A stretch of 64,000 nt of DNA, taken from contig JAUSIP010000016.1 of the NCBI GenBank assembly GCA_030648005.1, positions 1,110 to 65,109 on the forward strand, in the 5' to 3' direction. The position numbers and the translations under genes are program-made. This DNA is from a bacterium (lineage in GTDB: Bacteria > Patescibacteriota > Minisyncoccia > Phycocordibacterales > UBA12445). The notes under the pieces were generated by a model. The model ran no database searches. It was not told where the DNA came from and saw only the letters and a list, made by a program, of their open reading frames with translations. Each line of letters opens with the position of its first letter. Within the stretch, counting starts at the first letter, position 1. This document shows, in pieces, positions 1-64,000 of this stretch.

Positions 1-1
1 A

Positions 2-3000
2 TCAAGTTCTGATTTCAGTATTTGTTGTGTAGCAACCACCTCTAGTAGTAATCCTTCTGTTGCTACTCAAAATACCGACATCAATGGTCCTGGGACAGGC
101 ACTGTCGGTATAAAAACCATTACAGCTGACACGCTAGCCAAAACTGTTACGTTAACTCTCGATACTGCGACAAGATCAGAAAATAGCGACACTCACGACT
201 TCTTACGATTTACGATCGCTGGACTCAAGAATCCTTCTATTCCAAAAGGGATAGATTCATCAGGGTACGTTCTTGATATCAAATCTAAGAATGCTTCAGG
301 AGTGTTACTTGAATCATTCAATGCTAATCCTGTTTATATTGGTGGTGGTACAGCAGGTGGAGGATCTGTGACAACAATCAGGGGTGTTGTTTCTGGGAAC
401 GGTAGTAATTTGAAAGATGTTCCTGTTCACCTCATGTCGCCTTCAACTGGCCCACAAGATGCTACGACCGATGCTAACGGCTTGTATCAGTTCACTAATA
501 TTCCTGTCGGCTCGCAGTTCTTGTCAAATAACTTTGGTGGCGGTAATGAATATATGGTGTTCATTGAGCCATTCATAACCGGTGTTAGTGATGAGAACGG
601 CGCCACAACAACCAACTTCTTCGGTAATACTATGCCGTCACCAGTTATCGCGACCTCTACCAGTCTTATAGGGAAAAACTTCTCTCTTACTCCTGCAAAC
701 ACAGCTTCAATCGCAGCTAATTTCACTGTAAGGTTAACAGCTGCAGCCAATACTTTCACCGCCGCAGAGACCCTCGATGTATTTGCTGGCGGCCCCGGCC
801 AGTTTGTCTCAAGAACTATTACTCCTGGAGCCTCTGCTTTAAGCAACTCAACTCTTACTACCGTGCCTATTCCTAAGGTGAACGGTTCATGGGGTGTTGG
901 TATTAGTCCGCCTATGCCTAAGGGCGGAGGGTTTAGTGGTCCGCCACCATCACCAAATTGGTCTATGCCTAAGCCGATAGAGGTTAAGGTTTCCGGATGT
1001 CCTTCAGCCTGCGTAACATCCGTTAGTGGCTTCGCTACGACCTCCAATATCTTCACGATTTCTACCGCCGACAAAACTATTTCTGGCGTGTTGAAAGATG
1101 GCAGTGGTAATGCTATCGCTAGTGCTATGGTGTTCGCCTTCTCTCCATCGACAGACGCCGGAGGAGGTACAGGCAACAGCACTCAAAGTTCTACAGTGGG
1201 CGCCTTCTCTATTAAGGTGGTTGCCGGAACATATGTGGTTGGTGCGTACTCTCCGGGTATTGGTGAATCGAAGAAGGTTACTGTTGTTGTTGATAGTTCA
1301 GGCAATGTTTTTGTCGACGGCAATGCGACTGCTTCTACTGGCTCGTCAGGAGCTAATCCTTTCACACTTAAAATGGTTAAGCCTGACTACTCTATTACAG
1401 GTCAGGTAACGGATGGTTCGAGCGCAGTCGGTAACGCCCCAGTCTTTGCTTACCGTACGGATGCCCCAGGTCATGCCGATGCCATGAGTGACTCTTCAAC
1501 AGGAAACTATACACTTTACGTCAGTAATGGTACGTGGAAAGTAAGCTCGTTCATTCCTGGGTTTGGTCCAATGGCTGAGCAGACGGTGACTGTTTCAGGT
1601 AGTAGTCAGTCAAATATAAATTTCGCGCCATCTTCCAGTCAGACCTTCAGTATCTTGTCCGGTAATATCTATGAAGATACAAACAGGAGTGATACCTTTA
1701 CGGCCGGAGAGGGTTTGTCCGGTGCGGTAATTCGAGTTTCTAATGGCACAAATGTAAATGAAGGTGTGTCGAGTACTGACGGCGCTTATACTGTTCGAGT
1801 GCCATCCGGTACAGGTTACAAGATCCAAGATATTTTCAGCCCGACTTATGGTAGGATTGCGCCGATTGGAGATAGTGGCGCGGCAATTGGTACGATTAAT
1901 TTAACTGCTTCAACTACTAAGAATATCCGTATTCCTATCCGAGGAACTGTCAGTATCATAATTAAGGATTCAAGTGGCAATCCGCTTACAGTACCTAAGG
2001 CGTTTATTGATCTCTTTGACAATACGACTGGTTTGGGTAATCACGTAGAGATTGATAACGGAACCACTACATCCATACTCATGGCATCAAGCACCTCAGC
2101 CTATACTGTGAAAGCTTATATACAGGGTATTCCTCCAGCTAATATTTCTGTTGCGTCTGATGATGCCGGAACAACAGTCACATCTGGTAGGATAACGATC
2201 AACCGCGCTACTGAATATATTAAGATTGTGGTTAACACCGCCTCGGCTGGTATGAGCACTATCTCCGGTACCGTATATAAAGATTCCGCTACATCCGGCA
2301 ACGAACTCGAAGGCGCATGGATTCAATTCGTCGATCAGACCAACGGTGTTCAGTTTGGTACCCAGTCTACATCTAGCGGAAGATACAGCATAAAGGCTTT
2401 AGATGGTACTTATCAGATACTTGTATCAAAGCCTCAATATGTTGCTACTCCAACAACTTTAGTTGTTTCAGGCGCAACAACACAGAACATGACCATGACG
2501 CAATCCTCCCTGACTATCTCCGGTACTGTGACATCTGGTGGTGTGGCCGCCGCTAGCTCATTCGTTCGTGGTGAGAAAGTGGGAGGAGGTCAAGCCATAA
2601 CACAAACAGATACAAATGGTACTTATACCTTGAACGTTACTCCCGGTACTTGGAGAGTCTTCGCAGCTGCTGATGGTTATGCAGAGGCCGGTTATGCTTC
2701 TAATCCGCTGACTGTTTCTAGTTCGCAATCCAGTATCAATGTCGCTCTTTCAACCGCTGCATCCGTTCAGTCAAAGTTGGCTACTTCCAACACCTTTAGT
2801 GATACTTCAGCAGGAACTTTCAGTGACACTACGGTTAACCTTAAGGTAAGTGTTGATGCAAATGCTTTTGGTTCTGCTGGGGCGAGTTCCTACTTCACCG
2901 CCAAGGAGACTACTAACTATCCAAATACAACTAGTGTTAATATTGTCGCTAATAAAGCTAAGGATATCAGTGCTTTCTCGGGAGGTAGCCAGGTTACAAA

Positions 3001-4144
3001 TCTTGCATCCGGCAAAACAGCAGATGTTGAATTGACTTATACTGTGGCAGAGTTAGCAACTTCAAATATAGACACCACAACAGAGGTCGGCAAATTAACA
3101 GTCGTATCTTATAGTTCCGATAAGGGAGATTGGGAAACATTAAGTACGGTCGCAACCTACAAAGATTCGGCTGGAGATGTCGTGGCTTCCCCGAATGCTA
3201 ATCTATCTAACGTATCATCAGTCAGCTTCATTGCCTCAGGTACTCACTTCTCAGCATACGCCCTATCTTCTTCTGAGGGTGTATCACCGCCCGATGCGCC
3301 GACAGGAGTGACTGCTACTCCGGCAACAAACGTAGCTAGGGTTACGTTAACGTGGACTGCCTCTCCTGATGCTGAAGGATATTATGTTTACAGAGACACA
3401 TCTGCTGGTGGCACCTTCCCGTTAATTGGAAATCCTGGAAACACAACAAGCTATACCGATAATGCTGTATCAATCTCAACTACCTACCTCTATAAGGTGT
3501 CGGCATTTAAATCTAGTGGCGCTTCGGAATCATCACCTTCATCTGCTGTGAGCGCCACAACTCTTTCTGGCGGAGGTGGCGGAGGCGGAGGAGGAGCTGC
3601 CGCGTCACCTTCACCTGCTCCAGCAGCATCTACACCAGTAGTTGCCACTCCGGCACCTGTTGCGAAGCCAGCTGTTAAAGAGACCATAGGTCTTGCAATC
3701 CCTGTAAGTACTAGTGGTACAAATAGGATAGTTATAGGACATAAATTCTTGAAGGTGCTTAAGATTGGCAATAAGGGCAATGAGGTCAAGGCCCTTCAGG
3801 ATATTCTTGAGGCACAGGGACATCTTAAGATGCCTAAGGGTGTAGCTAAGGGCACCTTCGGCTCATTAACCAAAGAGGCTATTAAGAAGTTCCAGAAAGC
3901 CAATAATATCGCCAAAGAGGGTCAGCCTGGCTTCGGTGATCTTGGACCTAAGACTAGAGCGAAGTTGAATGAGATGGCTGTGGTAGAAACACCAAAAACG
4001 GAGGCAGAACCGGCCAAAGCACCAGAAGCATCTAAGTCAGCATCTGTTATGACTTCGGAGGCTAAAACAGCATTGATCAGCACTCTCTTACAGCAAATTC
4101 AGGCTCTGCAAGAAGTGCTTAAGGGTCTGAAGGCCGGACAATAG
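2..4144 (+). CDS. Giant cell-surface protein, 5'-partial (frame open to window edge): tandem carboxypeptidase-regulatory-like/Ig-like beta-sandwich repeats, fibronectin type III domain, Gly9 linker, putative peptidoglycan-binding (PG_binding_1-like) domain, Ala/Pro/Lys-rich tail
   Basis: Frame 2 has no stop from base 2; the ORF track only starts at the first GTG (302). Repeats such as ISGTVYKDSATSG...GRYSIKALDGTYQILVSKPQY and ITGQVTDGSS...GNYTLYVSNGTWKVS. FN3-like PDAPTGVTATPATNVARVTLTWTASPDAEGYYVYRD. GGGGGGGGG run. C-terminal LKIGNKGNEVKALQDILEAQGHL...GTFGSLTKEAIKKFQKANNI matches the peptidoglycan-binding domain pattern. Confidence 0.6.
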   Translation, partial: SSSDFSICCVATTSSSNPSVATQNTDINGPGTGTVGIKTITADTLAKTVTLTLDTATRSENSDTHDFLRFTIAGLKNPSIPKGIDSSGYVLDIKSKNASGVLLESFNANPVYIGGGTAGGGSVTTIRGVVSGNGSNLKDVPVHLMSPSTGPQDATTDANGLYQFTNIPVGSQFLSNNFGGGNEYMVFIEPFITGVSDENGATTTNFFGNTMPSPVIATSTSLIGKNFSLTPANTASIAANFTVRLTAAANTFTAAETLDVFAGGPGQFVSRTITPGASALSNSTLTTVPIPKVNGSWGVGISPPMPKGGGFSGPPPSPNWSMPKPIEVKVSGCPSACVTSVSGFATTSNIFTISTADKTISGVLKDGSGNAIASAMVFAFSPSTDAGGGTGNSTQSSTVGAFSIKVVAGTYVVGAYSPGIGESKKVTVVVDSSGNVFVDGNATASTGSSGANPFTLKMVKPDYSITGQVTDGSSAVGNAPVFAYRTDAPGHADAMSDSSTGNYTLYVSNGTWKVSSFIPGFGPMAEQTVTVSGSSQSNINFAPSSSQTFSILSGNIYEDTNRSDTFTAGEGLSGAVIRVSNGTNVNEGVSSTDGAYTVRVPSGTGYKIQDIFSPTYGRIAPIGDSGAAIGTINLTASTTKNIRIPIRGTVSIIIKDSSGNPLTVPKAFIDLFDNTTGLGNHVEIDNGTTTSILMASSTSAYTVKAYIQGIPPANISVASDDAGTTVTSGRITINRATEYIKIVVNTASAGMSTISGTVYKDSATSGNELEGAWIQFVDQTNGVQFGTQSTSSGRYSIKALDGTYQILVSKPQYVATPTTLVVSGATTQNMTMTQSSLTISGTVTSGGVAAASSFVRGEKVGGGQAITQTDTNGTYTLNVTPGTWRVFAAADGYAEAGYASNPLTVSSSQSSINVALSTAASVQSKLATSNTFSDTSAGTFSDTTVNLKVSVDANAFGSAGASSYFTAKETTNYPNTTSVNIVANKAKDISAFSGGSQVTNLASGKTADVELTYTVAELATSNIDTTTEVGKLTVVSYSSDKGDWETLSTVATYKDSAGDVVASPNANLSNVSSVSFIASGTHFSAYALSSSEGVSPPDAPTGVTATPATNVARVTLTWTASPDAEGYYVYRDTSAGGTFPLIGNPGNTTSYTDNAVSISTTYLYKVSAFKSSGASESSPSSAVSATTLSGGGGGGGGGAAASPSPAPAASTPVVATPAPVAKPAVKETIGLAIPVSTSGTNRIVIGHKFLKVLKIGNKGNEVKALQDILEAQGHLKMPKGVAKGTFGSLTKEAIKKFQKANNIAKEGQPGFGDLGPKTRAKLNEMAVVETPKTEAEPAKAPEASKSASVMTSEAKTALISTLLQQIQALQEVLKGLKAGQ

Positions 4145-4164
4145 ATTTCCCTGTTGCAATAGAA

Positions 4165-4200
4165 AAAAAACACTCCGCTTCTCAGCGGAGTGTTTTTGTT
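4165..4200 (+). terminator. Rho-independent terminator of surface-protein gene
   Basis: Hairpin cactccgct-tctc-agcggagtg followed by tttttgtt. Confidence 0.7.
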
Positions 4201-4247
4201 AGACAAAAGTTCAAATTTAGTTTAAATTTAAGTGTGTCGAGTTGAAG

Positions 4248-4331
4248 GCCTGGGTGGCGGAATTGGTATACGCTACAGACTTAAAATCTGTCGCCCGTAA
4301 GGGATTGAGGGTTCGATTCCCTCCCCAGGCA
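4248..4331 (+). tRNA. tRNA-Leu (anticodon TAA), type II with long variable arm
   Basis: Acceptor gcctggg/cccaggc, anticodon stem-loop acaga-cttaaaa-tctgt, T arm gaggg-ttcgatt-ccctc, long variable arm; folded by eye. Confidence 0.8.
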
Positions 4332-4347
4332 CCGCCGTATAAATTAT

Positions 4348-4422
4348 GGCCCGATAGCCAAGTGGTAAGGCAAAGATCTGCAAAATCTTTATGCGGGAGT
4401 TCAATTCTCCCTCGGGCCTCCA
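4348..4422 (+). tRNA. tRNA-Cys (anticodon GCA), CCA encoded
   Basis: Acceptor ggcccga/tcgggcc, anticodon stem-loop aagat-ctgcaaa-atctt, T arm gggag-ttcaatt-ctccc, 3' tcca. Confidence 0.8.
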
Positions 4423-4423
4423 A

Positions 4424-4762
4424 TTATTTTGTTTTCTGGATGAGGGAATCTATATGCTGTCTATTTTTCTCCCCCATATCTATAGCAAAATCGAAGATAG
4501 GGTAGCGTCCAAGTCCTACAGCTTTCACCTTAACATATTCGCGGAAGTCACTCCTCTGTCTTTTGGCGAAACTCAACGCCTGTTCTTCGTACTTGTCCGG
4601 AAAGACAGTGATGAGGACGGTGACATTTTTATTGTCCCTACTTGCGCTGATACCAGTAACTGTAAGCAGCGCGTGTCCTGCTGATTCACGAGCTAGAAAT
4701 TCAGCCGCTAGCGTCATAAATCGCGCCGATATTCTATTTTCTCTTTTTCCATCTGACTCCAT
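4424..4762 (-). CDS. rbfA: Ribosome-binding factor A
   Basis: 112-aa protein immediately downstream of infB on the same strand, overlapping its stop; sequence resembles RbfA. Confidence 0.75.
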   Translation of the reverse strand: MESDGKRENRISARFMTLAAEFLARESAGHALLTVTGISASRDNKNVTVLITVFPDKYEEQALSFAKRQRSDFREYVKVKAVGLGRYPIFDFAIDMGEKNRQHIDSLIQKTK

Positions 4763-4767
4763 AGTAA

Positions 4768-6270
4768 TTATTTTTGTACTACGTCGAACACTTCTATTGT
4801 ATCATCTATTGCGATTGTAATCTTACTTTCTATTAGAGCGCCGAATTGGTTACCCTTAACAACCTCATCCGCTTTTTGTTTCTGCTGTTGCAGATCAACG
4901 ATAGTGCCCCGGCCGATCTCGTTCAACTGCCTTAATACCTTACACTTCCGGCCGAGCATTAACGAGCCCTCTAATACTGCACCGCCGACAATCTGTCTAT
5001 CTTTGGTCTTGCTGAATATCTTCAAGATCTTCGCTTTGCCGACAGTCTCTTCAACTTCAATCTTCGGAGTCCTCTCCTTCATCTCTTTGACTATAATTGG
5101 GCTGATATCGTAAATTATGTTGAAGATTCTAGGGGTTAGGTTTAAATTCTCAGCCATATCTTTGGCGGTATTATCGATTTTTACATTGAAGCCGATTATA
5201 AGTGGGCGCAAGCTTCCCGAAGCCGTCTTTATATCGTTCTCGCTTATGTTGCCGACGCCTTTGATGATGAATTTGATCTTTGCCTCGGTTGTCTCAAGCT
5301 TAAGAAGCTCTTTCTCAATAGCTTCCAGAGATCCGGAAACATCAGCTTTTAAGACTACTGGCACCACCACCCGGGCATTCTCAAATCTTGACTCATCCTT
5401 TTTTGATAACTCTTTTTGTTCGGCTTCTTTCGCCAACTTTTCCGCCTCTTTCTTGCTACCTACTGATCTAAACTTCGCTCCGGCTGGTACAACTTCACCA
5501 AAGCCAATAACTTTAATAGGGGAGGGTGCTTGTGCCTCGTCTACCGACTGACCCATAGAATTCTCCATATATCTCACTGGAGTTATGTTTTTGCCGATCA
5601 CCAAGAATGTGCCTTTTTTAAGAACACCATCTCGGAGGATGATCGTTGCCGACCCGCCCTTCTTTGGATCGAGGTTTGATTCGATTACGAAACCCTCAGC
5701 ATCTTTGGTTGTGTCTATCTTTAGTTCCCCCATTTCTGCGATAAGAAGCATTACATCGAGTAGCTCAGACACTCCGGCGCCTGTCTTGGCGGAGATTGGA
5801 GCGAACGGCACATTTCCACCAAAACCTTCGAGATAAACGCCGGCGGCAGCCAGATCAACCTTAACCTTCTCCACGTTTGCATTCGGTTTATCTATCTTAT
5901 TGATTGCCACAATGTAAGGCACTTTGGCTTGCTCGATAGTTTTTAAGGCCTCGAGAGTCTGTACTTTAACACCGTCATCTGCCGCAACAACCAAAATAAC
6001 AATATCGGCCACTTCAGCTCCACGCGAACGCATCTTTGAGAAGGCCTCATGCCCTGGAGTGTCCAAGAAGGTGATATTCTTCTCGGCTCCAGCTTCGGTC
6101 TTGTGTACTACTTCATAAGCGCCAAGATGCTGAGTGATACCTCCGGCTTCTTTGTCTACGGTACTTGATTTTCTAATGTAATCTAAAAGAGTTGATTTAC
6201 CATGATCAATATGCCCCATCACTGCGACAATAGGCGAACGCTCTTGATTGTTTGTCTCTTTTTTTGTCAT
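4768..6270 (-). CDS. infB: Translation initiation factor IF-2 (short form lacking the long N-terminal region)
   Basis: G-domain motifs [28 protein letters not shown]; 500 aa. Confidence 0.92.
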
Positions 6271-6278
6271 GATATCTT

Positions 6279-6743
6279 CTAACCATTGTGGTTCTGAGAT
6301 TCCAAAATGGCCATCTTCTCTTCGTTGCTAAGTTCGTAGTCGGATTTGTGGCTCTGGAGTGGCTTAGCATAGATGCCAACTCGGTCTCTGCTGTATAGGC
6401 TTGATATCACCACTCCATCACCGTTGTCGTTAACGAAAGCGGTAGCGAAGCTTTGATTGCTTCCGGAATCTTTGAATGGGTTGAACCTTACCGTCTTAAC
6501 ACCTCTTATGTGGTGCCGCATCTTCTGTCTGATCGCCTCTATGTCTTGACGGAGTTCTGCTCTGGCTTTGGTTAGGTTATCTAGATCATTGCCGATCTTC
6601 TTAATAAGATCCTCTAGATCTCCACCACTTTTGCCCCGCATTAGTCTTCTTAATCGCAATTCCAGAATAATTACCCATATTAAGAGTAAAACTGAGACTG
6701 AAGCTATTATATATAGAACATTTCCCATATTTCGTATCGCCAA
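6279..6743 (-). CDS. DUF4446-like membrane-anchored protein
   Basis: N-terminal TM helix, coiled-coil segment, then C-terminal RFNPFKDSGSNQSFATAFVNDNGDGVVISSLYSRDRVGIYAKP resembling DUF4446 family members; cotranscribed upstream of infB. Confidence 0.5.
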   Translation of the reverse strand: MAIRNMGNVLYIIASVSVLLLIWVIILELRLRRLMRGKSGGDLEDLIKKIGNDLDNLTKARAELRQDIEAIRQKMRHHIRGVKTVRFNPFKDSGSNQSFATAFVNDNGDGVVISSLYSRDRVGIYAKPLQSHKSDYELSNEEKMAILESQNHNG

Positions 6744-6810
6744 ATTGTACTACATTCTTAGGGGAATTACAAATTATTAATATTTATGCTAGCTTATAAT
6801 ACACAATATT

Positions 6811-8076
6811 ATGAAGAGCAAGACAAGACAGATATATATGGACTATGCTTCTGCGACGCCTATTGATCCACGGGTGGCTAAGGTGATGCAGAAGTATGTG
6901 AGTGTAGAGTGTGGCAACCCGAGCTCGATACATTCTTTGGGTGTATCTGCCAAGCGGGCAGTGGAAGATTCAAGGAAGAAGATTGCAAATGTTTTGAATT
7001 GCCAGGCGAAAGAGATAATTTTTACTAGTGGAGGTACAGAGGGTGATAATTTGGCAGTGTTAGGCACAGTCAGGAGTATAAGGGAAAAGTATAAGTATAA
7101 GGGAGGACACATAATAACGACCGCGATAGAACATCAGGCGGTGTTGGCACCGTGCCGACAGCTTGAGAAAGAGGGTTTTGAAGTGACATATCTGCCGGTT
7201 TCTAAAGAGGGGATAGTTGATCCGGAGGATGTGAAGAAGGCTCTTCGGCCTGACACCTTTCTTGTTTCTGTGATGTATGCGAATAATGAGGTGGGGACTG
7301 TCCAGCCTATTTCTGAAGTCGCTAAGGTTATACGCCGCTTCAAGTCCGGAAGTAAGGAATTTAAATTCCCTGCTCTTCTGCCTGCCCATGCTAGGGCAGG
7401 CGAGCATAATAGTGAAAGCGCGATGAATTTTGAAACCCATTCTCCGCTTTTTCACGTTGATGCGTGTCAGGCGCCGGGAGCTTTATTACTTAATGTGGCC
7501 AAGTTAGGCGTTGACATGATGACTCTAAGCGGAGCTAAGATTTATGGTCCGAAAGGTGTTGGATGTTTGTATTTAAAAAGTGGAGTTGAAATTTCTCCTA
7601 TAATCTACGGCGGAGGACAGGAGAAGGGTTTAAGGTCTGGTACGGAAAATGTCGCCGGTATTGTCGGTATGGCCGAAGTCTTAGTGACAGCTGATTTTGA
7701 TAGAGAGAAAGAGGGGATTAGATTAAGTAAATTAAGAGACTATTTTGCTGAGAAAATTTTAGAAGTTGTTTCTGATTCCGAGATAAATGGAAGTATGGAC
7801 AAGAGACTACCAAATAATTTAAACGTTTATATTCCGGATATTGGTAATGAACAGCTAGTGATAGAGCTTGATGCTATAGGTGTGGCCGTCTCATCCGGAA
7901 GCGCTTGTAATACGAACGAAGAGGGAAGTTCGCATGTTATAGATGCACTCGGTTATGGCCATGAAAGAAGCAGGGGATCTATACGATTCAGTCTGGGTAA
8001 GAGCACAACAAAGAAAGATATTGATTTCGTTATAAAAAATCTACCGGGGATTTTGGGTCGCATCAGGTTTAACTAA
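6811..8076 (+). CDS. Cysteine desulfurase (class V aminotransferase, IscS/NifS-like)
   Basis: MDYASATPIDPRV...NPSSIHSLG...FTSGGTEGDN, PLP-lysine region SGAKIYGPKGVG, C-terminal SSGSAC active-site Cys. About 35-aa insertion (RRFKSGSKEFKFPALLPAHARAGEHNSESAMNFETHSPLF) before HVDACQAPG. True start may be the internal MDYAS Met. Confidence 0.8.
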   Translation: MKSKTRQIYMDYASATPIDPRVAKVMQKYVSVECGNPSSIHSLGVSAKRAVEDSRKKIANVLNCQAKEIIFTSGGTEGDNLAVLGTVRSIREKYKYKGGHIITTAIEHQAVLAPCRQLEKEGFEVTYLPVSKEGIVDPEDVKKALRPDTFLVSVMYANNEVGTVQPISEVAKVIRRFKSGSKEFKFPALLPAHARAGEHNSESAMNFETHSPLFHVDACQAPGALLLNVAKLGVDMMTLSGAKIYGPKGVGCLYLKSGVEISPIIYGGGQEKGLRSGTENVAGIVGMAEVLVTADFDREKEGIRLSKLRDYFAEKILEVVSDSEINGSMDKRLPNNLNVYIPDIGNEQLVIELDAIGVAVSSGSACNTNEEGSSHVIDALGYGHERSRGSIRFSLGKSTTKKDIDFVIKNLPGILGRIRFN

Positions 8077-8099
8077 GAATTAAGAATCAAATAAAGATT

Positions 8100-8148
8100 A
8101 AGCTGTTTTATTCTGACGGCCGTCAGAATAAAACAGCTTTCGGATTTT
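8100..8148 (+). terminator. Rho-independent terminator (perfect 20-bp stem)
   Basis: aagctgttttattctgacgg / ccgtcagaataaaacagctt then tcggatttttg. Confidence 0.75.
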
Positions 8149-8153
8149 TGACA

Positions 8154-8183
8154 ATAAAAAAAGGTCAGGGGGATTCCCTGACC
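8154..8183 (-). terminator. Rho-independent terminator for the GC-rich minus-strand gene
   Basis: ggtcaggg-ggattc-cctgacc hairpin; on the minus strand it is followed by a T7 run. Confidence 0.6.
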
Positions 8184-8202
8184 TTAGCACTCGAACCGAG
8201 TA

Positions 8203-8756
8203 CTACTTCTTCTGCTTGGACTTCTGTGCCGCCTTCTTCTTGGCTGCCTCCTGTGAGGACGACTGGATGGAGAGTCTCGAGGCCTTCGAATCGGCGTCGC
8301 GTTCCCGCTTGGCATCGGCTTCGCGCAGAGCGCGTGCTCGGCGTTCGGCCCGATTCCTTTCCTGCCGACCCGTCGTCACCTCCGGCTGGGCTTCGGTCTC
8401 GGACTTCAGCCCGGTGTAGGTCACGTGTCCCTTGAGAGACCGCAGGTCCCGCCAGAGGATGTTGAGACCACCACCGAAGCTGACCTTCGCGAGGTGACCC
8501 TGGATCTCCAGGACTCGGCCCTTGCCGTAGCTCGGGCGACCGACCGCGATGTCCTCCACCATGGGGTGGAAGACCGTGTCCGGCACCACCTCCAGGTTGG
8601 AGATGTGACACTTGACCACGCTCTTGCCGATACTGACCTCCGCGATGACCTTCTCGATGGACTCTCTAAGATCGACGGAATGGTGTTCACACGGCCCAGT
8701 ATGTTGCCGGGCATGCAGATGACGAGGTTGCCGGCACAGATGATGAGATTCTTCAT
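8203..8756 (-). pseudogene. GC-rich (over 60% GC, strong GC3 bias) foreign-composition gene with internal frameshift; product unrecognised (basic Lys/Ala/Arg-rich C-terminal tail)
   Basis: ATG at 8756 preceded by GGAGGA with 6-nt spacing. Frame A gives MKNLIICAGNLVICMPGNILGRVNTIPS, then frame B continues ...DLRESIEKVIAEVSIGKSVVKCHISNLEVVPDTVFHPMVEDIAVGRPSYGKGRVLEIQGHLAKVSFGGG... to the stop at 8203. Codon third positions are almost all G/C, unlike all neighbours. Confidence 0.5.
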
Positions 8757-8845
8757 GGGATGTCCTCCGTTGTACGATTCACGCCTGTTTGAGCAGTGTT
8801 AGCTCGCTCAGGTTTACTATTTCAATAGTTCAGAGTCTACTTTAT

Positions 8846-8874
8846 ATCATACACCAATGGGTCTATTTTGTCAA
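8846..8874 (-). promoter_or_regulatory. Sigma70-type promoter (TTGACA-17-TATGAT) for the GC-rich gene
   Basis: Minus-strand TTGACA at 8874-8869, 17-nt spacer, TATGAT at 8851-8846. Confidence 0.5.
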
Positions 8875-8913
8875 GTTTGGCCTTTTTAGTGGACTATTAT
8901 ATAATAATAAGCA

Positions 8914-9738
8914 ATGGAGGAGCTTAATAAAACCCAGATCGTCTTACTAACATTGTTCATAACATTTGTTACGTCTGTAACAACAGGTATTGTCACTGTG
9001 ACCCTTCTTCAGCAGGCTCCGCAAGGTGTTACTCAGACTATTAATAGGGTCGTTGAGCATACCATTGAGAAGATTACTCCTGTCACAACCAGAACGGAGA
9101 CAAGAGTTGTTGGACAGGAAGATGAGATCATAAAAACCGCATCATTAATTAAGCCTGCTATTGTGAGAATTACCTCTTCAGTTTCGACTGCTGTGGCATC
9201 TACTTCTGACGAGCAGCTTGCGGGGATTTTAGTAGCAACAAATTTAAGCGACAACGAGGTGGGTACCGGCTTCCTGGTCTCAAGCGATGGATTAGTCGCT
9301 ACGGCCTATTCAGTGATCCCTGACCACAATATAAGCTATGGAGTTTTTGTTGGAGACAAGAAGTATCAGGCCAATGTTATCATACACAATAAGAATGAAG
9401 GATTAGCTATACTTAAGATTGAACATGATAAAGCTACTAAGTTTGTCGCTCCGCAGTTTGCATCTAAACCTGTAACGTTGGGTCAGACCATCATAGTATT
9501 AGGTCGCGATCTTGATAGGTACACTGTGTCTGTCGGCCTGGTTGCTTCACTCAAGGAGGCAACTTTGTCGTCTTTGCCTATATTTAAAACCACTGTGAGG
9601 TCTGACAATACCAACATCGGCGGACCGCTACTTTCAAGTACAGGACAGGTTGTGGGTCTTAATCTTGAGAATGGTAATGCTTTGCCTATTGAATTAATCA
9701 AATCTGGTATGGCATCTACAACAAGGGCGACGAATTAA
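8914..9738 (+). CDS. Membrane-anchored trypsin-fold (HtrA/S1-like) protein with a degenerate catalytic triad (pseudoprotease)
   Basis: N-terminal TM helix. Aligns by eye to Do/HtrA protease blocks: TNNHVV is replaced by ATAYSVI, DIALI by GLAIL, GNSGGAL by TNIGGPL. The H/D/S positions are all substituted. Confidence 0.55.
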   Translation: MEELNKTQIVLLTLFITFVTSVTTGIVTVTLLQQAPQGVTQTINRVVEHTIEKITPVTTRTETRVVGQEDEIIKTASLIKPAIVRITSSVSTAVASTSDEQLAGILVATNLSDNEVGTGFLVSSDGLVATAYSVIPDHNISYGVFVGDKKYQANVIIHNKNEGLAILKIEHDKATKFVAPQFASKPVTLGQTIIVLGRDLDRYTVSVGLVASLKEATLSSLPIFKTTVRSDNTNIGGPLLSSTGQVVGLNLENGNALPIELIKSGMASTTRATN

Positions 9739-9740
9739 GT

Positions 9741-9768
9741 TTGACAAAATATCTAATTATCTTACAAT
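9741..9768 (+). promoter_or_regulatory. Sigma70-type promoter upstream of clpB
   Basis: TTGACA (9741-9746), 16-nt spacer, TACAAT (9763-9768). Confidence 0.5.
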
Positions 9769-9780
9769 CTTCATATTGCT

Positions 9781-12450
9781 ATGTTGCCATTCAATAACTT
9801 CACAACCAAAGCCAAAGAGGCCGTAAGGAAGGCTCATGAACTGGTTATAGAAAGAGGACAGAACCAGGTTGCGCCTATACATCTTCTTATTGCCTTGCTT
9901 ATCCAGGAAGATAGCCTCGTTCTGTCTATCCTTGATCGTTTGGAAGTAGATACTATTCTTCTGACTGATCACCTGATAGAGACTGTTGAGGGTGAAGCCG
10001 GTGGCAGTGTCTCAGCTCCAGCCTATCAGATATATCTGACGGCTGAGCTTGTTAAGGTGTTAGATATGGCGGCTAAGGCGGCGGCTTACTTGAAGGATGA
10101 ATTCATCTCTACTGAACATTTACTTGTGGCACTTCTTGATGTTCAGAGCCAGGCGCGCGATATACTCAATAAATTTAAAATTTCTAAAGATGAACTGCTT
10201 AAGATTTTGCAGGAGATCAAGAATGGCAAGATCACAGATGTAGTGCCAAAGAAGAAGGCGCATGCTCTGGAGCGGTACACTAGAAATCTTACAAGGCTTG
10301 CTCGTGAGGACAAGCTCGATCCTGTTATTGGACGAGATGAAGAGATCAGACGCGTGATGCAGATACTCTCAAGAAGGACCAAAAATAATCCTGTACTTAT
10401 AGGTGAGCCGGGTACTGGCAAGACCGCCGTGGCAGAAGGTTTGGCTAATAGAATTGCCAAAGGTGACGTACCGGATATTTTAAAGAATAAGGAGATAGTG
10501 TCTCTCGACATGGGGTCGCTGGTAGCTGGTACAAAGTACCGCGGAGAATTCGAAGAGAGGCTTAAGGGAATTTTAAAAGATGTAGAGAAGGCGAATGGCA
10601 ATATAATTCTATTCATAGATGAAATACACACCATCGTTGGAGCCGGTGCGGCTGAGGGCTCTATAGATGCGTCTAATATGTTGAAGCCTGCCCTTGCGCG
10701 CGGAGAGCTTCGTGCTATCGGAGCTACAACACTCAAGGAGTATCAGAAATATATTGAGAGAGACATGGCACTAGCCAGAAGATTCCAGCCGGTCTATGTA
10801 GGTGAGCCGAGTATTGAAGATGCAGTGGCGATACTTAGAGGTCTTCGGGATAGGTATGAGTTGCATCACGGTATTAAAATAAATGATGATGCGATCGTTG
10901 CGGCGGTCAACTTGAGCGCTAGATATATTGGAGACAGATTTTTGCCCGACAAAGCTATTGATCTTATAGATGAAGCTTCGGCTTCACTCCGGCTTTCGCT
11001 GGAAGACAAGCCAATGCTTCTTTTAGAGACCGACAAGAAGATTATGAGGCTTGAAGTTGAGAAGGAGGCGCTGAAGAAGGATGAGAGTGTAGATCAGAAG
11101 GCTGTTAAGACGCGCATAAAACAGATAGACAAAGAGGTCGGCGATCTACGAGAGACAACTTCCGAACTGGATAATCGCTGGAAAAATGAGAAGAAAAATA
11201 TTGTTGATACAAGGGCGATCAAGAAAGAACTTGAAGCTCTTCGGCTTGAGGCCGAAGCAGCGGAGATGCGCGCTGATTTAGGATTGGTGGCGGAGATCAG
11301 ATACGGCCGTATTCCACAGAAAGAGAGGGAGCTTAAGGAAACAGAGACAAAATTAAAGAAGCTTCAGAATAATAAGAGGATTTTGAAAGAAGAGGTAAAC
11401 GCAGAAGATATCGCCGGTGTAGTGTCTAAGTGGACAGGTATCCCAGTATTCCGAATGCTTGAGGAGGAAGTAGAGAAGTTGAAGAGAATGGAGGAAGAGC
11501 TTGCTAAGAGGGTTATCGGTCAGGCGGATGCAGTCAAGAAGGTTTCTGGTGCCATCAGACGCTCTCGTGCTGGTATTTCTGATCCAGACAGGCCAATAGG
11601 TTCATTCATGTTCTTGGGGCCCTCAGGTGTTGGCAAGACAGAACTTGCCAAGTCGCTGTCAGAGTTTATGTTTAACGATGAGAAGGCGATCATCCGCATA
11701 GATATGTCGGAATTCATGGAGAAGCACTCCGTGTCAAAGTTGATCGGCTCTCCGCCAGGCTATGTCGGTTATGAAGAGAGCGGTAAGCTGACAGAGATGG
11801 TTCGACATAGGCCGTACTCTATAATCCTCTTCGATGAGATCGAGAAGGCACATCCAGAGGTGTTTAACATACTCCTTCAGGTTCTTGATAATGGAAGGCT
11901 GACGGATTCTAAGGGACGAATCGTTAACTTCAAGAATACTGTTATAATTCTGACATCCAATATTGGATCCGAATATATCAGCAAGATGTCATCTATTGGC
12001 TTTGGTAACAATGCCATTAGCGACGGTTACGCTGAGACTAAAGATAAGATCCGAGATACTTTGAAAGACCACTTTAGGCCGGAGTTCTTGAATCGTCTGG
12101 ATGAGATCATAATCTTCGATACATTGAAGGACGAGACATTAAAGATGATTGTTGGTAACCAACTAAATATTGTAAGGAAGAGGCTGACAGACAAGGGGAT
12201 AGGTTTGGAGGTGAGTGATGAAGTTCTGATAAGCTTGGCGAAGGAGGGTTACAATCCAAATTACGGAGCGAGACCACTGAAGCGTTTGATTCAAACTAAA
12301 ATATTGAATCCAATATCAGAATTCTTGATCTCAAGCTCTGTAATATCCGGCTCTAGGATCTCCGTATATATGAAGAACGGCATTGTTGAAGTCGGTATTG
12401 TTTCCGGTGTGGCGAAAGCTAGACAGGCTAGGGTATCTAAGTTATCCTAG
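9781..12450 (+). CDS. clpB: ATP-dependent chaperone ClpB
   Basis: Clp N domain, two AAA+ modules ([15 protein letters not shown]; [14 protein letters not shown]), long middle coiled-coil typical of ClpB; 889 aa. Confidence 0.92.
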
Positions 12451-12479
12451 CTTAGAGTTTAGATTTGTTCGTTGATAAA

Positions 12480-12497
12480 TCCGCCGGCTGGCGGAGG
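12480..12497. repeat. GC palindrome tccgccGgctggcggagg (copy 1 of 2; the second copy is inside infA)
   Basis: 17 of 18 nt identical to 45400-45417; forms the hairpin ccgcc-ggct-ggcgg; its GGAGG part doubles as the SD for the GTG at 12508. Confidence 0.7.
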
Positions 12498-12507
12498 AGG
12501 TGCGTTT

Positions 12508-13380
12508 GTGAAAAAAGAAAAACCGAAGCCGTACTACGGGATCTCATGTCTCCATGACAGAAAGCAGATGCAGGATATCCTGACTTATGTTAAGGCCAAG
12601 AAGATTACCGGTAGGCGGATCATGGCCGGGACACATATGTCGTCTGCATCCTTCCGTGGGTTCGAAGTAGAGCATCCAAAAAGAACATTGAGGCTTGACG
12701 AAGTACGGAGCATCTACTCTTCGATTGAACGACCGAAGCAGCGGGGCCCAGATAGAGATTGGTTCGATGCGAATGTTTTCCGGGTCGTCCAATTCAACAG
12801 TGAAGGTCCGGCTGTGATAGACGCTGAGCTACTTCTTGTTAATCAGATGATACATATTCCAGATGGCGGACGGGAAGTCAACGTTATCGATCAGTTTGTT
12901 GAAGGTTTCCAGATCAACCACGCTCTGCCTAATCCGGATAAACTACGGTGGTTTAGAGACAAACAGATGTGGAGAAATATGCAGATCATCCTTCAGCTTG
13001 GTGAGTTGGCGATGGAAGAAACCGGTAATGATCCGGAGGGTCTGGCTGTGCTAGTGGAGAGCTATGGGGATGCCATCGACTATGTTCTTTGGGATGGGTC
13101 GGAAGATCATCAAGCAGTCTTCGATGCTGAATTTGCCAGGCCGTATCTTCGCGCGATTCGCGAGCATTGCCCAGATCTGGGCATTGCCGTATCAGGCAAT
13201 CTAGGACCAAACAGTATGCGTCTTGTAGATCCTCTTCGTGCAGAATTTCCAGATCTTTCCGTCGATGCAGAGAGTGAACTCCGGGATGAGAACGACTCAT
13301 TACTTATGGCTAAGGCCTTGAGCTATCTTGATGAATGCGCCAAGAGGTGGGAAAAGAAAATAAATATAGAGGATTGTTAA
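12508..13380 (+). CDS. Divergent TrpF-like (phosphoribosylanthranilate isomerase family) TIM-barrel protein, orphan
   Basis: C-terminal GIAVSGNLGPNSM...DLSVDAESELRDEN...LMAKALSYL parallels the TrpF block ILAGGLNPENV...GVDVSSGVE..G.KD..KI..F. GTG start at 12508 with GGAGGAGG 7 nt upstream is preferred over the TTG at 12472. GC about 52%. Confidence 0.35.
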   Translation: MKKEKPKPYYGISCLHDRKQMQDILTYVKAKKITGRRIMAGTHMSSASFRGFEVEHPKRTLRLDEVRSIYSSIERPKQRGPDRDWFDANVFRVVQFNSEGPAVIDAELLLVNQMIHIPDGGREVNVIDQFVEGFQINHALPNPDKLRWFRDKQMWRNMQIILQLGELAMEETGNDPEGLAVLVESYGDAIDYVLWDGSEDHQAVFDAEFARPYLRAIREHCPDLGIAVSGNLGPNSMRLVDPLRAEFPDLSVDAESELRDENDSLLMAKALSYLDECAKRWEKKINIEDC

Positions 13381-13387
13381 GTTGTGT

Positions 13388-13415
13388 CACCCCCTCCGTT
13401 CGCGGGGGTTTTTAA
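13388..13415 (+). terminator. Terminator-like hairpin
   Basis: ccccc-tccgttcgc-ggggg followed by ttttt. Confidence 0.5.
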
Positions 13416-13450
13416 TTTGACTTTCCGGAGTTTTAAGGCTTAATGTAGGT

Positions 13451-14674
13451 ATGGAGAGGCTTAAACAAAAATTACCCGATTCGCCCGGAGTTTATTTCTT
13501 TAAGAAAGGAAAGGGTATTTTGTATATCGGCCGGGCTACGTCACTTCAAAGCCGTGTTAGAAGTTACTTTAATAAAGAGACGATAAATTCCCGTGGGGCT
13601 TTTATTGCGGGAATGGTTGCAGAAGCTACTTCGCTAGTTTGCAGACAGACTGATTCTGTTCTAGAGGCGATAATTCTGGAGGCGGAACTCATTAAAAAAT
13701 ACCAACCAAGATTTAATTCTAAAGAGAAAGATAATAAGAGTTTTTATTATATTGTCGTCACGGCTGAAAATTTTCCTAGAGTACTCATGGTTCGGGGTAG
13801 GAATTTAGAGATGAAAGATAATGATTTCAAAATTAAGAAACTTTTTGGCCCTTTCCCATCCGGCACAGAATTGAAGGAGGCACTCCGAGTCATCAGGAAA
13901 CTTTTCCCATTCAGAGATAAATGTTTGCCAAATTCAGGGAGATCTTGTTTTAACCGCCAAATAGATCTATGCCCGGGTGTTTGTATTGGAGAGGTATCTC
14001 GTGTTGAGTATAAAAAGCAGACTAAAAAAATAGAACTATTTTTGTCGGGCAAGAAGAAGACTGTGATCAGCTTACTTAAGAAGGAGATGAATATTTTTGC
14101 GAATAAAAGAGAATTTGAAAGAGCCGAAATTACAAAAAGAAAGATCTTTGCACTCGAACATATACAGGATGTAAGCTTGATAAAGAGAGAGTCGGCAATA
14201 TTACCGGATTTTGGCGAAAAAAATAAAATATTCAGAATAGAAGCATATGATATCGCACATCAGAGCGGGACGAATAATGTCGGGGTGATGGTTGTCTTAG
14301 AGAACAATGAACCCAATAAGGAAGAGTATAGGAAGTTTAAAATAAGAGGGGATTATCCATCTGATGATTTGCGATCATTGCGCGAGGTGTTGGAGAGACG
14401 GCTGAATCATCCCGAGTGGCGCTTTCCTGACTTGATAGTCGTCGACGGAGGCAAACTTCAGGTGGCTGTGGCGGAAGATATAATGAAGCGCGATGGTCTG
14501 CTTATTCCAATTGTTGGTGTAGTCAAAGATGAACATCATAGGCCTAAGAATATTTTGGGAGATGTTGAGATAATTAAAAAATATGAAAGAAAAATACTGC
14601 TGGCCAATAATGAGGCGCATAGCTACGCTATCAATTATTTTAGGAAACTAAGTATTAAGAGTATGAAGGGATAG
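13451..14674 (+). CDS. uvrC: Excinuclease ABC subunit C, short form lacking the C-terminal HhH domain
   Basis: GIY-YIG N-terminus (PGVYFFKKGKGILYIGRATSLQSRVRSYF), Cys-rich and UVR segments, RNase-H-like endonuclease domain (FRIEAYDIAHQSGTNNVGVMVV...DDLRSLREVLERR); 407 aa. Confidence 0.85.
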   Translation: MERLKQKLPDSPGVYFFKKGKGILYIGRATSLQSRVRSYFNKETINSRGAFIAGMVAEATSLVCRQTDSVLEAIILEAELIKKYQPRFNSKEKDNKSFYYIVVTAENFPRVLMVRGRNLEMKDNDFKIKKLFGPFPSGTELKEALRVIRKLFPFRDKCLPNSGRSCFNRQIDLCPGVCIGEVSRVEYKKQTKKIELFLSGKKKTVISLLKKEMNIFANKREFERAEITKRKIFALEHIQDVSLIKRESAILPDFGEKNKIFRIEAYDIAHQSGTNNVGVMVVLENNEPNKEEYRKFKIRGDYPSDDLRSLREVLERRLNHPEWRFPDLIVVDGGKLQVAVAEDIMKRDGLLIPIVGVVKDEHHRPKNILGDVEIIKKYERKILLANNEAHSYAINYFRKLSIKSMKG

Positions 14675-14817
14675 ACTTGAAACTTACAGTTTCAGTACCC
14701 GCGATTGGGTTTTTTAATTCGCTCCGCTCTTAAAAAAGCCTCAATCGGGCTTCAAGTCTCTCACAGAAGACACTTAGGTGTCTTCTTCCGCGTCAAAATT
14801 TCACTTCGTTCAATTTG

Positions 14818-14900
14818 TGCCGCGGGAGAGACTTGAACTCTCACGAGGTTGCCCCCGATAGATTTTGAGTCTATTGCGTCTACCATTCCGCCACCGCGGC
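14818..14900 (-). tRNA. tRNA-Leu (anticodon CAA), type II
   Basis: Minus-strand sense gccgcgg...ataga-ctcaaaa-tctat...gagag-ttcaagt-ctctc-ccgcggc-a. Confidence 0.8.
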
Positions 14901-14946
14901 AGCACCAGATAAAATTATCAAACATTTGACAAAAACGCAAATAAGT

Positions 14947-14975
14947 TTGACAGACTTATCTGAGTCTGCTACAAT
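14947..14975 (+). promoter_or_regulatory. Consensus sigma70 promoter (TTGACA-17-TACAAT)
   Basis: TTGACA 14947-14952, 17-nt spacer, TACAAT 14970-14975; a second TTGACA lies about 20 nt upstream. Confidence 0.6.
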
Positions 14976-15016
14976 ATGTAAGTAATATTGAACCTTGACT
15001 AAGGAGGGATTTAAAC

Positions 15017-15100
15017 ATGAAGCAAACGAACGTTGCAGCCCTCATTCTTATCCTGATCACCATTGTGGTTATTGCACTTTCTACCATCGTTCGTCGTTAG
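15017..15100 (+). CDS. 27-aa hydrophobic single-TM peptide (MKQTNVAALILILITIVVIALSTIVRR)
   Basis: ATG 8 nt after AAGGAGGG; stop TAG overlaps the SD of the next ORF. Confidence 0.5.
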   Translation: MKQTNVAALILILITIVVIALSTIVRR

Positions 15101-15108
15101 GAGGATAT

Positions 15109-15294
15109 ATGCTTACAGTCTACTGTACTCTAAAATGTCGATTCCTGGACATCAACCACATGCACTGTGTTAAGTGCGGTGAGGTGTGCAGTACGATGTG
15201 CCATCCGGAGTCATGTCCTGCGCCGGTTAAATTGCACTCTGAACCGGAAACGACCAAGGACATAACGAGACTAGCTTTTCTCGAAGGGCTTTAA
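15109..15294 (+). CDS. 61-aa Cys/His-rich small protein (7 Cys, 4 His in the first 40 aa)
   Basis: ATG after TAGGAGGA; MLTVYCTLKCRFLDINHMHCVKCGEVCSTMCHPESCPAP...; the frame is also open upstream to TTG 14995 (alternative 99-aa reading, also Cys/His-rich). Confidence 0.45.
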   Translation: MLTVYCTLKCRFLDINHMHCVKCGEVCSTMCHPESCPAPVKLHSEPETTKDITRLAFLEGL

Positions 15295-15307
15295 TAAGAC
15301 AAGGTGT

Positions 15308-15341
15308 CTGACCCGCGGTATAACTGCGGGTCTTTTTTTTT
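15308..15341 (+). terminator. Rho-independent terminator
   Basis: gacccgcgg-tataa-ctgcgggtc followed by a T9 run. Confidence 0.8.
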
Positions 15342-15365
15342 GTATCCAAAAAAGTTTGTGCTAAA

Positions 15366-16379
15366 ATGCAGGGTATGAATCCTGAAGAGAACAGAGAAAG
15401 TAAGAATGGCCTGAGCCATTCGATATTTTGGATCGAGCTGGAGAAGATCAAACCGAATCCTTACCAGCCGAGGCACGAATTCGATCAGGCACAGTTGAAT
15501 GACTTGGCGGAGTCTATTCGTCAGTACGGGGTTCTTCAGCCCCTTGTTGCCACTAGGAAGGAGTTCAAGACAGAAGATGGCGGACTCGGTGTTGAATATG
15601 AGCTAATCGCTGGAGAGAGGCGTCTCCGTGCTTCGAAGATAGCAGGTATATCACAGGTGCCGGTGGTTATCAGGACAGGTGAGCAATCTGATCTTGTTAA
15701 ACTTGAGCTGGCGATAATTGAGAACATTCAAAGAGAGGATTTAAATTCAGTAGATCGAGCGCGCGCCTTCAAACAACTTGTAGATAAATTTAATTTCAAA
15801 CACGCAGAGATAGCCGTTAAGGTTGGTAAGAGCCGAGAATATGTCTCCAACACCATGAGGATTTTAGATTTGCCGGAGGAGATACTTGAGGCGGTGTCGG
15901 CCAAGAAGATTACCGAAGGACACACAAGGCCACTCTTGATGCTTATTGATCGCAAGGAAGAGCAGATGACGCTCTTCAAGGAGATCATGTACAAAAAGCT
16001 TTCAGTTAGGGAGGCAGAAAGCATCGCCAGGAAGATTGCGGTGGAGAAGGTTAGGAAGAAGGATTATGGCGTTGATCCGGAGATCATAGACTTGGAGTCG
16101 AAGCTGACGGAGAAGCTTGGTACTAGAGTTGCGATAGAGAAGAGGGAATTCGGCGGGCGAGTGACTATCGACTTCTTCTCCAAAGAGGACGTTCACAACC
16201 TCCTTAGTCTTATAACTTCAGGCAAGATTGCTGCTCCGGCGGATCTGGCGAAGTTTGCAAATGGAATAGCCTCCAATGCTCCGACCTCAGAGAACGGCGC
16301 GCCGATAGACGATGTGCCAAAAGCGGAGAAAGATATGGACGATCCTGATCTGTATTCTCTAAAAAATTTTAGCGTTTAA
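15366..16379 (+). CDS. parB: ParB/Spo0J-like partition protein with extended acidic C-terminal tail; no adjacent parA
   Basis: IELEKIKPNPYQPR...YELIAGERRLRASKIAG...VPVVIR ParB box; HTH region. Confidence 0.8.
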   Translation: MQGMNPEENRESKNGLSHSIFWIELEKIKPNPYQPRHEFDQAQLNDLAESIRQYGVLQPLVATRKEFKTEDGGLGVEYELIAGERRLRASKIAGISQVPVVIRTGEQSDLVKLELAIIENIQREDLNSVDRARAFKQLVDKFNFKHAEIAVKVGKSREYVSNTMRILDLPEEILEAVSAKKITEGHTRPLLMLIDRKEEQMTLFKEIMYKKLSVREAESIARKIAVEKVRKKDYGVDPEIIDLESKLTEKLGTRVAIEKREFGGRVTIDFFSKEDVHNLLSLITSGKIAAPADLAKFANGIASNAPTSENGAPIDDVPKAEKDMDDPDLYSLKNFSV

Positions 16380-16410
16380 AACCTCATTACTATCAACATA
16401 TTAAGGGAAA

Positions 16411-16523
16411 CAATTTTTAATTTTTAATTTTGCAATTTTCAATGAATGTCGCAATGAATAAATGTTTAAAATATTGGAGCATTAAAAATTCATTGAAAAT
16501 TGTAAAATTAAAAATTTAAAATT
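16411..16523. repeat. AT-rich imperfect inverted repeat (about 35-nt arms, about 37-nt spacer) between the convergent parB and rel genes
   Basis: Left arm ...aattttgcaattttcaatgaatg; right arm cattgaaaattgtaaaattaaaaatttaaaa (about 21/22 matches in the core). Confidence 0.5.
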
Positions 16524-16537
16524 CTCTTCTGATTACG

Positions 16538-18046
16538 CTATCCTCGTTGGCTCTTTTTCTTTGACTCTTCTTGTTCGCCCAGAGCTGCTTTTATTTTTCT
16601 TCTTGCGAAACTCGTTTTGGCATATTCAAGCCACTTGTAAGTTGGCTTACTGTTCTCTCTGGATTGGATTTCTACGATATCTCTATTTTTAAGTACCGTA
16701 TCTAGTGACATAAACTTGCTGTTTATTTTTGCACCGGCCACATGATCGCCAAGATCTGAATGTATTGCATATGCGAAGTCGATAGCCGTTGAAGCTTGAG
16801 GTAGCTCTATGACGTCTCCCTTGGGAGTGAAGACGAAGATCTGATCCTGGAAGAAGTCCAGCTGGATGTTCTCCAAGAACTCCTTCGAGCCCTTCACTGT
16901 CTTCTGCCACTCGATCAGCTGATTTAGCCATCGTAGCTTCTTGCCCATTAATCCTCCTGAATCCGGCTTGCCTGATTCATCGTATGCCAAGTGTGAGGCG
17001 ATACCGTACTCGGCTTCGTTGTGCATCTTCTCTGTTCTGATCTGTACCTCCACCACTCCGCCGTCGCCGGTAAAAATAACAGTATGGATACTCTGGTAAC
17101 CGTTTATTTTGGGTACAGCAATGTAGTCTCTGAGTCTGTCAGGTAGAGGCCGCCAGGTATTGTGTATGATCCCGAGTACACGATAGCAATCTTCCACAGT
17201 TGGCACTATTATTCGCAGGGCCGCGATGTCATATATTTTAGTGAGGTCCATATTGTTCCTCTGGAGTTTCTTATACAAACTGTAATCGTGCTTGATACGA
17301 AAGTCGGTCGTCACTTTGGTCAGGTTCTCCTTTGCGAATCTTTTTCTAAGCTGCTTCTGTATATTTTCTAATTGCTCCAGAGCCTCCTGGTTTTTAATCT
17401 GTCTGATTTTTTTCGTCTCTTCATACTCTTTGGGATATGCATAAGGAAAGGCAGCATCTTCAAGTGCCCCCTTAATCTGTCCCATCCCTAGGCGATTGGC
17501 AATCGGAGCGTAGATTTCGATCGTCTCTGCGGCGATGCGTTTCTTTTTCTCCGGTTTGATGTGCTCGAGGGTCATTACGTTGTGAAGTCGATCCGCAAGC
17601 TTAATCAGTATCACTCGTACATCTTTGGCGGTGGCGATGAAGAGCTTTCGTAAGCTCTCAGCATGACGTTCTATTCCCTGGTACTTTATCTTAGCGAGTT
17701 TTGTCACACCTTGTACTAGAAAAAGTATGTCGGCGCCAAATTCTTTCTGTAGAATTTCCGGAGTTACTAATGTGTCCTCAATCGTGTCATGTAGAAGCCC
17801 GGCTGCTATTGTCTGGGCATCAGCCTGCATCATCTTGGCGAGATTCTTGGCTGTGCCGGTTAGATGTACAAAATACGGTTCGCCTGACAGCCGCATCTGC
17901 CCTTCGTGAGCCTTTTTTGCAAATTCGTACGCTGTAGATACAAGTTTAACATCCTCCGGCGCACCGGAGATCATGAGACTCAAAATTTCTTTAAGTGTAA
18001 CATTGGTTTCTCCATCCGGATTTTTATTTTTTAGTTCCTTTTCCAT
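16538..18046 (-). CDS. rel: Bifunctional (p)ppGpp synthetase/hydrolase Rel (HD + synthetase + TGS; lacks the C-terminal ACT/RRM region)
   Basis: HD motif LLHDTIEDT, synthetase block RIIVPTVEDCYRVLGIIHNTW, TGS block IFVFTPKGDVIELP. Start placed at the internal Met (MEKELK); the ORF is open to 18112 and would then overlap topA by 89 nt. Confidence 0.8.
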   Translation of the reverse strand: MEKELKNKNPDGETNVTLKEILSLMISGAPEDVKLVSTAYEFAKKAHEGQMRLSGEPYFVHLTGTAKNLAKMMQADAQTIAAGLLHDTIEDTLVTPEILQKEFGADILFLVQGVTKLAKIKYQGIERHAESLRKLFIATAKDVRVILIKLADRLHNVMTLEHIKPEKKKRIAAETIEIYAPIANRLGMGQIKGALEDAAFPYAYPKEYEETKKIRQIKNQEALEQLENIQKQLRKRFAKENLTKVTTDFRIKHDYSLYKKLQRNNMDLTKIYDIAALRIIVPTVEDCYRVLGIIHNTWRPLPDRLRDYIAVPKINGYQSIHTVIFTGDGGVVEVQIRTEKMHNEAEYGIASHLAYDESGKPDSGGLMGKKLRWLNQLIEWQKTVKGSKEFLENIQLDFFQDQIFVFTPKGDVIELPQASTAIDFAYAIHSDLGDHVAGAKINSKFMSLDTVLKNRDIVEIQSRENSKPTYKWLEYAKTSFARRKIKAALGEQEESKKKSQRG

Positions 18047-20240
18047 CTTCTTTTTTCTCTTCGAGTTTGTGCGGGTTGTGGTTTGGGCAAGTCTTATCGC
18101 TACACCTCTCACTGATAGTCTTCGTACCCGCCATCATTAAATGTGTACAAAGACCGTTCTCTCTTGGATAACCGCAGATCTTGCCAGTTGGTTTCGCTTT
18201 TATAATATGTTTGCAATCCGGATAGTTTGAACATCCGTAGAAAATACCGAACCGGCCTTTCTTCTCCACCATCTGTCCTTTCTTGCAAATCGGACAGATA
18301 ACCCCCGTGCCATGTTGTGCTAACATCGCTGCCTCATCCTTCTTAATGAATTTACATTTCGGATAGTTATTGCAAGAGATGAACTTACCGAATCTGCCTT
18401 CTCTTTCTACCAACATTCCGTCTTTACACTTCTCGCACTTCTCTCCTGTCTCTTTTGGCCCGGCCAGTTCGTTGCCTTCCATCGTACGAGCGCCGGTACA
18501 CTCAGGGAATTTAATACAAGAGTAGAACTTACCTGTACGTCCGAGCTTGATGATCATCAAACCTGCGCAAGTCGGACAGTTCATCCCTTCCGGCGCGTCG
18601 CCCATATTTGTGACTTTTAGAGAATCGTCTTTAGACTTAACCTCCTTCTGGAATGGTCCGTAGAAATCTTTCAAAGTTTTTGTATAATCCTTCTTGCCCT
18701 CAGCGATCTCATCCAGGTTCTCTTCCATCTCTGCGGTGAAGGTGTCGCTGATGATGTTACCGAAGTTGTTTTCTAAGAAGGTGCTGACGACATCTCCGGT
18801 GTCTGTTGGTTTTAAAGTTTTATTCTCTTTATCGACATAACCTCTGGCCTGGATAGTTGCAAGAATAGAAGCGAATGTACTCGGCCTTCCGATGCCTCTC
18901 TTCTCCAACTCTTTAATTAAGCCCGCTTCGCTATATCTGTTTGGTGGTTCAGTCTGTTTCTCTTGTGATGTCGTCTGAATTAGATCGAGTTTCTCGCCGA
19001 CAGCAACCTTCGGCAGTTCTACCTCTTCGCCTCGTGCGCCCGGATCAGCCAAGAGCCAGCCAGGGAAGAGGGTTCGTGAGCCGTTGACGTGGAAGTCGGG
19101 GATGGATTTGCTCTCAATATTTGAGATAATCTTGGTCTTCAATATCTCAGCGTCCTTCATCTGGCTTGCAACTGTCCTCTGCCAGATAAGTTTATATAAT
19201 TTATTTTCTTCTTCATTCTTGCCGGCATTGTCTCTTAAACTATTAGTTGGCCTGATCGCTTCATGCGCTTCTTGCGCGTTCTTGACTCGGCTCTTATATT
19301 GGCGAGATACATATAGTTCTGCGCCATAGATCTTCGTGATAGCACTTTTAATATTCTCCACTGCTTCAGCACCAAGGTTGGTACTATCAGTTCTCATATA
19401 AGATATGTGGCCCTCTTCATAAAGCTTCTGTGCGATTTTCATAGTTCGACTAGGGGAGAAACCGAAGCGAGAGCTGGCGCTCTGTTGAAGGGTTGATGTG
19501 GTGAAGGGCGCTCTCGGGTGCCGCATCCCTTTCTCCTCTTTTATTTCTGTAACTATCCACTGCTCCTTGTTGCCCTTAGTAAGAATTTTGTCCGCCTCTT
19601 CTTTAGTCTCCGGTTCCACCTCACAGGTTGAAGTTATTAGATCTTTACTTTTAGTTTTTGTATCGGCAGTTATTACAAAAAATGTCTTTGGTATAAAAGC
19701 CCGAATCTCACGTTCGCGTTCCATTATTATACGAAGGGCTGGGGACTGTACTCGGCCAGCAGAAAGACCATAACGCACCTTCTTCCAGATCAGTCCTGAT
19801 AAATCATAACCGACAAGTCTGTCTAATATTCTCCTGGCTTCTTGTGCTTTTCTTAGATCTTGGTCAATCTCGCGCGGATGCTGTATCGCCTCCTTCACCG
19901 CCTTCTCGGTGATCTCGTGGAAGACGACGCGCTTCGGATGCTTAAGGTCGCAGGCCTGCTCAATGTGCCAGGCTATAGCCTCACCCTCTCGATCAGGGTC
20001 TGTGGCAAGCAGAACTTCTTCCGCTTTCTTGGCTAACTGCTTGATTTCTGCCACAACATGTTCTTTACCTTTGGAAATTTCGTAATGGGGAATAAAGCCG
20101 CCGGGAATGTCGACTGCTTTCTTGTTGCTCTTCGGGAGATCTCGTATATGCCCGATACTTGCAACCACCTTGTATTTACCATCCAAGTACTTCGAAATAG
20201 TTTTTGCTTTGGCTGGTGACTCAACAATTAATAATTTCAT
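18024..20240 (-). CDS. topA: DNA topoisomerase I with C-terminal zinc-ribbon repeats
   Basis: MKLLIVESPAKAKTI...GHIRDL Toprim; catalytic-Tyr region; several C4 ribbons at the C-terminus. Confidence 0.9.
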   Translation of the reverse strand: MKLLIVESPAKAKTISKYLDGKYKVVASIGHIRDLPKSNKKAVDIPGGFIPHYEISKGKEHVVAEIKQLAKKAEEVLLATDPDREGEAIAWHIEQACDLKHPKRVVFHEITEKAVKEAIQHPREIDQDLRKAQEARRILDRLVGYDLSGLIWKKVRYGLSAGRVQSPALRIIMEREREIRAFIPKTFFVITADTKTKSKDLITSTCEVEPETKEEADKILTKGNKEQWIVTEIKEEKGMRHPRAPFTTSTLQQSASSRFGFSPSRTMKIAQKLYEEGHISYMRTDSTNLGAEAVENIKSAITKIYGAELYVSRQYKSRVKNAQEAHEAIRPTNSLRDNAGKNEEENKLYKLIWQRTVASQMKDAEILKTKIISNIESKSIPDFHVNGSRTLFPGWLLADPGARGEEVELPKVAVGEKLDLIQTTSQEKQTEPPNRYSEAGLIKELEKRGIGRPSTFASILATIQARGYVDKENKTLKPTDTGDVVSTFLENNFGNIISDTFTAEMEENLDEIAEGKKDYTKTLKDFYGPFQKEVKSKDDSLKVTNMGDAPEGMNCPTCAGLMIIKLGRTGKFYSCIKFPECTGARTMEGNELAGPKETGEKCEKCKDGMLVEREGRFGKFISCNNYPKCKFIKKDEAAMLAQHGTGVICPICKKGQMVEKKGRFGIFYGCSNYPDCKHIIKAKPTGKICGYPRENGLCTHLMMAGTKTISERCSDKTCPNHNPHKLEEKKEDGKGTKK

Positions 20241-20297
20241 TATCTATCCATAGTAGCCACCTTTCGCAATCCGTGTCAAATAATAGCGGAGAGGATA

Positions 20298-21164
20298 TTA
20301 TAATTCCCTCTGAATTTTTCCTCCAAGTTCTTTAATCAGCCCCTTGATCTCCATCATTGAAAGCACGACATTTATCTCACTTGTTTTAATTTCAGATTCT
20401 CTAATCAAGTCATCACGTGTCATGGCTTCTACAGAGAGTAGTTTCATTACTTTAATTTCATTTTCGGAAAGAGTTGTTAAGTCTAATTCTTGTTGGCCAT
20501 CTTTCCTTGCAAGCGAGAGCGCTTCAAGTAGATCATCGCTGGAGCTGATCGGCGTGGCACCCTGTTTGATCAGTCTGTTTGTACCGTTCGAGTTTAAAGA
20601 GAAGATAGAGCCGGGAACTGCAAACAAGTCTTTATTGTATTCAGTTGCGAGTCTGGCAGTGATAAGCGTACCGGATTTATTTTGAGCTTCTATGACCAAG
20701 ATGGCCCGTGACATACCCGCCATGATCCTATTGCGAGCTGGAAAGGTGTGCGTGCCGGCAGGCATTAGTGGAGGCAGCTCAGAGAGCAGTGCACCGCCGG
20801 AGCGGACTATCTCGTCGGCCAAGTCTTTATTGGAGTGTGGATGCAGAACTTTCCTGTCCAAACCAGAACCGGGCACGCCTATCGTTGTGATGCCAGCCTG
20901 GAGTGCTGCTTTGTGAGCTATTGAGTCTATGCCGAGCGCCAAGCCGGATACAATCACAACTTTCTCGCCCCGCAAGCCTGCGATAATCTTCTCGCACGCC
21001 TCCTTGCCGTAGGTTGAAAACTTTCTTGAGCCAACTACTGTCAAAAAGATAAACTCCTCATCCGGCAGTACTCCTTCTAAATATAACTCTTTCGGCGGTT
21101 GAGGAATCTCAAAGAGTGATGCCGGAAATTCTTCTTTATTTAGTTTTCTAATCTGACCCTGCAT
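20298..21164 (-). CDS. dprA: DNA processing protein DprA/Smf
   Basis: VVGSRKFSTYG...VSGLALGIDSIAHKAAL...TIGVPGSGLD Rossmann-like DprA core. Confidence 0.8.
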   Translation of the reverse strand: MQGQIRKLNKEEFPASLFEIPQPPKELYLEGVLPDEEFIFLTVVGSRKFSTYGKEACEKIIAGLRGEKVVIVSGLALGIDSIAHKAALQAGITTIGVPGSGLDRKVLHPHSNKDLADEIVRSGGALLSELPPLMPAGTHTFPARNRIMAGMSRAILVIEAQNKSGTLITARLATEYNKDLFAVPGSIFSLNSNGTNRLIKQGATPISSSDDLLEALSLARKDGQQELDLTTLSENEIKVMKLLSVEAMTRDDLIRESEIKTSEINVVLSMMEIKGLIKELGGKIQREL

Positions 21165-21242
21165 TCCCGCTATCCTAGCATACCAAGATCAAATGAGTAA
21201 TTTTAATGTTTTATACGATAGTCACGGTCGTACTGATGATAT

Positions 21243-21288
21243 AACCTTGCTTAATCACGACGGCCGTATGAATTAAGCAAGGTTTTGC
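21243..21288 (+). promoter_or_regulatory. 13-bp stem hairpin plus U-tract in the serS 5' region (candidate attenuator/terminator)
   Basis: aaccttgcttaat-cacgacggccgtatga-attaagcaaggtt-ttgc; an upstream segment tcacggtcgtac could pair alternatively with the loop. Confidence 0.35.
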
Positions 21289-21319
21289 ATAGAAAAGATT
21301 TGTCTGCTAAGATTATTTT

Positions 21320-22585
21320 ATGTTAGATATCAAATTCATCCGGGAGAATTCAGACCTGATCAAGGAGGCAGCGAGGAAGAAGCATGTTGATTTCGACGTG
21401 GCTAAACTGCTGGAGGTGGATAAGGAGAGGCTGGCTTTGATGACCGAGATAGAAGGGATGCGCGCTAAGCAGAACCATGCCAGTCAGGAGATCATGAAGG
21501 CATCGGCTGACGCCAAAATATCGATATTGCATGATATGAAGACGCTGAAGGAGGAGATGCAGGTCAAGGAAGATGCGTTAGTGGCAGTGATGAAGAGTTG
21601 GCGCGAGATGATGCTTGCCGTGCCGAATATTCCGGACATGTCTGTACCAGAAGGAGCTTCAGATGCCGAGAATCAGGAGGTCAGGGTTTGGGGCGATATC
21701 CCCAAGTTTGATTTTAAGCCTAAGGATCATATTGAGTTAATGCAGAATCTTGGGATGCTTGATCTTGAAAGGGGCACTAAAGTCTCCGGTTTTCGCGGAT
21801 ATTTTTTAAAGGGCGATGGCGCTAAACTCCAGTTTGCTCTCTGGCGTTTTACTCAAGATTTTTTTGCACAAAAAGATGGGTTTGTGCCAATGATTGTACC
21901 TGCACTTTTAAAACCGGAAATATTTTTAGGAACAGGTTATCTTCCGCAGGGTGAAGAAGATTTATATAAAACACAAGACGGCGACTACCTTGCTGGAACT
22001 GCGGAGGTGGCTACGATGGGATACTATATGAACGATATTATAGAGAAGAAAGATTTGCCTCTAAAAATGCTCTCTTTTTCTTCTGCATTTCGAAGAGAGG
22101 CTGGGAGTCACGGCAAGGATACTCGGGGCATCTTGCGTGTACACGAATTTTATAAGTTTGAACAGGTGGTGCTCTGCGAGGCATCGCATGCGGAGTCAAT
22201 GAAGCACCACGAAGAGATAGAGAGGAATACTGAAGAGCTGACCGAAGCACTGGGTTTGCCTTATCATGTAGTGGCTAATTGTGGAGGTGATCTTGGTCTC
22301 GGACAGGTCAAGAAGTATGATATCGAAGTTTGGCTTCCATCTGAAGGTCGGTATCGAGAGACAGGCTCTGCATCTTATTTTCACGACTTTCAGACACGAA
22401 GGCTGAATATTCGTTATAAAGATGATGATGGCAAGCTTAAGTTCGTACATTCACTCAACAACACTGCCCTTTCTGGACGTCCCCTTATTGCGATAGTCGA
22501 GAACTATCAGAACGTCGATGGTTCCATAACTGTGCCGGAAGTTTTGAGGAAATATATGGGGAAGGATCTTATTTCAAAAATTTAG
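21320..22585 (+). CDS. serS: Seryl-tRNA synthetase
   Basis: N-terminal coiled-coil arm and class II core (FRREAGSHGKDTRGILRVHEF; GSASYFHDFQ). Confidence 0.9.
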   Translation: MLDIKFIRENSDLIKEAARKKHVDFDVAKLLEVDKERLALMTEIEGMRAKQNHASQEIMKASADAKISILHDMKTLKEEMQVKEDALVAVMKSWREMMLAVPNIPDMSVPEGASDAENQEVRVWGDIPKFDFKPKDHIELMQNLGMLDLERGTKVSGFRGYFLKGDGAKLQFALWRFTQDFFAQKDGFVPMIVPALLKPEIFLGTGYLPQGEEDLYKTQDGDYLAGTAEVATMGYYMNDIIEKKDLPLKMLSFSSAFRREAGSHGKDTRGILRVHEFYKFEQVVLCEASHAESMKHHEEIERNTEELTEALGLPYHVVANCGGDLGLGQVKKYDIEVWLPSEGRYRETGSASYFHDFQTRRLNIRYKDDDGKLKFVHSLNNTALSGRPLIAIVENYQNVDGSITVPEVLRKYMGKDLISKI

Positions 22586-22600
22586 TTTAAAATATAAAAA

Positions 22601-23461
22601 GTGGAGGTTAATCGTGAGGTTTTAAAATCTTCAGGGAGGATTAAGAGGAAGAAGGCGCTACAGGTTCTTTTTTGCGTTGCCTTTTTTCTGGCTGTAGCAT
22701 TTGTTGTATCTAATGGTGTTTTTCATCTGGATAAATTATATATAAAGAAAGTTTATATTGATGGTAACAAACAGGTGGAAGATAGCCGGATATTTGCCGT
22801 TGCCAAAGATATTTTATCTGGCAGATATTACGGAGTCTATCCGAAGAGTAATATCCTGATATATCCCAAAGAGCAGATAGCAGAGGTCTTACTCCGCAAT
22901 ATTCCCTGGCTGGCGAGTGTTGTGGTGTCCGGCAGTGCAAATGTAATCTCTATCGAGGTTATGGAGAGAGAGCCGAAATATTTATGGTGCGATGATCTTG
23001 CCAAGTCGGCCGTAGATCGCATTTGTTATTATCTGGATAAAGATGGGTTTGTTTTTGATAAGGCGCCCAACTTCACCGGGCATATCTACCCTGAATTTTA
23101 TGGAGGGAATAAAAGGGGTGGATACGTAGGCAGGTCTATTCTGCCAATCGAGACTTTACGTGAGATTTTGTCAATAAAAGATTCTATCGATAAGACATTG
23201 CAAGACAAGGGAGGTATTCTAGGTTATGTATATGGAGTTTACATTTATGAGAACGGCGATTATGATCTGTTACTTTCTGGTGGTAGAAAAGATTGGAAAA
23301 TTAATTTTGATCTTAATACCGATCCAGTAAAGAAGTTCCAGGTGGTTGTGGAGTCTAAGTTTTTCAAAAAAGAGCTTGATAATTCCACTAACCAGCTTGA
23401 TTATATCGATCTTAGATTTGGCAAAAAAGTTTTTTATAAATTCAACAAAGCGGGGGAATGA
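22601..23461 (+). CDS. FtsQ/DivIB-like cell-division protein (TM + POTRA)
   Basis: TM helix then IKKVYIDGNKQVEDSRIFAVAKD...IEVMEREPKYLW resembling the FtsQ POTRA region. Confidence 0.45.
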   Translation: MEVNREVLKSSGRIKRKKALQVLFCVAFFLAVAFVVSNGVFHLDKLYIKKVYIDGNKQVEDSRIFAVAKDILSGRYYGVYPKSNILIYPKEQIAEVLLRNIPWLASVVVSGSANVISIEVMEREPKYLWCDDLAKSAVDRICYYLDKDGFVFDKAPNFTGHIYPEFYGGNKRGGYVGRSILPIETLREILSIKDSIDKTLQDKGGILGYVYGVYIYENGDYDLLLSGGRKDWKINFDLNTDPVKKFQVVVESKFFKKELDNSTNQLDYIDLRFGKKVFYKFNKAGE

Positions 23462-25251
23462 GGCGCTATAAAATGTCAGATTATCTTCTTAGTTTAGCGG
23501 CTGTTCTTACTGTCGGAGCGTTCTTTGGCTTCATCTTGTTTAAAACTGGCTCGTTCACGATAGATATTGTTAGCTCAAAATTAAATCCGCTTCCAGCTTT
23601 AATTCCAACAGAAGAATCTGTTGTTGCAGAACATAAGAAATTTCCTGTTTTATCCCGCAAGGTCATCGTAGATAAGGATCTTCTAAACTACAAGTTGACG
23701 CTGAAGGCCAAAGCTTTCGTTGTTAAAGATCTTGATACTGGTGAAGGCGTACTACAACAGAATGGCGATACTAAATTTCCGATTGCCTCTGTTACCAAGC
23801 TAGTTACGGCTATGGTCGCCCTGGATAATATTCCACCAGAGGAGATCGTTAAGGTCTCGAAGTCGGCAATTAACACCTACGGTCGCCAGGGTGGTTTGTC
23901 TACAGGGGAGAAGTTTAGGGTGGTAGACCTCATCAACTGCCTTCTGCTTGAATCGAGCAACGATGCTGCCGAAGCGCTAGCGGAACATTTTGGCCGAGCC
24001 GAATTTCTCGCCCTTATGAACAAGAAAGTTGCTTCTTTGGGGATGAAAGATACAAGTTACAAGGATCCGAGTGGACTCTCGAGTTCTAATGTCTCAACAT
24101 CGGAGGATCTCTCTAGGCTTATTACTCACATAGAGCATAACCGATCTGATATTCTGGCAATAACCAAGAAGAAGTCGTATGAGGTTCCGGCAAGTAAGCT
24201 GTCTAAGAAACATGTCTGGTACAACATCAATCGATTGGTTAGAAACAATGATTCATATTATTTGGGAGGTAAGGATGGTTTTACTGGAGAGGCGTTAATG
24301 ACTTTCACCGGCGCCTTCTCTATACCCATAAACGAGTTTGATCATAAAAGATTTTCCATAGCAATCCTCCGAAGTAGCGACCGCAACAGTGACGTCGCTA
24401 AGATCATAGACCGTGTTAGCAAATCGCTTAAGTACGAAAATGGGTTGTCCGCTGTTGCTGCTGTTAATAAAAATAATAAAACCAAGATCGAACCTGATAA
24501 GAATTTGGCGCTCTTGTTTGCTGGCGATATCCGAATAGGCCAACTAGATCCGCCGCCTTTCGAATCAGTTCCATTCCTGAAAGATGCGGACATAACGTTC
24601 GGAAGCATAAAAGGCCCGATATCAGACTTGGGTTATGATATTGGCAACAAAGATTCTGTTCGTATGGCACCGGAAGTCATTCCAGCATTAGTTGAAGCAG
24701 GCTTCGATGCACTGTCAGTGGCGGGCGGACATATTGGCGATTGGGGAATCACTGCACTAGAAGACACACTAAAAAGACTGCGGACGCATGGGATCGTCTA
24801 TGTGGGTGGAGGTTTTAATGTAAATGACGCAAGGACGGTTAAAATAATAGAGAAGAATGGTATTAAGATTGGGTTTCTTGGGTTCTCCGATATGGGCCCG
24901 GAGTGGCTTGAAGATAAGAAAGATCTACCAACGATACTTTCGGCTAGCGATGCCGAGATTAAAGAGGTCATCAGTGATGCAGCACAGCAAGTCGACCATT
25001 TAATCGTATCGTTTGATTTTGGAAAGCAGGACAAGAGTGAGTCGTCTGAACGTCAACGTTTTCTGGCTCATAGGGCGGTAGATTTGGGAGCTCGCATTGT
25101 AATCGGCCACGATACACACCTCGTGCAAGATGTTGAGAGGTATAATGATGGCATGATTGCGTATGGACTTGGGGATCTGACATCAGGAAATTTCTTAGGA
25201 GTGATCTTAGATAAGAAGATGATTTTGGAAGTTAGGGAAGATGGGGTATAA
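23458..25251 (+). CDS. Fusion: D-alanyl-D-alanine carboxypeptidase (S11/PBP5-like) plus CapA/PGA-type metallophosphatase domain
   Basis: N-half: ASVTK (SxxK), SSND (SxN), KDGFTG (KTG variant). C-half: LLFAGDIRIGQLD, GHIGDWG, GARIVIGHDTHLVQ...YGLGDL typical of CapA. Confidence 0.65.
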   Translation: MRRYKMSDYLLSLAAVLTVGAFFGFILFKTGSFTIDIVSSKLNPLPALIPTEESVVAEHKKFPVLSRKVIVDKDLLNYKLTLKAKAFVVKDLDTGEGVLQQNGDTKFPIASVTKLVTAMVALDNIPPEEIVKVSKSAINTYGRQGGLSTGEKFRVVDLINCLLLESSNDAAEALAEHFGRAEFLALMNKKVASLGMKDTSYKDPSGLSSSNVSTSEDLSRLITHIEHNRSDILAITKKKSYEVPASKLSKKHVWYNINRLVRNNDSYYLGGKDGFTGEALMTFTGAFSIPINEFDHKRFSIAILRSSDRNSDVAKIIDRVSKSLKYENGLSAVAAVNKNNKTKIEPDKNLALLFAGDIRIGQLDPPPFESVPFLKDADITFGSIKGPISDLGYDIGNKDSVRMAPEVIPALVEAGFDALSVAGGHIGDWGITALEDTLKRLRTHGIVYVGGGFNVNDARTVKIIEKNGIKIGFLGFSDMGPEWLEDKKDLPTILSASDAEIKEVISDAAQQVDHLIVSFDFGKQDKSESSERQRFLAHRAVDLGARIVIGHDTHLVQDVERYNDGMIAYGLGDLTSGNFLGVILDKKMILEVREDGV

Positions 25252-25256
25252 TTATA

Positions 25257-25664
25257 TTGATGTTTTTACTTCAACTATTTTTTGATTATTGGCGGTGGCA
25301 TTACGGGACAGCCATAGCGAATATATTATCTATATGGAGTGATTTCTTCTGGTTTCTTAGAAGTTACTTCTCGACCGGAAGGTTCGCTGGAACTTTCTTC
25401 GTGCCGTGGAGGAATATTCATGAAGACTCCGCCGGCATCTCTGAATTTTTTAAATTGATCTCATCTGTCGTCACAGCTTTTTCTATGCGTATTATAGGAA
25501 CGACCATCAGGCTGATCATAATGGTTCTCGGCCTCGTCTCAAAAATCCTTCTGGCTACCTTAGGGGTCTTGTTTCTGATCCTCTGGATCGTTATGCCTGT
25601 GGCTCTGGCTATAACCTTTGCCGTCGGAGTAAATCTTTTAATTAAAGATCTACCAATCTTATGA
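25257..25664 (+). CDS. Hypothetical integral membrane protein
   Basis: Hydrophobic 135-aa ORF; the stop overlaps the next start (ATGA). Confidence 0.4.
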   Translation: MMFLLQLFFDYWRWHYGTAIANILSIWSDFFWFLRSYFSTGRFAGTFFVPWRNIHEDSAGISEFFKLISSVVTAFSMRIIGTTIRLIIMVLGLVSKILLATLGVLFLILWIVMPVALAITFAVGVNLLIKDLPIL

Positions 25665-26326
25665 AACTATCAGAATTTAAAAAGCGAGACATAACCTTCT
25701 ACCCCGTACTTTTCCTTGAGCGCTTTTACCCCGAACAAGCTCGTCACTCGGTACTGTCGTTGTCTCAATATCTCTTCTATCTTTTTCTTATCGGTCTGTA
25801 CATGCTCCAGTACGGCAACAACTTCCCGTATCTTATAAATCTTTTAGGCCTGGCTATCATCTTCCTAACTTTCGGAGTGGCGACGCTCATGCTTGAAGCC
25901 TTCTTTCTTTCCTACTACTATTCCGGTCTAACTGCCGAAGAGCTAGATGCCGGCAGAATAATCTATCAGGTTAAGAATGGAGATCTTGTAAGTGCTATGC
26001 TTTCCTTGCCAATCGGGCAGAAATTGCAAAAGAAGCTCGGCCTCCGCTCCTTAGTAACCGACAACCTCCTGACTCACCGACAGATGGCAGTAGAGTATGA
26101 GAAATTTGAATTACCCAATCTAGGTACCGATAGATTCTTCACTACCACGGAACTGGTCTTGGGTATGTATCGCCAAGATCAGGGATTCGCAAGACTCCTG
26201 TCTGATAACGGCATCGGCGAACACGATCTGATGACTGCGATCAACTCAATAATAAAAGAGAGCGAAGAATTAGCCGCCAAAGAGCGCTGGTGGTCGCGGG
26301 AAAATCTGCAGGGCTATGTCCATTGA
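25661..26326 (+). CDS. Hypothetical membrane protein (N-terminal TM helices plus soluble C-domain)
   Basis: 221-aa ORF, translationally coupled to the previous one. Confidence 0.4.
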   Translation: MKLSEFKKRDITFYPVLFLERFYPEQARHSVLSLSQYLFYLFLIGLYMLQYGNNFPYLINLLGLAIIFLTFGVATLMLEAFFLSYYYSGLTAEELDAGRIIYQVKNGDLVSAMLSLPIGQKLQKKLGLRSLVTDNLLTHRQMAVEYEKFELPNLGTDRFFTTTELVLGMYRQDQGFARLLSDNGIGEHDLMTAINSIIKESEELAAKERWWSRENLQGYVH

Positions 26327-27296
26327 CAAATACCTCATGATGGGTAATGGATTTTGGGATAGTTTAAAGAGGCCTATAATGGCTTTGGCGCCGATGGCGG
26401 ATGTTACTGATGCGGCCTTCAGGCGTGTGATCGCGAAGTACGGCAAGCCGGACTTAATGTACACAGAGTTTGTAGCCATAGATGGTCTTCTTTCTGACGG
26501 ATACGATAAACTATCCAAAGATCTTATTTATACAGATATAGAGCGGCCTATTGTGGCGCAGATCTTCGGCACCAAGCCGGAGAACTTTGAGAAGGTAGCA
26601 CGAATGGTGGCGGACATGGGCTTCGATGGAGTGGATATTAATATGGGTTGTCCTCATCATGCACTTGTGAAGAGCGGTACCTGTGGAGGGCTGATCGGAG
26701 ATATCCCGCACGCGAAGGAGATAGTTGAAGCTACAAAGCAAGGCGCGCAGTCTGGTCCGAATAAAATTCCGGTATCACTCAAAACTCGCATCGGCAGAAA
26801 TAAGATAATTACAGAAGAGTGGATCGGCGGACTGCTTGAAGCTCATCCGGCAGCGATCGCTATCCACGGCCGGACAGTTAAGGAGATGTCGAAGGTGCCG
26901 GCACATTGGGATGAGATAGCGAAAGCGGCGAAGCTTTGCCGTGATGCTGGTGTAGTCTCACTTGGCAACGGCGACATTAAAGATTTGCGTGACGCCCGTG
27001 AGAAGGTCAGTGAAAGCGGAACGGATGGCGCTATGCTTGGACGTGCCATCTTTGGCAACCCATGGCTTTTTTCTGAATATATACCGACGCTACAAGAAAG
27101 ACTTAGTGTGATGCTTCTGCATGCGCAAATATATGACGAACTATTTACCGGCATCAAACCATTTGCTTTAATGCGTAAGCACTTCGGTTCTTATGTCGGC
27201 GGATTTAATGGAGCCAAAGAACTTCGGACAAAACTGATGGAGGCGGAGAATTCGAAAGAGGTGGAAGAGATGATCAAACCGTATTTGGAGAATTGA
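26316..27296 (+). CDS. dus: tRNA-dihydrouridine synthase
   Basis: MALAPMADVTDAAFRRV...NMGCP...catalytic region; TIM-barrel Dus family. Confidence 0.85.
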   Translation: MSIDKYLMMGNGFWDSLKRPIMALAPMADVTDAAFRRVIAKYGKPDLMYTEFVAIDGLLSDGYDKLSKDLIYTDIERPIVAQIFGTKPENFEKVARMVADMGFDGVDINMGCPHHALVKSGTCGGLIGDIPHAKEIVEATKQGAQSGPNKIPVSLKTRIGRNKIITEEWIGGLLEAHPAAIAIHGRTVKEMSKVPAHWDEIAKAAKLCRDAGVVSLGNGDIKDLRDAREKVSESGTDGAMLGRAIFGNPWLFSEYIPTLQERLSVMLLHAQIYDELFTGIKPFALMRKHFGSYVGGFNGAKELRTKLMEAENSKEVEEMIKPYLEN

Positions 27297-27357
27297 TAAC
27301 TTTGACCGGAGTAAATTTTTTTGTAATACTATACAGTAACCTTTGGGTTATTAAAAT

Positions 27358-28710
27358 ATGTTAAGAAATTCAAAAAAGCACTTAATTCTAATATTTAAAA
27401 TAGTTACGCCGATACTACTTTTTGGTGCTGGATTTTATGTTGGAGATAGGTATAGCGATAATTTCGGCATACAAAAACTTTCATCTATAAGCAATAAGGA
27501 GCCAGCTTTGCCGGTGACCGCTGACTTCGCGCCATTCTGGAAGACATGGAATTTGATTAATGAGAAGTTTGTTGATGGTCATGCCTCATCGACCGGCACC
27601 ACAACTGCGGCGTATAAAGCTGCTTACAAGCCAGTATCGGATCAGGAGAAGATCTACGGCGCTATCTCCGGGTTAGTTAAATCTCTTGGAGATCCATACA
27701 CCACCTTTCTGCCACCAAACGAAGCGGAGATGTTCCAGAACGATATCAATGGCAGTTTCCAGGGCGTTGGTATGGAGGTTGGATTAAAGAGTGATCTATT
27801 GACCGTCATTGCGCCACTTGAAGGCACTCCAGCCAAGAAAGCAGGAATAAGGTCGGGCGATAAGATTGTGAAGATAGATGACAAATCGACCGTCGGCATG
27901 TCAGTCGAGGAAGCAGTGAAGATGATCCGTGGGCCTAGAGGCACTTCCGTTACGCTATCAATCCTACGAGAGGGAGAGAAGGATATTTTAACTATTAAGG
28001 TTACCAGAGACACCATAACTATCCCGGTGATGGATATCGGCGAATCGAAGTCGGTCGGTAAGGATGGATCCTTAAGAAACGGTAAGGGTGGCACAGTGTC
28101 AGATGAGAATAATAATGGATTACGTAAAGACGGGATATTTGTAATGAGATTGTACAACTTTTCTGCACCGTCACCGGATTTCTTCCGTGAAGCACTGAAA
28201 AAATTTGAAGTTTCCGGTTCTAATAAATTAATTTTAGATCTAAGAGGCAACCCGGGTGGGTTCTTGGAAGCGGCAGTAGAGATCTCTAGCTGGTTCTTGC
28301 CGTCGGATAAGGTTGTTGTAAGAGAGGTCATAAACAAAGAGGGTGATGAGAAGATCCACAGAAGCAAGGGGTACGATATATTTAACGAGAATCTGAAGAT
28401 GGCAATTTTGATTGATAAAGGTAGTGCCTCAGCATCTGAGATCTTAGCCGGAGCACTTTCAGAACACGGAGTGGCTAAGCTTATCGGTGAACAAAGTTTC
28501 GGTAAGGGTTCTGTTCAGGAATTAATATCGGTGACATCAGACACTTATGTTAAGATGACCATCGCCAAGTGGCTGACTCCAGGTGGCAAGTCTATCTCAC
28601 TTTCAGGCTTGACTCCGGACATCATTGTGCCTATAACTAAGGAGGATGTTCTGAAGGGCAATGATCCACAGATGGATCGAGCAGCCAAACTTTTACTAGA
28701 AGGGAAATAA
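27358..28710 (+). CDS. ctp: Carboxyl-terminal processing protease (S41) with PDZ domain
   Basis: PDZ (GIRSGDKIVKIDD), S41 core GNPGGFLEAAVEIS...GSASASEILAGAL. Confidence 0.85.
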   Translation: MLRNSKKHLILIFKIVTPILLFGAGFYVGDRYSDNFGIQKLSSISNKEPALPVTADFAPFWKTWNLINEKFVDGHASSTGTTTAAYKAAYKPVSDQEKIYGAISGLVKSLGDPYTTFLPPNEAEMFQNDINGSFQGVGMEVGLKSDLLTVIAPLEGTPAKKAGIRSGDKIVKIDDKSTVGMSVEEAVKMIRGPRGTSVTLSILREGEKDILTIKVTRDTITIPVMDIGESKSVGKDGSLRNGKGGTVSDENNNGLRKDGIFVMRLYNFSAPSPDFFREALKKFEVSGSNKLILDLRGNPGGFLEAAVEISSWFLPSDKVVVREVINKEGDEKIHRSKGYDIFNENLKMAILIDKGSASASEILAGALSEHGVAKLIGEQSFGKGSVQELISVTSDTYVKMTIAKWLTPGGKSISLSGLTPDIIVPITKEDVLKGNDPQMDRAAKLLLEGK

Positions 28711-28726
28711 TATAAAGAACAAAGAT

Positions 28727-29170
28727 ATGAAAGTAGTATTATTAAAAGATATACCGAAGGTGGGTAAGAAGTATGACATTAAAGATGTTTCAGATGGACA
28801 CGGAAGGAATTTTCTTATTCGTAACAAGCTGGCTGAATTAGCCACACCACACTCCTTAAGGATGGTGGAAGATATGAAAGGTAAGATCACAGCACAAAAA
28901 AATATAGAGGAAGCACAAGTGGAGGCTGGGTTAGCTAAGCTGTCTAAGGCTAAGATCACACTGAAGGGAAAAGCCAATGAAGAGGGCCACCTCTTCGCTG
29001 GCATTAAGGCAGAGGAACTATCGGATGCGATTAAGGATCAGACCGGATTGACCGTATCTTTTGAACATATAAATTTGGATAAACCGGTCAAGATGGTTGG
29101 AGAACACGAGGTGGAGGTGTCTATGGGTAGTAAAAAGGCAAAATTCAAACTGACGGTGGAGAAAGAATAA
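28727..29170 (+). CDS. rplI: 50S ribosomal protein L9
   Basis: MKVVLLKDIPKVGKKYDIKDVSDGHGRNFLI. Confidence 0.9.
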   Translation: MKVVLLKDIPKVGKKYDIKDVSDGHGRNFLIRNKLAELATPHSLRMVEDMKGKITAQKNIEEAQVEAGLAKLSKAKITLKGKANEEGHLFAGIKAEELSDAIKDQTGLTVSFEHINLDKPVKMVGEHEVEVSMGSKKAKFKLTVEKE

Positions 29171-29177
29171 CCAAATA

Positions 29178-29210
29178 AAAAAATCCCCCGTTTAGTGGGG
29201 ATTTTTTTTG
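29178..29210. terminator. Bidirectional terminator between rplI and rpmA
   Basis: aaatcccc-cgtttagt-ggggattt flanked by an A-run and a T-run. Confidence 0.75.
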
Positions 29211-29216
29211 ATTATT

Positions 29217-29489
29217 TTAGAGAACGCTAACTGTAACCTTCTTAATAGCCTTGCCGTTGAATCTCGTCTTTCTTTTTTCTCCGAACTTAACAATTCCGGC
29301 CTTTGTTGCAAACAGTGAGTGATCCTTTCCAACTCCGACATTAGCACCGGCCATTATAACTGTACCGCGCTGACGTACAATAATAGAACCTGCCAGGGCT
29401 TTGTCCCCGTCATAGAGCTTTGTACCAAGATACTGTGGTCCCGAATCTTTTAAGTTTTTGGCTGAACCGCCTGCCTTTTTATGTGCCAT
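29217..29489 (-). CDS. rpmA: 50S ribosomal protein L27
   Basis: [22 protein letters not shown]... Confidence 0.92.
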
Positions 29490-29507
29490 ATGTTATATTA
29501 GTCTGTA

Positions 29508-29861
29508 ATGAAAAACAGTTTAAACTACTTTATGGAAAAAATCAAGGGGCTAGAGAAAGAGATCTGCTTGGTTGTGCTGGTCACACTTGTTGGCCTTCTT
29601 GGTTTTGGACTTGGGAGATTGTCTAGACTAGAAGAAAGAAGGGTGCCTATAGTCATAAAGAACGAGGCTATTTCGATGCAGGAAGGAAGTACTCCTATTG
29701 AAGCAGGTAAGTATGTCGCCTCAAAAAGTGGCAACTCTTATTACTTGCCCTGGTGTACAGGAGTTAAAAGAATTAAAGAGAATAATAAAGTTTGGTTTGA
29801 TAGCGAAGATGAAGCAAAAACAGCAGGCTATGCACCGGCAAGTAATTGCAAGGGGTTGTAG
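29508..29861 (+). CDS. Small membrane-anchored protein with Ada N-terminal-like motif
   Basis: TM helix then YYLPWCTGVKRIKENNKVWFDSEDEAKTAGYAPASNC, which parallels Ada FCRPSCRARHALRENVSFYANASEALAAGFRPCKRC; only 2 of the 4 Cys are present. Confidence 0.3.
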   Translation: MKNSLNYFMEKIKGLEKEICLVVLVTLVGLLGFGLGRLSRLEERRVPIVIKNEAISMQEGSTPIEAGKYVASKSGNSYYLPWCTGVKRIKENNKVWFDSEDEAKTAGYAPASNCKGL

Positions 29862-29944
29862 GTTTATGTACAATGTTATATATATATGGTTAATGGTTAG
29901 TCGACCCTTAACTCTATTAATATTTAGTCATAGGATTGAATAAT

Positions 29945-30112
29945 ATGGGTAATAAACTAGTTTGGATTGTCGTAGTAGTTTTGGCGCTCCTTGGTTTGTA
30001 CTACTACTCAATGCCTGCATCTGAGGCTCCTGTGGAGTCAGCTCCAGCAGCTGTAGCCGAGGTGGTTCCAGAGGCTCCTGCTGATGCAGTAGCTCCGGCT
30101 CCGGTTCAGTAA
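29945..30112 (+). CDS. Possible 55-aa membrane peptide with Ala/Pro-rich tail (not in ORF track)
   Basis: MGNKLVWIVVVVLALLGLYYYSMPASEAPVESAPAAVAEVVPEAPADAVAPAPVQ; weak SD. Confidence 0.25.
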   Translation: MGNKLVWIVVVVLALLGLYYYSMPASEAPVESAPAAVAEVVPEAPADAVAPAPVQ

Positions 30113-30326
30113 TCTTTCTCTAAAGAGACAAGGAAGGCTTTGCTTGATAGCTGTCAGGCAAGGTCTTTCTTTTTTAAAACATGCATATTTGGCGCGGAAC
30201 TTTGTCAGAAGCTCCGTCTACTCCTCGAAGTACGATTTGTACATCCTCGTCGTATACTCGCTTCTTCCTCGTTCCGCATCCAAATCTGCGAGTTTTAACT
30301 AGCAGATTGACGGGAGGTTTTAATTA

Positions 30327-32396
30327 GTGTTTAATGTTTCAATGACAGAGCACTTCAAATTAAAGTCTGATTGGAAACCTGCCGGCGATCAACCGGAGGC
30401 TATTGCAAAACTTTCAGAGGGACTCAAAGATGGCCTTCGTCACCAGACTCTTTTTGGCGTGACTGGATCAGGTAAGACCTTCACCGCAGCCAATGTTATT
30501 GCCAAGTTCAATAAGCCGACTCTTGTCATTGCCCACAACAAGACGCTCGCCGCCCAGCTCGCACAAGAGTACCGCGAATTTTTCCCAAACAACGCCGTTC
30601 ACTACTTCGTCTCATACTACGATTACTATCAGCCGGAGGCATACATGCCGATCACTGATACGTATATAGAAAAAGATGCAAAAATTAATGAAGAGATAGA
30701 TAGATTAAGACACGCATCGACACAAGCTCTTCTAACTAGACGTGACGTTATTATTGTCGCTTCAGTATCTTGCATATACGGCTTAGGCAGTCCAGAGGAT
30801 TATGAGAATGAGAATTTGAAGATCAAGGATGGCGACGAAATTTCACGTCAGGACTTTTTTAAAAAACTTGTGTCGATACATTTCAATAGAACGAACTCCG
30901 ACCTGACTCCAGGCACTTTCCGTTCACTTGGTAATAACATCGAGATAATGCCAACAGGGGAGAAGGTTATCTTCAATGTAAATATCGCTCTGCGCGGTGG
31001 TAGGAGCTTTATAGATGGTATTTTAAAATTAGATCCAGTCTCAATGCAGATGTTGGAGAAGCTTGATTTCTTCTATCTTTTCCCAGCCAAGCACTTCTTA
31101 ACAAACAAGGATAAGAAGAAGGCTGCGTTGAAGTCTATCCGTGCCGAACTAGCACAGAGACTTAAAGAGCTGAAGAAGGCTGGAAAGATCCTTGAAGCAG
31201 AGAGGATCAAGCGTCGTACAACTTATGATTTAGCTATGATTGATGAAGTCGGCTACTGTAGCGGTATTGAGAACTATTCAAGACATCTGTCTGGCCGAGC
31301 GACAGGTTCACCTCCTGATACTCTGCTTTCATACTTCCCGCACAAAGCTGACGGCTCGGCGGACTTCTTAACCATCATCGACGAGTCGCATGTCACAGTA
31401 CCGCAGATCGGTGGAATGTATGGTGGAGATCAGTCACGTAAGAAGACCTTGATAGAGCACGGCTTCCGTCTGCCTTCTGCTTTAGATAATAGGCCATTCA
31501 CCTTTGAAGAGTTTAGTAAAGCTGTGGGGCAAGTTATATATACTTCTGCAACACCAGCTGAACATGAAAGTAATCTAAGTAAGCCTCCTACTGGTCAGAC
31601 CGTTGAACAGATCATTAGGCCGACTGGACTGATAGATCCTGAAATTATTGTCCGGCCAATAGTACCTTCCGGCAAATACGAAGGCCAGATCCAGGACTTC
31701 ATGAGAGAAGTGAATGATACTATCCAGAAAGGCTTCCGAGTCATCGCTACAACACTAACCAAGAAGATGGCCGAGGAACTCTCAATATATCTAAAAGAGA
31801 AGGGGATTAAAGCGGAGTATTTACATAGTGATATCAAAACAATCGAGAGAATCCAGATCCTGACCGATTTCCGAAGGGGTAAGTTTGACTGCATCGTCGG
31901 TGTTAACCTGTTGCGAGAAGGTCTCGACTTACCGGAAGTTGCACTGATCGGTATCCTGGATGCCGACAAAGAAGGCTTCTTGCGATCTGAATCTGCCCTC
32001 ATACAAACCATTGGCCGTGCTGCTAGAAATGTTTTCGGCAGAGTTATCCTTTATGCGGAAAAAATGACCGGCTCAATGAAGGCCGCGATAGATGAGACAA
32101 CAAGAAGAAGAAAGATTCAGGTTGCTTATAATGAGAAGCATGGCATCACTCCAAAAACTATTATTAAATCTATAAAAGATATTACAGAGAGTATGGAGTC
32201 CAAACACAGCAAGACGGTCAACGCCCTGCTTGAGATCGATAAAAGGGTTTTTGCCAAAAATCCGAAAGCATTACTTAGAGAAAAAGAGCGTCAGATGAAC
32301 GAGGCTGTGAAGCTTCTCGACTTTGAGACAGCGGCAATTCTCCGCGATGAGATCAAGGTGCTATCAGACCTTCATTTGCGTATACATCAGATGTGA
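30327..32396 (+). CDS. uvrB: Excinuclease ABC subunit B
   Basis: FKLKSDWKPAGDQPEAIAKL...GVTGSGKTFT; helicase motifs; C-terminal UVR domain. GTG 30327 has GGGAGG 9 nt upstream; the homology start is ATG 30342. Confidence 0.92.
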   Translation: MFNVSMTEHFKLKSDWKPAGDQPEAIAKLSEGLKDGLRHQTLFGVTGSGKTFTAANVIAKFNKPTLVIAHNKTLAAQLAQEYREFFPNNAVHYFVSYYDYYQPEAYMPITDTYIEKDAKINEEIDRLRHASTQALLTRRDVIIVASVSCIYGLGSPEDYENENLKIKDGDEISRQDFFKKLVSIHFNRTNSDLTPGTFRSLGNNIEIMPTGEKVIFNVNIALRGGRSFIDGILKLDPVSMQMLEKLDFFYLFPAKHFLTNKDKKKAALKSIRAELAQRLKELKKAGKILEAERIKRRTTYDLAMIDEVGYCSGIENYSRHLSGRATGSPPDTLLSYFPHKADGSADFLTIIDESHVTVPQIGGMYGGDQSRKKTLIEHGFRLPSALDNRPFTFEEFSKAVGQVIYTSATPAEHESNLSKPPTGQTVEQIIRPTGLIDPEIIVRPIVPSGKYEGQIQDFMREVNDTIQKGFRVIATTLTKKMAEELSIYLKEKGIKAEYLHSDIKTIERIQILTDFRRGKFDCIVGVNLLREGLDLPEVALIGILDADKEGFLRSESALIQTIGRAARNVFGRVILYAEKMTGSMKAAIDETTRRRKIQVAYNEKHGITPKTIIKSIKDITESMESKHSKTVNALLEIDKRVFAKNPKALLREKERQMNEAVKLLDFETAAILRDEIKVLSDLHLRIHQM

Positions 32397-35074
32397 TGTA
32401 TGGTGTAGGGATGTCTAAAATCGAAAAACCATCCTCCGCACAAGGCTACGGCATGGCGAAGTACGAAAAAAGCGACAAGATAATCGTGAAGGGGGCCCGG
32501 ACTCACAACCTCAAGAATATTACAGTTGAGATGCCTCGCGACAAGATGATTGCCTTCACCGGCCTTTCCGGCTCGGGCAAGTCTTCGCTTGCCTTCGATA
32601 CTATCTTCGCTGAAGGTCAGCGTCGATATATTGAATCTCTTTCCTCTTACGCTCGACAATTCTTGCGTCAATTTCAGAAGCCAGATGTTGATGAGATCAT
32701 CGGCCTTTCGCCTGCTATCTCTATCGACCAGAAGAGCCACTCTTCTAACCCACGTTCGACCGTCGCTACTATCACCGAGATCTACGACTACCTGCGAGTA
32801 TTCTTCGCCCGTGTCGGACGACCGCACTGTTTGGTCTGCGGGACAGAAATCAGGAGACTCTCAAACGATGAGATTGTGGATTTCGTAGTTGAGAAGATAA
32901 AGAAGCATGATGCTGAGGATAAAAATAAAACATCTCAGATCTCTAGAGTTATGGTTTTCGCCCCTGTAGTCCGCGGAAGGAAGGGTGAATATTATCAACT
33001 ACTCTATGACTTACTTAACAAGGGTTACACTCAGGTAAAGATAGATGGAACTATCTATAAACTTCGCGAGCAGATCATTTTAGATAAAAACATTAGACAT
33101 GATATTGATGTCTTGATAGACGAAGTATCGCTATTGGAAGGTATTAAAGCCGAGAATTCTATTAATACAAAAGAGAAGATTATAAAAGATAGGTTGGCGG
33201 AAGCTGTCGGCATAGCACTTGGGCATGCTGACGATACGGTTAAGATAATTTTCAATATGGATCAGGGCAGAGTTGTACTCTCCGGACTTGGACCGAAGTG
33301 GGAAGAGATCGGCATGTCAGCTAAGTACACCTGCCCTAAGGATGGCTTCTCTTTCATGGAAGTCGAGCCGAGACTTTTCTCCTTCAACTCACCTTTTGGT
33401 GCCTGCGAAGTTTGTCACGGATTGGGAACCAAAGAACTCTTTGGCGAAGAGCCTTGTGATGCATGTCACGGCAAACGTCTTCGTCCCGAAGCTTTGAATG
33501 TGCTGATTGAAAATAAAAATATTGTCGATGTAAGCTCCATGTCTATAAAAGAAGCATCAGACTTTTTCAAAGAGCTTAAACTTACAGAACGAGAAGTAAG
33601 TATTTCAACATCGGTGATAAGAGAGGTTGTGAACCGCATTAAATTCATGCTTGATGTTGGTTTAGATTATCTTTCTTTGGATAGACGAGCCGGTACTTTG
33701 TCCGGTGGTGAGGCGCAGAGGATTCGTCTAGCCTCTCAGCTTGGCTCAAGATTAGTTGGCGCATTGTATGTGCTGGATGAACCGACGATAGGCCTGCACT
33801 CCAGAGACAACGACAGGCTGATTAAGACATTAAAAGACCTGCGGGATCTCGGTAATACTATAATCGTTGTTGAGCATGACGAGGACACTATCTTCGCATC
33901 TGATTATCTGGTGGATATAGGCCCGGGTGCCGGTGTGCATGGGGGCGAGATTGTCGTTTCCGGTCCAACTGATGAACTCATCACAGATAAAAAGAAGAAA
34001 TCTTTGACGCTAGATTATCTGCGTGGCGACGCTAAGGTTGAGATACCAGAAAAGAGGCGAGATAAGGAGATGGGGTCGCTTAAGATCGTAGGCGGGAAAG
34101 TATTCAGTATAAATAATTTAAATATCGAAGTACCTCTAGGGAGGCTGGTCTGTCTGACTGGCGTCTCTGGTTCCGGTAAGTCATCTCTGATGGATGAGAT
34201 CATCTACAAGAATCTTCATCAGAAGTTTGAGAGGCGCAACAAGGCTGAACCGGTGAATTGCAAAAGTTTCCTAGGTACAGAATATGTCTCCCGTGTTGTA
34301 TCAATAGATCAATCGCCAATCGGCAGAACACCAAGATCCAACCCGGCTACTTACACCGGTGCCTTCACTCACATTCGTGATATGTTCGCTGAGACGGTAG
34401 ATGCTAAGGTTAAGGGCTTCCGTGCTAACCGCTTTTCCTTCAACGTTAAGGGTGGGCGATGTGAGACATGTGAAGGCAACGGCCAGATCGCCGTCGAGAT
34501 GCACTTCCTACCGACTGTCTATGTGCCGTGCGATGTCTGTGGAGGTAAGAGATTTAATAGGGAGACGCTGGAGGTGAAGTATAAGAAGAAGTCTATACAT
34601 GATGTGCTTAAGATGACAGTGGAAGAAGCGACGAGATTCTTTATAGATATTCCCGCAATATATGACAGGTTAAAAATTCTTGGCGAAGTGGGGCTTGGCT
34701 ATTTAGAGCTTGGCCAATCCGCCACTACACTTTCCGGTGGAGAATCACAGAGAGTCAAGATTGCCTCCGAGCTCTATCGGCCCGGCCTGCACAAGACTGT
34801 CTACCTTCTTGATGAGCCAACTATCGGACTTCACTATGAAGATGTTAAGAATTTAATAGAGATCATCCAGCGACTCGTTAAGCACGGTAATACTGTGATC
34901 GTCATTGAGCACAATATGGATGTCATAAAGTCGGCTGACTACTTGATCGACATGGGGCCCGAAGGCGGGGATCAGGGTGGTAAGGTTGTGGCGGAGGGCA
35001 CACCGGAGGATGTAGCCAAGAATCCAAGATCTCACACTGGACATTACTTGAAGAAAGTGCTAAAAAGAAAGTAG
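32393..35074 (+). CDS. uvrA: Excinuclease ABC subunit A
   Basis: Two ABC modules ([14 protein letters not shown]; [10 protein letters not shown]), zinc fingers; overlaps the uvrB stop. True start possibly an internal Met (MSKIEK or MAKYEK). Confidence 0.92.
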
Positions 35075-35098
35075 ATCGGAACAAAAAGGAGGCAAGAT

Positions 35099-35482
35099 AT
35101 GACAAGGTCAGAAGGGATCGTGGTTCAGAAACCGGCGAAGACTTTTGTTGATAGGATCAAGGAGGAGTTGGAGACAAACGATAAGACTGAGGAACAGGAG
35201 GTACGATTGTTAATACAGAAGGCGAAGGATGCTCTTAATTCATTGATCGAAGGTCTAATTGTAGAAATTCGGAATACCGGCATTACTTCCAAGGAACTTA
35301 ACAGGGTTGTCAATTTTACTTACTGCGCTCCAAGCCACCAGATCCTGGGTAAGGTAGATAGCTTTTTGGTGGCCTACCTCGCAAATCAAGGATTTACAGA
35401 CATTAAGGCTGAAGCTAGGTCCTCCGGTACCAAGGACGGAAATTTTGTTGGGACGACTATACAGTTCACAATCCCAAAGTAA
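35099..35482 (+). CDS. Hypothetical protein (127 aa)
   Basis: Strong SD (AAGGAGG) before ATG; own terminator; no recognisable motif. Confidence 0.4.
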   Translation: MTRSEGIVVQKPAKTFVDRIKEELETNDKTEEQEVRLLIQKAKDALNSLIEGLIVEIRNTGITSKELNRVVNFTYCAPSHQILGKVDSFLVAYLANQGFTDIKAEARSSGTKDGNFVGTTIQFTIPK

Positions 35483-35496
35483 TCTATGGTTAACCA

Positions 35497-35523
35497 ACCG
35501 GCCCGCATGGGCCGTTTTTTTTA
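35497..35523 (+). terminator. Rho-independent terminator
   Basis: cggccc-gcat-gggccg followed by a T9 run. Confidence 0.8.
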
Positions 35524-35582
35524 TATTCTATATTGATATTATTAAATGTTACAGATGTGACGGCCGTCTGATGTGTAACATA

Positions 35583-36323
35583 TTATTGTAAGTGCCATTC
35601 GCCGATTCGGGTTCTTTTGATTGTCAGCGCAATCGCTTTAGTGCCGAGCATTTTGCCAAGCTCGTGGGCGATCGAACGCATGTAGGCTCCACTTTGGCAG
35701 GAGATTTTAATTTTGGCGATATCAAATTTCTTTATTTCCGGATTTATTTCAAAATATTTTTTCCACGAATCTGTTATTTTATCCTGTCGGAAGTCGCCGG
35801 TGACTTTTTGAGTAGAATCTAATACATATTTTTCTAAGCTATCTCTATCTATGGCGTTAAATCTAATAAGTTCCACGGAATTTATGAACGAATCTTGCTT
35901 CGGTACTTTTATTTTTTTTATTATTCCTTGTCGTGCCCATTCAAAAAGTGGTATCCCCCCTACCGGCTTGGAGGAGTATGGTGGATATGGAAGTTCTACC
36001 TTGCCGATGAATTTATTTAAGGAAGAAATTAACTCATTTTTGTTTATTATTTTTTTCTTCCCACCTTTCACTAGACCTAATATGTCATAGCTGTCAGTTT
36101 CTATGCCGAAGACTATTTCGACCTCATACTCTTTGTCCAGATTCAGATATTTTTCCCTATTTTTATTCTCCTCTCCGACCATAACCAGAAGAAGCCCTTC
36201 AGCCATTGGATCTAAGCGCCCAGCGTATGAAAGTTTTACGGACTTAAATTCCGGCCTCTCTGTCCTAAGTTTATCTAATGCCTGAAGCGGAGTTTGTCCG
36301 ACGGGCTTATTCAGTAGTATCAT
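35583..36323 (-). CDS. truB: tRNA pseudouridine(55) synthase
   Basis: YAGRLDPMAEGLLLVMVGEENK catalytic Asp motif. Confidence 0.85.
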   Translation of the reverse strand: MILLNKPVGQTPLQALDKLRTERPEFKSVKLSYAGRLDPMAEGLLLVMVGEENKNREKYLNLDKEYEVEIVFGIETDSYDILGLVKGGKKKIINKNELISSLNKFIGKVELPYPPYSSKPVGGIPLFEWARQGIIKKIKVPKQDSFINSVELIRFNAIDRDSLEKYVLDSTQKVTGDFRQDKITDSWKKYFEINPEIKKFDIAKIKISCQSGAYMRSIAHELGKMLGTKAIALTIKRTRIGEWHLQ

Positions 36324-36379
36324 CTGTGTATTCTTATTTATTCTGTAACGTTTGGCAATATGATACTATTATACTCATA

Positions 36380-37339
36380 ATGATGACTAGAGTGGCGGTA
36401 TTAAGAGGTGGGCCAAGCTCGGAGTATGACGTCTCGCTTAAAACGGGGGCTAATGTGTTGGCCGCCTTGGCACCGAAATATAAGACCAAAGATATTTTAA
36501 TATCTAAAGATGGTACATGGCACATGGATGGCATACCGGCTACTCCGGAGAAGATTGCTAGGGGTGTAGATGTAGTCTTTATTGCCCTGCACGGCGAATA
36601 TGGCGAAGATGGACAGGTTCAGCGGATCCTCCATCAGCTCAAGGTGCCGTATACGGGTTCGGAAGCATGGCCGTCATCAGTGGCTCTGAATAAGGCTCTC
36701 ACTAAAGATCATTTCAGAAAGCACAACATCAGAACTCCGCACGGGATGCTGGTTTGTAATGATGAAGACGTAGAAACTCTGGCGGCAAGAATATTCAACA
36801 AGCTTTCTCCGCCCTGGTTCGTAAAGCCGAACACCGGAGGTTCTTCTATTGGTGCCGGACTAGCCAAAGATATTCAGAGTCTTATAAATCGTTTGCAAGA
36901 ATCTTTTAAATATAGCGACACGGTTATTGTGGAGGAGGCGATCATGGGACGAGAGGCGACCTGCGGAGTTATAGATAATTTCCGCAATAAAAAGCATTAC
37001 GCTCTCTTTCCAATAGAGATTATTAAGCCGAAAGCTAGAGACTTCTTCGACTACGAATGCAAGTATGACGGTTCGACTCAAGAGATCTGCCCGGGTAATT
37101 TCACAGCTAAAGAAAAACAGGAGATGCAGAATGCTGCACTAAAGGTGCACAAAGCATTAGGATTAAGACATTACTCACGTACTGATTTCATTGTCTCACC
37201 ACGGGGCATATACACGCTTGAGGTGAACACTCTGCCTGGCCTTACTTCAGAATCTCTCTTTCCGAAGGCTATGGCTGCTGTGGGCACCAATTATCTCGGC
37301 TTTCTAGAGCATCTCATTAATCTGGCACTTAAAAAATAA
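36380..37339 (+). CDS. ddl: D-alanine--D-alanine ligase
   Basis: VAVLRGGPSSEYDVSLKTG...ALHGEYGEDGQVQ...ATP-grasp...EVNTLPGLT. Start chosen at MMTRV; the ORF is open further upstream and overlaps truB. Confidence 0.85.
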   Translation: MMTRVAVLRGGPSSEYDVSLKTGANVLAALAPKYKTKDILISKDGTWHMDGIPATPEKIARGVDVVFIALHGEYGEDGQVQRILHQLKVPYTGSEAWPSSVALNKALTKDHFRKHNIRTPHGMLVCNDEDVETLAARIFNKLSPPWFVKPNTGGSSIGAGLAKDIQSLINRLQESFKYSDTVIVEEAIMGREATCGVIDNFRNKKHYALFPIEIIKPKARDFFDYECKYDGSTQEICPGNFTAKEKQEMQNAALKVHKALGLRHYSRTDFIVSPRGIYTLEVNTLPGLTSESLFPKAMAAVGTNYLGFLEHLINLALKK

Positions 37340-37362
37340 AAAAACCTCCGATGAACGGAGGA
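37331..37362 (-). terminator. Terminator of ridA
   Basis: cctccg-atgaa-cggagg; on the minus strand it is followed by a T-run. Confidence 0.6.
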
Positions 37363-37377
37363 GTGTAACACTCTGTA

Positions 37378-37740
37378 TTATTGGTTGAAGTTAAGCGAAG
37401 CCAGAGCCTTAATTGCCACACGAGCCCCAGACCAAAGTCCCTTAACAACTACACACTCTCTCGTTGGATACTCGTTTGGAGGATGCCAAAAACTACCGTA
37501 TGTCTGGTTCATCTCTTCATAATCAGCCTGATCGATCAGAGATATTCTCACATCCATTACATAACTCAGGTCAAGGTCAAAATGCTTAGAGAGTATTTCT
37601 TCGATATTTTTTAATATCTGTCTCGTCTCGACCCCAACTCCGCCCCCAACTAGAACTCCATTTTTATCTAATCCAATCATACAAGAAAAAAATATATAGT
37701 GGCCATTTCTGCGATAGAGGCTGTACGGATGCCTGTCCAT
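37378..37740 (-). CDS. ridA: RidA/YjgF-family reactive-intermediate deaminase
   Basis: 120 aa with RidA-like segments ...GGGVGVETRQILKNIEEIL...ECVVVKGL... Confidence 0.75.
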   Translation of the reverse strand: MDRHPYSLYRRNGHYIFFSCMIGLDKNGVLVGGGVGVETRQILKNIEEILSKHFDLDLSYVMDVRISLIDQADYEEMNQTYGSFWHPPNEYPTRECVVVKGLWSGARVAIKALASLNFNQ

Positions 37741-37795
37741 ATTACTGTCTCCTTGATTGTATAAAGGATTCTTGTCCTATCTATGAGCAATTTTA

Positions 37796-39742
37796 CTAGA
37801 GGATATTTTCCGGGTCAACTCTAACAATGAACCTACTTGGCAGAGATCTTAATATTTCCAGCAAATTAGAATATGGCGTCTCTGCAATATCTGGAGACAA
37901 CTCACCTTGAGCTTGTTGAGGGGGCCACCCTTCCGGATCCACCTTTAGTAGGATATTTACTCTGTCCTTATTTCCCACCCTTTCAATGAAGGCATTGAAT
38001 TTGCTTGGCTCATAATTTTGCAGAAATTTCTCCAGTTGATCCATCTCTGTATTTGTAATATTTTTAGGCCCTTCCGATGTGATCTTTATAAGAATTTTGA
38101 AGGGGGGATAGTTGAACCTTTTTCTTTCTTTAATCTCACCACGGAAGAATTCTAGCAAGTCTCCTGAGAGTACGTTCTCAAAGATCTTCTCGTCGGGCTT
38201 TCTGGTCTGTATCAGAAATCTTTTTAATGTCTTAAGTCGCAGCCGCGTCAGAAGATCAAAAATATTTTCATCCATTTTATAATCAGGAAGAGAAAAGAGG
38301 GTATCGATGGAGATGATCGCTACTGTCTCAATGTTCTGATTCAGATAACTTAGAACCATGTCAGTACCGATAAGTATAGCGCCGGGTGTTTGCAGAAACT
38401 CTGTGATAATCTCTCTAGCCTGTTTGTACTTTTTAACAGCATTGCCGTCTATTCTGAATATCCTTGCGTCCGGGAATTCTGCTCTTACTTCATCCTCAAC
38501 TCTTTCTGTGGCCACCCCCAAGACTTTTAGCTTCCAACTTCCGCAATTCGTGCATTTAACGTCTGTTGCAGACTTTCTACCACATCTGTTACAAAGGAAG
38601 ATATTCTCGCTAACTGTTCTATGAAGAACCATCGGTAGACTGCATTCGGTACAGAGGATTATCTCACCGCAGTCTGCGCACAGAGTCGATGTACCGAGAC
38701 CTTTTCTGGCGCATATAAGTAGAGCATGCTCTTTTTTTGCAATAGACTCCTTTATAGCCAGCTTAACTTTGGGGCTTAATATCGAATCGCCCGCCTTCCG
38801 CATATCTATAACCTCCTGATATATATTCATAGGAAACCGGTATTTTAGAGGTGATTCTTGTATGAAGTTACCAGCTTGCGCGTTATAGATATCTTCAATT
38901 CTAGGTATTGAATCTCCAAGCACTAGCCTTGCAGGTTTCGCTCTCGCTAGTTTTTCTGCGAATGTTCTGATGTCCATGAATGGTCGTGACATTGTTTTGT
39001 AGAAGTGGGAATTCTCTTTATCGATGATGATCGTCGCAATATCTTCGCGAGGTAATGACAGGAATACCGGAGTGGCCACGATCAATATCGGGTGCTGTTC
39101 TTCGAGGGCACCTCGCCACCGTTCATAGATCGTTTTTACTGTAAGACGGTTATGCATAATAACCGTATACTCTTCTATGCCTTTTTTCAGTATCTCGCCA
39201 CATTCTTCGGCATCATGAATCGTCGGCAAGATGAAGAAGACGGAGTGTTTCTTTGCGAACTCTTCGCGTATTAAACTTTTATAGTAAGAGTATCTTTCGT
39301 CATCAGGAAGACCCAGAACAGATATTTCAAATCTTCTATTCTTAACATTGGAGAGGATTTTCGGAGGGAACAAGTCCTTTGCTGTTTTATTTTTCTCCCA
39401 GGCATTTAGGATCGCCTTGGGGGTCAGAAAGCGGATTATCTGCCCTGGAGATGAGACGGCATATTCAGCTGTTTCTTTTGAGGCAGTTATAAAGTCGGGT
39501 AAATAGGCACCTTCCGCCACTATCTTTTTAATTTTTTTAAAACCGAATTCAGAAGTTTTTAATTCTGACTTCATCTCTTTTGCTCCGCTTATAGAAGTGG
39601 CGATTCCCAAGACCTCTTTATTGCGCAGAGGAATCACAACCAACGCGCCGTTAGTTATTTCTTTGGTAGTAAAGTAGGTCAGATCCTCATTTAGAATATT
39701 CTTGGCTATGGGGGCGACCGTGACGATCTTAAGATTCTCCAT
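37796..39742 (-). CDS. priA: Primosomal protein N' (PriA) homolog with degenerate ATPase motifs
   Basis: PriA-type Cys-rich zinc cluster (CADCGEI..CTEC...CNRCG...CTNCGS) and overall collinearity. The Walker A position (E. coli LLAGVTGSGKTEVY) reads YKSLIREEFAKKH here, and DEEH reads DKEN. Confidence 0.7.
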   Translation of the reverse strand: MENLKIVTVAPIAKNILNEDLTYFTTKEITNGALVVIPLRNKEVLGIATSISGAKEMKSELKTSEFGFKKIKKIVAEGAYLPDFITASKETAEYAVSSPGQIIRFLTPKAILNAWEKNKTAKDLFPPKILSNVKNRRFEISVLGLPDDERYSYYKSLIREEFAKKHSVFFILPTIHDAEECGEILKKGIEEYTVIMHNRLTVKTIYERWRGALEEQHPILIVATPVFLSLPREDIATIIIDKENSHFYKTMSRPFMDIRTFAEKLARAKPARLVLGDSIPRIEDIYNAQAGNFIQESPLKYRFPMNIYQEVIDMRKAGDSILSPKVKLAIKESIAKKEHALLICARKGLGTSTLCADCGEIILCTECSLPMVLHRTVSENIFLCNRCGRKSATDVKCTNCGSWKLKVLGVATERVEDEVRAEFPDARIFRIDGNAVKKYKQAREIITEFLQTPGAILIGTDMVLSYLNQNIETVAIISIDTLFSLPDYKMDENIFDLLTRLRLKTLKRFLIQTRKPDEKIFENVLSGDLLEFFRGEIKERKRFNYPPFKILIKITSEGPKNITNTEMDQLEKFLQNYEPSKFNAFIERVGNKDRVNILLKVDPEGWPPQQAQGELSPDIAETPYSNLLEILRSLPSRFIVRVDPENIL

Positions 39743-39903
39743 ATATTAAGTCTACCCTTTAGCTGTTCTCAGTGTAGTCTTGGCACGGTCTAGATTTAAT
39801 GGTACTCTTTGGCGACGTGTCCCGTTAGAATTCTTTGATTAAAGGATATCTAGTGGAAGAATATTGTGCTGTATGGCCGTAATTAAACGAAAAAAAGGGG
39901 AAA

Positions 39904-41055
39904 ATGAAGAATTCTAGTGGGATGAAAAAGGGGCCTAAGGTCTTCGTGGGTATGTCCGGCGGAGTAGATTCGTCTGTTTCTGCTGCCCTTTTAAAACAAG
40001 CCGAATATGATGTAACTGGTGTTTTTATTAAGACCTGGTCGCCCGACTGGCTCCCTTGCACCTGGCGTGAAGAGAGGCGTGATGCCATGCGAGTAGCAGC
40101 TAAACTTAAGATCCCACTGTTAACCCTGGACTTGGAGAAAGAGTATAAAGAAGGGGTCGCAGAATATATGATAGAAGGCTATAGACGAGGTGAGGTGCCC
40201 AATCCAGATGTGATGTGCAACAAGATTATTAAGTTCGGTGGGTTCTTTGATTTCGCGATGAGGCAAGGTGCCGATTACGTTGCCACTGGACATTACGCGC
40301 AGATACGACAGGAAGCAGACCCAGCACGCAAAAAGCCAGCCCTGCTTGCTCCCAACCATCAAGGGGCAGTCGCAATCAGGACTGCTTTTCTTCTCGCTGG
40401 GTCTCGTGACAGCGAGAAGGACCAAACCTATTTCCTCTGGATGCTCGGACAAAAACAACTTTCCCACACACTATTCCCAATAGGAGATTTTAAAAAGTCA
40501 GAAGTTAGAAGGCTGGCCAAGAAGTTTGATCTTCCGGTGGCAGACAAGAAAGACAGCCAAGGACTCTGCTTCATGGGCGACATAGATGTTAAGGATTTTC
40601 TGAAGCATTATATAAAGGAGAAGAAGGGAGATGTTTTAAGTGAGGAGGGCGAGGTGATAGGCGAGCATGAAGGTTCAACCTTCTATACTATTGGCGAGCG
40701 TCATGGATTCAAGATAAATAAAAAGACACCGGATGATACGCCATACTATGTAGTTAAGAAAGATACCGCCAAAAATATTTTAGTAGTTTCTAATAAAAAA
40801 AGTTCCGGCGAGATCATGAAGAAGGAGATCTTAATAAAAGACGTTAACTGGAATCAGGGACGAGCTCCGGACTTGTCTAAAAAGTTAGAAGCTAGGATAC
40901 GCTATCGTCAGGAGCTTCAAGTTTGTCGGTTAGAAGAACCGGAAAAAGGTGTCTATAAAGTCATCTTCGACGCCGACCAACCCGCACCTTCTTCCGGCCA
41001 ATCCGTCGTCTTCTACTCCAAAAATATTTGCCTCGGCGGGGGAGTAATACTATAA
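39904..41055 (+). CDS. mnmA: tRNA-specific 2-thiouridylase
   Basis: PP-loop VFVGMSGGVDSSVSA, catalytic Cys residues, MnmA C-terminal beta-barrel. Confidence 0.85.
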   Translation: MKNSSGMKKGPKVFVGMSGGVDSSVSAALLKQAEYDVTGVFIKTWSPDWLPCTWREERRDAMRVAAKLKIPLLTLDLEKEYKEGVAEYMIEGYRRGEVPNPDVMCNKIIKFGGFFDFAMRQGADYVATGHYAQIRQEADPARKKPALLAPNHQGAVAIRTAFLLAGSRDSEKDQTYFLWMLGQKQLSHTLFPIGDFKKSEVRRLAKKFDLPVADKKDSQGLCFMGDIDVKDFLKHYIKEKKGDVLSEEGEVIGEHEGSTFYTIGERHGFKINKKTPDDTPYYVVKKDTAKNILVVSNKKSSGEIMKKEILIKDVNWNQGRAPDLSKKLEARIRYRQELQVCRLEEPEKGVYKVIFDADQPAPSSGQSVVFYSKNICLGGGVIL

Positions 41056-42912
41056 TTGGAAAATATGAAAACAGCTGAAGTTCGAGAGAAATATTTAAAG
41101 TTTTTTGAGGAAAGGGGGCACAAGATTATGGCCTCGGCCTCTTTGGTGCCGCAAAATGACCCCACAACACTATTCACCGGCTCCGGTATGCAACCGATGA
41201 TTCCATATCTGCTTGGAGAGAAACACCCACTAGGAACTAGAATTACAGACTCGCAGAAGTCCTTCCGTAGCGGAGACATAGACGACATTGGCGATAACCG
41301 CCACACCACTTTCTTCGAGATGCTTGGTAACTGGTCACTGGGTGACTACTTCAAGAAAGAACAGGTGCCTTGGATGTTTGAATTTCTAACCAAAGAGATT
41401 GGTATTGATCCAAATAAGCTTTATGTGAGTGTCCTGATCGGCGATGAGAAAAATAATATACCAAAAGATACTGAGACAGCAGAGATCTGGAAAGGACTTT
41501 TTGCAGACAAAGGGATCGAAGCTAAGGAGGTGGAGATAGGCAGTGAGAAGAACGGCTATGACGTCGGCATGCAGGGCGGGCGGATATTCTACTACGACGT
41601 CGGCAAGAACTGGTGGTCAAGAGTTGGTGTACCAGACAAGATGCCTGCAGGTGAACCAGGTGGTCCCGATACAGAAATGTTTTATGAGTTTTCCGACATA
41701 CCTCATGATCCAAAATATGGCGAAAATTGTCATCCCAACTGCGACTGTGGGCGATTCATGGAGATAGGCAACAACGTCTTCATGGAGTACAAGAAGAATG
41801 ATGATGGCACTTTCTCTAAACTACCTCAGAGTAATGTTGATTTTGGTGGTGGGCTTGAACGTATTACAGCAGCAAGCCTAAATACTGCTGATGTCTTTCA
41901 GATCGATATCTTCAGGGGAATTATCGAGACGCTTGAAGGGCTTTCTGGGAAATCATATTCGGATACTAACTATACGGCAGCATTTAGGATTATCGCAGAT
42001 CATACTCGGTCGGCTATTTTCCTTATTGGTGATGGAGTTTACCCTTCCAATGCAGACCAGGGCTACTTCGTCCGACGTCTGCTTCGTCGTGCGATACGAT
42101 ACTGGGACAAGTTGGGTATTAAGAAAGAGGGTATAGCAGAGCTTGTAGACCCTATTTTGGACTACTATGAGGATGCTTATGTTGATACTTATAATAAGAA
42201 GGAGGAGATCAAGTCAGAGATTAAAAAAGAAGAACAAAAATTCAGAGAGACATTAGAAAGGGGGATGAAGGAGTTTGAAAAAGGCATAGATTCTTTTACT
42301 CTCTTTACTACTTACGGCTTTCCGGTTGAATTAACTGAGGAATTAGCTAAGGAGAAAGGTGTCATTATAGGTAGAAGCGAATTTGACCTCAAGATGAAAG
42401 GACATCAAAACCTCTCCAGGTCTGGCTCTGAGCAGAAGTTTAAGGGGGGTTTGGCAGATCATAGCCAAGAGACAGTGCGACTTCATACTGCACATCACTT
42501 ACTTCTTGCTGCACTTCAGAATGTTTTAGGTTCGAATGTTAAGCAGAGGGGTTCAAATATTACCTCAGAGAGATTGCGAATAGACTTCTCTTTTGAACGC
42601 AAGATGACAGATGAGGATAAGAAGAAGGTGGAAGATCTGGTCAACATCTGGATATCGGAAAAGATACCGATGATACGCCGAGATATGCCTAAGGCAGAGG
42701 CTGAAGCGCTTGGTGCCGAGCATGAGTTCGGAGCAACTTACGGCGACGTCGTGTCTGTTTACTTCGCAGAAAGATCAGACGGTACACGAGTATCAAAAGA
42801 ATTCTGTGGCGGACCGCATGTGCAAAATACCAGTGAACTTTCGCATTTTAAAATCTTAAAGGAAGAGGCTGTGGCATCGGGTATTAGGCGCGTCAAGGCC
42901 GTACTAGAATAA
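41056..42912 (+). CDS. alaS: Alanine--tRNA ligase, short form (catalytic + tRNA-recognition + editing; no C-Ala domain)
   Basis: FEMLGNWSLGDYFK, MPAGEPGGPDTEMFYEF, DFGGGLERI, editing HxxxH (TAHHLLLAAL); 618 aa. Confidence 0.85.
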   Translation: MENMKTAEVREKYLKFFEERGHKIMASASLVPQNDPTTLFTGSGMQPMIPYLLGEKHPLGTRITDSQKSFRSGDIDDIGDNRHTTFFEMLGNWSLGDYFKKEQVPWMFEFLTKEIGIDPNKLYVSVLIGDEKNNIPKDTETAEIWKGLFADKGIEAKEVEIGSEKNGYDVGMQGGRIFYYDVGKNWWSRVGVPDKMPAGEPGGPDTEMFYEFSDIPHDPKYGENCHPNCDCGRFMEIGNNVFMEYKKNDDGTFSKLPQSNVDFGGGLERITAASLNTADVFQIDIFRGIIETLEGLSGKSYSDTNYTAAFRIIADHTRSAIFLIGDGVYPSNADQGYFVRRLLRRAIRYWDKLGIKKEGIAELVDPILDYYEDAYVDTYNKKEEIKSEIKKEEQKFRETLERGMKEFEKGIDSFTLFTTYGFPVELTEELAKEKGVIIGRSEFDLKMKGHQNLSRSGSEQKFKGGLADHSQETVRLHTAHHLLLAALQNVLGSNVKQRGSNITSERLRIDFSFERKMTDEDKKKVEDLVNIWISEKIPMIRRDMPKAEAEALGAEHEFGATYGDVVSVYFAERSDGTRVSKEFCGGPHVQNTSELSHFKILKEEAVASGIRRVKAVLE

Positions 42913-42960
42913 ATTCTTTTCCACACACACTTATACTGAATTTGGGGTATAATTCTGTAC

Positions 42961-44007
42961 ATGAACGTGGCTATTATTGATATTGGTAGCGGGAGTGTTG
43001 GGCTTGCCGGAGTTCTTCTGGAGAAGGATAAGGTACCGATTCTAAAATTCTCAAAGAGAATCGAGCTCACACTTCAGGAGAAGCTGGATCCAGAAAGACT
43101 ACTTCAAGAAAGCTTCACTGCTATAGAGCGAGTTATTGCTGATATGCAAAAAGGTATGGCCCTAGCGCCGTCGTCAGTCTTCTGCTTCTTGTCTCCGCAT
43201 CTCATTGTATCTCAGGCGAGAAATATTATCCTTAACTTTGATAAATCCTCTACAGTAAATTCTCTTGTCATAAACGATGCCGTCAACAGGGAGCTTAAAA
43301 GATTTAGTGCAGGTAATAACAGTGGTGAAGTTGTCATTGAGCACAAGATCATGGGCGTTAAGTTGAATGGCTACGAAACAACCAACCTTAAAGATCGGAT
43401 TGCGAATAGATTAGAGATTTCGATCTTTTTTACACTGGCTCCGGCAGATATATTAAATAAGATCAAGAAGCAGATCTCAAGCTCTTTTCATAACGAACAG
43501 GTGGAATTCCACTCCTTTTCCATTGCCCATTTTGCCATTCTACGAGATATATTTAGGGCTGAACAAAACTTCGCCTTCATTGATATTGGATCTGAGATTA
43601 CTGATGTTTCTCTTGTCAGAGAGGGGGTCATTGAGAAAACTACGTCCTTTCCACTGGGCAAGAACACATTCATTAGATCTATAATGAACAAGATGCAAGT
43701 CAGTGCGCCTGTTGCGTTATCTATAATAAAGAAGGGGGGTGATCTAGTTTCTGTGAGCGAAGAATGGATTACAGCGATAAGGGGTGCGATTGATAGCAAT
43801 AATTTTGAGGGTAAAGTACGGGAGAAGATTTTTATATTAACCGACAAGGACTTTTCTGGAGCTACCTCCGCAATTCTCAATCAACAACTGGAGATCAAAG
43901 AACTAACTTCTACTGATCTAAATAAATTCTGTCAGAATTATAGTGGCGCCGTAGATGACCCATTCCTTATGGTGGCTTCAATATTTGTTAATAAATTGTT
44001 AAACTAA
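42961..44007 (+). CDS. Actin-like ATPase of the FtsA/PilM family
   Basis: AIIDIGSGSVGLA phosphate-1 and FIDIGSEITDVSL phosphate-2 motifs. Confidence 0.5.
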   Translation: MNVAIIDIGSGSVGLAGVLLEKDKVPILKFSKRIELTLQEKLDPERLLQESFTAIERVIADMQKGMALAPSSVFCFLSPHLIVSQARNIILNFDKSSTVNSLVINDAVNRELKRFSAGNNSGEVVIEHKIMGVKLNGYETTNLKDRIANRLEISIFFTLAPADILNKIKKQISSSFHNEQVEFHSFSIAHFAILRDIFRAEQNFAFIDIGSEITDVSLVREGVIEKTTSFPLGKNTFIRSIMNKMQVSAPVALSIIKKGGDLVSVSEEWITAIRGAIDSNNFEGKVREKIFILTDKDFSGATSAILNQQLEIKELTSTDLNKFCQNYSGAVDDPFLMVASIFVNKLLN

Positions 44008-44011
44008 GATT

Positions 44012-45271
44012 ATGAAAAGAAAAGTTGTTGAAGATCTAATATTTAAAAAGGCGCCCGTCTATCAAATGGACGAAGTCAATGACAACAGGGTGGTGAGTAA
44101 TGGGAACCGAGGCTCCGGAAGAAAGTTTTATGTGTATGCACTTATTGTTATAGCCGGCTCGGTCCTGGTACTTGGCTTGTTTGTACTTTTGTCCTCAACC
44201 TTCTCAAGGGTTTCTGTGATGGTTTTAACGACAAATCGAGAGATTATATTGGATGACCTTGTTCCACTCAACAAAGATGGCGCAGGGGGCGGGATAAAGT
44301 ACGAGATGATGAGTTTGAAGGAAATGGAGTCTGGATATGTTCCTACTAGCGGTAATAAACTCGTGTCTAAGTACGCTACTGGTATTGTGACTATTTACAA
44401 TTCATTTAGCCCCGCGTCCCAAATTTTGGTTGCCGGCACAAGGCTTGAGACCACAGATGGTAAGATCTACAAAATAGACAAAACAGTATCGATCCCAGGC
44501 ATGTCGTCAGTTGCTGTATCTGTTAAGGCCGGAGAAGCGGGCGTAAAATACAATATACCCCCGACGAACTTTACTATTCCAGGCCTTAAAGACAGCCCGA
44601 AGTTTTCGAAGATATATGCTAAATCTGTTAAAGATATTTCCGGAGGCTGGTCCGGGGAATTGAAGGTGGCTTCCTCGGCGGATATCACAAAGACGCGGCT
44701 GAATTTACAGGACAGTCTAAAAAAGAAACTGATCAAGAAGGCTCTAGCGGAAACCCCGAAAGGTTTCTTACTTTGGGAAGATGGGATGCTTATCAGTTTC
44801 AGCGACAACACAATAGACAACTCTTCTTTAATTGGGGCTGATGGAGATAAGATGAATCTCCAGGTGAATGGTGTACTCCGCGCAATAATGATATTAGAAG
44901 ATGATCTTAAAAATTTTATAGTAGCCAAAAAGAAAGCTGAGCTGGTCGGTGGGACTAAGTTTGTTATCGACAATCCAGGCAAACTTAGTTTTAAGATATT
45001 AAATAAGGATAAAATAAACACAGACGGAACAAGCAGCGTTCTTGCAAGGATAACGGGCAAACAATATATAATGTGGGATTTTGATGAAAGTTCTCTTAAG
45101 AATAAACTGAGTGGTGTAAAACGATCTAAATATCAGGATGTTTTCAAGGAGTTCCCGGCGATAGAAGAGGCTGCCGCAGTGTTCTACCCATCATGGGCTT
45201 TCTATTTTCCAATCGACACAAATAGGATAGAAATAGCCTTAGCACCTAAGGAGGGGGTTGACTTAAAATAG
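44012..45271 (+). CDS. Bitopic membrane protein (about 40-aa cytoplasmic N-tail, one TM, large extracytoplasmic domain); putative partner of the upstream actin-like ATPase
   Basis: RKFYVYALIVIAGSVLVLGLFVLL TM helix; tightly linked (4-nt gap) to the previous gene. Confidence 0.4.
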   Translation: MKRKVVEDLIFKKAPVYQMDEVNDNRVVSNGNRGSGRKFYVYALIVIAGSVLVLGLFVLLSSTFSRVSVMVLTTNREIILDDLVPLNKDGAGGGIKYEMMSLKEMESGYVPTSGNKLVSKYATGIVTIYNSFSPASQILVAGTRLETTDGKIYKIDKTVSIPGMSSVAVSVKAGEAGVKYNIPPTNFTIPGLKDSPKFSKIYAKSVKDISGGWSGELKVASSADITKTRLNLQDSLKKKLIKKALAETPKGFLLWEDGMLISFSDNTIDNSSLIGADGDKMNLQVNGVLRAIMILEDDLKNFIVAKKKAELVGGTKFVIDNPGKLSFKILNKDKINTDGTSSVLARITGKQYIMWDFDESSLKNKLSGVKRSKYQDVFKEFPAIEEAAAVFYPSWAFYFPIDTNRIEIALAPKEGVDLK

Positions 45272-45298
45272 GTTAATCTGCTATGATAGCCGAGCAAT

Positions 45299-45544
45299 TT
45301 GAATATGGAAAATAGTAAAGATATAGTCCACCTGGATCAAGAAGTAGACGGTACTGTTGTTGAAACATTACCCAATATGATGTTCCGGGTAGACCTTAGT
45401 CCGCCAGCTGGCGGAGGCAAAATCATTTTGGCCTATCTTGCGGGCAAAATGAGGATGAATCGAATCAAGGTTCTAATTGGCGATAAGGTAAGAGTCAAGC
45501 TTGATATCTATGGAGTTAAGGGCAGAGTAATTAGAAGATATTAA
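45299..45544 (+). CDS. infA: Translation initiation factor IF-1, with 4-aa insertion (SPPAGGGK) in the OB-fold
   Basis: GTVVETLPNMMFRVDL...GKMRMNRIKVLIGDKVRVKLDIYGVKGRVIRR aligned to E. coli IF-1; the insertion is encoded by the palindrome ccgccagctggcgg. Confidence 0.9.
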   Translation: MNMENSKDIVHLDQEVDGTVVETLPNMMFRVDLSPPAGGGKIILAYLAGKMRMNRIKVLIGDKVRVKLDIYGVKGRVIRRY

Positions 45545-45547
45545 TAC

Positions 45548-45661
45548 ATGAAAGTAAGATCATCATTAAAAAAGTTGTGTGCGAAGTGTAAGATGGTCCG
45601 TCGCAAGGGCTGTCTTTATGTCGTATGCGATCAGCCTAAACACAAGCAAAGGCAAGGATAA
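45548..45661 (+). CDS. rpmJ: 50S ribosomal protein L36 (not in ORF track, 37 aa)
   Basis: [37 protein letters not shown]. Confidence 0.9.
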
Positions 45662-45665
45662 ATAT

Positions 45666-46046
45666 ATGAGAATCTCAGGTATAACAATTCCGGATAATAA
45701 AAGACTAGAAATAGCACTAACTGCTGTTTATGGGATTGGCAGAAGTTTAGCTCAGAAGATGCTGGATGAGCAGTCTATTCCACACAGCACAAAGGCAACC
45801 GAGCTGACGCCAGACCAGGAGAATATCCTACGAAAGCGTGTTGAGTCAGAGAAGGTAGAAGGTGAGCTAAAGAGAATAATTGCCGGCAACATAAAGCGCC
45901 TAAAAGACATCAAGGCATACAGGGGCACAAGACACCAGAAGAGCCTTCCTTCCCGTGGACAAAGGACGAAGACGAACTCCCGAACACGAAGAGGTAACGT
46001 AAGAAAGACCATGGGTTCCGGAAGGAAGAAGGTTGAGAAGAAGTAA
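45666..46046 (+). CDS. rpsM: 30S ribosomal protein S13
   Basis: MRISGITIPDNKRLEIALTAVYGIGRS; the ORF track's upstream extension is spurious. Confidence 0.9.
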   Translation: MRISGITIPDNKRLEIALTAVYGIGRSLAQKMLDEQSIPHSTKATELTPDQENILRKRVESEKVEGELKRIIAGNIKRLKDIKAYRGTRHQKSLPSRGQRTKTNSRTRRGNVRKTMGSGRKKVEKK

Positions 46047-46055
46047 AAAAACAAA

Positions 46056-46499
46056 ATGGGAAAGACAAAAATTATAAATAAACCGGACGCAGAGCAGAAG
46101 TCCGAAAGCAAGGTGGGCGAAGTTAAGCCTGTGGTTAAGAATGCCAAGCAAAGACTTTCTTCTGGTACTCTATACGTTCAGGCAACCTACAATAACACTA
46201 AGTTACTCTTCACCGACAACGACGGTAACTCTATCGCAGCATCTTCATCTGGAGCTCTCGGTTTTAGTGGCGCTAAGAAGGGTACCCCTTTCGCAGCCGC
46301 CAAGGTGGGCGAGCTTATCGGCGACAAGGCGGCCGCTCTGGGTGTTAAGGATGCTAATGTCGTGGTTAAGGGTGTGGGGGCAGGTCGAGAGTCGGCCATT
46401 AGAGCCTTCTCTTCTAAGGGGATCAACATCTCAGCTATCCGAGATGAGACCCCAATTCCTCACAACGGTCCAAAGCCTAAAAAGCCGAGAAGAGTATAA
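46056..46499 (+). CDS. rpsK: 30S ribosomal protein S11
   Basis: LYVQATYNNTKLLFTDNDGNSIA...GFSGAKKGTPFAA. Confidence 0.9.
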   Translation: MGKTKIINKPDAEQKSESKVGEVKPVVKNAKQRLSSGTLYVQATYNNTKLLFTDNDGNSIAASSSGALGFSGAKKGTPFAAAKVGELIGDKAAALGVKDANVVVKGVGAGRESAIRAFSSKGINISAIRDETPIPHNGPKPKKPRRV

Positions 46500-46513
46500 A
46501 AAATAAATAAATC

Positions 46514-47131
46514 ATGTTAGTAAAACGAAAATATAAAATTTGCAAAAGACTGGGAGATGGAATCTTTAACAAGTGTCAGACACCAGGTTTTTCCCGTGCA
46601 ATGGCTCCAAAAAAGGGCGCGATAAAGAAGAGACCACCACGAGCAAGGTCAGAATACGGCAACCAGCTTATAGAAAAGCAAAAGGTGCGATATACATATC
46701 TAATAAGAGAGAAACAGTTTTCTAACTACGTAGAGAAGGCTCAGAGTACTAAGGGTGTTAAGGCTATAGACCATCTATACACATTACTTGAGAGGAGACT
46801 CGACAACGTAGTCTACCGAGCTGGATTCTCGCCTTCAAGAGCCGGGTCAAGACAGCTCGTTTCTCACGGACATATTACAGTCAACGGCACACGTGTCACT
46901 ATTCCTTCTTATCAGCTCAAGATTGGAGATGAAGTTAGAATCAGAGATGGCAGTAAAGATAAGACTGTTTTTAAGGGATTAACAGACAAGCTGAAGAACT
47001 ATAAGATGCCAAAATGGCTTAAGTTTGAAGCCGATAAGATGGAGATTGGAGTTCTTTCTGACCCTACTCCACTCGAGGCTGGCTCCACCTTGAATTTGAA
47101 TTCGGTGATGGAGTTTTATAGTAGAACGTAG
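46514..47131 (+). CDS. rpsD: 30S ribosomal protein S4
   Basis: RYKICKRLGDGIFNKCQ... S4 RNA-binding domain GHITVNGTRVTIPSYQLKIGDEV. Confidence 0.9.
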   Translation: MLVKRKYKICKRLGDGIFNKCQTPGFSRAMAPKKGAIKKRPPRARSEYGNQLIEKQKVRYTYLIREKQFSNYVEKAQSTKGVKAIDHLYTLLERRLDNVVYRAGFSPSRAGSRQLVSHGHITVNGTRVTIPSYQLKIGDEVRIRDGSKDKTVFKGLTDKLKNYKMPKWLKFEADKMEIGVLSDPTPLEAGSTLNLNSVMEFYSRT

Positions 47132-47222
47132 TATTTTGCGAGGTTTCCACCCGAGGACTTGCAAAAAGTCTGGGAATAGTTTATAATAATCAACTAAATA
47201 TTTAATATTTTTTTATAAAAAT

Positions 47223-48206
47223 ATGCCAAATTATAACATCGTTCTTCCATCGAAACCCCGAGTCGTCTCTGAAGCGGATTTTAAGGGTGTTTACGAGATA
47301 GATGGGCTTTATCCGGGCTATGGCCACACACTAGGAAACTCACTAAGAAGGATTATTTTATCCTCTTTGCCGGGTGCTGCTATCACATCCCTAAAGATTG
47401 TCGGTGTTGACCATGAGTTTTCTACTATCGAGGGCGTTAAGGAGGATGTTATTACTATACTTTTAAGCCTTAAGAAGGTCAGATTCAGACTGATTGATGA
47501 TAATCCTCAGAAGGTATTCCTTTCTGTGTCTGGAGCTAAGAAAGTAACCGCAGGGGACATAGAGGCACCGGCGGGAGTAGAAGTTTTAACTCCAGACTTC
47601 CACATAGCTACTCTAACCGACAAGAGCTCCAAGCTTGAGATTGAATTTGTGGTTGAGAAAGGACTTGGATTTGTGCCTAAGGAGGTTATCCACAAGGAGA
47701 AGGTTGATATCGGCACTATCTCCGTCGACGCCATCTTCACTCCTATTAGAAGGGTCAACTATGAGGTTGAGAACATGCGAGTTGGAGACAGGACAGACTA
47801 CAACAGACTACGCCTTTTCATCGAAACAGACGGCACTCTTACTGCCAGAGAAGCCCTTGAAACATCCATCTACACTATGATCTCACAGCTTAAGGCGATA
47901 GTTGGCTTCATAGAAGAAGTTCCTGAGGTTGCTGAGGAGGATAAGATCAGCGACGAGGAGTCTAAGGGTGGTGAGCAAGGTGGAGACAATGAGTCTGCTA
48001 GACAAGAAGATGTTATGAAGATCCGGATCGAAGATGTAAGCTTCTCTACAAGGACACAGAAGGCCTTATCTGAAGCAAGCATCAGGACAGTTGGCGGATT
48101 AGCCAGGAAGCGAGAGGAGGATCTCCGCAATATCGACGGTTTAGGCGAGAAGGGTATCTCTGAGATCAAGAGAGCCCTGGGTAATTATGGGATCAACCTT
48201 AAATAA
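47223..48206 (+). CDS. rpoA: DNA-directed RNA polymerase subunit alpha
   Basis: N-terminal dimerisation domain ([22 protein letters not shown]) and C-terminal domain (ALGNYGINL). Confidence 0.9.
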   Translation: [327 protein letters not shown]

Positions 48207-48227
48207 ATAAGAAACTAAAGAAATTCC

Positions 48228-48578
48228 ATGAGACACCACAATAGTGTAAGAAAATTAAGCAGAGAGACTGGGCAGAGGAAGGCACTGTTGCGTTCACTTG
48301 CGGAGAGTCTTGTTATCCACGGCAAGATCAAGACTACCGAGGCCAAGGCTAAGGAGTTGCGTCCGTTCATCGAGAAGCTAGTCACAAAAGGCAAGGACGG
48401 CACATTGGCTTCAAGAAGAATTTTAATCTCTAGACTTGGAAGCCCTGAGGTGGTTAAGAAGATGGTAGATGAGATAGCCAAGAAGTACACAGAGAGAAAA
48501 GGGGGCTATACCAGGATACTTAAGCTGGGCACAAGAGGAGGAGATGCCAGCCCGATGGCTTTAATCGAATTTGTATAA
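48228..48578 (+). CDS. rplQ: 50S ribosomal protein L17
   Basis: MRHHNSVRKLSRETGQRKALLRSL. Confidence 0.9.
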   Translation: MRHHNSVRKLSRETGQRKALLRSLAESLVIHGKIKTTEAKAKELRPFIEKLVTKGKDGTLASRRILISRLGSPEVVKKMVDEIAKKYTERKGGYTRILKLGTRGGDASPMALIEFV

Positions 48579-48933
48579 TCATATGACTACCAAATACACA
48601 ATAGACGCCAGCGGAAGGACGATAGGCAGGATAGCATCCGAAGCCGCTTTTATCATCATGGGCAAGAATACAGCGCAGTTTGCCAAGAATATCGCCCCTA
48701 AGGTATCCGTAAGCATCGTCAATGCTGCCAAGACTAAGATTACAGACAAGAAGAAGGAGGAGAAGGAGTATTACCACTTCACCGGCCACCCGAGTGGAAG
48801 AAAGAGCAATACACTAGGAATGGTGCTTGATAAGAAGGGACATGAAGAGGTCTTCCGCAATGCTGTATACGGCATGCTTCCGAAGAATAAGTTAAGGAAG
48901 GAGATGCTGAAGAATTTGATAGTTACAGAATAA
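48571..48933 (+). CDS. rplM: 50S ribosomal protein L13
   Basis: KYTIDASGRTIGRIASEAA...; start may be the internal Met at 48586. Confidence 0.85.
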   Translation: MYNHMTTKYTIDASGRTIGRIASEAAFIIMGKNTAQFAKNIAPKVSVSIVNAAKTKITDKKKEEKEYYHFTGHPSGRKSNTLGMVLDKKGHEEVFRNAVYGMLPKNKLRKEMLKNLIVTE

Positions 48934-48940
48934 TATTTAA

Positions 48941-49357
48941 ATGATGAAAACAGAGACTAAAGGAAAATATTTCGAGGCTGTAGGCAGAAGAAAGACTTCA
49001 ACTGCCAGAGTAAGACTTTACCCTCACGAGTCTACAAAGAACGTTTTTGTAATAAACGGCAAGGATATCAAAGAGTACTTTCCAACAGCTGAGATGAAGT
49101 ACATTGTAGCTTCTCCATTTGAGACATCAGCTACAGTTGCCAAGTATGAGGTTACAGTAGTGGCTACAGGTGGCGGGATACACTCTCAGGCTGAGGCGGT
49201 AAGGCACGGCATCTCAAGAGCCTTGCTTCTGACTGACGGTGAGCTAAGAAAGCTCCTCAAAAAGGCTAAGATGCTCAAGAGAGACCCACGAGCTAAGGAG
49301 CGAAGGAAATTCGGCCTCAAGAAGGCAAGAAAGGCTCCACAGTGGAGCAAGCGATAG
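48941..49357 (+). CDS. rpsI: 30S ribosomal protein S9
   Basis: ...GGGIHSQAEAVRHGISRALL...KARKAPQWSKR. Confidence 0.9.
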   Translation: MMKTETKGKYFEAVGRRKTSTARVRLYPHESTKNVFVINGKDIKEYFPTAEMKYIVASPFETSATVAKYEVTVVATGGGIHSQAEAVRHGISRALLLTDGELRKLLKKAKMLKRDPRAKERRKFGLKKARKAPQWSKR

Positions 49358-49369
49358 TTCAAAAATTAA

Positions 49370-49400
49370 AAAGATCCCGGAAACGGGGTCTTTTTGTTTG
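49370..49400 (+). terminator. Rho-independent terminator of the ribosomal-protein operon
   Basis: agatcccg-gaaa-cggggtct followed by tttttgtttg. Confidence 0.8.
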
Positions 49401-49408
49401 GCATGAGA

Positions 49409-49435
49409 AAACCGCCAGAGGTCTGGCGGTTTGGC
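49409..49435 (-). terminator. Terminator for minus-strand gene 49479..49736
   Basis: accgccaga-ggtc-tggcggt; on the minus strand it is followed by tttt; a second hairpin taagcag-taggt-ctgctta lies at 49441-49462. Confidence 0.6.
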
Positions 49436-49478
49436 GGCGGTAAGCAGTAGGTCTGCTTAGTACTTAAAAGAGGAGTGA

Positions 49479-49736
49479 TTAGACGTGCATCCAACCGTTG
49501 TCATCTTCATGGTAAATCCAGCCGAACTTGCCCATCTCACGGACCTCTTCTTCGGACATGTAGAGAACAAACATGTCGAAGTCTCCAACAAAGATACCAG
49601 CCTCGCTGAGGTCTATTTTCTCATCGAGATCAGCGTAGTAATTCTTCAGGATCTGAAGACCACCCAGAACACCATTCTTTTTGCTGGGATCCGATGAGTC
49701 TTCATCAAGAATCTCTACTGCTCGCTTGACGTTCAT
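49479..49736 (-). CDS. Hypothetical small acidic protein (85 aa)
   Basis: ORF bracketed by terminators; no recognisable motif. Confidence 0.4.
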   Translation of the reverse strand: MNVKRAVEILDEDSSDPSKKNGVLGGLQILKNYYADLDEKIDLSEAGIFVGDFDMFVLYMSEEEVREMGKFGWIYHEDDNGWMHV

Positions 49737-49969
49737 TTTGCTTCTACTCCCGTCTGTTGATTTAGTTGTCGAATAACTCGGCTAATTTCTATCTTCAAGT
49801 ATAGCATACTAAATATCAAACTGTCAATAGCAAATACAAAATACCATTATTTTATAAGGGGGATATTTTAATTTTGATTTCAGCAGATTCTATGTGATCA
49901 CAAGTTACTAAGTCTACTCATCCGCCCAGGGCGGATTGCGTGGACTAAGTACTTGCCGACCCCGACTCA

Positions 49970-50050
49970 CGGTTTTTGTTTTTTAGGAGAGAAAACAAAA
50001 ACATCGTTCCGCCTTCATAAAACTAAAAAAGTGGAGAAGTCCACTTTTTC
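49970..50050 (-). terminator. Two tandem hairpins with T-tracts downstream of the minus-strand tRNA cluster
   Basis: ggtttttgtttt-ttaggagag-aaaacaaaaac and aaaaagtgga-gaag-tccacttttt. Confidence 0.6.
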
Positions 50051-50061
50051 TTAACGTTTGA

Positions 50062-50133
50062 TGACCCTACAGAGAATCGAACTCTGATTTAAGCCTTGAG
50101 AAGGCTCCGTCCTAACCGTTAGACGATAGGGCC
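50062..50133 (-). tRNA. tRNA-Glu (anticodon CTC)
   Basis: Minus-strand sense ggcccta-tc-gtc-taacggttag-gac-g-gagcc-ttctcaa-ggctt-aaat-cagag-ttcgatt-ctctg-tagggtc-a; 3-bp D stem typical of tRNA-Glu. Confidence 0.75.
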
Positions 50134-50385
50134 AAATTGTAAACTAACTGCGACCAAACTCTGATTTCCTCCTTACAGGAGCGGTACACCTTTCGCACCC
50201 TACGGGGATGCTCAAGGTCTTGCAGTTGGGTCCCCAAGCCCAACCTCACCTCTCGAAGGCCGTGTCCTAACCGATAGTCCCGACCCCACAGGGTCGAGGA
50301 TCCTCGATTTTATGGAGATTTCGCTGTAACGAAATCGTAATAAAATCGGGAACGATAGGGCCGTTACTGTGAAACTATTCTAATA
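50134..50385 (-). other. About 250-nt GC-rich, highly structured region with degenerate tRNA-Glu-like segments (pseudo-tRNA, interrupted tRNA, or unknown ncRNA)
   Basis: Minus-strand sense begins ggccctatcg (identical to the tRNA-Glu 5' end), contains ctatcggttaggac (D-arm copy) and aaatcagagtt (variable/T copy) separated by nested hairpins (cgattttat...ataaaatcg; atttcg-ttacag-cgaaat; cgaccc-tgtg-gggtcg). No intact cloverleaf could be drawn. Confidence 0.4.
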
Positions 50386-50446
50386 TAACTTGCCAAGAAT
50401 GTAAAATATGATAGTATGAGAAAGGAGGTTTGTAAAGGAGGTCGTT

Positions 50447-50863
50447 TTGCCCCGCAAGAACAATGAGGAGCTCCGAAGGAAGGATCTCCCTAGTGGTAAA
50501 AAAAAGACCCGTTCACGCGGATGCCGAAGCAGAAAACCCAACAATAAGGTTAACCGCGGGAGATATTGGGAGGAGCGAATGGCTAAGCTCCTGGACGATA
50601 ATAACATCAAGTACACAGCCAATAGATCATTTAAAACGGTTAATAAGAAAGGATATAGAAACCATAGGGAAGTTGATTTCTGCCTCCATGAAGATCTAAG
50701 TGTCTTGCGACGAGAACATCCGATCCGGTACATTGAAGTTAAGAGTGGAAAACTAGATAGAGACCAGCAGGAGGATCTTCGTAATGCTGGAATTTATACC
50801 GACATTATCATCCCCCTAGACATAATCTATTGGGAAATACATGGTCTTTCTTTGCAGAAATAA
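50447..50863 (+). CDS. PD-(D/E)xK nuclease-fold protein resembling Holliday-junction resolvase Hjc / YraN, with basic N-terminal extension
   Basis: TTG start 8 nt after AAGGAGG; ...GRYWEERMAKLL...VDFCLHEDLSVLRREHPIRYIEVKSGK (D...E-V-K signature as in Hjc DLVA...CIEVK). Confidence 0.45.
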   Translation: MPRKNNEELRRKDLPSGKKKTRSRGCRSRKPNNKVNRGRYWEERMAKLLDDNNIKYTANRSFKTVNKKGYRNHREVDFCLHEDLSVLRREHPIRYIEVKSGKLDRDQQEDLRNAGIYTDIIIPLDIIYWEIHGLSLQK

Positions 50864-50938
50864 ATCTAGAACTACCCCGGCTACTTAGCCGGATTTTTTC
50901 TTGCCACGCCGATAAGGCGGGTATGCTATAATTATCCA

Positions 50939-51574
50939 ATGAACTTTATAGACACGTTTCTTCATATCGATACATACTTGGCCGGGTTGACATCTGACTA
51001 CGGCGTATATATCTATGCACTACTCTTCCTGGTTATCTTCTTAGAGACTGGGATTGTAGCTACACCCTTCCTACCCGGAGATTCCCTACTCTTTGCTGCC
51101 GGAGCGATAGCAGCTTCGGCTGGCGGATTGAATATCTGGATCTTATTAGCTGTTATAGCTTCCGCATCCATAATTGGAGATTCCGTCAACTACACGATTG
51201 GTAGTTATCTGGGAGCAAGGGCATTTGGAGATCCTAATTCACAGATATTCAAGAAGGAGTATTTAGATCGCGCACAAGAATTTTACAGTAAATATGGCGA
51301 CAGGGCGGTGGTATTGGGGCGCTTCTTCCCAATCATTAGGACATTTGTTCCATTTGTTGCTGGTGTCAGTAATATGAAATATGATAAGTTTGTCTTTTTT
51401 AATATAACAGGCGGAATACTCTGGACACTAGTTTTCTGCTTCGGCGGATACCTCTTCGGCAATATCCAGATAGTGAAAGACAATTTCACTGCCGTTATCT
51501 TTGGTATTATTATTATTTCTCTCCTACCAGGGATTTACCATCTGTTTGCAAATAGATTAAGAATACGTGAGTAA
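50939..51574 (+). CDS. DedA-family membrane protein
   Basis: LPGDSLLFAAGAIAAS...GRFFPIIRTFVPFVAGVSNMKY. Confidence 0.8.
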   Translation: MNFIDTFLHIDTYLAGLTSDYGVYIYALLFLVIFLETGIVATPFLPGDSLLFAAGAIAASAGGLNIWILLAVIASASIIGDSVNYTIGSYLGARAFGDPNSQIFKKEYLDRAQEFYSKYGDRAVVLGRFFPIIRTFVPFVAGVSNMKYDKFVFFNITGGILWTLVFCFGGYLFGNIQIVKDNFTAVIFGIIIISLLPGIYHLFANRLRIRE

Positions 51575-51647
51575 GCATACATTGACTATTTAAGCCAAAA
51601 GACTTAACTTGAATACGGATGTTTTTAGTCTTTGACTCAAGGGAGTT

Positions 51648-52139
51648 TTGCAGATGCTTATCGTCGTACCTGAATTCAAAGAAGTGAAGGGTCAACTGGT
51701 CTTCCTTGCTGGCCCCATACAAGGCGCGGAAGACTGGCAGAGTTTTGCTATTAATTTTTTCTCAAAGAGATGTCCGTCGTTGGATATAGCTACCCCGAGG
51801 GGTAATTATAAAGATCTTAACTTCGATTACGATAAGCAAGTAGACTGGGAATCCTTTTACCTCGCGATGGCATCTAAGAGTGCTGGAATTCTCTTCTGGC
51901 TAGCAAAAGAGAAGACGCATTACTGCGACAGGTCTTATGCACAAACAACAAGATTTGAACTGGCTGAATGGGTGATAAAAAACACCATCAATCCGTTTGT
52001 AAATCTTTTCATTGGCATCGAGCCAGGATTTACCGGCGCGAAATATATTAGAAGGCGACTTAGCCGGGAGTGTCCGGAAATTGTAATACACGAGACCCTC
52101 GAGGCGCTCTGCGAAGAGGTGATCTTGAATGTCCGTTAA
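51648..52139 (+). CDS. Nucleoside 2-deoxyribosyltransferase-like (NDT/YtoQ-fold) protein
   Basis: LVFLAGPIQGAEDWQ flavodoxin-like N-terminus typical of the NDT-like superfamily; otherwise unrecognised. Confidence 0.3.
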   Translation: MQMLIVVPEFKEVKGQLVFLAGPIQGAEDWQSFAINFFSKRCPSLDIATPRGNYKDLNFDYDKQVDWESFYLAMASKSAGILFWLAKEKTHYCDRSYAQTTRFELAEWVIKNTINPFVNLFIGIEPGFTGAKYIRRRLSRECPEIVIHETLEALCEEVILNVR

Positions 52140-52494
52140 ACCCGAGCTTGATTTCGATAGACCGCGACAAGTTACAAAAATCCCAGTATTTCCTGAGAAT
52201 TCAGCAGGACTCAATCGAGGTAGTGTACTCGAGATTACATCGCTCATGCCGGAAGCCGCTCAGTTGGGAGGGCTAAAAGTCGGAAAGAAGATTATGCTGG
52301 GCTATGATGGCACACATATCCGCTCGGGGCCACTTATCTGGCTGGTAGAAAAGATCATTGAAGAGATAGCCTACGGCTGGTGGAAAGTTATCGAGGTGCC
52401 ATTGCCCGACTTCTCAAATGCGGAATTCAACAAGGAATTCGCCTTGATTATCGAACATCTAGAACTTGTACCAGTCATCAAGCTGGATTCCTAA
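52129..52494 (+). CDS. Hypothetical protein (121 aa)
   Basis: Overlaps the previous gene by 11 nt (coupled); no recognisable motif. Confidence 0.4.
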   Translation: MSVKPELDFDRPRQVTKIPVFPENSAGLNRGSVLEITSLMPEAAQLGGLKVGKKIMLGYDGTHIRSGPLIWLVEKIIEEIAYGWWKVIEVPLPDFSNAEFNKEFALIIEHLELVPVIKLDS

Positions 52495-52509
52495 TCAGAT
52501 CACACTCTT

Positions 52510-52538
52510 TACCCCCGCTTAGCGGGGGATTTTTTTTA
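52510..52538 (+). terminator. Rho-independent terminator
   Basis: cccccgc-ttag-gcggggg followed by a T8 run. Confidence 0.8.
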
Positions 52539-52557
52539 TGAAATTTGATAGACTCCA

Positions 52558-53097
52558 GTGGTGACCATACAAATGATCCACCATACAATAAAGCATGTTG
52601 ATGTCTTCCCGGAGGAGGCTTGTGTTGAGCCTGCATTTTATAGCACTAGGCGCACTGCGAAGGGAATCGTCCTTGATTCGCATAGAAAAGTTGCCTTAGT
52701 GTCTAAAAAAGGGAGTGGTTTCTACTTCCTGCCTGGCGGTGGAATTGAGGAGGGGGAGTCGACAGAGGAAGCGCTTAAAAGGGAGTGTGCTGAAGAGATG
52801 GGGCAAAGTATAAAGATCGAAAGAAAGTTCGCGACAACTTCTGAATACCGCGCCAAGTCTGCAGAATTATATGAGACATCATGCTTTATAGCCCGCTTAT
52901 CAGAAGACGGACAAGATTTGGAGGTCATACCCGACGATAGCTTGCTTGGTATGGAGGTACTCTGGATAGGTAAGCCGGAAGCGATAGAACTATTAAAAAA
53001 ACAGGCTAAAAAAATAACTGATAAAACAGATAACTATTACAGCCGTAAATTTAATACTCTCCGCGATCTATACTTCATAGATAAAAGTTTGATATAA
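52558..53097 (+). CDS. NUDIX hydrolase
   Basis: Nudix box GGGIEEGESTEEALKRECAEEMG. Confidence 0.8.
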   Translation: MVTIQMIHHTIKHVDVFPEEACVEPAFYSTRRTAKGIVLDSHRKVALVSKKGSGFYFLPGGGIEEGESTEEALKRECAEEMGQSIKIERKFATTSEYRAKSAELYETSCFIARLSEDGQDLEVIPDDSLLGMEVLWIGKPEAIELLKKQAKKITDKTDNYYSRKFNTLRDLYFIDKSLI

Positions 53098-53103
53098 ATA
53101 AAA

Positions 53104-53124
53104 GGCCTCCAGTTTGCGGAGGCC
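53104..53124. terminator. Hairpin shared by the convergent NUDIX gene and the 53144-53503 gene
   Basis: ggcctcc-agtttgc-ggaggcc. Confidence 0.5.
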
Positions 53125-53143
53125 AGCCAGATTTTCTACTCAC

Positions 53144-53503
53144 TTAATTTTCTTTACGTGGCTTCTTTGGTTTATTTAGGAAGAGCGACCAACATTGAAC
53201 CGGCGTGATCCCTAGCGTCTCTGCTAACTTTATGATACCCATCGTAAACGCGGTATTAATATATCTATCGTACAAGAACCGGCGACCAAAAACATTGATG
53301 TACTCTTGCATATTTATACCATACTGCTTGCTTAATATTAGAGTGAGATCCTCTTCATTTTTCGGCAAGGTAGCCGTGAACTTAGTGTTGAAGTCCGCTA
53401 GTCTCTCTTTGACTTCATTAGTATCGAGTTCAATATATTTGAGCTCCTCGAAGGCTTCATCCAGCTCCTTCTTTGTGTAGGGCGAATTTATTATACCCAC
53501 CAC
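53144..53503 (-). CDS. Hypothetical protein (119 aa)
   Basis: ORF with SD-like ggggatgagtgg upstream; no recognisable motif. Confidence 0.4.
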   Translation of the reverse strand: MVGIINSPYTKKELDEAFEELKYIELDTNEVKERLADFNTKFTATLPKNEEDLTLILSKQYGINMQEYINVFGRRFLYDRYINTAFTMGIIKLAETLGITPVQCWSLFLNKPKKPRKEN

Positions 53504-53596
53504 TCATCCCCCTTTTTTTTATAAACGTCCAATTATCTGACATAATCATAGCCTTTTTTCTTAAAATAATGTAGTCTCTAACACGGAGGTGTTGAC

Positions 53597-54631
53597 ATGA
53601 AAATCGAAGAAGTGGCGAAGATTGACATGGCTAAACTGATCAACGCCACAGGGCTCACAGAAGAAGAGGTACTCACAGCACTTAGAGTGTCTAATCCAAA
53701 ACGATGGCTTAGGGATATGAAGGCAGCGAAGACTATTGGGGAATCCCGACGAGTCTATGATGCGGCGAGCGATGATCTGGAGAACAAAGATCCGGTCAGA
53801 AAGAAGATACTCTACATGCACGAAGCAAGGTGCCAGGCTGTCGTTGATCAAAAAAAGATTGACTCTGTCGAAGACTTGTATGAAATAGTTAATCGTGGAA
53901 TTGTAGATGGCCCAGCATTCACTAAGGCTGCATGGCTTCTCGTCGCATGCATAAAACAACTAGGCCAGTTCGCAAGACTCTATCGTCAACTCATCGAAAA
54001 GAAAAGCACCAATGATGCCTTGATCACAACTGTGGCCGGTGAATTCATCGCTTCATGCATGCTTGAACTGGAGAAGCCGACGCTTACAATGGAAGAGCTC
54101 TATGGTATCCGTGCATACTCATCTTATCTTCCACCTACCCATCCTGTCCGGCATTATGCAAACAAAAAATTCAAGATTGCCCTCGGGAAATTCCTGTCAG
54201 AACCGCGTGTGCTTACTGAACTCACAACTGCTCGGGGCTGGGCTAGAGAAAAACGGGAATTTTCCCGTATAGACTCCCTGATATTCAAGATCGTGGTGAA
54301 GGAGTGTGAAAACAACCCCGTCTTCGCTAATGCTTGTGAAGTTCTAGTCAGATATTTTAATCTGATCGGCCCGAATTCAGCTCAGCGTAAATGCCTGACT
54401 ATACTTGCTGGAAGAGCCCAAACTTTCGATGAGCTTCGGCATGTCTTCGATCGCTACTCCCATGGAAGCTACTTGGATAATCTCCGCCGAAAGATGATTG
54501 ATAAGCTAGTGGCCCTGGCTTCTACGGTTGAACGGCTCATGTTTATTTATGAGAGAGGAGGATCTGGGCTGGTGACGTCTGCTAACAAGAGAAAGATCAT
54601 CCAAAAGTTGGCAAAGATGTACACCAAATAA
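53597..54631 (+). CDS. Hypothetical all-alpha protein (344 aa)
   Basis: SD GGAGG 7 nt before the start; GC about 48%; no recognisable motif. Confidence 0.45.
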   Translation: MKIEEVAKIDMAKLINATGLTEEEVLTALRVSNPKRWLRDMKAAKTIGESRRVYDAASDDLENKDPVRKKILYMHEARCQAVVDQKKIDSVEDLYEIVNRGIVDGPAFTKAAWLLVACIKQLGQFARLYRQLIEKKSTNDALITTVAGEFIASCMLELEKPTLTMEELYGIRAYSSYLPPTHPVRHYANKKFKIALGKFLSEPRVLTELTTARGWAREKREFSRIDSLIFKIVVKECENNPVFANACEVLVRYFNLIGPNSAQRKCLTILAGRAQTFDELRHVFDRYSHGSYLDNLRRKMIDKLVALASTVERLMFIYERGGSGLVTSANKRKIIQKLAKMYTK

Positions 54632-54640
54632 GTAAGAAGA

Positions 54641-54678
54641 AACCCCCTGCGGAAATCGCGGGGGGTTATTAATTTTTT
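54641..54678. terminator. Bidirectional terminator
   Basis: aaccccctgcg-gaaat-cgcggggggtt followed by an AT/T run. Confidence 0.75.
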
Positions 54679-55246
54679 AACGATAGGATGTTGACAACAG
54701 GCTCATTCCCCAGTAGTCGTGGAAACCGAGAGGCTCGCCATCTTCATATCTGTAGATTTCTTCGCGGCCATTGAAATTAGTGAAGTCGAAGAGACGCCCC
54801 TGGTTGAAGTAGATGAACGAATCTCCCTTATAGTACGCCGGGCCACGACCACCGATGAACTGCCCGGTTTCGTATGTCTTTCGCAACACAGCCCTTAGAA
54901 AAGGGATCGCCTCTTTTGAGTAAGCCCCACCATAGTTCATTATCCAAATCGGCCGATCCTTGAACCAGATTGTTGTCGTGCCGGCCGACCTCTCTTCTCC
55001 TGGAATTGCGCAATACTGATCCTGAAGACGGAAGTCGCCGTCTCGATAATGAATGGCCAGGAAGTCTGGCATATCGTGAACCTGTATCTCTTCCGAAAGA
55101 CCACTAGCCAAACATGACGCCATCGCTCTGAAGAAGAATTCGCGAATCTTACTGATGTCCACAGGACACCTCCTATTGCTCCATTTTTTTAAAATCAAAT
55201 CTATCGGCGATATTAACATAGAGTCAACCACCACGCAATATGACAA
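54677..55246 (-). CDS. Hypothetical protein (189 aa; real start may be an internal Met)
   Basis: Aromatic-rich C-terminal region (IWIMNYGGAY...GRGPAYYKGDSFIYFNQGRLFDFTNFNG); unrecognised. Confidence 0.4.
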   Translation of the reverse strand: MSYCVVVDSMLISPIDLILKKWSNRRCPVDISKIREFFFRAMASCLASGLSEEIQVHDMPDFLAIHYRDGDFRLQDQYCAIPGEERSAGTTTIWFKDRPIWIMNYGGAYSKEAIPFLRAVLRKTYETGQFIGGRGPAYYKGDSFIYFNQGRLFDFTNFNGREEIYRYEDGEPLGFHDYWGMSLLSTSYR

Positions 55247-55296
55247 TAAACCGGGAATTTCTACTATTCAACAATGAGTGGTAAAATAATAAGACA

Positions 55297-56262
55297 ATGT
55301 TGTTCTACTTTTATATTTTTATTTTTCTAGTCGCGATAGTATCGCTCGGGGTGTCGAGTGGGATGGTGGCACGTGCCTTGCTGAAACTCGGTAGGATTGT
55401 AGGGCTCAACGAATGCGTGCTTTCTTTTATGCTACTTGGGATCATAACCTCCTTGCCCGAAATATTTATCGCAACAGCATCCGTTATCACAAACAATCCA
55501 CTCTTATCGATTGGAAATATTATAGGTGCCAACTTCACCAATATCACTTTGGCTATCGGACTAGTGGCATATTTGTCTGGCGGAATAGATCTCTCTGGGC
55601 AAGTATCCAAGAGGGTTTTCTGGATATCATTCATGCTAGTTCTAATGCCTTCTTTTTTGGTTCTTGGAGGAGGGTTGTCTCGCTTCGACGGATTACTTCT
55701 ATGTTTAATGTTCCTAGCCTACATAATCGTCTTTTCTTATGATGGACAGTTTCTAGAAAAGTCAGCACCACATGTACCCTACGGTGTACACTACTTCTCT
55801 GAGGTTTATCCAAGCTTGATTAATCTTACCCTAGGACTACTAATACTTGTACTATCCTCAATTTTTATCATACTATTCACTGCTGGACTTACTAGCTATT
55901 GGCCCATCGACTTAATACTCTTTAGCACAGTTGTCCTCGGACTTGCCACCACGCTCCCTGAGCTCTTCTTTGGTATGAGAGGTGCAATAATGCAACACTC
56001 TTCGCTGGCAATGGGTAATATACTCGCATCAACCGTCTTTAATAGCACAGTCATCATCGGTCTACTCGCAATAGTATCGCCGACGGCCACGAATTCTTTA
56101 ACTGCCGGCCCAGTCATCCTAACTTCATCCTTCACCTTTTTAGCATTTATCTTACTATCGGTATTCTCTTACACCGGCTCTAGAATAAACCGCACGGAGG
56201 GGGTATTATTAATGTCGTTGTACTTTTTATTCATCACATCTGCTTCCGCACTTTATTTATAA
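55297..56262 (+). CDS. Ca2+/cation antiporter (CaCA, YrbG-like)
   Basis: Two alpha-repeats GNIIGANFTNITLAIG and GNILASTVFNSTVIIG. Confidence 0.8.
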   Translation: MLFYFYIFIFLVAIVSLGVSSGMVARALLKLGRIVGLNECVLSFMLLGIITSLPEIFIATASVITNNPLLSIGNIIGANFTNITLAIGLVAYLSGGIDLSGQVSKRVFWISFMLVLMPSFLVLGGGLSRFDGLLLCLMFLAYIIVFSYDGQFLEKSAPHVPYGVHYFSEVYPSLINLTLGLLILVLSSIFIILFTAGLTSYWPIDLILFSTVVLGLATTLPELFFGMRGAIMQHSSLAMGNILASTVFNSTVIIGLLAIVSPTATNSLTAGPVILTSSFTFLAFILLSVFSYTGSRINRTEGVLLMSLYFLFITSASALYL

Positions 56263-57353
56263 TGACTGCTATCTATATAATTTTAGGAATAGTTTTTGGC
56301 GCCATCGTCGCTCTTTTTATATTTTATTCACTGAATAAGAAGGTTGAACCTTCTTCCGATAATAATCCTCTGCTCTTGATCCAGAACCAGCTCAATAATC
56401 TTTCTAAAACATTAGACCAGCGCTTGGCAGACTCTGAAAGACACCTCAACGAATCCGTGACCGGCGCGCACCGTGCCATGCAGAACCAGATAGGGGAGTC
56501 GTACAAGATCGTCACTGATCTGACTGAGAAGTTGACGCGCCTCGATGAGACCAACAAACAGGTTGTTGGCTTCGCTGACCAGCTACAGTCACTTCAAGAC
56601 ATTTTGAAGAATCCAAAACAGCGTGGGATACTTGGCGAGTATTACCTAGAGACAGTGCTTAAGAACGTCATGCCACCAGGTAGCTATGAGATGCAGTACA
56701 AGCTTGGACAAGACGAAGATGGTGCCGACTTAATACCCGATGCGGTTGTCTTTGTGAAAGATAAAATCATACCAATAGACTCCAAATTCTCACTCGAAAA
56801 CTACAACAGGATAGTCGCCGAGCGTGACCCGGTAGAGCGCGAGAAGTTGGAAAAACTTTTTGTGAATGACTTAAAAAATCGTATTTCAGAAACAGCTAAG
56901 TATATTAAACCTAGTGCCGGTACTATGGACTTCGCTTTCATGTTCATACCGCATGAGGCCATTTACTATGATCTACTAATCAACAAGATCGGCGCCTTAA
57001 AAGAAGATACGGAGTCGCTGATCCAGCGCGCCGCTTCGAAGTATAAGGTTATCATCGTTTCGCCGACATCTTTCCTAGCCTACCTACAAACCGTCCTCCA
57101 GGGCTTGAAGGCGATGCAGATTGAGGAACAGGCCAAAGATATTGTGAAGCGAGTAGGGGAGCTGACCACACACCTCAAGACTTATATGGAGAAACATGAG
57201 AAGCTCGGCAAGTCGCTCGCCACTGTCGTCAACCAGTACACCGATTCCTCCAAGGAGTTCAAGAAAATAGATAAGGATTTGATGCGTATCACCGAAGCAG
57301 ACGTCGCCCTCGACTACGAACCGCTCTCACTCGACAAGCCAGAGATGGAATAG
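56262..57353 (+). CDS. rmuC: DNA recombination protein RmuC
   Basis: N-terminal TM, long coiled-coil, C-terminal DFAFMFIPHEAIYYDLL nuclease-like region. Confidence 0.75.
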   Translation: MTAIYIILGIVFGAIVALFIFYSLNKKVEPSSDNNPLLLIQNQLNNLSKTLDQRLADSERHLNESVTGAHRAMQNQIGESYKIVTDLTEKLTRLDETNKQVVGFADQLQSLQDILKNPKQRGILGEYYLETVLKNVMPPGSYEMQYKLGQDEDGADLIPDAVVFVKDKIIPIDSKFSLENYNRIVAERDPVEREKLEKLFVNDLKNRISETAKYIKPSAGTMDFAFMFIPHEAIYYDLLINKIGALKEDTESLIQRAASKYKVIIVSPTSFLAYLQTVLQGLKAMQIEEQAKDIVKRVGELTTHLKTYMEKHEKLGKSLATVVNQYTDSSKEFKKIDKDLMRITEADVALDYEPLSLDKPEME

Positions 57354-57404
57354 GCTTAAATTCCAAAAGGCTTCAAAAATCAAATTTGTAAAATTGCTTA
57401 ACCC

Positions 57405-57465
57405 CACTCTCACACCTAGGCCAGAATGATTGTCCCACTAAGACGGGACAGAAGAGGATCATTCT
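57405..57465 (+). promoter_or_regulatory. Long nested hairpin (12-bp outer + 6-bp inner stems) downstream of rmuC; possible terminator or sRNA
   Basis: ggccagaatgat-tgtccc-actaagac-gggaca-gaagagg-atcattctggcc. Confidence 0.4.
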
Positions 57466-57552
57466 GGCCTAAGGGCTCGAGCGGCCGCCCCCACCTACAA
57501 TTTTAAAAATTTATTTTTTCCGCCTTATTTTGGAATTTAAACATATTCCCCC

Positions 57553-57581
57553 TTGCATTTTAGGGCGGATTTTTGTATTAT
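57553..57581 (+). promoter_or_regulatory. Sigma70 promoter with extended -10 for rplU; the ATG lies about 10 nt downstream of the -10, suggesting a leaderless or very short 5'UTR
   Basis: TTGCAT-17 (ending TG)-TATTAT; rplU ATG at 57592. Confidence 0.45.
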
Positions 57582-57591
57582 ACTTGGACTT

Positions 57592-57921
57592 ATGGAATTT
57601 GCAGTAATACAGACGGGTGGCAAGCAGTATATCGTCAAGCCAGGCGACGTTATTCATATTGAGAAGTTGTCCGGATACGACGATAAAAGGCCTGAAAAAG
57701 GGGCAAAAATCACCTTTAACGAGGTTTTACTAGTGGATGACGGGGATAGTACCACTGTAGGCGCACCGTTCATTTCAGGGGCTAAAGTTGAGGGTACGCT
57801 GGTAGAAGAGGGCAGGGATAGAAAAGTCATAATTCAGAAATACAAAAATAAGGTGAGATACAAGAAGCGAATCGGCCACCGCCAGCACTACTCAGAAGTT
57901 AAGATAGACACTATAAAATAA
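57592..57921 (+). CDS. rplU: 50S ribosomal protein L21
   Basis: MEFAVIQTGGKQYIVKPGDVI. Confidence 0.9.
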   Translation: MEFAVIQTGGKQYIVKPGDVIHIEKLSGYDDKRPEKGAKITFNEVLLVDDGDSTTVGAPFISGAKVEGTLVEEGRDRKVIIQKYKNKVRYKKRIGHRQHYSEVKIDTIK

Positions 57922-57925
57922 ACTT

Positions 57926-57952
57926 AAAAATCCACCGAACGGGTGGATTTTT
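57926..57952. terminator. Bidirectional terminator between rplU and recR
   Basis: aaaaatccacc-gaacg-ggtggatttttt. Confidence 0.8.
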
Positions 57953-57955
57953 TCA

Positions 57956-58585
57956 TTACTGTCGATTCTTTAGTGCATTCTTGATTGTGTCACTATCGGA
58001 ATACTCCAGCTCCGTACCGGTAGACATACCGCGGCCAAGGACAGAGATTTTTATAATATTGGAAGACTCACTTCGAGTTTTTTGGCAGATTGGTGTTAAG
58101 GTGTTTCGGACATAATCTGCGGTATTGTCGCCCTCGGGATTGGCGTTCAGGGCGATTATTATTTCTTTAAGGCCGACTTGCGACATATTGTTAATCAGGT
58201 TAGTAAGTTCGCGGATCCGTATCTTCTGTTCCGGATTTTTCTCCAATATCTGAAGCAGGCCACCTAAGATGAAGTACCTGCCGTTAAACTCGCCGGAACG
58301 GGAGATATTCTCTAGATCTATATCTTTAGCTACAACCATAAGCACAGAGCTGTCCCGACTCTGATCACTACATAGTGCACACTGCTGACTGACTGGAGTT
58401 AAAGAAAGTCGGAAGCAAGTGGGACAGTGGCTGACCTCCTTCTTGAGTCTTACAATATAATCAATTAATTCTCTGGTGTAGGCAGTGTTCTCAGCCAGCA
58501 AGAAATAGACGAACCTCTTCGCCTGTCTTGGTCCAATCCCCGGGAATCGGCCGAACATCTGAGTTAACTTGCTTATTGGATCCAT
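57956..58585 (-). CDS. recR: Recombination protein RecR
   Basis: HhH N-terminus (FGRFPGIGPRQAKRF), C4 zinc finger (CPTC...CALC), Toprim. Confidence 0.9.
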   Translation of the reverse strand: MDPISKLTQMFGRFPGIGPRQAKRFVYFLLAENTAYTRELIDYIVRLKKEVSHCPTCFRLSLTPVSQQCALCSDQSRDSSVLMVVAKDIDLENISRSGEFNGRYFILGGLLQILEKNPEQKIRIRELTNLINNMSQVGLKEIIIALNANPEGDNTADYVRNTLTPICQKTRSESSNIIKISVLGRGMSTGTELEYSDSDTIKNALKNRQ

Positions 58586-58594
58586 GTTAAGAAG

Positions 58595-59974
58595 TTAGAA
58601 GTCACCGAAGCCGGAGGCACCATGGTCAGACTTATCAATATTCATGAAGCTGACGCGCTTCTGGTCGAAGAAGAGTTCTGCCTCACCGGTCGGGCCATTT
58701 CTATGCTTAGCGATGATGATCTTAGAGATACCCGCAGGAGCACTCTTGTCCTGCTTATCTTCGCGGTGGATGAAGAGTACAACATCGGCATCCTGCTCAA
58801 TAGAACCGGAATCTCGGAGATCTGACAATCTTGGCTCGCCACCTCTCTGTTCCACAGCTCGGGATAGCTGTGAGAGTGCGAGCACAGGCACATCAAGATC
58901 GCGCGCAAGCCCTTTCAATGCCCTTGATATCTCCGTAACTTGATGGACCATGGAGTCATAATTTTTGCTTGGATGCATAAGTTGAAGGTAGTCGACGACG
59001 ATCAGACCTAGTCCATGCTCACTCTTCAAACGCCTAGCAACCGACTTCATCCTGATTATATTATTACTTGATTCATCATCAATATAGAGCGGTGCTTTCG
59101 ACAGCTTCTCCAGAGTGTCCCGTATCAGCGAAAACTCATCATCACTCTCGATCTGCCCCGTACGTAGTTTCCATGCATCGACATTTGATTCAGCAGCCAG
59201 CATTCTGTCTACAAGCTGTTGAGAGCTCATTTCTAGAGAGAAGATGCCGACAGGAATATTATTGAGCAGAGCTGCATTACGGGCGATATCCATCGCCAAA
59301 GTCGTCTTTCCCATCGAGGGCCGAGCTGCCAAGATAATTAGGTCTGATTTCTGTAAACCAGCCAGCTTATTGTCGAGTTGGTGAAACCCGGTCTTAACCC
59401 CACGAACCTCGTTCTTAGAGTGATGTAGACGGTCAAGTCTTGTCCAAGCCTCTTCGAGTGTAGAGCCTATATCGACAAATTTACTGCGTATAGAAGCATT
59501 TCCTATATTAAAGATCTTTTTCTCGGCTGCATCAATCACCTGATCAACTTCATCAGCCTCACCATAACCAAGATTAGATATGTGGTCGGCAGCTTCGATC
59601 AAATTCCTGAGCGTTGAAGACTTCTGGATAAGCCGAGCGTAATGTTCGACATTATTAGTCGAAGGGACAGTGGTCACAAGCTGGGTCAAATAGCTCGCTC
59701 CACCGATATTATCAAGTAGCTTCTTCTCTTTCAGCTTAGCCGAAAGTACAACCATGTCGATGGGCTCGTTCTTAGCCAAGAGCTCGAGCATGGTCGCATA
59801 GATTATTTTATGCTTCTCGGAATAGAAAGCGTCTTTCTGCAGGATATCAGAGATGTCGTGTATAGACTGAGGTCGCATCATGATAGCCCCAAGAAGCGCC
59901 TTCTCGGCGTCGAGGTTCTGCGGTGGTACACGCATAGCAGAAGATTTGAATTCAGTTGCAGTGGTCACTACCAA
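58595..59974 (-). CDS. dnaB: Replicative DNA helicase DnaB
   Basis: N-terminal domain plus RecA-like core (ILAARPSMGKTTLAMDIA, H2 and H4 motifs). Confidence 0.9.
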   Translation of the reverse strand: MVVTTATEFKSSAMRVPPQNLDAEKALLGAIMMRPQSIHDISDILQKDAFYSEKHKIIYATMLELLAKNEPIDMVVLSAKLKEKKLLDNIGGASYLTQLVTTVPSTNNVEHYARLIQKSSTLRNLIEAADHISNLGYGEADEVDQVIDAAEKKIFNIGNASIRSKFVDIGSTLEEAWTRLDRLHHSKNEVRGVKTGFHQLDNKLAGLQKSDLIILAARPSMGKTTLAMDIARNAALLNNIPVGIFSLEMSSQQLVDRMLAAESNVDAWKLRTGQIESDDEFSLIRDTLEKLSKAPLYIDDESSNNIIRMKSVARRLKSEHGLGLIVVDYLQLMHPSKNYDSMVHQVTEISRALKGLARDLDVPVLALSQLSRAVEQRGGEPRLSDLRDSGSIEQDADVVLFIHREDKQDKSAPAGISKIIIAKHRNGPTGEAELFFDQKRVSFMNIDKSDHGASGFGDF

Positions 59975-60027
59975 AGAATATTGGAAAAAACTTAAATTCC
60001 AAAGCTACTATAGGGGATAAACTGTGA

Positions 60028-61773
60028 CTATCTTCTCCCTGCTACCTCCTCCTTAATCATCACCACAAAATCCTCAATTTTCAAGTCTTTAATCTGCCCC
60101 TTATCTCGACTTTCTGCGGTTATTGTCCCGGCTTCCACCTCTTTAGCTCCAATAACTATTAAGTACGGCGTCTTCATCATCTTGTTATTTCGAATCTTCT
60201 TGCCCAGAGTCTCATTACTGCTATCAAGTTCTACGCGAACATCCTCTGCCTTCAGCTTGTTATATATCTCGCTCGCATAGTCCATAAACTTCTCGCTCAC
60301 AGGCACTATCGCCACCTGAGTAGGTGCTAGCCATGTCGGGAAGGCTCCGGCACAGTGCTCGATTAGGAAGGCGAAGACTCGCTCGAGAGAGCCGATCGTA
60401 GAACGATGAATCATAACCGGTCTTTTCTTTTGACCGTCTGCGTCGACGTATTCTATCTCAAACTTCTGCGGAAGCAGGAAATCCATCTGCGCTGTAAATA
60501 AAGTGTCCTCCTTGCCATGAACATTCTTCGCCTGCACATCGAGCTTAGGTCCATAGAAGGCAGCTTCGTCGAGGGCTGTGATATAAGGAAGGCCGAGTTC
60601 ATCCAACGCTTCTTTCATTAAACCTTCGGCGTGATTCCAGAGATCATCATCCGGAAAATATTTCTCCTTGTTTTCCGGATCCCGCTTAGAGAAACGATAA
60701 GAGACGATATCAAGAAGTCCAAGCCCCTTCATACCCTCAACTATCATGTTACAAACCCGCTTAAACTCCTCCTTCAATCCTTCCGGAGTTACAAAAATAT
60801 GACCATCAGTAAGCTGAAATTTACGCACGCGTATCATCCCCATCAATTCTCCGGACTTTTCATAACGATTATAATCAGCGATTTCCGCATATCGAACCGG
60901 TAGATCCTTATAGCTCCATGGCTTTCGTTGGTACAGGCGAATATGATGCGGACAAGCCATTGGTCTCAAGTAGAATTTGTCGCCATCCATATCTATTGGA
61001 GCATACATACTGTGAGTGTAGTGGTCTAAGTGACCGGAGGTTCTATACAACTCCTCGCCACCCAGATATGGTGTTGAAACGTGCTCATAGTCATACTTCC
61101 TCTCAAGTTCACGAGCGAATTTCTCCAGTTCAAATTTAACTGCCGTACCCTTAGGAGTCCATAATGGCAACCCCTTACCAACTTTCTCATCAATTATAAA
61201 AAGATCTAGTTCTCTACCGAGTTTCTTGTGGTCTCTCTTCTCGGCTTCTTCTCGCATGGCAACATATTCATCAAGCTTCTCCTTAGACTCAAAAGCTAAG
61301 CCGTAGATGCGCGTCAACATCTGATTCTTCTCATCACCTCGCCAATAAGCACCGGCTGTCCTTTCTATCCTGAAGGCGTCGACAGGGATCTCGCTTGTAT
61401 TCTTCACATGTCCTCCGCGGCAAAGATCTGTGAAGTCGCCTGTTGTATAAGTTGTAAGTTTGGAGCCCTCTTTGGATAAATCTTCTATCAGCTCGCACTT
61501 GAATGGCTGATCTTCAAACATCTTCAATACTTCCGCTTTGGGTCTTTCGGCACCAATGAAATCGAGTTTGGCTTCAATCAACTTCCTCATCTCTTTCTCA
61601 AGCTCCGGCAAATCAGTCTCTGAAATAGGTTTTGATAACAAAAAATCGTAGTAGAAGCCGTTATCAATGACCGGGCCGATCGCGAGCTTAGCCCTTGGAT
61701 CATGTTTCAAGACGGCGATGGCTAGCAAGTGAGCCAGCGAATGTCTGATGTCGTGTAATTTATTGTTTTCCAT
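60028..61773 (-). CDS. thrS: Threonine--tRNA ligase (short N-terminus)
   Basis: Zn-binding class II core (CPHHIRLY...HRSTIGSLERV) and C-terminal anticodon-binding domain. Confidence 0.9.
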   Translation of the reverse strand: MENNKLHDIRHSLAHLLAIAVLKHDPRAKLAIGPVIDNGFYYDFLLSKPISETDLPELEKEMRKLIEAKLDFIGAERPKAEVLKMFEDQPFKCELIEDLSKEGSKLTTYTTGDFTDLCRGGHVKNTSEIPVDAFRIERTAGAYWRGDEKNQMLTRIYGLAFESKEKLDEYVAMREEAEKRDHKKLGRELDLFIIDEKVGKGLPLWTPKGTAVKFELEKFARELERKYDYEHVSTPYLGGEELYRTSGHLDHYTHSMYAPIDMDGDKFYLRPMACPHHIRLYQRKPWSYKDLPVRYAEIADYNRYEKSGELMGMIRVRKFQLTDGHIFVTPEGLKEEFKRVCNMIVEGMKGLGLLDIVSYRFSKRDPENKEKYFPDDDLWNHAEGLMKEALDELGLPYITALDEAAFYGPKLDVQAKNVHGKEDTLFTAQMDFLLPQKFEIEYVDADGQKKRPVMIHRSTIGSLERVFAFLIEHCAGAFPTWLAPTQVAIVPVSEKFMDYASEIYNKLKAEDVRVELDSSNETLGKKIRNNKMMKTPYLIVIGAKEVEAGTITAESRDKGQIKDLKIEDFVVMIKEEVAGRR

Positions 61774-61829
61774 AATTATCCAGTTTACATATTATTGCAA
61801 AAAAAGTCGATATGTAAGATAATTATAAT

Positions 61830-62138
61830 ATGAAAAAAGAAAAAAATATTTTAATGGCGGTGCTTGCATATTGCGGGCCTCTGATCATCATCTCATATCT
61901 CGCTGCTAAAGATGACTCTTTTACAAAATTTCACATCAAGCAGGCTTTAACTATTATTATCGTCGGATTCGTTTTGTCTTTCTTGAGTATGTTTATGTTT
62001 TTCTCGGTTGGCATATTCTTTGGGATGGCTAAAATGGCACTCGGCATATTCATGATCATCGGCATTTTGAACGCCGCTCAGGGCAAGGAGACGGAACTGC
62101 CTTTCATCGGCCAGCTCGCAAAATCCTTAAATTTCTAG
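61830..62138 (+). CDS. DUF4870-family small membrane protein
   Basis: MKKEKNILMAVLAYCGPLIIISYLAAKDDSFTKFHIKQAL...ELPFIGQLA pattern. Confidence 0.55.
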   Translation: MKKEKNILMAVLAYCGPLIIISYLAAKDDSFTKFHIKQALTIIIVGFVLSFLSMFMFFSVGIFFGMAKMALGIFMIIGILNAAQGKETELPFIGQLAKSLNF

Positions 62139-62195
62139 TAGTATAACAAGAGATCAAAAGATATAGTACTGACCTTTAACAAGGAGGTGTGCTCA

Positions 62196-62734
62196 TGAGT
62201 AGTGGTGAGATCAAGGTAGTGAAATATAGGGGTGAGAAGCTCTTCAAATCCCAGGATAATATCATGCTTGATATATTGTACGGCTTCGATTTCTACACCG
62301 GAAAAATTTCGATAATCAGGAGAGGTGTCGAAGTAGATCATTGTACGATTGAGGCCGACGGAAAAAGAGATCCTTCTCCATGCTTCGAGGGGCTGGAAAA
62401 GCTTTTAAAAAATTTCCAAGTCTCAGGCGATCGACAAGAACTGTATCCAGCGTATTTTGAAGAAGGGGACAAGATCCGATTTGAAAATGCACGCTGGGAT
62501 CTCGACTTCAAGGAAGAATTCATAGAGGATGATGTAGCTAACAAACTCTCGCACATTCTTCAAGAATCACTCAAGATTCTAACGACTGTAACACAAGAAC
62601 GAGTGTTAAACAGGTACGACAGATTACTTAAGAAAGAAAGGGAGAAGTTGCTAGCAAATTTCCCGAATTTCCCAATTCATCGGCGGATACTCAAAAAGAA
62701 CGAGTCCATTGATCTAGGATTCAGCAATAAATGA
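62196..62734 (+). CDS. Hypothetical protein (about 179 aa)
   Basis: ATG after AAGGAGG; no recognisable motif; own terminator. Confidence 0.45.
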
Positions 62735-62765
62735 AAGATGGCTGATTCCTTGAGTCTTCTGGTAT

Positions 62766-62792
62766 AGTCCCCGCTCCGCGGGGATTTTTCTT
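62766..62792 (+). terminator. Rho-independent terminator
   Basis: tccccgc-tcc-gcgggga followed by a T-run. Confidence 0.8.
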
Positions 62793-62862
62793 TTCTTTAC
62801 AGACCAGAACAAATATGGTAGTTTCTAACTGGATCTTTTGATAACTAACAAGGAGGCACGAA

Positions 62863-63897
62863 ATGGCCGAACCACTCTTTAGTGCGGAAGAATCCTCTCT
62901 GCACAAGTCTGAGATCGATAAACTAAGGGAGGAGCGTAAATATGACGAGATAGAAAATGTTCGCCAAGCATTTATGCTGGAGGGCGTACGCAGAGCTCAA
63001 TCTCGGCCGGAAGAACTATTGAACGGCATGATCATATGTGTAGGTAGCCGGGGACATAAATACGTTCTACTGGATGAAGCCTTCACTCATTCGGATTCCA
63101 AAAAAAATAAGGACGCCCTAAATAGCTTCGACACACCGGAAGCCAGGCGAAATCTCTACACGATCCTACGGGCTCTGGTAGAGGTGCCGAGATCCTGGGC
63201 TTGGTCCGCATTCACTAGATTCCTCCGGGGTATCGGTAAGCAGAACGGGGCGAAGTATCATGGGGCCGGAATGTTCAGTGTAAGATACGGCTGGAAAGAA
63301 AGAGAAGTTAGCGCGATCGCATATGTAATGACGTGCGATAGTTATCGCGGTTACACTACATACTCTAGCGTACTTATGTCTTATGCTGACACCATGAAAG
63401 AGATCGAGGAAGAGGATAGGTATAATAGAGCGAAGTTCTACGCAGTCCGCGCGGAACGGGATATTCCATTCCTGAACAAACTTTGTGAGATGCTCGAAGC
63501 ACGCGGACTAGGACCCATTCCGGCTCTACCCGATGAAAAACCCAAGAAAGAGCGGGAGATAAAAATTTTCAAGGCAGGAGATATTGTACGACAGAAAGAT
63601 CTACGAGATCTGCCCCTGCCGGCTCTGGTCAGAATATCGGTAACAAAGATATTCAAGGGGAAAGAAGGAGAAAAGGATCAGCGCGTTGCGGGCCAGATGG
63701 ACGAAGTTATCACAAGAATTCATGAGAAACATTACTACGACTATTATGTCGTCGCCAAAGACGGTAAGGCCTATAAATACTTTATGGGATACAGCTTCAA
63801 GACAAATCTCGATGGCGCCACCTTCCTCGGCGAATGGAAGGGCGAGATAGTCAAGAATAAAGAGATAAAATTAGATTTCCACTACTACAAAAACTAA
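62863..63897 (+). CDS. Hypothetical protein (344 aa)
   Basis: ATG after AAGGAGG; GC about 50%; no recognisable motif. Confidence 0.45.
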   Translation: MAEPLFSAEESSLHKSEIDKLREERKYDEIENVRQAFMLEGVRRAQSRPEELLNGMIICVGSRGHKYVLLDEAFTHSDSKKNKDALNSFDTPEARRNLYTILRALVEVPRSWAWSAFTRFLRGIGKQNGAKYHGAGMFSVRYGWKEREVSAIAYVMTCDSYRGYTTYSSVLMSYADTMKEIEEEDRYNRAKFYAVRAERDIPFLNKLCEMLEARGLGPIPALPDEKPKKEREIKIFKAGDIVRQKDLRDLPLPALVRISVTKIFKGKEGEKDQRVAGQMDEVITRIHEKHYYDYYVVAKDGKAYKYFMGYSFKTNLDGATFLGEWKGEIVKNKEIKLDFHYYKN

Positions 63898-63904
63898 AAA
63901 TAAA

Positions 63905-63944
63905 AAGCCGGCCGTCCCGCTTAGCGGGACGGCTTTTTCTTTTG
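63905..63944 (+). terminator. Rho-independent terminator
   Basis: gccggccgtcccgc-ttag-cgggacggc followed by ttttt. Confidence 0.8.
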
Positions 63945-64000
63945 CCATAAGCTATTATTTAGTGTATAGTTTTGCGAATGATAGATTTTAAGATACTCAA

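Follow-up and report, generated by a model that had tools for sequence, protein, structure and literature searches.

The DNA analysed here is a single stretch of 64 kb (64,000 nucleotides; GC ~44%), referred to as the window, and the segment of interest lies within its infA gene, which encodes IF-1. The gene product matched PF01176 with E=8e-15 (54.6 bits against a Pfam cut-off of 30.2) and showed 100% identity to the NCBI MAG protein P0001. By IF-1 homology, the window belongs to the Patescibacteria, within a Paceibacteria/"Vogelbacteria"-like group. On the 3' side of infA, the gene order is rpmJ, rpsM, rpsK, rpsD, rpoA and rplQ. The features of the gene are as follows:

45305..45544, + strand: infA, IF-1 of 79 aa, with ATG at 45305; the mechanical ORF begins at TTG 45299
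45400..45415, no strand: canonical perfect 16-bp palindrome TCCGCC-AGCT-GGCGGA (TCCGCCAGCTGGCGGA), in-frame in infA
45416..45417, + strand: GG, positions 1 and 2 of the Gly38 codon, completing the 18-mer TCCGCCAGCTGGCGGAGG

The codons at 45398-45418 read AGT CCG CCA GCT GGC GGA GGC (S-P-P-A-G-G-G), and the palindrome, located within S32-G37, adds a net of four residues (SPPA) to the beta2-beta3 loop. In the alignment, this loop was four residues longer than in E. coli, in all solved IF-1 structures and in ~30 close relatives. A first-pass annotation, made from the letters of the window, had placed the 18-mer at 45400-45417 inside infA with four extra residues, and this claim held with exact coordinates. 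Its palindrome length of 14 nt was too short, as the perfect palindrome comprises 16 nt (T-CCGCCAGCTGGCGG-A, 45400-45415), and its assignment of the insert to a loop named L12 failed. In the AlphaFold model, residues 32-38 of the 79 aa form the beta2-beta3 loop between strands 26-31 and 39-45. The model shows an OB fold with a mean pLDDT of 79.5, which falls in this loop, and reached TM values of 0.78-0.92 against solved IF-1 structures (Foldseek).

On the 30S subunit, the beta1-beta2 loop of IF-1 contacts h44, the beta3/beta5 face contacts S12, and the short beta3-beta4 helix contacts the 530 loop and h44 (PMC10913371). The beta2-beta3 loop is absent among the 30S contacts given there. The insertion appears to be tolerated in IF-1, which, as we infer, fits a loop without reported 30S contacts. 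At the level of the mRNA, RNA folding predicted a hairpin with a 6-bp stem, a 4-nt loop and -11 kcal/mol. With regards to the two bases that complete the 18-mer, the GG at 45416-45417 is likely host sequence, stemming from the Gly of the ancestral GxG loop and lying outside the repeat unit, because second copies, found without a flank constraint, have no conserved bases beyond the 16-mer, and because uninserted relatives read GGT GCT GGT or GGA GGG GGC at this place.

The infA loop in relatives and further hairpins in the window

Most of the ~30 closest IF-1 sequences have 75 aa with a GxG loop and no insertion. The infA DNA of seven relatives was retrieved and compared codon by codon. In P0004, the gene reads GGT CCG CCA GCT GGC GGA AAG, with a 16-mer identical to that of the window and a net gain of three residues. 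Between the two loci, the gene upstream of infA shares only 44% identity, 28/64 same-residue codons of infA differ synonymously, and outside the palindrome only 8/21 four-fold codons are identical (our own count from the alignment). Within the palindrome, all five four-fold sites are identical. P0003 carries a decayed version (GCT CCA GCG GGC GGA GAA AGC) that does not form the hairpin. The loop of P0002 contains another perfect palindrome of 14 nt, CGCCTGCGCAGGCG, which is not forced by its peptide; this word was not found elsewhere in the 2.5 Mb of retrieved loci. P0005 (GGT GCT GGT) and P0006 (GGA GGG GGC) represent empty sites, and the IF-1 sequences of P0007 and P0037 contain other, non-palindromic insertions in the beta2-beta3 loop.

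The carriers do not form a clade, because the rpoA genes of the P0003 and P0005 genomes are 89% identical to each other and each is only 85% identical to that of the window. Among relatives, the infA loop has gained the element in some, let it decay in others and lacks it in the rest, without following clades. The idea of an inserted element would have been contradicted had all related IF-1 sequences carried the insertion without the nucleotide palindrome. The insertion was not present in all of them, and carriers of the canonical peptide also have the palindrome, as in P0004.

Outside infA, one further copy and two possible relatives were found in the window:

12480..12495, no strand: second family copy, the loop variant TCCGCC-GGCT-GGCGGA (TCCGCCGGCTGGCGGA), intergenic and forming a hairpin
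907..928, + strand: AG-TCCGCC-tatgcctaag-GGCGGA-GG, possibly a diverged relative, reading SPPMPKGGG in the frame of a surface protein of 1280 aa
49921..49935, no strand: possible relative TCCGCC-CAG-GGCGGA, an intergenic hairpin

The word at 12480-12497, TCCGCCGGCTGGCGGAGG, is identical to the infA 18-mer at 17/18 positions. It lies 30 nt 3' of the clpB stop (12450) and upstream of the next gene, which confirms the first-pass claim of a copy between the two genes. The 3' arm of this copy continues into the Shine-Dalgarno sequence GGAGGAGG of the next gene, whose product, from the NCBI start (GTG at 12508), is a 290-aa orphan. An orthologous empty site for this copy was not found, the sole homologue of the downstream ORF being located on a contig that begins inside the gene. 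Neither the 12480 nor the 45400 copy is followed by a T-run, and neither was called by the terminator scan, so the intrinsic terminator was rejected as an identity for them. Family membership is not established for the segments at 907-928, where the stem and the AG/GG flanks are as in the infA copy and the loop has 10 nt, and at 49921-49935, which caps a longer stem (-18.9 kcal/mol, z = -3.6). Another hairpin (arms CCGCCAG/CTGGCGG, then TTT) lies at 49412-49429.

Four hairpins of the form TCCGCC-N(3-10)-GGCGGA occur in the window against ~0.2 expected, an estimate of our own that rests on 19 and 40 occurrences of the two arms. GC-rich hairpins in general numbered 20, compared to 6.2 +/- 2.3 in shuffled sequences. 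Half-sites, including the Chi-like GCTGGCGG, were 2-4x above the Markov expectation, which Gly codons can explain. The first-pass estimate of ~1e-4 for the chance of the 18-mer repeat failed as stated, being valid only for a word fixed in advance; for such a pre-chosen word, 0.04 matches are expected in the window at <=3 mismatches. With <=1 mismatch allowed, the window contains 9 independent pairs of 18-mers, including 7 long-range ones, where pair counting predicts ~3. The infA/12480 pair is therefore not remarkable from the window alone, since comparable 18-mer pairs are present and the word was chosen post hoc; its significance derives from the hairpin counts given above and from the external data below.

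These numbers could be taken to support an ordinary lineage-specific expansion of the IF-1 loop, in which the palindrome is a by-product of Pro, Ala and Gly codons and the 12480 match is due to chance. The PPAGG peptide alone (CCN CCN GCN GGN GGN) forces 5/7 pairs of the 14-mer, there are ~7 comparable 18-mer pairs, and P0007 and P0037 have unrelated insertions in this loop. Against this stand the five identical four-fold sites shared with P0004, set beside 8/21 in the rest of the gene, as well as all of the external evidence for a family described below. We regard the explanation as very improbable.

A dispersed family of 16-bp palindromes

The infA segment is one copy of a widespread 16-bp palindromic family, T-CCGCC-[AGCT, or GGCT/AGCC]-GGCGG-A, which spans Patescibacteria, Bacteroidota, some other low-GC genomes and phage contigs. 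Genomes were scanned for TCCGCCRGCTGGCGGARG with one genome per species and with the codon before the repeat left free. At least 120 loci matched. In GC-rich genomes, this word is ordinary coding sequence (frame ...IRQLAEE...). The low-GC loci comprised ~21 from Patescibacteria and ~25 from Bacteroidota, by our own count from record titles, and some from other low-GC genomes. Here, the 16-mer appeared in three contexts: capping longer hairpins, some of them terminator-like (scan loci L010, L028 and L124), at the D-loop position of displaced 5' tRNA fragments, and within long ORFs, with PPAGG as the reading in all clear cases from conserved proteins.

Within 60 low-GC loci (424 kb), the stem TCCGCC accounted for 74/118 GC-rich 6+4 hairpins, and no other hairpin of this type was seen more than twice. 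The loops of the 74 hairpins were AGCT in 59 cases, GGCT/AGCC in 12 and AACT in 3. At least 7 loci held 2-3 copies with unrelated flanks, and the outer T...A pair was always kept. Excluding the copy that had triggered each hit, extra copies were found once per ~41 kb, and the overall density in many low-GC genomes is ~1 per 30-40 kb. The source genome is represented by 64 kb only, with 2 canonical copies. Copies also occur inside the loops of other repeats, and Bacteroidota copies show a symmetric arm duplication, (TCCGCC)2-AGCT-(GGCGGA)2.

A perfect palindrome with identical copies in many data sets might raise the suspicion of a sequencing or assembly artefact, such as an adapter or linker. 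The 16-mer was found, however, in isolate genomes as well as in MAGs from many laboratories and assemblers, and it sits in-frame at orthologous positions, where it is heritable and decays in related lineages. This explanation is practically ruled out.

In viral contigs, the focal word was found at 9/16/31 sites with a local GC of <0.45, 0.45-0.55 and >=0.55, respectively, and four composition-matched palindromes gave 1/5/85, 2/0/20, 10/3/14 and 2/1/18 in the same bins. The third of these controls shares the inner 14-mer; 8/10 of its low-GC sites are one phage terminator, leaving only 3 independent low-GC contexts. Viral-contig totals gave no enrichment (55 versus 91, 22, 27 and 21), which became visible only after stratification by local GC.

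A metagenome collection was scanned with the 20-mer AATCCGCCRGCTGGCGGAGG, which yielded at least 121 matches at a median local GC of 0.41; we estimate that the word is expected there only a few times by chance. In 58/121 matches, it lay in ORFs of >=200 aa in the frame reading NPPAGGG, a peptide that the search word itself fixes in that frame. The proteins with metagenome matches include the following, whose identities we take from conserved motifs, with SecA, MiaA, IF-1 and TPI confirmed by search:

SecA: 5 matches (plus scan locus L072)
Triose-phosphate isomerase (TPI): 5 matches
MiaA: 4 matches (plus scan locus L092)
SDR/FabG-like reductase: 4 matches
TopA: in the zinc ribbon (also scan locus L030)
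Further carriers: MiaB, Tyr-tRNA-synthetase-like protein, Mur ligase, YebC, class II aldolase, DnaE, DnaX, UvrB, GatB, YchF, TrpS, sigma-70 region 4, GrpE, HtrA and L3

DnaK, too, is among the proteins with a copy in a loop. The first-pass annotation would have been undermined by an 18-mer without copies in the rest of the genome. The word is far from unique: beyond the genome-scan loci, it recurs in dozens of unrelated conserved proteins as (N/S)PPAGG(G). The annotated interpretation, a short GC-rich palindromic element inserted in-frame into the OB-fold loop of IF-1, was supported and is extended here to a wide family.

Genic copies are short in-frame loop insertions, always in the one frame that gives the flexible peptide PPAGG, with a net size of 3-4 residues where a comparison was made. 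Relative to solved homologues, gaps fall exactly at the element in SecA (4 residues), MiaA (3) and IF-1 (4). The TopA copy is located in the third Zn ribbon, with a loop longer than in its two paralogous ribbons within that protein. Of 103 PPAGG peptides in 1.26 Mb of low-GC loci, 99 have the canonical word as their coding sequence, and PPxGG versions with a residue other than Ala are rare. A test free of DNA-pattern selection bias was provided by four TPI homologues chosen by protein similarity alone. All four carry T-CCGCC-(AGCT|AGCC|GGCT)-GGCGG-A, preceded by D, R, S and G.

A larger set of 111 TPI homologues comprised 22 sequences with PPAGG, 24 with decayed versions (NSPAKG, NLPAKK, NSSAG, DSLAGG and others) and 65 with none. 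Mapped on a neighbour-joining tree of the 111 taxa, this presence/absence pattern requires 23 steps, compared to 36 with shuffled labels. PPAGG is preceded by the residue native to the host at that site (WEN-, WER-, WES-, FKD-), and many empty TPI sites read x-G-GA(Y/F)TGE. Both observations suggest an exchange in which the 16-mer takes the place of 3-4 bases at NNT|GGN-GGN, with a net gain of +12 nt. In the tRNA-Asn fragment, AAT is exchanged for the 16-mer, a net gain of +13 nt. The net size is hence not constant, being +12 or +9 nt in proteins and +13 nt in the tRNA fragment.

The repeat could also have arisen in situ and convergently by template switching (quasi-palindrome correction or snap-back synthesis) at the Gly-Gly codons GGCGGA. 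Template switching is described to create and maintain hairpins (PMC8794818), which supports such an origin. In the present data, the different palindrome of P0002, which is not forced by its peptide, and the arm duplication in Bacteroidota point in the same direction. However, the AGCT loop and the outer T-A pair recur at hundreds of unrelated sites across phyla, many sites are non-coding or without flanking Gly codons, and the composition-matched palindromes were not enriched. An in-situ origin is accordingly unlikely and, for the family as a whole, largely refuted.

With regards to a possible mobilizing machinery, no flank consensus or target-site duplication was detected around the copies. 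An all-against-all BLAST of the ORFs of 77 low-GC loci, aimed at a shared transposase or nuclease, revealed no transposase-like common neighbour. The sole shared neighbour was a small YhbQ-like GIY-YIG ORF at 8 loci, which is tied to the tRNA-Asn context and does not occur in the window. Rfam returned no family for the repeat: the window gave only four tRNAs, and the loci with tRNA-fragment context matched only tRNAs and group I introns.

Sequence constraint and the nature of the repeat

Around orthologous copies that are shared between genomes, flanking four-fold sites were 34% identical (285/844), which amounts to saturation. The stems remained invariant: 204 copies had no mismatch, 7 had one, and copies with two were nothing above background. 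Canonical stems numbered 202 versus 2 compensated variants, even though two of the pairs are wobble-wobble and free to covary. The 4-nt centre varies by transitions, and its variants concentrate within orthologue groups (Fisher p = 2.7e-4), which indicates descent at those sites. It has to be considered that exact-match searches are blind to decayed copies, by which the apparent conservation is inflated. Since the flanks are saturated, the stem is invariant and PPAGG is almost never encoded otherwise, the element acts at the DNA or RNA level, and the constraint lies on the nucleotides, not on the peptide. From sequence alone, the invariance of the stem and the sharp peak of the mismatch spectrum further speak for a sequence-specific recognition factor, regardless of whether the repeat is selfish or a cis-site.

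The copies occupy low-harm places, namely the tips of terminators and hairpins, the D-loop of tRNA fragments and protein surface loops. As an overall explanation, we favour, with moderate confidence, a non-autonomous selfish mini-repeat that is copied and inserted while being acted upon in trans. The infA copy would have arisen by a DNA-level copy-and-insert event, in which the 16-mer replaced 3-4 host bases at NNT|GGN-GGN in the Gly-rich tip of the beta2-beta3 hairpin, probably aided by microhomology to the GGCGGA(GG) arm. It may have survived in IF-1 for the reason that the beta2-beta3 loop is the one part without a reported 30S contact, leaving the protein with four extra loop residues and the mRNA with the predicted hairpin of -11 kcal/mol. 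A putative, unidentified trans-acting factor would recognise the invariant stem, and selection would purge copies everywhere outside permissive loops. Several observations speak against this selfish reading. The peaked mismatch spectrum is not predicted by simple neutral decay. Diverged orthologues carry the element at one and the same codon position, and loop variants are shared within orthologue groups, which suggests long retention under constraint rather than recent insertion. Moreover, a transposase-like neighbour, a target-site duplication and a flank consensus were all lacking in the loci analysed, the net size is inconstant, and the 64 kb available from the source genome contain just 2 canonical copies.

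The main rival is that the same family consists of functional cis-elements under purifying selection, a reading without binding data that we consider clearly less likely than not. The element could be a 6+4+6 inverted repeat bound by a dimeric DNA-binding protein, as a distributed chromosome site of the parS/NBS/matS type, or a protein-recognised RNA hairpin. New sites would be gained by short insertions, since compact genomes have almost no free intergenic DNA. This reading is supported by the invariant stem with its scarcity of compensated variants despite the wobble-wobble pairs, by a centre varying through transitions as expected of a spacer or loop, by the low four-fold identity around shared perfect copies, and by the loop variants inherited within orthologue groups and a mismatch spectrum peaking at zero. 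In addition, the density of ~1 per 30-40 kb is like that of distributed binding sites and unlike that of uptake or Chi sequences. On the other hand, about half of the TPI insertions are decayed, with ~23 presence/absence steps on the 111-taxon tree, and the infA copy is decayed in P0003 and missing from most relatives. It is also unfavourable that phage contigs contain copies and that some lie within displaced tRNA fragments or in loops belonging to other repeats. No candidate binding protein was identified, and the exact-match searches inflate the apparent conservation. If the cis-site reading were true, the PPAGG loops in IF-1, SecA and TPI would be the protein-level shadow of a DNA or RNA signal that is common to Patescibacteria, Bacteroidota and their phages, read by a widespread unknown factor and kept by nucleotide-level purifying selection over very long periods.

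Whether the repeat is selfish or useful, and which factor recognises TCCGCC-N4-GGCGGA, has become a tractable question, and one that is testable with the genetic tools now existing for Saccharibacteria. The insertions account for many of the small "lineage-specific insertions" in proteins of the CPR, the group containing Patescibacteria, which alignments, phylogenies and structure predictions currently treat as protein evolution. They also provide a natural catalogue of insertion-tolerant loops in essential proteins.

Comparison with known systems

In the literature searched, 8 million papers and preprints without subscription literature, no description of the 16-mer, the peptide or the phenomenon was found. 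By analogy, the closest behavioural counterparts are the Rickettsia palindromic elements (RPE), followed by the mitochondrial GC clusters. RPE were reportedly described by Ogata et al. 2000 and are mentioned in PMC1779305 and PMC1458961. As with RPE, a non-coding palindromic repeat lies in-frame in conserved protein genes and also within RNA genes. Essential proteins tolerate it, and it is translated, here presumably, into extra surface peptide segments. RPE, however, measure ~100-150 bp, are confined to one genus and have divergent copies, whereas the present repeat has 16 bp, adds 3-4 residues, keeps an invariant stem and occurs in several phyla and in phage contigs. Membership in the RPE was rejected, as the criteria of length and similarity are not met by a 16-bp unit whose copies have unrelated flanks. 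Until now, essential genes with in-frame palindromic repeats were an oddity of Rickettsia and organelles. New here is a far smaller, sequence-invariant unit in dozens of core proteins (IF-1, SecA, TPI, MiaA/B, TopA, DnaE, DnaX, sigma-70 and aminoacyl-tRNA synthetases, among others) of Patescibacteria and one or more further major phyla.

Mobile GC clusters of yeast mtDNA and repetitive hairpin elements of sponge mtDNA have been reported (PMC4478555, PMC2800124). The so-called byp elements are GC-rich hairpin mini-elements that are skipped by the ribosome. Like the mitochondrial GC clusters and byp, the present repeat is a geneless GC-rich hairpin mini-element that invades AT-rich compact genomes in both coding and RNA genes. 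The mitochondrial clusters, sponge hairpins and byp differ in being organellar, usually 30-60 bp long and sequence-variable, and in contrast to byp the insert here is in-frame, without a stop codon and presumably translated.

REP/BIME sequences are mobilised by RAYT (TnpA-REP) transposases (PMC3733652). They share with the present repeat the form of a short, interspersed GC-rich palindrome, perfect or imperfect, and often sit at gene 3' ends, where they form hairpins, but they measure 20-40 bp, are extragenic by definition, bear a GTAG/CGTC tag, and are species-specific and RAYT-linked. The extragenic criterion fails with about half of the matches in long ORFs, including infA, and the tag criterion fails without a flank consensus outside the 16-mer. 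No RAYT was seen in the data at hand, which cover 64 kb of the source genome. A MITE, defined by TIRs and a target-site duplication at 50-500 bp, was likewise rejected for a 16-bp unit that lacks a flanking direct repeat and takes the place of 3-4 bases of the host.

DNA uptake sequences (Neisseria DUS, Pasteurellaceae USS) occur at ~1 per kb and are not palindromic units. They also form inverted pairs in terminators, and molecular drive can keep their copies perfect. The likeness consists in a short word kept at the nucleotide level in genes, in preferred frames and in less constrained segments. An uptake sequence was rejected on density: the 64-kb window has 2 copies, related loci have ~1 per 30-41 kb, and half-sites are only mildly raised.

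Distributed binding palindromes comprise the 16-bp parS, the 14-bp NBS of Noc and the 13-bp matS. These sites sit in native codons and are not made by insertion, and neither sequence similarity to them nor a cognate protein was found here. In the absence of binding data, the parS/NBS-like criterion of conserved half-sites with a tolerant spacer is met. As in the present family, these systems use a palindrome of 13-16 bp with tens of copies per genome, often genic at conserved positions, and the parS word, too, is common to several phyla.

A tRNA-Asn fragment with a GIY-YIG reading frame

Among the loci fetched from other genomes, a conserved mini-cassette containing the 16-mer was observed in diverse CPR phyla (L027, L034, where it occurs in tandem, L086, L102, L105, L107, L110, and also L022). 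The first element of the mini-cassette duplicates the 5'-most ~31 nt of tRNA-Asn(GTT), with the 16-mer in place of the AAT of the D-loop. This is followed by a YhbQ-like GIY-YIG ORF of ~85 aa (KIYIGQT.DL..RL..HN...REKQLKSYRGR), and the 3' end of this ORF extends into the intact tRNA-Asn gene. Genome by genome, the tRNA-Asn fragment co-varies with the host tRNA. In L102 and L105, a group I intron was found by Rfam a few hundred nt downstream.

Further 5' tRNA fragments with the 16-mer in or beside the D-arm were seen in two other comparison loci (L079, 6087-6140; L061, ~130-190); these derive from different tRNA species, and each lies directly 5' of another tRNA gene.

Extended, nested and off-frame copies

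Loci with extended or nested copies of the 16-mer
Extended form, Bacteroidota: L012, L018, L060, L077, L082, L096, L099, L103, L104, L125
Extended form, phage-like viral contigs: L136, L172, L176
Nested in a second repeat: L063, L087, L094, L118, L119, L123, L131, L145, L464, L468, L498, L507, L514

Copies from Bacteroidota and from their phage-like contigs mostly have the 16-mer lengthened to CCTCCGCCAGCTGGCGGAGG, with a (G/T)AGGGGG box following 2-8 nt on. In some of these copies the arms are symmetrically duplicated, (TCCGCC)2-AGCT-(GGCGGA)2. This extended form could represent a larger composite repeat. The nested copies occupy the loop of a different hairpin repeat that is itself widespread; its type is GTCATCCCGA...GGGATC or GTCATTGCGAG...GAAGCAATC. 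A close pair was noticed in the DnaK gene of L045 (4616-4680), where the disordered C-terminal tail holds two copies 51 nt apart (…GGNPPAGGGNVRDAEFEEKHPPAGGEEGED…).

A few family copies lie inside long ORFs outside the PPAGG frame (LRQPAEL, SAGWRIS; L065 ~805-822, L468 2753, L463 7808-7851). Possibly, other frames are occasionally tolerated, or else the host ORFs are not genes.

infA and further repeats of the window

Features of the window
8100-8139: perfect palindrome of 40 nt, AAGCTGTTTTATTCTGACGGCCGTCAGAATAAAACAGCTT
8161-8185: second strong hairpin, near the palindrome
12593-12611 and 15898-15916: direct repeat of ~19 nt, core GGCCAAGAAGATTACCG
44012-45271: protein of ~420 aa with a weak Baseplate_J-like Pfam match
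45412-45434: GGAGG within infA, formed by the 3' arm of the 16-mer and host bases, with in-frame ATT/TTG 7-10 nt on

The GGAGG with its ATT/TTG is a Shine-Dalgarno-like motif inside the infA ORF, and ribosome pausing or spurious internal initiation is conceivable. The ~420-aa protein, an unusual neighbour for an infA-rpmJ-rpsM operon, is conserved directly upstream of infA in all examined relatives (L002, L006, L007, L009).

Across the whole window, GC-rich hairpins reached three times the number found in shuffles. The ~19-nt repeat pairs the orphan gene that follows the 12480 hairpin with a site 3.3 kb away, and it may be due to chance.

Follow-up and report, generated by a model that had tools for sequence, protein, structure and literature searches.

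The locus described here centres on a 229-nt GC-rich unit on the minus strand (50134–50362) of the 64,000-nt stretch of DNA that was analysed as a whole (hereafter the window). The unit is flanked by the sole predicted promoter and by an intact tRNA-Glu(CUC) gene (50062–50133, minus strand), identified both by ARAGORN and by Rfam RF00005 (60.3 bits): this is the only tRNA that the two programs report at the locus, and neither detects one within the unit itself. The promoter, TTTACA-17 nt-TAGAAT (50377–50405, minus strand), scores 10/12 in a consensus scan, and would set the start of transcription at about 50370. An earlier sequence-only reading had placed the element at 50134–50385; the unit proper fills 50134–50362 of that interval, but the remainder (50363–50385) is a short leader together with the −10 box. 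The same scan returned no promoter-like site between the unit and the tRNA-Glu, so that, if the scan is right, the tRNA is made only by read-through of the unit. A predicted intrinsic terminator for the unit and tRNA together (50025–50050, minus strand) consists of an 11-bp stem followed by a T run. The arrangement is equivalent in a relative (L002), in which TTTACA-17-TAGTAT lies upstream of tRNA-Glu.

Base composition sets the region apart, as had been suspected: GC content is 0.50–0.62 across 50100–50349, against 0.26–0.40 in adjacent intergenic DNA and 0.44 in the whole window. Adjoining the unit, in divergent orientation, is an orphan ORF of 94 aa with two homologues only and no relative found in the PDB. 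A recombinase match in Pfam was returned by none of the five ORFs near the unit that were scanned from among those listed for 44–56 kb.

The unit begins exactly as the tRNA does. The sequence GGCCCTATCGT occurs precisely two times, at 50362–50352 and at 50133–50123 (the 5′ end of the tRNA), so the restart of the tRNA sequence noted previously is real. This first part of the head (50352–50362, minus strand) is identical to tRNA-Glu positions 1–11 (11/11). A second part (50255–50277, minus strand) comprises the 3′ half of the D arm, the 5′ strand of the anticodon stem and UUC, and reaches tRNA position ∼34: the proposed D-arm copy (50277–50255) matches the D arm and anticodon-stem 5′ strand at 19 of 23 nt, and is kept in all Glu-type homologues. 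Beyond the second insertion, 50174–50157 corresponds at 15 of 18 nt to the 3′ strand of the anticodon stem, the variable region and the 5′ strand of the T stem, which is the variable/T-region copy recognized earlier. The unit closes with a tail (50134–50168, minus strand) made up of GAAAUCAGAGUU, which resembles tRNA-Glu positions ∼44–54, and an AT-rich spacer of 23 nt that runs up to the 5′ end of the tRNA-Glu.

Overall, the tRNA copy retains positions 1–34 and ∼37–54, and is truncated at its 3′ side: the 3′ strands of both the T stem and the acceptor are absent, in agreement with the view that no cloverleaf closes and that there is no 3′ acceptor. A 10/12 match to the T-stem and acceptor 3′ strands can be found at 50208–50197, inside hairpin hp1 (see below) and out of order; it is probably due to chance because it is absent from homologues.

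Two insertions interrupt the tRNA copy, as the sequence-only reading supposed, but both of the hairpins it named fall within the first of them, a 73-nt stretch in the D loop; the second carries three further hairpins, hpC, hp1 and hp2. The two named hairpins are present and near-perfect. Hairpin A (50301–50351, minus strand), described as nested CGATTTTAT…ATAAAATCG, reads as RNA CGAUUUUAU…AUAAAAUCG around GAUUUCG/CGAAAUC. Hairpin B (50279–50299, minus strand), CGACCC-TGTG-GGGTCG in DNA, reads CUCGACCC-UGUG-GGGUCGGG and includes a U.G pair on the minus strand. Among upstream-type units these GC-rich D-loop hairpins are confined to the window and one homologue (L084), and are lineage-specific. 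In L084 a different hairpin occupies the position of hairpin A, likewise bracketed by UCC…GGA, and the flank of hairpin B, GGAUCCUC, is common to both sequences.

The conserved portion of the unit, here termed module M, is ∼110–140 nt long and in the window is embedded in the 3′-truncated extra copy of tRNA-Glu(CUC). Its order is GUGA, hpC, GCAAG, hp1 (base ACCUU/AAGGU), GUACNG and hp2 (with a GUA loop). The window unit has these parts in this order, on the tRNA strand, and adjoins an intact tRNA. Between head and module lies a junction, GAGAGGUGA (50246–50254, minus strand), that is invariant or nearly so across nine homologues (the variant in L126a is ACGAAAGGUGA) and that closes a small hairpin, hp0 (GCCU/AGGU, 50260–50248); the GAGAG of the junction is complementary to UUCUC of the anticodon loop. 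The stem of hpC (50224–50245, minus strand) has 7 bp, GGUUGGG/CCCAACU, with compensatory changes in six of the seven pairs, and encloses a G-rich loop. The GCAAG linker and hp1 follow (50188–50223, minus strand): here the ACCUU/AAGGU base is succeeded by a tandem G.A internal loop and then by GCAUCC/GGGUGC. A GUACCG linker and hp2 (CUCC-UGUAA-GGAG, with a GUA-centred loop) complete the module at 50169–50187 (minus strand); over 21 copies the stem of hp2 covaries and its loop is conserved, and a U.G pair at its base is retained in 17 of the 21, the window copy having C there. Two covariance models, R1 (the hp1-GUACNG-hp2 half) and R2 (the entire core), match the window with 49.7 bits (at 50164–50220) and 114 bits, respectively, scores that are to be read in the light of the fact that the window was a seed sequence for both.

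Homologues of the upstream type occur on eight other Patescibacteria contigs, where each unit lies directly before an intact tRNA-Glu(CUC). A scan with the 5′ 25-mer of tRNA-Glu, taking one genome per species, yielded 120 loci, almost all of them from Patescibacteria; a second GGCCCTATCG was present no more than 500 nt upstream of the tRNA in 13 of these. The comparison with other tRNA-Glu loci that had been suggested produced one clear case of the module among the 120 genome loci: Parcubacteria GW2011_GWA2_43_11 (L084), in which both the parts and their order match the window. This likeness was established by BLAST and alignment before any model was built. A metagenome scan with a pattern common to the window and L084 gave seven contigs (L124–L130), of which L124 duplicates L126 and L128 duplicates L084; L125–L130 hold eight units. 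Tandem units are found in L125 and in L126 (two each). Two near-identical units separated by 1.3 kb in L125 point to intragenomic spread.

In most upstream-type units the head copies tRNA positions 1–34 without interruption; L125 has the head variant CGCCCUAAGG. Anticodon positions 35–36 and positions ∼55–76 are missing in all nine homologues, and in every case a complete tRNA comes next. In L126 the upstream unit, which lies outside the pattern selection, has GCCUACGAAAGGUGA in place of GCCUUCGAGAGGUGA. No clean pair of filled and empty orthologous sites was found. L002 is uninformative as to absence of the element, since its contig ends at position 29, which is common to head and tRNA; synteny searches via S9 and the orphan 94-aa ORF recovered Logan contigs that were broken inside the locus. 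Among ten neighbour ORFs scanned in L125–L130 there was no common protein family. The sole recombinase among those ten is a serine-recombinase fragment adjoining tRNA-Glu in L127, and a Y1 transposase was seen near one locus only. With no protein consistently encoded nearby, no mobilising machinery was identified.

Of particular interest is an independent full-length copy (L042, 2950–3086; 66 bits) that was found only via covariance model R2. It is embedded in positions 1–24 and 27–38 of tRNA-Ile(GAU), and is followed by a spacer and then an intact tRNA-Ile; the duplication also takes in about 10 nt of the upstream flank. Module M is thus not specific to tRNA-Glu. Its position within the tRNA copy also varies: 25/26 in the Ile copy and 34–37 in the Glu copies.

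One half of the module (hp1-GUACNG-hp2) recurs more widely: downstream of tRNA-Glu, tRNA-Val and tRNA-Leu genes, and after an ftsZ-like ORF. Such downstream-type elements have the 3′ end of the neighbouring gene repeated in their flanks, in both sense and antisense orientation. The unit starts with GUGA, the acceptor 5′ strand, AAG, a hairpin, CG and the T-stem 5′ strand, continues with the final 5 nt of the T loop in reverse complement, AAR, hp1, GUACNG and hp2, and ends with those 5 nt in sense orientation followed by the 3′ strands of the T stem and acceptor. It is, in other words, an acceptor/T-stem minihelix that copies the neighbouring tRNA, and in which the module replaces the T loop. 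Where the half-module follows the ftsZ-like ORF (L055) there is a 35-nt direct repeat of the end of the ORF plus an antisense copy. BLAST detected no other copies of the unit in the window; a relative located after tRNA-Leu(CAA), at about 14794–14668 on the minus strand, was recognized by covariance model only (R1 19.9 bits; R2 25.3 bits).

Other sequences occupy comparable positions. The 3′ 14-mer of the tRNA is directly repeated 110–260 nt downstream at no fewer than 11 of 100 tRNA-Glu loci, and the downstream scaffold accommodates at least two alternative RNA cores. Protein-coding cargo is found in L021, as a Zn-ribbon ORF, and in L125, where a Fic gene separates the near-identical units; upstream of tRNA-Glu in L077 and L029, the head contains a D-loop hairpin and a GIY-YIG ORF comes after it in place of the RNA module. 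In L057, L116 and L067, though not in most others, the 3′ tRNA copy is followed by CCA, and antisense segments of the downstream type run into the genomic trailer. L067 was also considered as an interrupted single-copy tRNA; this was rejected, the scaffold join there being marked by NN. Together these observations mark out the flanks of tRNA genes in Patescibacteria as hotspots for insertions that are bounded by duplicated stretches of tRNA; among the RNA cargoes found there, module M is a recurrent one.

The fold of the unit, taken as a single sequence, has a z-score of −2.3. This is weak by itself, and structural support therefore rests on covariation rather than on folding energy. In a MAFFT alignment of eight sequences (A6), 91% of cells were paired as compared with 36–53% in slid controls, and two-sided changes occurred in 13 of 24 pairs, a count that none of 500 shuffles reached. 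The corresponding figures for a model-fitted alignment of nine sequences including L042 (A8) were 92% against 31–51%, with compensatory changes in 17/24 pairs and again 0/500 shuffles as high; because A7 and A8 were fitted to the model, the A8 pair counts lean towards structure. R1 matches 21 copies in 15 sources, over which 95% of cells were paired and changes were compensatory in eight of ten pairs; the base of hp1 covaries over the 21 copies. The upstream-type set amounts to nine distinct sequences only, and seven of the sequences came from a pattern that fixes GGTTAGGAC…CTTCGAGA.GTGA, and with it part of hp0, so that some of the conservation there is built in by the search, a bias that does not affect L126a or L042. 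As to orientation, the window copy has U.G pairs in hairpin B and in hp1 that work on the tRNA strand only; conserved wobble pairs on that strand support an RNA that is read in the direction of the tRNA.

The module M family is absent from Rfam 15. At gathering thresholds the window and six loci returned tRNAs only, and even at E≤10 the unit and L102 matched no family beyond tRNA, which answers the question of whether a known RNA family covers the region. No covariance-model match in Rfam 15 was obtained for tmRNA, T-box, RNase P, 6S, SRP, HEARO, ROOL, GOLLD or small ribozymes. A BLAST search of phage and plasmid collections gave no match to the unit, the module pattern had zero matches in viral contigs, and a literature search found no description of these tRNA-linked elements. 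Three further candidates were considered and set aside. By-eye comparison showed that the order and lengths of the junction strands do not fit hammerhead or other small ribozymes, and that archaeal-type bulge-helix-bulge splicing would not restore the Glu anticodon. Retro-origin from a mature tRNA is disfavoured by the mostly absent CCA, by antisense segments that enter the trailer and by the flank duplication in L042.

Three interpretations had been offered from the sequence: a tandem tRNA-Glu pseudogene, a tRNA interrupted by intron-like insertions, and a distinct structured ncRNA. The last is upheld, in that the non-tRNA part is conserved elsewhere with many compensatory changes and belongs to no Rfam family. 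The first is correct in part: head and tail are derived from tRNA-Glu and collinear with it, the 3′ part is missing and there is no cloverleaf, the tRNA-like parts have decayed to differing extents among homologues, and the D-loop hairpins come and go with lineage. A decaying tandem duplicate, with insertions that are functionless junk or small palindromes, would explain all of this. It would not explain a core that is conserved across distant contigs, that recurs in a copy of tRNA-Ile, and half of which occurs in 21 copies beside one ORF and tRNAs of four types. Covariation is not a property of neutral junk, and the compensatory changes largely refute this very improbable alternative. The insert is a conserved module and not a product of decay. 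That the unit is a tRNA-Glu with introns, divergent group I or other, spliced to give a second tRNA-Glu, appears extremely unlikely. Group I introns do occur in the anticodon loops of Patescibacteria tRNAs and can escape RF00028 and thus standard tools (Nakagawa et al. 2026, PMC13011429), and the Glu-type module is likewise a structured RNA at the anticodon loop. However, those introns have complete exons and a much larger core, whereas the unit has no 3′ exon: positions 35–36 and the 3′ strands of T stem and acceptor are absent in nine of nine homologues, with a complete tRNA following. Moreover, the core is ∼110–140 nt of three simple hairpins, the only helices of the fold are hp0, hpC, hp1 and hp2 with no P3–P9 catalytic core, no group I or group II intron model (RF00028 included) matched the unit at E≤10, and the insertion point in L042 (25/26) is not in a loop that known introns use. 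The recurrence of the module in partial tRNA copies beside intact tRNAs argues that it is not an intron, and not a pseudogene in decay.

Two alternatives take the structured RNA, or the repeats around it, at face value. The unit could be a cis-acting leader that controls tRNA-Glu output, with the head competing for the 3′ acceptor strand of the tRNA or acting as a decoy for RNase P, or else with the core sensing a ligand or protein and thereby adjusting read-through or processing. Its location between promoter and tRNA suits such a role, as does the exact acceptor 5′ strand retained in nearly all heads, and reading of the sequence shows GGUGA to be complementary to UCACC at the 3′ end of tRNA-Glu. 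Nevertheless, half of the core is also found 3′ of tRNAs and of a protein gene, the unit is rare (the single clear case among 120 tRNA-Glu(CUC) genome loci), tandem copies are hard to explain, and no terminator/anti-terminator alternative was seen at the unit; we regard a regulatory leader as unlikely. It is similarly doubtful that the unit is the remnant, or a miniature form, of an integrative element that recombines in tRNA genes, its direct repeats being att sites and its structured part an element-borne RNA or arm region. Here the inserts are flanked by direct target repeats of 11–35 nt, and the tRNA copies break in the anticodon loop and the T loop, which are the sublocations that integrases, according to what Williams is said to have reported in 2002, prefer as crossover sites. 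Protein cargo sits between the repeats (the GIY-YIG, Zn-ribbon and Fic genes mentioned above), and L127 has its serine-recombinase fragment beside tRNA-Glu. Against this, among the ORFs scanned no integrase is near most copies or the window copy, the 229-nt insert is not element-sized, antisense copies of the target are not a feature of att sites, and phage, plasmid and viral collections lack a match; covariation and conserved U.G pairs indicate selection on RNA rather than on protein-binding DNA.

The reading that we favour, and to which we give slightly better than an even chance, is that the unit is one copy of a new family of structured RNAs that hitchhike on tRNAs, residing in the leader of pre-tRNA-Glu and cut off by RNase P. 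Members of the family lie on the tRNA strand next to tRNA genes, form tandem arrays, are always bracketed by duplicated pieces of the neighbouring gene and are patchily distributed among genomes. Situated between the sole predicted promoter and the tRNA-Glu, the unit would form the 5′ leader, ∼235 nt long, of the pre-tRNA transcript. Cleavage by RNase P at tRNA position +1 would then separate the leader, leaving the tRNA intact and releasing a ∼235-nt structured RNA: the RNase P site of the downstream tRNA would define the 3′ end of the unit. tRNA genes are highly transcribed, and the family may persist by riding on their transcription and processing. The partial tRNA copies would be footprints of insertion or duplication at the level of DNA, events of this kind being favoured by the flank duplication in L042, the antisense segments that extend into genomic trailers and the near-identical units 1.3 kb apart in L125. 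The folded core would be the selected part, either as a protein- or RNA-binding domain or because it is self-propagating; it may be of use to the cell, by acting in trans as an RNA or by binding protein, or to itself alone. We infer the transcription, RNase P release, stability, mobility and function of the unit from sequence.

To our knowledge there is no established mechanism for the long target duplications and antisense copies of the downstream type. It is conceivable, if unlikely, that module M and its relatives are mobile elements of a new class whose targets are tRNA genes, with the RNA fold directing insertion or copying. The fold would act as a ribozyme or guide, and specificity would come from complementarity to the target: GAGAG against the anticodon loop, and the antisense T-loop/acceptor segments in the downstream type. 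The long target duplications would arise as the element inserts, or is copied, at tRNA loops and at the 3′ ends of genes; tRNA-like scaffolds downstream would be reusable landing pads, available also to the GIY-YIG, Fic and Zn-ribbon ORFs.

As regards kinship, we file the unit with tRNA-derived or tRNA-linked structured repeat RNAs. Like tRNA pseudogenes and tandem partial duplications, it has a head and tail collinear with the adjacent tRNA-Glu and no cloverleaf; unlike them, its interrupting sequence is a conserved, covarying module that also occurs in other genomes and beside other tRNAs. With BOX, ERIC, Correia/NEMIS and REP/REPIN sequences, and with SINEs, it has in common its small size, lack of coding capacity, many copies and hairpins, uneven distribution among relatives and predicted co-transcription with adjacent genes; with tRNA-derived SINEs it also shares a tRNA-derived head. 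In contrast to these repeats, the family shows covarying stems, conserved loops and a tie to tRNA genes; terminal inverted repeats and short fixed target duplications were not seen, nor was a reverse transcriptase or transposase partner identified. When the unit is set beside MITEs and IS elements, its direct repeat (11 nt here, 10 to 34 nt across copies) is the tRNA head. ROOL and GOLLD, large structured RNAs whose function is not known, are likewise often found next to tRNA genes, but are 500–800 nt long, phage-associated and in Rfam, while the unit has no Rfam or viral-contig match. A further parallel is with mascRNA (MALAT1), tRNA-linked snoRNA and miRNA, and engineered tRNA scaffolds, in all of which an RNA other than tRNA is transcribed together with a tRNA-like structure or lies within one; as in mascRNA-type RNAs, the ends of the unit would be set by RNase P or RNase Z. 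The downstream-type relatives, with their full acceptor/T-stem minihelix, can be likened to such tRNA-processed RNAs. Those examples are, however, eukaryotic, viral or synthetic, whereas here the tRNA-like parts copy a specific neighbour and are accompanied by antisense segments.

Patescibacteria genomes are tiny, and yet at 10–20% of the sampled tRNA-Glu loci additional partial copies of tRNA are joined to conserved folded RNAs, which appear in no database. The elements account for assembly breaks at these tRNA loci and for odd fragments returned by tRNA finders. If the RNAs are stable and matured by tRNA enzymes, they would constitute a new class of abundant ncRNA in a poorly understood phylum, and nature's equivalent of the tRNA scaffolds that have been engineered. 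Should the RNAs be mobile, they may exemplify an undescribed route of insertion beside essential genes, one that leaves those genes unbroken.

The family is represented a second time in the window, at 14668-14794 on the minus strand, just 3′ of tRNA-Leu(CAA) (14817-14900, minus strand). This unit has the downstream architecture, in which the hp1-GUACNG-hp2 half-module sits in an acceptor/T-stem minihelix after the gene: its 5′ side consists of GACGCGG, which resembles an acceptor 5′ strand, AAG and a hairpin; there follow GUGAGAG and ACUUG, corresponding to the 5′ strand of the T stem and an antisense T loop; and its 3′ side comprises AAG, hp1, GUACUG, hp2 (AAACUGUAAGUUU) and CAAGUCUAUCCC. It scored 19.9 bits with R1, the covariance model of the half-module, and 25.3 bits with R2, that of the whole core.

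Upstream units may also carry other cargo. In L077 (∼4816-5098) and L029 (∼3638-3939), both on the plus strand, a tRNA-Glu head, made up of positions 1-12 and 13-25 with a D-loop GC hairpin between them, precedes a GIY-YIG nuclease ORF of 76-78 aa, after which comes the intact tRNA-Glu. The architecture is that of the window unit, the cargo being instead a homing-endonuclease-like gene. A different unit lies 190-220 nt upstream of tRNA-Glu in L093 and L104. It begins with tRNA positions 1-21 and continues with an unrelated structured RNA that includes AAGGCGAUGUC, then with positions 22-33 in antisense and with AUAGGGU; it seems to be a D-loop-type relative of the insertions bracketed by tRNA copies. 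Protein-coding inserts are found between repeated pseudo-tRNA 3′ ends too: within 0-700 nt downstream of tRNA-Glu in L021, where a segment of ∼430 nt with a Zn-ribbon ORF is flanked by 28-nt repeats, and at 2746-4126 in L125, where two near-identical downstream-type units enclose a Fic-domain gene.

The window unit has further neighbors. A GC-rich structured stretch at ∼49885-49990 (minus strand), 3′ of the tRNA-Glu terminator, runs ...GAGUCGGGGUCGGCAAG, hairpin, UUAGUAACUUGUGAUCACAUAG, resembling GGGGUCGCG...UGUGAC(C/U)ACAU motifs located 3′ of tRNA-Glu in L034, L066, L070, L057, L102, L126 and L033; together these look like a second RNA core with no Rfam entry. Divergent from the unit is an orphan ORF of 94 aa (50579-50863, plus strand), with a longer frame from 50447 (138 aa) whose N-terminal extension is very basic; two identical copies of the Shine-Dalgarno-like AAAGGAGGT fall within 50421-50442. 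Only two homologues were found among 5.8 billion proteins, both adjoining tRNA-Glu and a DedA/VTT gene. Pfam returned a weak TPD match and nothing else, and no relative was found in the PDB.

Short-read assemblies of the same organism (Logan contigs L001 and L003) end inside the locus, at window positions 50090 and 50337, and the contig of the relative L002 ends at tRNA position 29. These ends fit de Bruijn assembly being confused by repeated tRNA heads, and metagenome-assembled genomes probably under-represent head-bearing units.

One half-module follows a protein gene: in L055 (∼4060-4400, minus strand) hp1-GUACUG-hp2 lies 3′ of an ftsZ-like ORF, past its stop codon (C-terminal end ...DWGAVPAFLRRSKLK*). 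Bordering the module are a direct repeat, 35 nt long, of the 3′ end of the ORF, whose two copies carry TGA and TAG, respectively, and an antisense copy. The occurrence of the element is thus not confined to tRNA genes.

Follow-up and report, generated by a model that had tools for sequence, protein, structure and literature searches.

The run of six short genes (O1 to O6) between dedA and a CaCA transporter gene in a Patescibacteria/CPR (Parcubacteria-like) metagenome-assembled genome raises the question as to whether they form a functional system or are simply neighbours. We addressed this within a 64-kb window, that is, the whole stretch of DNA that was analysed, starting from an original prediction which had described the six as a block fitting an accessory region. 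All six open reading frames were recovered where they had been placed, with slight corrections to three start codons (those of O1, the NUDIX gene O3 and O6). The accessory character was not borne out, as the GC content, described as mildly elevated (about 48%), is 44.9% for the block versus 44.2% for the window (74th percentile among 3.6-kb windows), and the highest value in the block, 47.7%, is reached by O6 alone. On the upstream side the block is bordered by S4, RpoA, L17, L13, S9, tRNA-Glu and DedA and on the downstream side by CaCA, RmuC, L21, RecR, DnaB and ThrRS, and the large-scale gene order around it is also present in a relative, L002. A search for repeats of more than 25 nt flanking the block was negative, and neither integrase nor transposase families turned up when its six genes and four genes next to them were scanned. 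Given the normal GC, the lack of repeats and mobility genes and the core synteny with L002 we rejected a genomic island or mobile accessory region. A phage origin was also rejected, since a PHROGs check on the block proteins gave NUDIX families only, phage sequences gave no tblastn match to O5 or O6 and O1 homologues were seen in two jumbo phages only. Rfam returned no RNA element in the block at E <= 0.1. The best reading is a core-chromosome stretch with five independent transcription units and not a single six-gene system; on present evidence we see in it an unremarkable series of hypothetical genes, and not a new system, island or defence locus.

The expectation that the genes would carry individual terminators was broadly upheld, with three strong hairpins placed as described; these three serve five transcription units, however, and none lies between O1 and O2. 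The first is an intrinsic terminator 3' of O2 on the + strand (CCCCCGC-TTA-GCGGGGG + T8, 52512..52536, hairpin 52512-52528), and the other two are bidirectional hairpins between the convergent O3 and O4 (53104..53124) and between the convergent O5 and O6 (54641..54667). Terminator-like sites are frequent in the surrounding 50000-58000 interval, with 19 observed versus 7.4 ± 2.6 in shuffles. A hairpin equivalent to the one following O2 is present between O2 and the NUDIX gene in both L002 and a second relative, L088, and with a terminator this strong and conserved O1-O2 are therefore not co-transcribed with the NUDIX gene.

O1 (51654..52139, + strand) was identified from its open reading frame, HMM comparison and a structure model, and encodes a 161-aa protein with a nucleoside deoxyribosyltransferase (NDT)-like fold. 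Its start is most likely the ATG at 51654, which has an AGGGAG ribosome-binding site 8 nt upstream and yields the 161-aa protein that is deposited, with identical sequence, as P0001. O1 itself scores below the 30-bit cut-off against PF15891 (Nuc_deoxyri_tr2; ~23.9 bits, E ~6e-5), all 24 aligned relatives match that family at E <= 0.01 (the strongest at 1.4e-10), and a precomputed PF15891 match is attached to most of its database homologues. O1 probably belongs to the large, highly conserved PF15891 family, which is itself functionally uncharacterised; literature searches on PF15891, Nuc_deoxyri_tr2, DUF5680 and YtoQ returned nothing informative, and no activity was found in the literature for any PF15891 member, 4MCJ included. 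More than 1200 homologues of the O1 subfamily were detected, and identity remains at 45-65% across CPR bacteria, DPANN archaea, Planctomycetota and Bacteroidota.

The structure model of O1 is confident and shows a fold like that of nucleoside deoxyribosyltransferases, TIR and LOG proteins, in agreement with the NDT-like call; among its matches are N-glycosidases and N-glycosyl transferases. Of the solved structures the nearest is the PF15891 representative 4MCJ (BDI_0649 of Parabacteroides distasonis), with which O1 shares its fold at only ~20% identity. O1 nevertheless falls outside the sequence profile of the canonical nucleoside 2'-deoxyribosyltransferases (PF05014, EC 2.4.2.6), to which it has no HMM-level similarity; PF05014 was matched by 0 of 24 relatives at E <= 0.01, and neither NDT nor DNPH1 chains appeared at E <= 10 in a PDB profile search with O1. 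Foldseek comparisons with canonical NDTs, DNPH1/Rcl, MilB and the LOG N-glycosidases gave E-values of 0.02-0.1 and TM scores of 0.45-0.55. The conserved features include an invariant loop, FLAGPIQG..W, and an invariant glutamate, E102, within a T-x-R-F-E (TxRFE) motif at the start of helix 3. E102 is a candidate catalytic residue, which on the basis of the motif may correspond to the Glu nucleophile of the NDT and DNPH1 enzymes. We know of no NDT, DNPH1, MilB or LOG family that displays the invariant set of O1 (FLAGPIQG, QVDWE, E86, H89 and R93).

O2 (52129..52494, + strand) encodes 121 aa from an ATG at 52129 that still lies within O1, giving the two genes an 11-nt overlap, and that is served by a GAGGTG ribosome-binding site, and the predicted translational coupling of the two genes is therefore real. 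The O2 family is small (45 clusters, no Pfam entry), combines an SH3-like beta-barrel with helices and is marked by the motif FPxNxLGLxRG ... GxDG..VR ... W ... EI ... W. A word-indexed homologue search with O2 returned only itself, and the L002 and L088 orthologues of O2, like those of O5, were seen only by tblastn on those loci.

O3 (52573..53097, + strand) is a NUDIX hydrolase of 174 aa. Its most likely start is the ATG at 52573, from which it reads the N-terminus MIHHTIKH that is conserved in its orthologues (75-78% identical), and AATTTGATAGACTC, which is also conserved in L002, is probably a promoter of its own. The protein passes the Pfam threshold for MutT/NUDIX hydrolases (PF00293; 43.3 bits, cut-off 21.1) and its Nudix box is intact (GGIEEGESTEEALKRECAEEMGQ), with the consensus GX5EX7REUXEEXGU read in the translation as G-GIEEG-E-STEEALK-RE-C-A-EE-M-G-Q. 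It differs from assigned members in that no NCBIfam equivalog comes near its cut-off, hence no substrate class is given; the PDB profile matches are to generic, unannotated 'MutT/nudix family' proteins. Metagenomes scanned with patterns drawn from the NUDIX alignment, which were overly narrow, gave no match.

The only part of the block with evidence of linkage is a lineage-restricted cassette consisting of the O1-O2 bicistron and the separately transcribed NUDIX gene. Of the six genes only O1-O2-NUDIX are contiguous also in L002 and L088; O4 and O5 change position between the genomes, and O6 is absent from both relatives. As the trio is contiguous in three related genomes only (that of the window, L002 and L088) its adjacency could stem from shared ancestry, and the principal alternative, which we consider plausible yet somewhat unlikely, is that there is no functional unit here at all, the six genes being unrelated neighbours and the trio reflecting synteny inherited within a narrow lineage. 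O1 is solitary in ~130 of 145 distinct loci with unrelated contexts, no gene recurs downstream of it in ~145 distinct loci, and O2 homologues stand alone, without O1, in four further contigs. A terminator and a separate promoter intervene between O2 and the NUDIX gene, and L002 shares the wider order (DedA, CaCA, RmuC), so adjacency there says little. In L088, however, the trio is contiguous although both flanks are entirely different (a metal-ATPase cluster upstream; Maf and NTP_transf_2 directly downstream), and O1 and O2, which overlap by 11 nt in the window, lie only 4-22 nt apart in the relatives. The original prediction had named individual conservation at unrelated loci as the observation that would speak against linkage; O1 and O2 show this in their wider families and do not show it within the immediate lineage, and its caution that any functional linkage is speculative was appropriate.

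A further argument against mere neighbourhood comes from the one recurrent neighbour of O1, an HD phosphohydrolase gene found in 10-12 of ~110-121 loci with enough upstream sequence and always located 0-15 nt upstream; in ~90% of cases O1 has no phosphohydrolase gene of any kind beside it. In a neighbour-joining tree the HD-linked O1 genes group with those of the trio (78/100 bootstrap), and the other O1 genes of this group have the HD phosphohydrolase immediately upstream in place of the trio arrangement. Support is moderate for the trio as one group (66/100) and for its nesting beside three HD-linked sequences (58/100). That related O1 genes are consistently abutted by an HD nucleotide phosphohydrolase suggests selection for a partner. 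The HD-O1 pair, found in related CPR/DPANN lineages, has in common with the window a nucleotide-type phosphohydrolase gene adjoining O1, and its O1 genes are homologues with 48-65% identity that fall in one tree group with those of the trio. The arrangement differs, in that the pair has a 195-aa HD/HDIG protein abutting O1 upstream whereas in the window O2 and a terminator come between O1 and the downstream NUDIX gene. No HD or Maf homologue was found elsewhere in the 64-kb window.

Our favoured reading, to which we give roughly even credence, is that this core-chromosome stretch is not one system and holds a lineage-restricted O1-O2-NUDIX cassette for nucleotide salvage or sanitation together with three unrelated genes. 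What the analysis shows is the structure of the genes, their families and folds, the terminators and the statistics of the neighbourhoods; the substrates, the reaction order and the role of O2 that we propose here are putative. The NUDIX protein would convert a derivative of a nucleoside di- or triphosphate to the monophosphate by hydrolysis, after which O1, as a Glu-containing protein of NDT/DNPH1/LOG-type fold, would cleave or exchange the base at the N-glycosidic bond, yielding a free base and (deoxy)ribose phosphate. The small SH3-like O2 may be a subunit of O1 with an accessory or specificity role, and in lineages whose O1 groups with that of the trio the HD(IG) phosphohydrolase directly upstream might fill the phosphohydrolase role. 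CPR and DPANN organisms are thought to depend on scavenged nucleotides, and the cassette, if it works in this manner, would provide a testable handle on how they process nucleotides, with the HD or NUDIX pairing giving a first functional context to an uncharacterised PF15891 subfamily.

We would extend this only tentatively, and with considerable doubt, to the broader proposition that the O1 subfamily of PF15891 is an unrecognised nucleotide N-glycosidase or base-exchange enzyme with interchangeable phosphohydrolase partners, either HD or NUDIX plus O2. Were this so, ultra-small symbionts living on scavenged nucleotides could rely on O1, and the cassette in the window would represent a variant form of a salvage route not yet described.

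In a related and rather improbable alternative O1 would exchange or excise bases in modified nucleotides or nucleic acids, for instance to remove or salvage a modified base, with the NUDIX protein (HD in related lineages) processing the modified nucleotide pool. DNPH1/Rcl and MilB, which share this fold, act on modified (d)NMPs; in L088, 5 nt separate the cassette from the next gene, which encodes Maf, a pyrophosphatase with known activity towards modified nucleotides. Several O1 loci also adjoin the tRNA-modification genes TsaD, Sua5 and Dus; these tRNA-related neighbours are not recurrent, however, with each family occurring in just 1-3 of >110 loci, and the block itself lacks any gene for a modification enzyme.

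Very unlikely indeed is an anti-phage or nucleotide-signalling role, with O1 as a TIR/SLOG-like effector or signal-degrading enzyme and the NUDIX protein depleting or cleaving a nucleotide signal, as despite the O1 homologues in two jumbo phages and a NUDIX match to the PADLOC candidate model PDC-S07 (E 9e-12), that match is to the generic Nudix box only, O1, O2, O4, O5 and O6 have no match in PADLOC-DB 2.0 at E <= 0.1, no cyclase, sensor, SAVED, STING or other effector family was found among the six proteins in Pfam, NCBIfam or PADLOC, the O1 fold is less close to TIR than to 4MCJ, YtoQ and NDTs, the genes next to O1 have housekeeping roles (e.g. tRNA synthetases and TsaD), its cross-phylum identity we judge to fit a metabolic enzyme better than a defence gene, and the locus is core-chromosomal with normal GC. 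The nucleotide-signal or modification system suggested originally accordingly finds no backing in PADLOC, which matched the NUDIX protein and no second component of any system.

The best reading of O4, O5 and O6 is that they are unrelated to the O1-O2-NUDIX cassette. O4 (53144..53503, - strand) encodes a lineage-specific protein of 118-119 aa that is present in all three related genomes and has a conserved C-terminal helix, GIT.VQ.W.LF. O5 (53597..54631, + strand) is a lineage-specific open reading frame of 344 aa; a word-indexed homologue search returned only itself, it is not paralogous to the other 344-aa reading frame in the window (62863-63897), and its identity to the orthologue in L002 is only 28%, versus 59-81% for neighbouring housekeeping proteins. 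Both genes are placed differently in each of the three genomes, and they are fast-evolving and specific to the source lineage. Neither of them, nor O2, gave a family match.

The gene-level calls made originally for the NDT-like protein, the coupled 121-aa frame and the NUDIX hydrolase stand, as does the description of O4 and O5 as unknowns; O6 (54677..55246, - strand), also listed as an unknown, is a DUF5680 protein, scoring 37.5 bits against PF18931 (cut-off 25) with residues 83-166 spanning profile positions 5-89 of 104. It is 189 aa long when read from a TTG and 180 aa from an ATG, the latter being the start chosen by the gene caller. No O6 homologue was found in any fetched locus, including L002 and the 11.8 kb read of L088, and O6 is specific to the source genome; at its position L002 instead carries a 238-aa gene and a Prok-RING_1 gene.

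The six ORFs predicted at 51648-55246 (O1 to O6) were recovered between DedA (VTT domain; 50939-51574) and a CaCA transporter (55297-56262), with RmuC next. O1 most likely starts at ATG 51654, 8 nt downstream of an AGGGAG ribosome-binding site, giving a 161-aa protein identical to the deposited one (P0001). The NUDIX gene O3 most likely starts at ATG 52573 (174 aa, with an N-terminus, MIHHTIKH, common to its orthologues) and O6 is 180 aa by the gene caller's start. The proposed coupling of O1 to O2 holds, as the O2 ATG (52129) lies within O1 with an 11-nt overlap and a GAGGTG ribosome-binding site. Terminator-like sites number 19 in the 8-kb region compared with 7.4 ± 2.6 in shuffled sequence, and all three strong hairpins fall exactly inside intergenic gaps: 3' of O2 (52512-52528, with a T8 run), between the convergent O3 and O4 (53104-53124) and between the convergent O5 and O6 (54641-54667). 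These hairpins and the O1/O2 overlap therefore define five transcription units (O1-O2, O3, O4, O5 and O6), so that individual terminators, as originally predicted, are seen at the three gaps but not between O1 and O2.

The block lies in a core chromosomal setting, with S4, RpoA, L17, L13, S9 and tRNA-Glu upstream and L21, RecR, DnaB and ThrRS downstream. Its GC content, thought to be elevated at about 48%, is 44.9% versus 44.2% for the window (74th percentile of equal-sized windows). No repeats were found flanking the block, Pfam, NCBIfam and PHROG scans detected no mobility genes in it or the flanking genes, and Rfam detected no RNA families within it. Given this core setting, normal GC and lack of flanking repeats or mobility genes, the framing of the block as an accessory, nucleotide-signal region is unsupported. 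The deposited copies are annotated as 'MAG: hypothetical protein Q7S19_... [bacterium]', and the closest named relatives of O1 and O2 come from Parcubacteria/Patescibacteria genomes.

Homologues of O1 number more than 1259 (45-71% identity) and occur in CPR bacteria, DPANN archaea, Planctomycetota, Bacteroidota and other groups. The family is strongly conserved, with invariant FLAGPIQG..W, QVDWE, E86, H89, R93 and AQT.RFE..W. PF15891 was matched by 24/24 aligned members, although at 23.9 bits the window O1 itself stays under the cut-off of 30, and O1 accordingly belongs to the N-glycosidase/transferase superfold; the original NDT-like call stands for the superfold but not for canonical NDT (PF05014). 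The T-x-R-F-E motif, with its invariant E102, is presumably akin to the motif that carries the nucleophile in NDT and DNPH1. Two jumbo phages (~460-470 kb) also carry O1-family genes, namely an uncultured phage (LR756500.1, 46097-46516; 46% identity) and Sinorhizobium phage Phosso (PV764938.1, 267911-268327; 26% identity, annotated as nucleoside deoxyribosyltransferase).

O3 is, as proposed, a bona fide NUDIX protein with an intact Nudix box, to which family scans gave no substrate-level assignment. Of the three genes described as unknowns, O4 and O5 have no detectable family but O6 is a DUF5680 protein; O1, O3 and O6 fall in catalogued families, and nothing in the block is categorically new. 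A word-indexed search with O5 returned O5 itself only and phage and PDB searches were empty; O4 and O5 are orphans specific to the lineage. The C-terminal segment of O4 (GIT.VQ.W.LF) recalls a helix-turn-helix, and its assignment as a regulator is a low-confidence guess without HMM support. Two further plus-strand ORFs (62189-62734, 181 aa; 62863-63897, 344 aa) have no Pfam family, the latter being unrelated to O5 though equal in length.

O2 has no match in Pfam, NCBIfam, PHROG or PADLOC and represents a small family absent from Pfam, with 45 cluster representatives among 1.84 billion in an exhaustive phmmer search. Members are mostly stand-alone proteins of about 100 aa, and homologues in four other contigs have neither an NDT-like nor a NUDIX neighbour. 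Some are tandem duplications and others carry varied ~100-aa N-terminal extensions with no Pfam match (P0123, P0135, P0128, P0138, P0139, P0147, P0148).

We compared about 145 distinct loci around O1 homologues (80 genome, 80 metagenome and closest-match contigs), among which O1-adjacent homologues of O2, NUDIX, O4 and O5 were confined to the two closest relatives, L002 and L088; apart from these, L078 alone gave a match, to a remote NUDIX with about 30% identity that lies some 5 kb away from O1. The order in L002 (O1 71% identical) is O4 (minus strand, and divergent from O1), O1, O2, NUDIX, O5, while L088 (O1 59% identical) has different flanks, with a metal-ATPase cluster followed by O1, O2, NUDIX, Maf and NTP_transf_2, then the start of O5, and O4 4.4 kb upstream. 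O6 is in neither locus. The interval between O5 and CaCA is a variable spot, holding O6 in the window (54677-55296) versus different genes in L002 (8658-10136; an unrelated 238-aa gene and a Prok-RING_1 gene), after which CaCA and RmuC follow. The O2/NUDIX terminator hairpin is kept in 3/3 genomes, and a promoter-like AATTTGATAnACTC between O2 and NUDIX is common to the window and L002. The unknowns O2, O4 and O5 are fast-evolving, because the window and L002 versions share 41% (O2) and 28% (O4 and O5) identity compared with 59-81% for DedA, O1, NUDIX, CaCA and RmuC.

In a census of genes directly beside O1, an HD phosphohydrolase family was the sole recurrent upstream neighbour (10/110 genes by Pfam, 11/121 loci by tblastn), always 0-15 nt from O1; downstream, the Pfam census found no recurrent family among 116 genes. 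In a neighbour-joining tree the three O1 sequences contiguous with O2 and NUDIX cluster together (66/100) and nest inside a clade of HD-linked O1 genes (78/100). The pairing of a 195-aa HD/HDIG protein with a PF15891 protein is conserved in CPR bacteria and at least one archaeal-labelled genome (loci L003, L006, L089, L096-L099, L106, L138, L150 and, from the archaeal genome, L010), and we found no description of it in the literature searched.

The six genes do not form a single system, and the data support a narrow cassette consisting of the O1-O2 bicistron and the adjacent, independently transcribed NUDIX gene. The cassette most probably serves in nucleotide salvage or sanitation, where a phosphohydrolase step would come before cleavage of the N-glycosidic bond or exchange of the base. 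The main rival, that adjacency of the trio is inherited synteny without functional coupling, is somewhat doubtful and stays credible because the trio is seen in three related genomes only, a terminator divides it, and O1 and O2 are both mostly solitary genes. A metabolic role for the cassette is preferred to defence or signalling on two grounds: genes of this O1 clade repeatedly have a nucleotide phosphohydrolase, either HD or NUDIX, as their partner, and Maf directly follows NUDIX in L088. PADLOC gave a generic Nudix-box match and nothing more, and no sensor, cyclase or other effector family turned up when the six proteins were scanned. A more novel reading, in which ultra-small symbionts would use a new salvage enzyme that can exchange HD for NUDIX as its partner, is rather unlikely.

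Several features were observed near the block. Just upstream of tRNA-Glu(CTC) (50060-50134) lies a degenerate tRNA-like stretch (50150-50290, minus strand) repeating tRNA-Glu segments at 83% identity (50100-50122 with 50255-50277; 50080-50097 with 50157-50174), its 5'-like and 3'-like parts separated by an insert of about 100 nt. ARAGORN and Rfam call tRNA-Glu alone, and the stretch might represent either a duplicate in decay or a tRNA with an intron. Between tRNA-Glu and DedA, a highly basic 138-aa ORF (50447-50863, plus strand), followed by a strong terminator (50877-50892), weakly matches a homing endonuclease in PHROG (E 6.6e-4) and TPD in Pfam (E 0.013), and a 45%-identical homologue adjoins DedA in L002. 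Directly upstream of rplU, the RmuC-L21 gap (57347-57549) has no Rfam family at E <= 1 and holds nested inverted repeats, one pair with 22-nt arms (91% complementary, 159 nt apart) and one with 27-nt arms (78% complementary), which may form an undescribed leader or terminator structure.
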